Source: Candidatus Heimdallarchaeota archaeon
GTDB lineage: Archaea; Asgardarchaeota; Heimdallarchaeia; Hodarchaeales; Hodarchaeaceae
Reading direction: 5' to 3'
Assembly: GCA_019057635.1 (NCBI GenBank)
Contig: DXJL01000206.1
Span: 11,112 to 35,111, forward strand
Length of the DNA: 24,000 nucleotides
Of the stretch, positions 1 to 24,000 are shown piece by piece. The notes under the pieces are model-generated. The model was given only the letters and a program-made list of their open reading frames with translations, was not told the DNA's origin and did not search any database. Made by a program: the position numbers and the translations under genes. How positions within the stretch are numbered: position 1 is the first letter of the stretch; each line of letters begins with the position of its first letter.

Positions 1-1
1 T

Positions 2-118
2 ACAAAAAATTCTCTAGCTGAATCTAAAGAGAAGATTCCAAAGCTTAAATTGGAGATTCAGCAATTAATTGAATCAATCAATGAAGAGAAGCAGAATCTT
101 CTCCAAACACTTGATTAG
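2..118 (+). CDS. 3' end of a coiled-coil protein whose gene starts upstream of the window (partial)
   Basis: Frame 2 is open from the window edge to TAG at 116-118 (TKNSLAESKEKIPKLKLEIQQLIESINEEKQNLLQTLD*). The composition is heptad-like and K/E/L/Q-rich. There is no start in the window, and it is too short for the ORF track. Confidence 0.35.
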   Translation, partial: TKNSLAESKEKIPKLKLEIQQLIESINEEKQNLLQTLD

Positions 119-891
119 AGAGTCTCCAAAATTTCAATTAACACTTCTGCAGCTGTGGCTTTTCTTACTCGTTGATTGCTCAGATCCATTATTTTTTGAT
201 TAGCTTCTGATAGCGTCTGCCCTTCAATTTCAGAGCGAACTTTTAAACTTTCAACCTTTGTCTCTAAAACCCTAGTTTCTTTTTGAAGGTCAACAAGCCA
301 ACGTCTAACTTTTCTTTCTTCCGTGGCTTTTTTGCGCTGTGTGGTAGCTAATTCGGATGAATATTCATCTTTTAAGGAATCATAAACTGCTCTCGACACA
401 TCCCCAGCTCTATTTTTATCTTCAATTTTTTCTAAACGCACGAGCCATTTTTTCTCTGCTTCTAGGAGCGTTTCTATTTCCAAAAATTCCGGTTTAAGGG
501 TATCTTTCTCCTTTTGTAGGGAATTTATTTTTTCTTGAAGCTTCGCTGTCTGATTAGTTGATTGTGCATCATCAATTAACCCGATCTCAAGCTTTTTCCC
601 AAGTTCATCAACATCTTTCAAGAGAGATTTCATTTCGTTATTGATTTGTTTCTTTCTTTTTCTAGCGTACAAAGAATCTACAACAGAACTGGGGATTTTT
701 TCAATTACATCTTCATGTACGGAGCGAATGGGTTCAGGAGAGGGTGTGTAAACATTTTCCACACGTCTTGCTACTGGAGGAGTAGTTGATTCATCTTGTC
801 CTCTTCGAATAGGACTTCCACAAAAGCGGCAAAATCGGGCCGTTTCACTGATTTCTTTCCCGCAATTCACACAATAAGTTGTTTGTGACAT
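115..891 (-). CDS. Zinc-ribbon plus coiled-coil protein, function unknown
   Basis: 258-aa ORF with an ATG start. The N-terminus has a CxxC...CxxC zinc ribbon (CVNCGKEISETARFCRFCG). The remaining ~190 aa are K/E/L-rich with heptad-like periodicity. Confidence 0.8.
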   Translation of the reverse strand: MSQTTYCVNCGKEISETARFCRFCGSPIRRGQDESTTPPVARRVENVYTPSPEPIRSVHEDVIEKIPSSVVDSLYARKRKKQINNEMKSLLKDVDELGKKLEIGLIDDAQSTNQTAKLQEKINSLQKEKDTLKPEFLEIETLLEAEKKWLVRLEKIEDKNRAGDVSRAVYDSLKDEYSSELATTQRKKATEERKVRRWLVDLQKETRVLETKVESLKVRSEIEGQTLSEANQKIMDLSNQRVRKATAAEVLIEILETL

Positions 892-931
892 TTTATGATC
901 CTTCTAATGGTTTAATTAGTACTTCCTGATC

Positions 932-948
932 GAGGTTTTTAAAACCTC
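932..948 (-). promoter_or_regulatory. Palindromic TATA-like element GAGGTTTTTAAAACCTC upstream of the zinc-ribbon gene
   Basis: Perfect 8-bp arms flank a T/A core about 41-57 nt upstream of the ATG at 891. The core looks like an archaeal TATA box, and the GAGG/CCTC arms could be an operator. Confidence 0.3.
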
Positions 949-1089
949 TATATCGGTGTTTAAAATTGAGTGCGTTCAATTTCTTTTAGAGAAAAAGGAA
1001 GATGATCCTTCTATTGATGAAATTAAGTGATCTAACAAAATAAATGGCAGTATAAAAGAAGTAATGCTAGTGAATAAAGAACAGCAGAG

Positions 1090-1164
1090 TGGACCGGACG
1101 GGATTTGAACCCGTGACCTCCTGATTGCCAACCAGGCGCAACTACCAGGCTGTGCCACCGGCCC
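1090..1164 (-). tRNA. tRNA-Ala (anticodon GGC), no encoded CCA, no intron
   Basis: The reverse complement GGGCCGGTGGCACAGCCTGGTAGTTGCGCCTGGTTGGCAATCAGGAGGTCACGGGTTCAAATCCCGTCCGGTCCA folds as a 75-nt cloverleaf. It has a 7-bp acceptor stem with the Ala identity pair G3:U70. The anticodon stem is CCTGG/TCAGG with loop TTGGCAA. The T arm is ACGGG-TTCAAAT-CCCGT. Confidence 0.93.
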
Positions 1165-1493
1165 ATGATGATTTCACGGCATCATACGTTGACACTCCTA
1201 CGAATTTTATCTCTTTTCACGAATAGTTTCGAATAATTCCCCATATGGATTTTGCCTTGTGTAACGACACCTTTCCTGCAAAATGCATTTTTATGTGGTT
1301 GCTTATCAGCTTTGGATGAAATGTTCAAACTAGTGAAAGGATGTGTTTTGCTAACAATTTTGGGGAAAACAAATTAAAAAAAGTAAGAATACAACTGAAC
1401 TGAAGACATCTGGTGTCTATCGCTATCTTTTAAAAAACATTCAGATTTATTGTCATAAAAATCATAAAAAACTTCTTTACGAGGAATTCTGAA

Positions 1494-2060
1494 ATGATGA
1501 CGGAAATTCGGATTGTATCACGAGGAGGTCAGGGTGGTGTTACTGGTGCTAAAATGTTAGCCTATGCAGGCCATCTTGATGGGAAATTTGTACAAGCTAT
1601 ACCGAAATATGGAGCTGAGAGAAAGGGAGCTCCAATATATGCAGATGTGAGAATTTCTGATGAACATGTGAAAACTCATGCCCCTGTTATAACTGAGAAT
1701 ACTCATAGTTGGATTGTATTAGAACCTTCGTTAGTTCAAACCATACCTTTGAAAAAGCTCTCACCTGATACCTTAATTATAGTCAATTCTCAAAGCTTCC
1801 CTGAATCCCTGAAAAGCGATGAAAAGCTAAAGATAGGAAAAGTTGATGCCGTGAAAATTGCGCGTGAATGTGGTCTGATAAAATCCGGAACTGAAATGGT
1901 TAGTACAATAATGTTGGGAGCTTGGGTGAAAGCTACTAGTTTAGTTAGCTTAGATTCCTTAAAAGAAGCAGTAAAACATCAGTTTGGGGAAGGAGCATTG
2001 ACCGATGCAAACATTCGATCAATTGAACTTGCTTATTCACAATTTGAATTCAAGGAATGA
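1494..2060 (+). CDS. porG: 2-oxoacid (pyruvate-type):ferredoxin oxidoreductase, gamma subunit
   Basis: 188 aa with the N-terminal motif IRIVSRGGQGGVTGAKML typical of POR/VOR gamma subunits. GAGGA lies 8 nt upstream of the ATG. It is the first gene of a gamma-delta-alpha-beta operon. Confidence 0.92.
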   Translation: MMTEIRIVSRGGQGGVTGAKMLAYAGHLDGKFVQAIPKYGAERKGAPIYADVRISDEHVKTHAPVITENTHSWIVLEPSLVQTIPLKKLSPDTLIIVNSQSFPESLKSDEKLKIGKVDAVKIARECGLIKSGTEMVSTIMLGAWVKATSLVSLDSLKEAVKHQFGEGALTDANIRSIELAYSQFEFKE

Positions 2061-2069
2061 AGGGTGTTT

Positions 2070-2360
2070 ATGATGAATGAAGATATAGAACTTAAAGATC
2101 CAGTTCTACCCCTTGGAAGACCTACACTTGGTTCTGCAGGTGAAACAGGGGATTGGAGAACATATAGACCGAAATTTATTGAAGAAAACTGTATTAAGTG
2201 TTATAAATGCTGGTTATCATGTCCAGAGGGCACTATCCGTGTTGATGCTCATGGAGAATACCCTTATATAGATTATATCTATTGCAAGGGCTGTGGTATT
2301 TGTGTTCATGTTTGTCCAGGAAGGAAGAAGCAGAAAGCCTTGGAAATGATTCCCGAGTAG
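2070..2360 (+). CDS. porD: 2-oxoacid:ferredoxin oxidoreductase, delta subunit (2x[4Fe-4S] ferredoxin-like)
   Basis: It has two CxxCxxCxxxCP motifs (CIKCYKCWLSCP, CKGCGICVHVCP). The size is about 96 aa. An ATG at 2070/2073 follows GGGTG, while the ORF-track start at 2064 is GTG. Confidence 0.9.
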   Translation: MMNEDIELKDPVLPLGRPTLGSAGETGDWRTYRPKFIEENCIKCYKCWLSCPEGTIRVDAHGEYPYIDYIYCKGCGICVHVCPGRKKQKALEMIPE

Positions 2361-2371
2361 AAGTGAAAGAG

Positions 2372-3520
2372 ATGGTACAATCACTAGAAAAACCCCAAAC
2401 AAAGCTAATGACGGGTGCTGAAGCTGTAGCGACAGCTGCAAAACTCTCACGGCCCCAAGTTATAGCAGCATATCCTATTACTCCACAGACAAAAATTGTA
2501 GAGACATTATCAGGAATGGTTGCCCGTGGAGAGATGGATACAGAATATATCAACGTGGAAAGTGAACACAGTGCTATGGGTGCCGTAATTGGTGCATCGC
2601 TGGCTGGGACACGGACATTTACAGCCACTAGTTCACATGGTCTTCTGTATATGGGAGAATTAGTCTGGTGGGCTGGAATGACAAGAATACCTGTTGTCAT
2701 GCCAGTAGTCAATCGTTCTCTAAATCCTTGGAACATTTGGCCAGATCATCAAGATGCAATGGCCTTTCGAGATGCGGGGTGGATACAATTCTACGCTAAA
2801 AATAATCAAGAAGTTTTAGATCTTACGATTTGTGCATTTAAAATTGCAGAGCATCATAAAATCTGGATGCCCGTTATGGTATGTTTAGATGGCTTTATCT
2901 TAAGTCATACTTCAGCACAAGTAGAAATCCCATCCCAAGCAATAGTCGATGCTTTTCTTCCTCCTTTTGAACCGTTAGCTATGCTAGATCCCGATAACCC
3001 TTTTGCTCATGGTTCATTAACTGACTCAGAAGGAATCTGGGAACAACGAATGTCCCTAATTGATGGTTTTAACAATGCACGCGTTCTCATACCTCAGATT
3101 CTCAAGGAGTATACTGATAAAATAGGAAGGCTTGGAGATTATCTGATAGAAGTAACAGGTAACATTGAAGAAGCAGAATGTGCGATTATGGCATTAGGTA
3201 CTTTAGGAGAAGAAGCAGAACAAACAGTAGAATTTTTATCTGAAAAAAATATCAAAACGGTTGTTTTTCGACTTCGAGTCTTCCGTCCCTTCCCAAGAAA
3301 GGAGTTAATTTCTCTCATAAAGAGAGTTCCAAGACTACTCGTCATTGATCGTGCTGTTTCTTTCGGAAATGCTGGACAATTAGCAATTGAAATCCAAGCT
3401 GAATTATTTGCACATAAAGTAGATGTCTTATTCTATCAAAAAATCATGGGGCTAGGAGGAATGGATGTTACATATGCTGACATCGCCGTTGAGGTAGAAA
3501 ATATACTCAAGGAGGAATAG
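2372..3520 (+). CDS. porA: 2-oxoacid:ferredoxin oxidoreductase, alpha subunit
   Basis: The N-terminus MTGAEAVATAAKLSRPQVIAAYPITPQT is the canonical POR-alpha start. The ATG at 2372 lies just after the porD stop (2358-2360). The longer ORF-track start at 2282 would overlap porD by 79 nt. Confidence 0.92.
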   Translation: MVQSLEKPQTKLMTGAEAVATAAKLSRPQVIAAYPITPQTKIVETLSGMVARGEMDTEYINVESEHSAMGAVIGASLAGTRTFTATSSHGLLYMGELVWWAGMTRIPVVMPVVNRSLNPWNIWPDHQDAMAFRDAGWIQFYAKNNQEVLDLTICAFKIAEHHKIWMPVMVCLDGFILSHTSAQVEIPSQAIVDAFLPPFEPLAMLDPDNPFAHGSLTDSEGIWEQRMSLIDGFNNARVLIPQILKEYTDKIGRLGDYLIEVTGNIEEAECAIMALGTLGEEAEQTVEFLSEKNIKTVVFRLRVFRPFPRKELISLIKRVPRLLVIDRAVSFGNAGQLAIEIQAELFAHKVDVLFYQKIMGLGGMDVTYADIAVEVENILKEE

Positions 3521-3524
3521 AGAC

Positions 3525-4412
3525 ATGAATGTTAAAATCCCAGAAATGATGGATCGTCCTGAAGTATTATTACGTGGAAATTTTGCCTGCGCAGGATGTG
3601 GATTATCTATTGCTTATAAAACATCTATATCCGCATTAAATCGTCCTATTGTTGTTATACCTGCCTGTTGTTCCTCTGTAATACAGAGTTTGCATCCAAA
3701 TGTTGCTTATAATGTACCTACGCTGAATATCGCTTTTGCTGCTCATGCAAGTGCAGCTTCGGGAATAGCTCGGGCAAAAAAGATGCGAGGAGAGGACACA
3801 ACAACGGTAGTATGGTCTGGAGATGGAGGTACTTATGATATAGGATTATCAACTTGGTCTGGGGCGGCGGAGAGAAATGAGAATATAATACATTTCTGTT
3901 ATGATAATAATTTTTATTCGAATACAGGAGCTCAACGAAGTGGAGCGACTCCACGGGGTGCAGTTACAACTACAACTCCCAGAGGCAAACGAGAAAAGCG
4001 GAAAAGCATAGCTCGAATTATGGCTGCACACGATATTCCATATATTGCTACTGCATCAATAGGTTATCTTCGAGACTTGTACACGAAAGTCAAAAAAGCC
4101 TCAATGATTGAGGGGTATAGATTCATTCTGATTGATGCACCTTGTCCTACTGGTTGGAACTCTGATCCTGCAATCACCCCTGAATTAGGAGAATTGTCCG
4201 TAAAAACTGGTTATTTTCCTTTGTTTGAAATTGAAGAAGGAAAGCTCACCTTTAGCAAACGCGGAATACGCTATAAGGATCCCATAAACCGTCTATCAAT
4301 TGAAAAATACCTTGAAAAACAAGGACGATTCAAAAGTATGACATCAGAGCAGACAAAGTTGCTTACTGACGATTTACAGTATGAATGGGATATGTTATCA
4401 AAATTAGAATAA
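3525..4412 (+). CDS. porB: 2-oxoacid:ferredoxin oxidoreductase, beta subunit (TPP- and FeS-binding)
   Basis: 295 aa with N-terminal Cys ligands (CAGCG ... PACCS) and the TPP motif GDGGTYDIG...N. It starts 4 nt after the porA stop. Confidence 0.93.
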   Translation: MNVKIPEMMDRPEVLLRGNFACAGCGLSIAYKTSISALNRPIVVIPACCSSVIQSLHPNVAYNVPTLNIAFAAHASAASGIARAKKMRGEDTTTVVWSGDGGTYDIGLSTWSGAAERNENIIHFCYDNNFYSNTGAQRSGATPRGAVTTTTPRGKREKRKSIARIMAAHDIPYIATASIGYLRDLYTKVKKASMIEGYRFILIDAPCPTGWNSDPAITPELGELSVKTGYFPLFEIEEGKLTFSKRGIRYKDPINRLSIEKYLEKQGRFKSMTSEQTKLLTDDLQYEWDMLSKLE

Positions 4413-4448
4413 TCTAAAACTTTGATATCCTTCCATTTCTTTAAATTT

Positions 4449-4460
4449 CAGCTTTTTTGC
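4449..4460 (+). terminator. Oligo-T tract (GCTTTTTTGC) in the convergent gap between porB and elp3
   Basis: A T6 run at 4453-4458 lies about 40 nt after the porB stop. Archaeal termination commonly uses oligo-T tracts. Confidence 0.3.
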
Positions 4461-4461
4461 C

Positions 4462-6072
4462 TTATAAGGGTTTTCGCATATAAGGTCCAATCTGGCTAAA
4501 CCCTAATTTACGATAATAATCACGTACACCAAGACCGGATGTTACTAGGATTTTTCGATAATCTCGATCACGTGCGATTTCTTCTGCTTTTGCAATTAGC
4601 TTTGCCCCAAGTCCCCGATGTTGCCACTCTAGCTTTTTTGGTTCTTGACCAATTCCTACTAATTGACCATAAACATGAAGCTCTCGGATAATCACTGCAG
4701 ATTGATCTTTAATTTCAGGCCGATAAGATGCACTTGATGGTTCCCTAACTCGTAAAAATCCAAATAAAGTCTTTTTATCTTCAGTATCAAAGGATATGAA
4801 ATGTTCTATACCACCAGACGCTGGATATTCATATGTGTGTAACTTTCTTTCCTTTTCTGACCATGACTGATCCTTCCGAAGAATCTGATGTCCAACTTCT
4901 CTACATCGGATACAGGAACATACCCCTCCCTTGTTTCTAAGATGTTTATCTGCTAGTTCTCTGAGATTCCCATAACGCACTCCATCCGTGATTAAATAAG
5001 CAGGGATATCTCTTTGTACTCGTTGGATACGAACAAATTCTGGTGTGATTTCTTTAATTTTGGATATAACCTCAACCACTTTGTCTGAATTGTATGGTAC
5101 GTATTCTTTTTTCTGCCATAAATTGAACAATGGAGTATTTTGAAGTACTAATGTGGGGTAGATTTTTACAGCATCTGGAACATAGCGAGGATCTGTGTAC
5201 ATAGTTTTAAACATCTGTACGTCTTCTTCAGGAGTCTGGAATAGGTTAGGCATTAGATGTAAAGTGATTTTTAGACCTCCGTCCCGAGCAAAGCGAATTG
5301 CTCTTTCTACATCTTGAATTGTATGATGACGTTGCACGTGTTTTAAGACGTCATCCGATAATGTTTGTACTCCGATCTCGACCCACGTTCCCCCTAGTTC
5401 TAGAATTCTATTTACATGAGTTTTCTTGCAATAATCAGGGCGAGTTTCGAAGGTTATCCCGACATTACGTCTGAGACTTCGGTCAGAATAATCCTTAGCC
5501 ATCTGTAATGATGAGGATGATTCGCCAGTTATTCCATCAAGAGATTCTCTTATGTAATTCTCTTGATATTCTTCTGGGTTAGCTAAGAAGGTACCTCCCA
5601 TAATTACTAAGTGAACTTTATCAAGTGGATGTCCAATGGCTCTAAGCTGATTTAATCTAGCATTAACTTGCTTTTTTGGATCGAAATCATTTTGAATACC
5701 GCGCATTGCCGCTGGTTCTCTTCCAGTGTAAGATTTAGGGGCTCCTGGAACATCAGGACAGTAGATACATTTACCCGGGCAAGGTGACGGTTTTGTCATT
5801 AGAGCTACAACAGCAATACCACTTATAGTTCTAACTTTACGAACTCGCAGAAAAATTCGTAAAGATTCTTTATCGGAATTAGTCAAAATATCTGTCGATT
5901 CAACAAATTCTATAATTTCTGAATTTCGAACGAATCTATCTAAATTGTATTCCTTTGCCATTTTCCTCTTTAAACTTTCTAGCTTGGAATGCTTTAACCC
6001 AAGATCATTCACGAGAGCGACCACAATTGCTTCAAGAGCTTGATTCAATTTATCGGTTAAATTTTGAGCCAT
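4462..6072 (-). CDS. elp3: Elp3 homologue: tRNA U34 modification radical-SAM / GNAT acetyltransferase
   Basis: 536 aa with the radical-SAM cluster region SGIAVVALMTKPSPCPGKCIYCP and a TIM-barrel core. The C-terminus is a GNAT domain (QHRGLGAKLIAKAEEIA). The architecture is diagnostic for Elp3. Confidence 0.92.
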   Translation of the reverse strand: MAQNLTDKLNQALEAIVVALVNDLGLKHSKLESLKRKMAKEYNLDRFVRNSEIIEFVESTDILTNSDKESLRIFLRVRKVRTISGIAVVALMTKPSPCPGKCIYCPDVPGAPKSYTGREPAAMRGIQNDFDPKKQVNARLNQLRAIGHPLDKVHLVIMGGTFLANPEEYQENYIRESLDGITGESSSSLQMAKDYSDRSLRRNVGITFETRPDYCKKTHVNRILELGGTWVEIGVQTLSDDVLKHVQRHHTIQDVERAIRFARDGGLKITLHLMPNLFQTPEEDVQMFKTMYTDPRYVPDAVKIYPTLVLQNTPLFNLWQKKEYVPYNSDKVVEVISKIKEITPEFVRIQRVQRDIPAYLITDGVRYGNLRELADKHLRNKGGVCSCIRCREVGHQILRKDQSWSEKERKLHTYEYPASGGIEHFISFDTEDKKTLFGFLRVREPSSASYRPEIKDQSAVIIRELHVYGQLVGIGQEPKKLEWQHRGLGAKLIAKAEEIARDRDYRKILVTSGLGVRDYYRKLGFSQIGPYMRKPL

Positions 6073-6093
6073 TTGATAGATTCCCGATCAATC

Positions 6094-7131
6094 TTAGCGT
6101 GAAAACACTGCAAGTGAGAGTAGTAATGCCATAATTAACAGAAGAGTATGTACCAGTAATAATAGTTGTACATTCCTTTTTTCAGTAAGTTTAAAGTAGT
6201 AAGGAAGGATCCAATATGCCGTGTAAGGACAAGGTGCTACAATATTATTATCTTCATCTATTGTAGCAATCTTTTTTGTTTGTTGAGTTTTTAGGTATAA
6301 GATGAATAATGCAAAATTGATGAAATGGAGACCGAATGCACCAATTGCTAGTCGATCCATATTTCCGATGATCAGTGCCACTATTATTCCTGTTCCTAAT
6401 GTTAAGGTACCTGTATCTCCTATTAAGATTTTTGCAGGATACCAATTGAACAAAAGTAACACAATAAATCCTCCTAATAATGCCGAGGTAAACATTGCAA
6501 CTACTGGATCATCAACAAGAAAAGAAATAATTAAAATGGCAACCAAGGATATAACCCCATTTCCGACCTCGAGTCCATTAAAACCTGCCAACATATTGAA
6601 GGAGTTAAAGGCAAAATTAATGGCCAGTGGAATAATAATTAAGCTGTATAAGTTCAAACCACCAAGTGTCAAATCAATGTTTCCTAATATGCCCAAATTG
6701 ATACTACTATTTCCTACTTTCAACGCCATTAAAGGTAAGGCTGGTAAGAATCCTAATAGAATTTTATCTTTCCATTTTATTTTGAATACGTCATCAAGAA
6801 AACCAATTAAACCAGCGATTACTACACTCATCAACCCAGCAAGTAGGGGCACAAATGACTGCTCCTCCGTTGCTTCAGTAAAAGGGTAAACCTGTAGCTC
6901 AGTCATATACGCCCACCCGAAGATAAGAAGTAAAATTGTGATAATAAATGCTATCAGAGGCGCTAAACCTCCAGCTTCTGCAATTATGGGAGTATTTTTT
7001 TTGTGTGCATCAACAGTTGTTATACCTCGTTTGAGAGAAACATCTTTTACCCAAGGTACAAGAAATCTCGTTATTACTGCTGAAATCAGGAATGCAAATA
7101 CTGTAGTAGGAATAATTACGGCGGATAGCAT
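6094..7131 (-). CDS. Glycosyltransferase family 4 polyprenyl-phosphate HexNAc-1-phosphate transferase (AglH/WecA/MraY-like)
   Basis: 345-aa polytopic membrane protein. It has GFLDDVFKIKWKDK (the DDxxK motif) and NSFNMLAGFNGLEVG (the NxxNxxDGxxGL-type motif). It ends 21 nt before the elp3 start, so co-transcription is likely. Confidence 0.88.
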   Translation of the reverse strand: MLSAVIIPTTVFAFLISAVITRFLVPWVKDVSLKRGITTVDAHKKNTPIIAEAGGLAPLIAFIITILLLIFGWAYMTELQVYPFTEATEEQSFVPLLAGLMSVVIAGLIGFLDDVFKIKWKDKILLGFLPALPLMALKVGNSSINLGILGNIDLTLGGLNLYSLIIIPLAINFAFNSFNMLAGFNGLEVGNGVISLVAILIISFLVDDPVVAMFTSALLGGFIVLLLFNWYPAKILIGDTGTLTLGTGIIVALIIGNMDRLAIGAFGLHFINFALFILYLKTQQTKKIATIDEDNNIVAPCPYTAYWILPYYFKLTEKRNVQLLLLVHTLLLIMALLLSLAVFSR

Positions 7132-7264
7132 AATCTAACACTTTTTAATGCTCTAATATGTCCATTCTTCCAGAGAGAAGAATTGATTAAAAGATTTTAA
7201 CTAGCTGTTTTGTACGAATCTGTTTCATCAATATGTTTGAAATAGAACAAAAGAGGCTCTAACC

Positions 7265-8281
7265 GTGAAATGTATCATACCTGCAGCAGGTAAAGGAATT
7301 CGACTCCAACCACATACTCTAAATAAACCAAAAGCATTATTAACGTTAGGTAACAAACCTATAATTGCCCATATTGTAGATAAGATACTGGAAGCCAATA
7401 TTTCGGACATCATAATCATTGTAGGTTTTGAGAAAGAAAAATTGAAAAATTTTCTTCTTACAGATTATTCAGACAAATGTAATTTAACCTTTATTGAACA
7501 AAGAGAAAGAAGGGGACTTGGACATGCAATTTACTTAGCATCAAAATATCTGGACGGAGAACCGACAATAATCACGTTAGGTGATTCTCTCTATGAGAAC
7601 TCATATATTTCTATGTTGCAGGAGTATGATAAATGTAATACTTGGGATGGGTTATTAACCGTTAGAGAGGTTTCCAATCCCCACTCATATGGTGTTGTTG
7701 TTACTGACTCGCATTCATCCATTATTAAATCTATGATCGAAAAACCTCAAGATCTTATCTCTAATAAAGCAATTACAGGAGTATACATAATCCGAAATAC
7801 AAAAGCTCTTGAGGATAATTTGAAAGATATCGTTGAAACTAATTCTACTGGAGCCGGAGGAGAAATACAATTGACTGATGCTTTACAAAAGATGATAGAA
7901 AAGGGATTCACCTTAGGAGTGATTGATTCTGGGGAATGGTTCGATTGTGGGAATAAAGAATCATTATTAGAAGGAAATCGATTTGTCCTATCCTCTCTAC
8001 AAATATCTGAAATAAAAAGTGAAATTATCAACAGCAGTATTATTCATCCTGTAGTTATTGAAGCTGGTTGTTCCATCAGCAATTCGATAATTGGACCAAA
8101 TGTAAGTATTGCCCAAGAGACTACAGTTACAAGGGGAATAATATCCTCTTCCATAATTGGCTCGGGGTCAGTTATAAAAAATGTGAATATTAAAAATTCT
8201 ATTATCGGGAATGAGGTATCAGTGGAAGGAGAATTACACGATTTAAATGTCGGAGATAACAAAGAGATTCAGATTTCATAA
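7265..8281 (+). CDS. Sugar-1-phosphate nucleotidyltransferase with C-terminal left-handed beta-helix
   Basis: The N-terminus IIPAAGKGIRLQPHTLNKPKALL is the G-x-G-x-R-L NTP-transferase signature. The C-terminal ~90 aa show hexapeptide periodicity (IIGPNVSI..., IIGSGSVI..., IIGNEVSV). The start codon is GTG. Confidence 0.87.
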   Translation: MKCIIPAAGKGIRLQPHTLNKPKALLTLGNKPIIAHIVDKILEANISDIIIIVGFEKEKLKNFLLTDYSDKCNLTFIEQRERRGLGHAIYLASKYLDGEPTIITLGDSLYENSYISMLQEYDKCNTWDGLLTVREVSNPHSYGVVVTDSHSSIIKSMIEKPQDLISNKAITGVYIIRNTKALEDNLKDIVETNSTGAGGEIQLTDALQKMIEKGFTLGVIDSGEWFDCGNKESLLEGNRFVLSSLQISEIKSEIINSSIIHPVVIEAGCSISNSIIGPNVSIAQETTVTRGIISSSIIGSGSVIKNVNIKNSIIGNEVSVEGELHDLNVGDNKEIQIS

Positions 8282-8294
8282 GGAATTCACAGCC

Positions 8295-8594
8295 ATGACA
8301 AATAAAACGATTAAAGATTTCCAACAGTTGATGAAAGAGCTCTATCTTGATCGTGACCAACAACGGGGAATAGAAAAAAGTTTATTATGGCTACAAACAG
8401 AACAAGGTGAGCTAATAAACGCATATCTCAAAGAAGACACCTCAACAATGAATGAAGAAGTTGCCGACATATTCGCGTGGCTTTGTTCAGTATGTAATCT
8501 ATTTAAAATTGACCTCGAAACCGCTGCGTGGAGTAAATATCCCGATAAATGTCCTAAGTGTATGAAATCTCCCTGTAATTGTTTAGCAAAATAA
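8295..8594 (+). CDS. MazG-like nucleotide pyrophosphohydrolase with C-terminal Cys cluster
   Basis: Acidic helix motifs EQGELINAY and EEVADIFAWL match the EExxE/D pattern of MazG. The C-terminus is CPKCMKSPCNC. The ATG at 8295 is preceded by AGGAA and lies just after the upstream stop. The ORF-track start at 8247 overlaps the previous gene. Confidence 0.78.
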   Translation: MTNKTIKDFQQLMKELYLDRDQQRGIEKSLLWLQTEQGELINAYLKEDTSTMNEEVADIFAWLCSVCNLFKIDLETAAWSKYPDKCPKCMKSPCNCLAK

Positions 8595-8607
8595 AGAAAA
8601 ATTTCAA

Positions 8608-8617
8608 GCTTTTTTCG
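8608..8617 (+). terminator. Oligo-T tract (GCTTTTTTCG) after the MazG-like gene
   Basis: A T6 run lies about 15 nt after the stop, in a convergent intergenic gap. Confidence 0.3.
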
Positions 8618-8620
8618 AGT

Positions 8621-9349
8621 TCATTGCTCGTACACATTTTTTTTCCTGTCATATTCAATACGCGTCATTACCTGCCTTGCAGGTGAGCCCATCATCACAG
8701 CTTCTTTAGGAACGTTTTTTGTAACGATTGATCCTGCTGTTATAACCGAATTCTCACCAATGACAATTCCAGGAAGAATAACTGCTGCGATACCAATAAC
8801 TGCACCATCTTTTACGTGTGTTTCAATTAATCGACTACTCACTGGGTATAGATCATTTGTAAAGCGAACTCCCGGACCTAGAAAAACTTCATCTCCTAAT
8901 CTTACTTTAGGCGGAATAAAATTGTTTGATTGAATTCGTGCGTTCTTCCCTACGACAACATTTCCATCTATAATTGTCCCACTACCAATGATGCTCCCCA
9001 ATCCAATTTTGCACTTCTCACGAATCACCACATTTGTACCAGTTTCGACATGGTCTGCTAATTCTGTTCCCTCATAAATCGTTGTAAAAGCTCTAATATG
9101 ATTTTTTTTTCCAAGAATCGTGCCAGATGATTTTTTATCATAATGCATGTCTAAATTAGATATGCTTTCCTTTTTTGACATAATTTCTTTAGTTTTCGAA
9201 CGAATAGGATAACCAATGATGACCGATGGATCAATTATTGAATTTTCACCTATTATTGACGCACCATAAATAAAACTAGCATTTGATACGTATGGTGAGT
9301 GTATTTTTGCACTTTTAGAAAGAAAATTGGAAACTTCCATCATAAACAT
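8621..9349 (-). CDS. Hexapeptide-repeat (left-handed beta-helix) acyl/acetyltransferase
   Basis: 242 aa with repeated [LIV]-G-x-x-x-x units (IGENSIIDPSVIIG, IGLGSIIGSGTIIDGNVVVGKNARI, IGIAAVILPGIVIGENSVI). Confidence 0.85.
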   Translation of the reverse strand: MFMMEVSNFLSKSAKIHSPYVSNASFIYGASIIGENSIIDPSVIIGYPIRSKTKEIMSKKESISNLDMHYDKKSSGTILGKKNHIRAFTTIYEGTELADHVETGTNVVIREKCKIGLGSIIGSGTIIDGNVVVGKNARIQSNNFIPPKVRLGDEVFLGPGVRFTNDLYPVSSRLIETHVKDGAVIGIAAVILPGIVIGENSVITAGSIVTKNVPKEAVMMGSPARQVMTRIEYDRKKNVYEQ

Positions 9350-9354
9350 CTCAA

Positions 9355-9627
9355 TTATTGCTCAAGATTTGTTGATATAACCGGGGATTTTGTATCCTCT
9401 TCCTCTTTTATTTCGGGAGGTAAAAAGAAATAAGTAACAAGAGTGAAAATGAAAATAATAAGCAAAATAATTAAAAGAAAAACACCATCAAATGGTATAA
9501 ATGGAACTAGTGGTCCAAGAATTATGACCATAAATCCAATAATCATGGATGATATAACGGCCACAAGAATTCCTCGAAGGATTTTAAATAATGAATTTTC
9601 AACCATTGTATGCACCGTCTTTAGCAA
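9355..9627 (-). CDS. Small membrane protein (two predicted TM helices), function unknown
   Basis: 90-aa ORF with two long hydrophobic stretches and an acidic tail. It fits between nadC (5-nt gap) and the acyltransferase (5-nt gap) on the same strand. Confidence 0.6.
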   Translation of the reverse strand: MLKTVHTMVENSLFKILRGILVAVISSMIIGFMVIILGPLVPFIPFDGVFLLIILLIIFIFTLVTYFFLPPEIKEEEDTKSPVISTNLEQ

Positions 9628-9632
9628 AAAAC

Positions 9633-10532
9633 TTATGTTTGAATTTTTAACGAGAAATCTAAAGATCTTACTGAATGAGTCAAAGCACCAATTGAAATTA
9701 TATCTATTCCTTTTATCAAGTATTTCTCGATATTTTCTGTTTTTATTCCTCCACTGATTTCAATAAGGGGTTTCCTCTCAGTAATCCGATCATTCATAAA
9801 GGAAATTGCTTGTTGAATTTTTTCTGGAGTAAAATTATCAAGCATAATCACATCAGGGTGTAAATTTAGCACATTTTTAAATTCTTCAAGTGTTTCTACT
9901 TCGATATCAATTTTTTTACTGAATGATGATAGCTGTTGATATTTTGTAAGAATTTTTGCAATTGATTCTCCCTCAAATATCGCTAAGTGGTTTTCTTTTA
10001 TTAAAATTTCATCAGAGAGACTCCAACGATGTGTGTCGCCGCCACCAACTTTAACTGCATATTTTTCGAAATATCTGAAGCCAGGAGTCGTTTTACGAGT
10101 TGATGCAATTCTTAAGGACGCATCAGAGGTTGCGACCATGTTTACTAGTCGTTTAGTTTGTGTAGTAATACCCGATAATCGCATAATGATATTTAATATT
10201 GTCCGTTCAACCATGAGTATCATTTTACTACTTCCTCCAATAGTAAGAACGATATCATTCTGAACTACCTGATCTCCGTCATGTTTAATTGTTTTTACTT
10301 CTAAACCGACGGCTTCTAGCAGAATAAGCGCGAATTCAAGGCCACAAACATATCCTTGTTCTTTTGCAATAAGATTGGCTTGGACAATTCTATCTGGTGT
10401 TATATCAGTGGTAACATCCCCAAATTCAAGATCTTCTTGGAGAAATTGCAGTAATTTTTTTTCTAGTAATTTAGGAGGAAAATACGCCAAGTTTTTCACC
10501 TTTATGAAGCTGATTAGTGCTTTAAAATTCAA
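9633..10532 (-). CDS. nadC: Nicotinate-nucleotide pyrophosphorylase (carboxylating), quinolinate phosphoribosyltransferase
   Basis: 299 aa with EDLEFGDVTT near the N-terminus, STRKTTPGFR and LIKENH. These match NadC signature regions. The start codon is TTG (10530-10532 read caa on the plus strand), and there is no nearby in-frame ATG. Confidence 0.9.
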   Translation of the reverse strand: MNFKALISFIKVKNLAYFPPKLLEKKLLQFLQEDLEFGDVTTDITPDRIVQANLIAKEQGYVCGLEFALILLEAVGLEVKTIKHDGDQVVQNDIVLTIGGSSKMILMVERTILNIIMRLSGITTQTKRLVNMVATSDASLRIASTRKTTPGFRYFEKYAVKVGGGDTHRWSLSDEILIKENHLAIFEGESIAKILTKYQQLSSFSKKIDIEVETLEEFKNVLNLHPDVIMLDNFTPEKIQQAISFMNDRITERKPLIEISGGIKTENIEKYLIKGIDIISIGALTHSVRSLDFSLKIQT

Positions 10533-10610
10533 AAAGGGCTTCTGAATTTATTATGATATAAATTTTCGATTGATTTGTTTTCTAACATTCACGAGAAATA
10601 TCAATTGAAG

Positions 10611-10847
10611 CATGACTAAATTTGTCAGACAACGCAGTAAAACCGCGTTCTGGACAGGATGAGTCACACATCCGCTATCCGGAAAAAACCAATTCAAATG
10701 GTGAATTTGTTTTCGAGGGACTACTTGTTTCTATGGGGTTGGCGTTCTCTCTTGATTCCTCGAATTTCTGAAACCACTGGCCTTACCCCCCTCGCCTTTG
10801 ACGGGTAACTCGTCTAACGTAGTTACGAGGAAGGTACTCCAGGAGTC
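10611..10847 (-). repeat. Copy 1 of a ~237-nt GC-enriched structured repeat (inverted relative to copy 2 at 20801-21037)
   Basis: The reverse complement aligns with 20801-21037 at about 85% identity by hand alignment (about 36 differences, including two 1-nt indels). Blocks of 20-38 nt are perfectly conserved. Strand is given relative to copy 2 only. Confidence 0.85.
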
Positions 10848-10972
10848 TTGAGCTCTATTCTGTTCATCACCTCCAATTCTTGAGGAATTTAGGGGAGGAG
10901 TCCTTTTAAGGTTTTCAGACAGAGAGTGAGGTGAAAATGAGAATATGAGTTTGTCGGACAAATTTGACCATG
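10611..10972. mobile_element. MITE-like non-autonomous element: 362 bp bounded by imperfect 22-bp terminal inverted repeats
   Basis: The left end is CATGACTAAATTTGTCAGACAA (10611-10632). The reverse complement of the right end (10951-10972) is CATGGTCAAATTTGTCCGACAA, matching 18/22. Each end holds a small palindrome, TTGTC-N-GACAA. No transposase is present, and no clear target-site duplication was seen. Confidence 0.45.
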
Positions 10973-11073
10973 TTTTTGTTATCATTGGAGGAGAAAGGAT
11001 GATAAACTTTTTATTTAGAGAATTTTTACGAAAATACCAAAGAAATACCAATTTCTAAGCTCGAGGATTTAAA

Positions 11074-11760
11074 TTGAAAGTTTCATGTTTAATATCAGGA
11101 GGGAAAGACTCAGTTTTTGCATTATGGTGCGCCCTTCACCAATTTGAGGTTATTTCGCTTATAAATATTCAAGCTAGAACCTCTGATAGCTTTCTTTTTC
11201 ACATCCCGAACACCCAGTACGTATCCTTAATTGCAGAAATGTTGGGTTTACCACTCCTTACAGTAAAAACTGCTTTCTCTAGTGTGAATGAAGAAACATC
11301 AATGTTAAAGCAAATATTCATTGATTCTGAGGCAGAAGCCATAATTACTGGAGGTATTAGATCAGAATTTCAAAGGTACAAGTTCAATTATGCGGCTTTG
11401 CAAGCTAATGTGAAGTGTTTTAATCCACTTTGGCGTCTTACACCTAGAACTCTTATGGATGAACTGCTAACAAACCATTTCCATATTATTCTTGTTTCTG
11501 TTTCTGCAATGGGTTTCGGGAAAGACCTCTTAGGTAAGAAGCTAACGCCTAAGAAATTAAATATGCTTAGGGCCTCAAATACGGTTTCAGAATTAGCAAC
11601 GACAGGAGAAGGAGGAGAATATGAATCATTTGTATTGAATGCTCCATTCTTTCCCTCCCGTATTATTGTGGATAAAGCCAAAGTACATTGGAACGAATTC
11701 AGGGAGGAAGGGCACTTCGAGATAATTAAAGCATATTTGGAACTTAAAAGACCTAGATGA
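11074..11760 (+). CDS. Dph6-like diphthine-ammonia ligase / MJ0570-family ATP-binding (PP-loop) protein
   Basis: The N-terminus KVSCLISGGKDS is a PP-loop SGGKDS motif, and TTGEGGEYESFVLNAPFF matches the family C-terminal motif. The TTG start is preceded by GAGGA at 6-nt spacing. Confidence 0.85.
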   Translation: MKVSCLISGGKDSVFALWCALHQFEVISLINIQARTSDSFLFHIPNTQYVSLIAEMLGLPLLTVKTAFSSVNEETSMLKQIFIDSEAEAIITGGIRSEFQRYKFNYAALQANVKCFNPLWRLTPRTLMDELLTNHFHIILVSVSAMGFGKDLLGKKLTPKKLNMLRASNTVSELATTGEGGEYESFVLNAPFFPSRIIVDKAKVHWNEFREEGHFEIIKAYLELKRPR

Positions 11761-11763
11761 TAA

Positions 11764-12627
11764 CTACAGTGGTTCATAAGTTACCGATAGGCTTTCTATT
11801 GCTAAAATGCTTCCATTATCATTATCAGACAATGTAACAAAAATCAAATAAGGTTCTCCAGGATCAGTCAATTCGGATGAATTCAATTGGAAAAGATCCC
11901 CCTGAAAAGTGATTGATTCGAACCCTTCCAACGTAAAGATATGTGAACTACTGTTGATACTATTCATTATGAAGAATAATCCGCTTGAGGAAGCTACAGA
12001 AAAATCTAACCGCAAATTCATATCCATACTTCCATTATTACTCAAAGAAAAGTTCATCGTTAGTCCTTCCTGACTAAAAACTTGTGATGGATTTAATGAA
12101 ACCAGAGTAGTTGGCCCATAGGTGTCTCCAATGGTTAACACATCAGAGCTGAATGTTTTTGCGGATCTAGAGCTAGTTTTTCCTTGCGGAAACACAGTAA
12201 CTTCAATAAAAATTGTGTCATTCCCAGGAATTAATTCATTCTGATCGATCGTGTTATCGCATGTAAGAGGAATTGTTTCAATGGCTAAACCTGGCAAGAG
12301 AATTTTCGATTGATCCATATACCAACCTAGAATTGGGGTTCTATTGAAATAAAAAAGCGAAAATGCATCAGCAGATATTTCAACGTTTGTTCTTTCGGTA
12401 TTCTGTAAAGTTATATCAAATCTATCAACTTTGATATCACTATCAGTGGTTTCAAAAGAAGAGACGGCTATAACTTCAACACCTAAAGGATCAGGAGCAT
12501 TAATGGTACCAAACATCACTAAGGCAACTCCTAATCCAGCAACTACTACAAGTCCAATTAAAAGAACAGTGGCAATTACAGGACTAATTCCTCTTTTTGT
12601 TTTTTTAGTAATAAGCCAATTCTTCAT
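11764..12627 (-). CDS. Archaeal type IV pilin-like protein (class III signal peptide), secreted or cell-surface
   Basis: The N-terminus MKNWLITKKTKRGISPVIATVLLIGLVVVAGLGVALVMF is the archaeal pilin/archaellin-type prepilin signal (KRG/ISPVIATVLLI). The rest is S/T/N-rich and beta-like with N-x-S/T sequons. The ATG at 12627 is preferred over the GTG at 12642. A TTTAAAAA box lies about 20 nt upstream, suggesting a leaderless or short-leader mRNA. Confidence 0.8.
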   Translation of the reverse strand: MKNWLITKKTKRGISPVIATVLLIGLVVVAGLGVALVMFGTINAPDPLGVEVIAVSSFETTDSDIKVDRFDITLQNTERTNVEISADAFSLFYFNRTPILGWYMDQSKILLPGLAIETIPLTCDNTIDQNELIPGNDTIFIEVTVFPQGKTSSRSAKTFSSDVLTIGDTYGPTTLVSLNPSQVFSQEGLTMNFSLSNNGSMDMNLRLDFSVASSSGLFFIMNSINSSSHIFTLEGFESITFQGDLFQLNSSELTDPGEPYLIFVTLSDNDNGSILAIESLSVTYEPL

Positions 12628-12923
12628 TGTTTCACATCTCACATCTTTTTTTAAATAGGGGTGATATTTACATAAAGGGAGAAATTAGTAAAGGAAATTC
12701 AACGAAATTGAAAATCAATCGTATTATGATCTTTGTCCAAGTCTTCTCTTTTTTATCTTTCCTAACAAACATAAATCCTGATTCTGATTTTTCTCCTTCA
12801 ATTTTCGTAAGTTCATTTTTTAGTCTGTTATTACTGGAATAATTTTAAGATTCGCTCATTTTCCTTATCGATAGTAAAATAATTGAACCGGAACATCAAT
12901 AAAGTTATCAGCGCAAAGCTTTT

Positions 12924-12990
12924 CTGCTAAGCCGGACGGTAATCAGCTTCATCGCAACGGGAAGGCCTCTGCTGACCGATACATTAGCAG
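12924..12990. ncRNA. Candidate structured RNA or long imperfect hairpin in a GC-enriched intergenic island
   Basis: A three-tier stem can be drawn: CTGCTAA(12924-12930)/TTAGCAG(12984-12990), CGGT-aat-CAGC/GCTGACCG, and CTTC/GAAG. A T-rich tract (TCTTTATT) follows on the plus strand. The class and the strand are unknown. Confidence 0.25.
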
Positions 12991-13020
12991 TCTTTATTGA
13001 AAAGATCCTCTAGTCTTGTT

Positions 13021-14859
13021 TTACCATCGTGAAAAACCAATTCCACAAGTTTCCGATATAAGTAACAAGAATAAAGCAATTTCCTCCATTTCTTGATTTG
13101 ATTCTGATGCAACAAACACAACTCCTTCTCCCTGATATAATGGTTGCATAATCATTGATAGTATTGCATCTAACGTTTTACCCAGAGTCCACAAAGCTTC
13201 TGTTTCAATTTGCTCACGAATTTCTTTTTCATAAATGAAAGTCTTAAATTTTGACGGAATTTTTTCCTTAATAAAATCACGATTGGGAGGAATTACCAAA
13301 ATGGCTCCTTCTCTTGGTATGTTAAATCTTGAAGATAGTGTTTTAATATTCAGTTCTACTTGAGTAAGATATTCTACGATGCTTAGCCATAATATTCCCC
13401 GTAAAGCAATTTTTTCATTTTCAGAAGAAACCCCTAAAGACACTGAACGTTCGTTGATTTCTAGGCTTCCTTCAACCCTTGCTGCTAAGTCTTTTAACGA
13501 ATCATTTATGCTTTCGAGTCTTGGTCCATATGTAGAGATATGATATTCAAAGCGATCACGCTTGCGGAACAAACTAACTGTAATGTTTGATTCACTAGAA
13601 GGTACAACGCTTGTTGGTGAGAGTTCAAGGGCCATGGGTGATGTATCTAGAACTACTGGAATGTCAGCGAAATTGTATTGTAAACCGCTCTCTCTGTTTT
13701 TCTGTAGTTTGGCTTTAAGTCCGGGACTTAAGGCCTCTATCGTGATAGAGCGTTTAATAACAGGTTTAACTATCGGTTGTTTTGTTGGAATTGCATCTGG
13801 CTCAGAATCTAGTTCAATAATAGGTGGTGGTGTGGTTTCTTCAATCGCTGGAGTACCAATTGATGAGGATTGTGTCTGTAACTTATCTCTTCCAACAACT
13901 AGTTCTTGAAGTTCGGGAGGTTCCGTAGTTTCTATTTCTATTGATGGAGGAGTAAGTTCTCGCATCTTATACATGACTGGAGCTGACATTGTTACTACAA
14001 TGTCTTTTCCAGGTTGTATTACTGTTGATAGTAATACATTGTTTCTGAGATAATTATCCTCACTTGAGGGAAACAGTGCCATGGATTGAGCTATCTCTCG
14101 GGCATCCTCATTATCAATGAATTTTCTCATTTTTGCTGTATTGGTGTTCTCACCAAAAATTCTGCTAAGGACGTCATAAACATGCTCTCCTGCATTTGCA
14201 GAAAAATACTGTTTGAGAGGTGATTCCAAACCGAAAATCAATATATTATCATTTTCCTCAACTCCAGGTATAGGAGTAAACGACAGAACTCGCGAAGTCT
14301 TGGAAGCATCTATAATGGATAAAAGATCGCTTGTGTCATTTGGGTCGATGAAAACCAGTCTGGACACGACACTCTCAACCCCATATCTCAGATCATGAGC
14401 AAAAGCTGTAAGTAATACCAAAGCAGAAAGCATGCCATCTGGTGTTCGAGGAATGACATATATAGAATTTGCAGGAGATGTCAATAATTGATAAAAGGTA
14501 TCTAACTGTCTATTTTGAGCATCTAAGACATTTCCTTCCAGAAATTGTTCTACCAATTTTAATACAATTCCCATGGTAGGTACTACTTGACGAGCACTTT
14601 TCTCTATAGGGATCAGCACAATTGCTACAAGATCGTCAGTTCTTCTTACCTGTGGGAATAAAAATACCATCCGATGATTGGCAAATCTAATAAAGTGAAT
14701 TCTTTCACCTCCCATAATCTTCTTTGAAAAAAGGGTGAGAACTTGGGTAACTGTTGCACTGATTTTTGAGTGTCGAGATAAAAGACCTTTACCGGAGCTA
14801 AAAATTACTCTATTTTGGTGAACGACAAGGAGATCGGTAGAACCCATTTGTGTATCCAT
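13021..14859 (-). CDS. Large multi-domain protein with N-terminal Roadblock/LC7 (MglB/longin-like) domain(s), Pro-rich linker and C-terminal alpha/beta domain
   Basis: 612-aa ORF with an ATG start. Residues ~8-105 (LLVVHQNRVIFSSGKG...SATVTQVLTLFSKKIMGGERIHFIRFANHRMVFLFPQV...LVAIVLIPIEKSARQVVPTMGIVLKLVEQF) follow the Roadblock pattern beta-alpha-beta-beta-alpha. A second similar segment lies at ~130-175. The linker at ~300-370 is rich in P, E, T and I. The domain call is by eye only. Confidence 0.8.
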   Translation of the reverse strand: MDTQMGSTDLLVVHQNRVIFSSGKGLLSRHSKISATVTQVLTLFSKKIMGGERIHFIRFANHRMVFLFPQVRRTDDLVAIVLIPIEKSARQVVPTMGIVLKLVEQFLEGNVLDAQNRQLDTFYQLLTSPANSIYVIPRTPDGMLSALVLLTAFAHDLRYGVESVVSRLVFIDPNDTSDLLSIIDASKTSRVLSFTPIPGVEENDNILIFGLESPLKQYFSANAGEHVYDVLSRIFGENTNTAKMRKFIDNEDAREIAQSMALFPSSEDNYLRNNVLLSTVIQPGKDIVVTMSAPVMYKMRELTPPSIEIETTEPPELQELVVGRDKLQTQSSSIGTPAIEETTPPPIIELDSEPDAIPTKQPIVKPVIKRSITIEALSPGLKAKLQKNRESGLQYNFADIPVVLDTSPMALELSPTSVVPSSESNITVSLFRKRDRFEYHISTYGPRLESINDSLKDLAARVEGSLEINERSVSLGVSSENEKIALRGILWLSIVEYLTQVELNIKTLSSRFNIPREGAILVIPPNRDFIKEKIPSKFKTFIYEKEIREQIETEALWTLGKTLDAILSMIMQPLYQGEGVVFVASESNQEMEEIALFLLLISETCGIGFSRW

Positions 14860-14901
14860 GGTAATTCATTGGAATATTCTATAAGCTTGCTTATTAAGGT
14901 T

Positions 14902-15531
14902 TCAGGATCTAAAATTTGAAAGCTTAAAATCACCTTTTCGTAGGATTATTGGATCATCAGGGGACGTTATATCAATAATAGTTGAAGGTGATCTTTGTGG
15001 TAAAATACCTTGATCAATCCACAAATTTACGCCTCTTGTTGAAAGATCATTAAATACTTCAGAAAAATTTATACTTGGTTCGTGACCTGAGGTATTTGCT
15101 GAAGTACCGACAATTGGAGCCTCTATATTTCGTATAATACTTAGTAGAATATCATGTGCTGGTACACGACATGCAATAGTATTGTTACCAGATGTGTTTA
15201 AGTATGGAGATAGTTCTTTCAGGCCAGACATTTTCCAATTCACAATAAACGTAATTGAAGCAGGCCAGATATCTCTAAGACGATTGATAACGCTGTCAGG
15301 AGCCTCTATATATTGACATATCATATCTAAGGTTATTAATACACTTAATGGCTTTTCAAAAGACCTTTTCTTAATTTTAAAGATCTTCTGTACATTTTTG
15401 TTGTTTTGTTTTGTGGCAATAGTTCCTAATCCATAAACTGTATCAGTAGGAAATACAGCAATATCCCCTCTCCTCATTAATAAAGCAGCTTTACTTACTA
15501 TTTCAGGATCACTAGTATCAATAATTATCAA
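14902..15531 (-). CDS. tsaC: L-threonylcarbamoyladenylate synthase, YrdC/Sua5 family (YrdC domain only)
   Basis: 209 aa with the motifs GDIAVFPTDTVYGLG, SVLI, RVP and GTSANTSG. The TTG start is preceded by GAGAGGA. Confidence 0.9.
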   Translation of the reverse strand: MIIIDTSDPEIVSKAALLMRRGDIAVFPTDTVYGLGTIATKQNNKNVQKIFKIKKRSFEKPLSVLITLDMICQYIEAPDSVINRLRDIWPASITFIVNWKMSGLKELSPYLNTSGNNTIACRVPAHDILLSIIRNIEAPIVGTSANTSGHEPSINFSEVFNDLSTRGVNLWIDQGILPQRSPSTIIDITSPDDPIILRKGDFKLSNFRS

Positions 15532-15606
15532 GCGAATTCCTCTCTCAAAATTTTCATATGAGGAATTTAAAAATTCGTAATGAAAATTAGTAATATATTC
15601 TTTCAG

Positions 15607-16416
15607 TTATTGCTGTTGTTTCATCATGTGAATAATGATTTCTCTTACGAGGCTTTCTACTGGTTTTATCACGCGATTTACGCTTGTAGGTCTATATTCT
15701 TTTTTCAACCTACCATTTTCATTTACTATTTTACTCCGATCACTACTGGAAAGGAGTAGTTTCAAATCGTCACGTGCCTTCAGGCATGAAACTTCAATAA
15801 TTCTGACCGCTGCATCTCTTAAACTGGTCACTGCACCAGATTCACTCAACAATTTTCCCACTTCAAATGAAGAAATGCGTTGTTCAACGGGGAGGTCCAT
15901 TTTGTTTAGCATAATATGATATGGTAAAGAGCCGCTCGCTAGTTTATCTCCAACAAGGTCATTAATTTCTCGAAGTGCAAATTTATTTTCCTCCCATCTA
16001 GATTTTTCAGAATCAACAACACAAATTAATCCATGGGCTCCTCTTAAGACAACTTTCCTCTGTCCTGAGTGACGTTCCTGACCAGGCACAGTAAATAAAT
16101 GATATTTTAAAATAGGGAGACCTGCACTCGTTCTACCAATTCCAAAAATACCCTGATCAAAGAAAAGAGTGCGTCCTGTTGGATCTTCCAATTTTAAGAA
16201 TTTATAGACATTTTCTGGATCTTCAAGGCTTTTTAACACCTTTGTTATTGTTAAAGCTGTGGTTTTCCCTGCTAGAGTAGGTCCCCAAAATACAATTTTA
16301 ACTACAGGGATTCCTTGGTGATCTCTTTTTATTGTTTCAAAGGTAGATTGTGCCTGCATGGTAAACACCTTGTTATGGATAGGGATGGATGTGTGTATGC
16401 AAAAGAGCTTTTTCAA
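15607..16416 (-). CDS. MglA-like small GTPase (Ras superfamily, MglA/Arf-like branch) with C-terminal extension
   Basis: G1 is VFWGPTLAGKTT. The segments RTLFFDQ and HLFTVPGQERH parallel MglA (RTLFFDF, HLYTVPGQVFY). G4 is LNKMDL. An alternative start at the ATG at 16359 (MQAQSTFET...) is preceded by GGTG and may be the true start. Confidence 0.88.
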   Translation of the reverse strand: MKKLFCIHTSIPIHNKVFTMQAQSTFETIKRDHQGIPVVKIVFWGPTLAGKTTALTITKVLKSLEDPENVYKFLKLEDPTGRTLFFDQGIFGIGRTSAGLPILKYHLFTVPGQERHSGQRKVVLRGAHGLICVVDSEKSRWEENKFALREINDLVGDKLASGSLPYHIMLNKMDLPVEQRISSFEVGKLLSESGAVTSLRDAAVRIIEVSCLKARDDLKLLLSSSDRSKIVNENGRLKKEYRPTSVNRVIKPVESLVREIIIHMMKQQQ

Positions 16417-16420
16417 ATTA

Positions 16421-16981
16421 TTAAGATATATTATCTTTCTCTATAACTTGTTTTGCTAAGCTATGGAAAATTTCAGTAATTTCGGAACCCCCCTCTTTTG
16501 CTGAGGTTTCATAATATGACATATTTAGTTCATCAGCAACTTTTCGGGCATCTTTTTCAGATACTACTCTTTCATCAACGAGATCGTTTTTATTTCCAGC
16601 TAAAGCAATGGGAACAGTTGGTGGGATGTACTTAGTAAATTCGGTTAACCATTTCGGAATCGCCTCGAAAGACTTTTCATCAGTAAGTGCAAACATAATC
16701 AAGCAAGCTGTAGCTCCTCGGTAATAGCTCGGTCTTAATTTGCCAAAGAACTCCTGTCCAGCAGTGTCTACTAAGATTAATTTAACTTGACTGTTATTAA
16801 CCTCAATCTTCTTTGTTGTAATGTCAACACCTAGCGTTGGTAAATAATTGGTTTCGAATTTGTTCTCTGCAAATCTACGGATGAGGGATGTTTTTCCTAC
16901 ACTCCCAGATCCAATTGCACAAATTTTGAGTAAGTATTCATTAGTATTTGTCAAAGATGAAACTCCTATTAATACTGTCAT
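16421..16981 (-). CDS. Rab/Ras-like small GTPase
   Basis: G1 is GSGSVGKTS, switch I is YLPTLGVD, G3 is DTAGQE, G4 is GNKNDL and G5 is ETSAK. There is no C-terminal Cys for prenylation. The ATG overlaps the upstream gene's stop (ATGA at 16978-16981). Confidence 0.92.
   Translation of the reverse strand: MTVLIGVSSLTNTNEYLLKICAIGSGSVGKTSLIRRFAENKFETNYLPTLGVDITTKKIEVNNSQVKLILVDTAGQEFFGKLRPSYYRGATACLIMFALTDEKSFEAIPKWLTEFTKYIPPTVPIALAGNKNDLVDERVVSEKDARKVADELNMSYYETSAKEGGSEITEIFHSLAKQVIEKDNIS

Positions 16982-24000: not shown

Follow-up and report, generated by a model that had tools for sequence, protein, structure and literature searches.

Insertion sequences (IS) of the IS200/IS605 type integrate 3' of a specific motif of 4-5 nt and do so without duplicating their target. 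Terminal inverted repeats are absent from both the IS200/IS605 and the IS607 elements (PMC4810608; PMC6188088), and the 3' ends of archaeal IS1341-type tnpB genes have been found to yield sense non-coding RNAs (PMC4615843). The last segment of a tnpB element encodes the scaffold of an ωRNA, which ends at the right-end (RE) boundary and is followed by the adjacent flank as guide; TnpB uses this RNA to cut the vacated donor site, whereby the transposon is restored (10.1101/2023.03.14.532601). Besides, the elements known as PATEs arise from IS605-type elements through core deletion (PMC3119063) and "often encode ωRNAs" on which TnpB acts in trans (10.1101/2023.03.14.532601). Elements with symmetrical ends have been described among the TnpBs linked to IS630 (PMC10691335), and Fanzors are known to have terminal repeats within the guide scaffold (PMC10711439).

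The repeat considered here occurs twice in a stretch of 24,000 nucleotides from a Candidatus Heimdallarchaeota archaeon (the window), and very probably represents the conserved portion of a non-autonomous element derived from a TnpB-encoding IS of the Heimdall/Hodarchaeales archaea. The complete element of ~360 nt is a MITE in form and resembles the PATEs in origin.

Extent and dissemination of the repeat

An earlier note on the window had drawn attention to a non-coding, GC-enriched element of ~237 nt that was present as an inverted pair of ~85% identity, with perfectly conserved blocks and four named neighbour genes. Most of this description was borne out, since copy 1 and copy 2 aligned at 86.3% identity over 233 nt (blastn, E = 3.5e-75), with perfect blocks of up to 38 nt in the pairwise alignment, the GC content was 44-47% in the repeat and 29-34% in the flanks, and the four genes were recovered by Pfam (Table 1). 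A repeat search of the window resolved the pair into an inverted-repeat arm of 165 nt (10678-10842 / 20805-20969, 85%) and an adjoining arm of 95 nt (10594-10688 / 20960-21054, 83%), the remaining inverted repeats in the window being all of 32 nt or less, while in the pairwise alignment the homology extended from a CATG at 10611 / 21037 and faded at about 10847 / 20801.

Table 1. Location of the element copies, their parts and the surrounding genes in the window.
Feature	Position	Strand	Basis and remarks
Copy 1, complete non-autonomous element, 362 nt	10611..10972	- (sense)	Full-length matches to at least 15 copies; left end (LE) at 10972, RE at 10611; CATG at both ends
RE terminal inverted repeat	10611..10632	-	Plus strand reads CATGACTAAATTTGTCAGACAA
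LE terminal inverted repeat	10951..10972	-	Minus strand reads CATGGTCAAATTTGTCCGACAA
tnpB-derived block	10778..10830	-	Codons ~211-229, LVTTSDGLLVKGG; sequence of L019 5700-5650
TATA-like box	10902..10911	-	Sense CCTTAAAAGG; its homologue in the full IS is CTTATAAGAG, upstream of tnpB
Predicted guide segment	10591..10610	-	20 nt of flank directly 3' of RE, sense strand
ωRNA-like module, copy 1 (last 130 nt)	10611..10740	-	RNAalifold, pair counts, covariance model R1 (134.6 bits)
Copy 2, truncated element	20801..21037	+ (sense)	RE at 21037; common to B3_Heim L008 5095-5327
ωRNA-like module, copy 2, degraded	20907..21037	+	27/31 pairs; R1 106.9 bits
106-aa ORF	10731..11051	-	Starts in the flank, reads through LE into the element
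nadC	9633-10532	-	Pfam
Dph6-like	11074-11760	+	Pfam
Ras/Rab-like	20022-20600	-	Pfam
TrmB-like	21364-23655	+	Pfam
tRNA-Ala (GGC)	1089-1164	-	Sole RNA gene recognised in the window by Rfam or ARAGORN

When one genome per species was searched for a 21-mer out of the longest conserved block, 22 loci were recovered, of which 20 belonged to the MAG 'Candidatus Heimdallarchaeota archaeon B3_Heim' and two to Hodarchaeota MAGs (loci are denoted by L numbers). The same 21-mer had no matches among viral contigs, and the metagenome scan added one further locus only, L028, which is the 3' end of a tnpB. Counting the copies, as the earlier note had recommended, upheld its proposal of a repeat family: the 21-mer scan together with blastn and alignment across related MAGs gave at least 26 copies beyond the window pair, with unique flanks. 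That the pair merely reflects a segmental duplication, or a chance similarity of two AT-rich spacers without any family, might be suspected from the presence of only two copies in 24 kb; however, this is refuted by the E value of the pairwise match and by the further copies with defined ends, which leave it a practically negligible probability.

With an extended blastn query, most copies aligned across window positions 10611-10974, beyond the 237 nt, and the ends of the element were fixed by a multiple alignment that included the flanks (loci L001-L023 and the window), from which the extent of copy 1 follows. The layout is flank, CATG ATCATTTTTGTCCGACAA … TTGTCTGACAAATTTAGTCATG, flank, with unrelated flanks at every copy. 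The length given in the earlier note therefore proved too short, since copy 1 runs on to 10972 and copy 2 is a shortened version. Complete short copies measure 357-367 nt, at least 15 of them having unique flanks. A repeat search identified the terminal inverted repeat of copy 1 at 10608-10632 / 10951-10975 (22-25 nt), and a 22-bp inverted repeat, CATGAYYAWWTTTGTCNGACAA, is found at LE and RE of all complete copies, including a diverged IS in L032. The element is thus short, non-coding, bounded by terminal inverted repeats and dispersed in many copies, as is characteristic of MITEs.

Several MAG contigs start or end inside the element (L003 1-126, L013 1-126, L004 1-109, L011 33-394, and L018 6770-7016), indicating that the repeat family breaks assemblies. 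Gene callers predict ORFs of 100-125 aa that span the element (e.g., L023 2552-2929). In addition, a lone RE fragment of ~85-100 nt, 97% identical to the RE of copy 1, was observed at L005 3353-3454, with the rest of the element absent upstream.

The parental insertion sequence and its right-end module

Elements of 1424 nt with the same ends as the short ones were found at L015, L019, and L021, each with a single ORF of 423-437 aa that matches the Pfam families OrfB_IS605 (PF01385) and Cas12f1-like_TNB (PF07282). The ORF also matched the NCBIfam model guided_TnpB (NF040570, RNA-guided endonuclease TnpB family) with 223.9 bits, the cut-off being 100, and its closest solved relatives are Cas12f and TnpB. 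Homologues of 55-95% identity, named InsQ/TnpB by their sources, are common in Hodarchaeales MAGs. TnpB is the only gene of these three elements, as in the IS1341 group of IS200/IS605, and it has been lost from the window copies; no tnpB gene is present in the window itself.

Three parts of this IS are recognisable in the short elements. Its last 75-80 nt, which cover the final ~30 codons of tnpB, are 85-97% identical to theirs; a 53-nt piece from inside tnpB (IS positions 806-858) has been kept as the tnpB-derived block at 85% identity (blastn); and their left end matches a TATA-like CTTA(T/A)AAG box and the start region of tnpB, with a 44-nt deletion. These matches establish the sense strand, minus for copy 1 and plus for copy 2, and indicate that internal deletion of the IS gave rise to the short element. 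The earlier note had been unable to place the repeat in any IS family and had named a match to an IS terminus as evidence against its reading, and it is on this point that it has to be corrected, because the ends as well as internal segments are common to the 1.4-kb TnpB-encoding IS. The Rfam comparison that it had also suggested left the repeat without a match: at the gathering threshold, only the tRNA-Ala (1090-1164) was reported in the whole window, and in E-value mode around copy 1 the best match was no better than E = 1.7.

This IS encodes no recognised transposase, and no transposase gene was found beside tnpB at L015, L019, L021 or the homologues P0180 and P0179. The TnpB contains the motifs GIDLG and NADYN (RuvC-III). 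In a provisional alignment of the L019 protein (5053-6327, minus strand) to ISDra2 TnpB, LVIGYN at residues ~283-290 takes the position of the RuvC-II glutamate. With IGYN at this position, nuclease activity of this TnpB is not assured, and the reading is only a lead. The IGYN/NADYN protein possibly resembles the 'derived/rearranged' catalytic-site classes (PMC10691335).

Two further arrangements were observed among the relatives. A full, diverged tnpB IS with the same inverted-repeat ends occupies L032 4886-6295 (B3_Heim NJBF01000009.1), ~3 kb beyond the TrmB-like gene and just past the orthologous right end of the window, and its TnpB is 70% identical to that of L019. At L002 5277-5958, a short element (5509-5868) is nested in a degenerate tnpB, its CATG lying between codons ~351 and 352.

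The 106-aa ORF across copy 1 has no Pfam match, its frame is broken in other subfamilies and it shows no codon-position bias where it is open; it is most likely spurious, which agrees with the earlier description of the element as non-coding. Copies of subfamily B (L003 2517-2878, L009 1020-1380, L012 3131-3497 and 6165-6527, L016 953-1317, L022 5682-6046, and L023 2541-2899) have a sense frame free of stops for 105-121 codons, with remnants of TnpB peptides (…LVTSLDELPVKG…NLPDSGCVTHPVQN…). A protein-coding reading of this frame, as an in-frame mini-TnpB remnant, was rejected because the variable sites are even over the codon positions (30/31/31), and the frame is therefore probably not a gene.

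An alignment of the last ~130 nt of the sense strand from 25 copies, including the three full ISs, was folded by RNAalifold into 31 pairs in four helices. Helix 2 is a hairpin whose sequence varies between subfamilies with its pairing retained, and helices 3 and 4 form an imperfect palindrome, GTGACT…TGTCCAGAAC-apical stem-GTTGTCTGACA…AGTCAT, in which the apical stem covaries (GCGG…CTGC, CTCTT…AAGAG, CTATT…AATAG, CTAGT…ACTAG). Double-sided changes amounted to 59, against 20.9±3.4 in column shuffles (0/500 shuffles reached 59) and 9-20 when the partners were slid. Paired cells of the 31-pair structure reached 95.4% on the sense strand and dropped to 83.8% on the antisense strand, indicating that the fold belongs to the tnpB-sense strand; 89 cells are G·U, and three pairs are nearly invariant G·U. 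Since the short elements are free of coding constraint, their compensatory changes imply selection on the fold itself. In copy 1, 30 of the 31 consensus pairs are intact. Single-sequence folding of both strands of both copies was uninformative (z-scores -0.3 to -2.2).

The covariance model built on this module (R1) detected the two copies in the window and none further. Beyond the window, it matched more divergent tnpB genes (70-74% amino acid identity; L028, L032, and L033/L037) at their 3' ends, and at L015, L019, L021, L028, L032, and L033 the matches overlap the 3' end of tnpB and stop at RE; the window copies are homologous to the IS segment that carries this 3' end (blastn). Two features that characterise ωRNAs were observed, namely a conserved structure with covariation (RNAalifold and pair counts against shuffles) and a location at the 3' terminus of tnpB, at RE, where the scaffold comes to an end at the transposon boundary. 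Moreover, the tnpB-derived block contains a hairpin, GTAACT(N10)AGTTAC, that is invariant in 21 copies and has a covarying outer stem; the segment between this hairpin and the RE module aligns poorly across subfamilies.

The fold might alternatively act as DNA, with the RE palindrome and the inverted repeats serving for recognition by a transposase and the short elements making no guide RNA. The long imperfect palindrome is situated within 57 nt of RE, the inverted repeats are the most conserved parts of the element, and IS200/IS605 ends are known to function as hairpins of single-stranded DNA (PMC4810608). However, the end is 60-115 nt away from helix 1 and the covarying helix 2, LE has no counterpart of the fold, the 89 G·U cells, the three nearly invariant G·U pairs and the strand-asymmetric pairing are at odds with a DNA structure, and the module is located exactly where ωRNAs map in tnpB elements. 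We consider a role as DNA without a guide RNA unlikely, and a DNA role and an RNA role of the fold are not mutually exclusive. For the reading as an ωRNA-like module, the layout described for TnpB guide RNAs (10.1101/2023.03.14.532601) would make the 20 nt of flank next to the RE of copy 1 the predicted guide, provided that an ωRNA is made, and the TATA-like box would be a putative promoter for the sense transcript.

Insertion histories of the two copies

The window is 94.8% identical to the B3_Heim contig NJBF01000009.1 over 8 kb. Orthologous nadC-Dph6 spacers, fetched through Dph6 homologues, showed that the insertion site of copy 1 is empty, with a single CATG, in three metagenomic contigs of close relatives whose Dph6 is at least 90% identical (L024 1-30, L025 20-50, and L026 130-160), where the sequence reads …ATCAATTGAAG-CATG-TTTTTGTTATC… or a variant of it. 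Copy 1 is accordingly an insertion polymorphism and a recent insertion of 358 nt net. In B3_Heim, whose flanking spacer is 95-97% identical to that of the window, the same CATG carries an element of another subfamily (~68% identity) in the opposite, plus orientation (L023 2541-2899). The nadC-Dph6 CATG has been hit at least twice independently and looks like a target hot spot. The 4-6 nt after the CATG (window 10973-10978) differ between the spacers (TTTTTG, AATTTG, AGCTTG), which are otherwise 95-97% identical; recurrent insertion, excision or cleavage may have left this footprint, or it may be due to chance.

Empty sites hold one CATG and filled sites have it at both ends, which fits either a 4-bp duplication or an RE that ends in CATG. 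In none of the 18 complete copies is the LE-side CATG preceded by T (P ≈ 2e-4 relative to the local T frequency), the base there being A, C or G, whereas RE invariably reads TCATG; the base after RE is A or G in 16 of the 18. An asymmetric target, (A/C)CATG(A/G), is suggested by these preferences, and the target motif may be distinguishable from the one encoded by the transposon.

Copy 2 has a different history. It lacks the LE third, including the TATA-like box, and so does its counterpart in B3_Heim. Identity to the L008 orthologue is 87.3% in the element as compared with 96.0% and 95.1% in the two adjacent spacers (Fisher p = 1e-4), the divergence of the element being three times that of the flanks, and copy 2 and the orthologue each retain 27 of the 31 pairs, with four different pairs broken in each. 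With this excess of divergence over the spacers around it and its loss of base pairs, copy 2 is decaying; it is an older, left-end-deleted and immobile copy. Of the earlier preference for a structured RNA over decaying junk, the structured module has stood, through the covariation of the last ~115 nt, and the exclusion of junk has not. In more distant relatives (L029-L031), a CATG at the place of copy 2 is followed by ~190 nt that are missing in the window lineage and show no relation to the element (blastn E >= 2). A deletion subsequent to the insertion would have removed the LE third together with spacer sequence next to it, the spacers being too diverged for certainty.

The family is confined to intergenic positions, and a crude ORF analysis placed about 13 of the 20 distinct sites in spacers of divergent genes; outside divergent spacers, insertion showed no orientation bias with respect to the neighbour genes. 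Such locations, the conserved fold and the direction of the TATA-like box of copy 1, which points towards nadC, would suit a host-domesticated small RNA or cis-regulatory scaffold controlling nadC/Dph6 and the Rab/TrmB-like genes. However, three close relatives lack any insertion at the nadC-Dph6 site and B3_Heim has another, reversed subfamily there, which argues against a required promoter role, copy 2 outpaces its flanks in divergence and loses pairs, and the copies are flanked by unrelated genes and have no Rfam match. A location in divergent spacers is expected from insertion tolerance and is thus no evidence of promoter function; the position in divergent regions emphasised by the earlier note was confirmed for those ~13 of 20 sites, and the promoter role does not follow from it. 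Host regulation is largely refuted for the two copies of the window and is very improbable as an explanation of the element. Both window copies are selfish DNA and not host regulatory RNAs.

Proposed mobility and relation to described systems

We propose that the element arose by internal deletion of the 1.4-kb tnpB-only IS. From this parent it has retained the two 22-bp terminal inverted repeats, which end in CATG, the left end together with the TATA-like box of tnpB, and the last ~115 nt. The short element would then represent a promoter and ωRNA cassette between transposon ends, a view derived from the position of the module, its layout, which is that of TnpB guide RNAs, and the literature on each step. 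Transcription from the left-end promoter may yield an ωRNA, which the TnpB of full-length copies would use in trans to re-cut the vacated site formed by CATG and flank, and recombination at the cut would restore the element. By analogy with described TnpB systems, this use of the ωRNA in trans seems to us somewhat more probable than not. Mobilisation would need a transposase supplied in trans. A distinction between TAM and TEM has been described, to which the motif difference between LE and RE can be compared: with no T before the CATG of LE and TCATG at RE, the nuclease could tell an empty from a filled site.

Like the PATEs (Haloquadratum HqIRS, PMC3119063; Geobacillus PATE-like elements, 10.1101/2023.03.14.532601), the element is short, protein-less and multi-copy, derives from a tnpB-bearing IS by core deletion with both ends and the segment at RE for an ωRNA-like scaffold kept, and would depend on TnpB and a transposase in trans. 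Unlike PATEs, which by definition lack terminal inverted repeats and have palindromes near both ends, it is bounded by 22-bp inverted repeats, has CATG at either end and possesses a palindrome only at RE. The 1.4-kb parent shares with the IS1341 group (PMC4615843; PMC8612924) tnpB as the only gene, a structured module that extends over the 3' end of tnpB up to the RE boundary, and insertion specific for a 4-nt motif. It differs in its symmetrical ends, the absence of an LE hairpin, a RuvC-III motif NADYN and a RuvC-II motif IGYN (the latter by the provisional ISDra2 alignment). The ends typical of IS200/IS605, without inverted repeats and with subterminal hairpins at both LE and RE, were not found, as the left-end alignment contains no conserved hairpin and the long palindrome is confined to RE.

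Classical MITEs normally share only terminal bases with their transposase-encoding partner. The element resembles classical DDE MITEs in its size of ~360 bp, terminal inverted repeats, dispersed intergenic location and presence/absence polymorphism, and differs from them in that over half of it is homologous to the parental IS, which has no recognised transposase. In addition, the parent resembles the IS630-linked TnpBs (PMC10691335) and Fanzor1/Fanzor2* (PMC10711439), where an RNA-guided nuclease gene lies within symmetrical ends and the terminal repeat, possibly with a duplicated target, is part of the guide-RNA scaffold. Unlike these, it has no linked DDE transposase and its target is CATG and not TA, the comparison being one of features and not of phylogeny.

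Tentatively, and with a probability well below even, the parent could be assigned to an undescribed type of archaeal TnpB transposon, which would be bounded by 22-bp terminal inverted repeats and a palindromic CATG present in duplicate, and moved by a transposase other than the Y1 TnpA or the IS607 serine recombinase. Such a type may have the terminal repeat inside the guide-RNA scaffold, as otherwise reported for IS630-linked TnpBs and Fanzor, and the absence of T before the CATG of LE, as opposed to the invariant T at RE, would be a discrimination preventing self-cleavage.

The present results strike one candidate for a new structured RNA off the list and explain it as a mobile element. For the annotation of Asgard genomes, they imply that such repeats break assemblies and create spurious ORFs. 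They also provide a TnpB/ωRNA family defined by its ends, its CATG target, natural empty sites and a covariance model, in a lineage of high evolutionary interest. The inverted-repeat ends of this family raise the testable question of which enzyme moves tnpB-only elements in the Heimdall/Hodarchaeales archaea.
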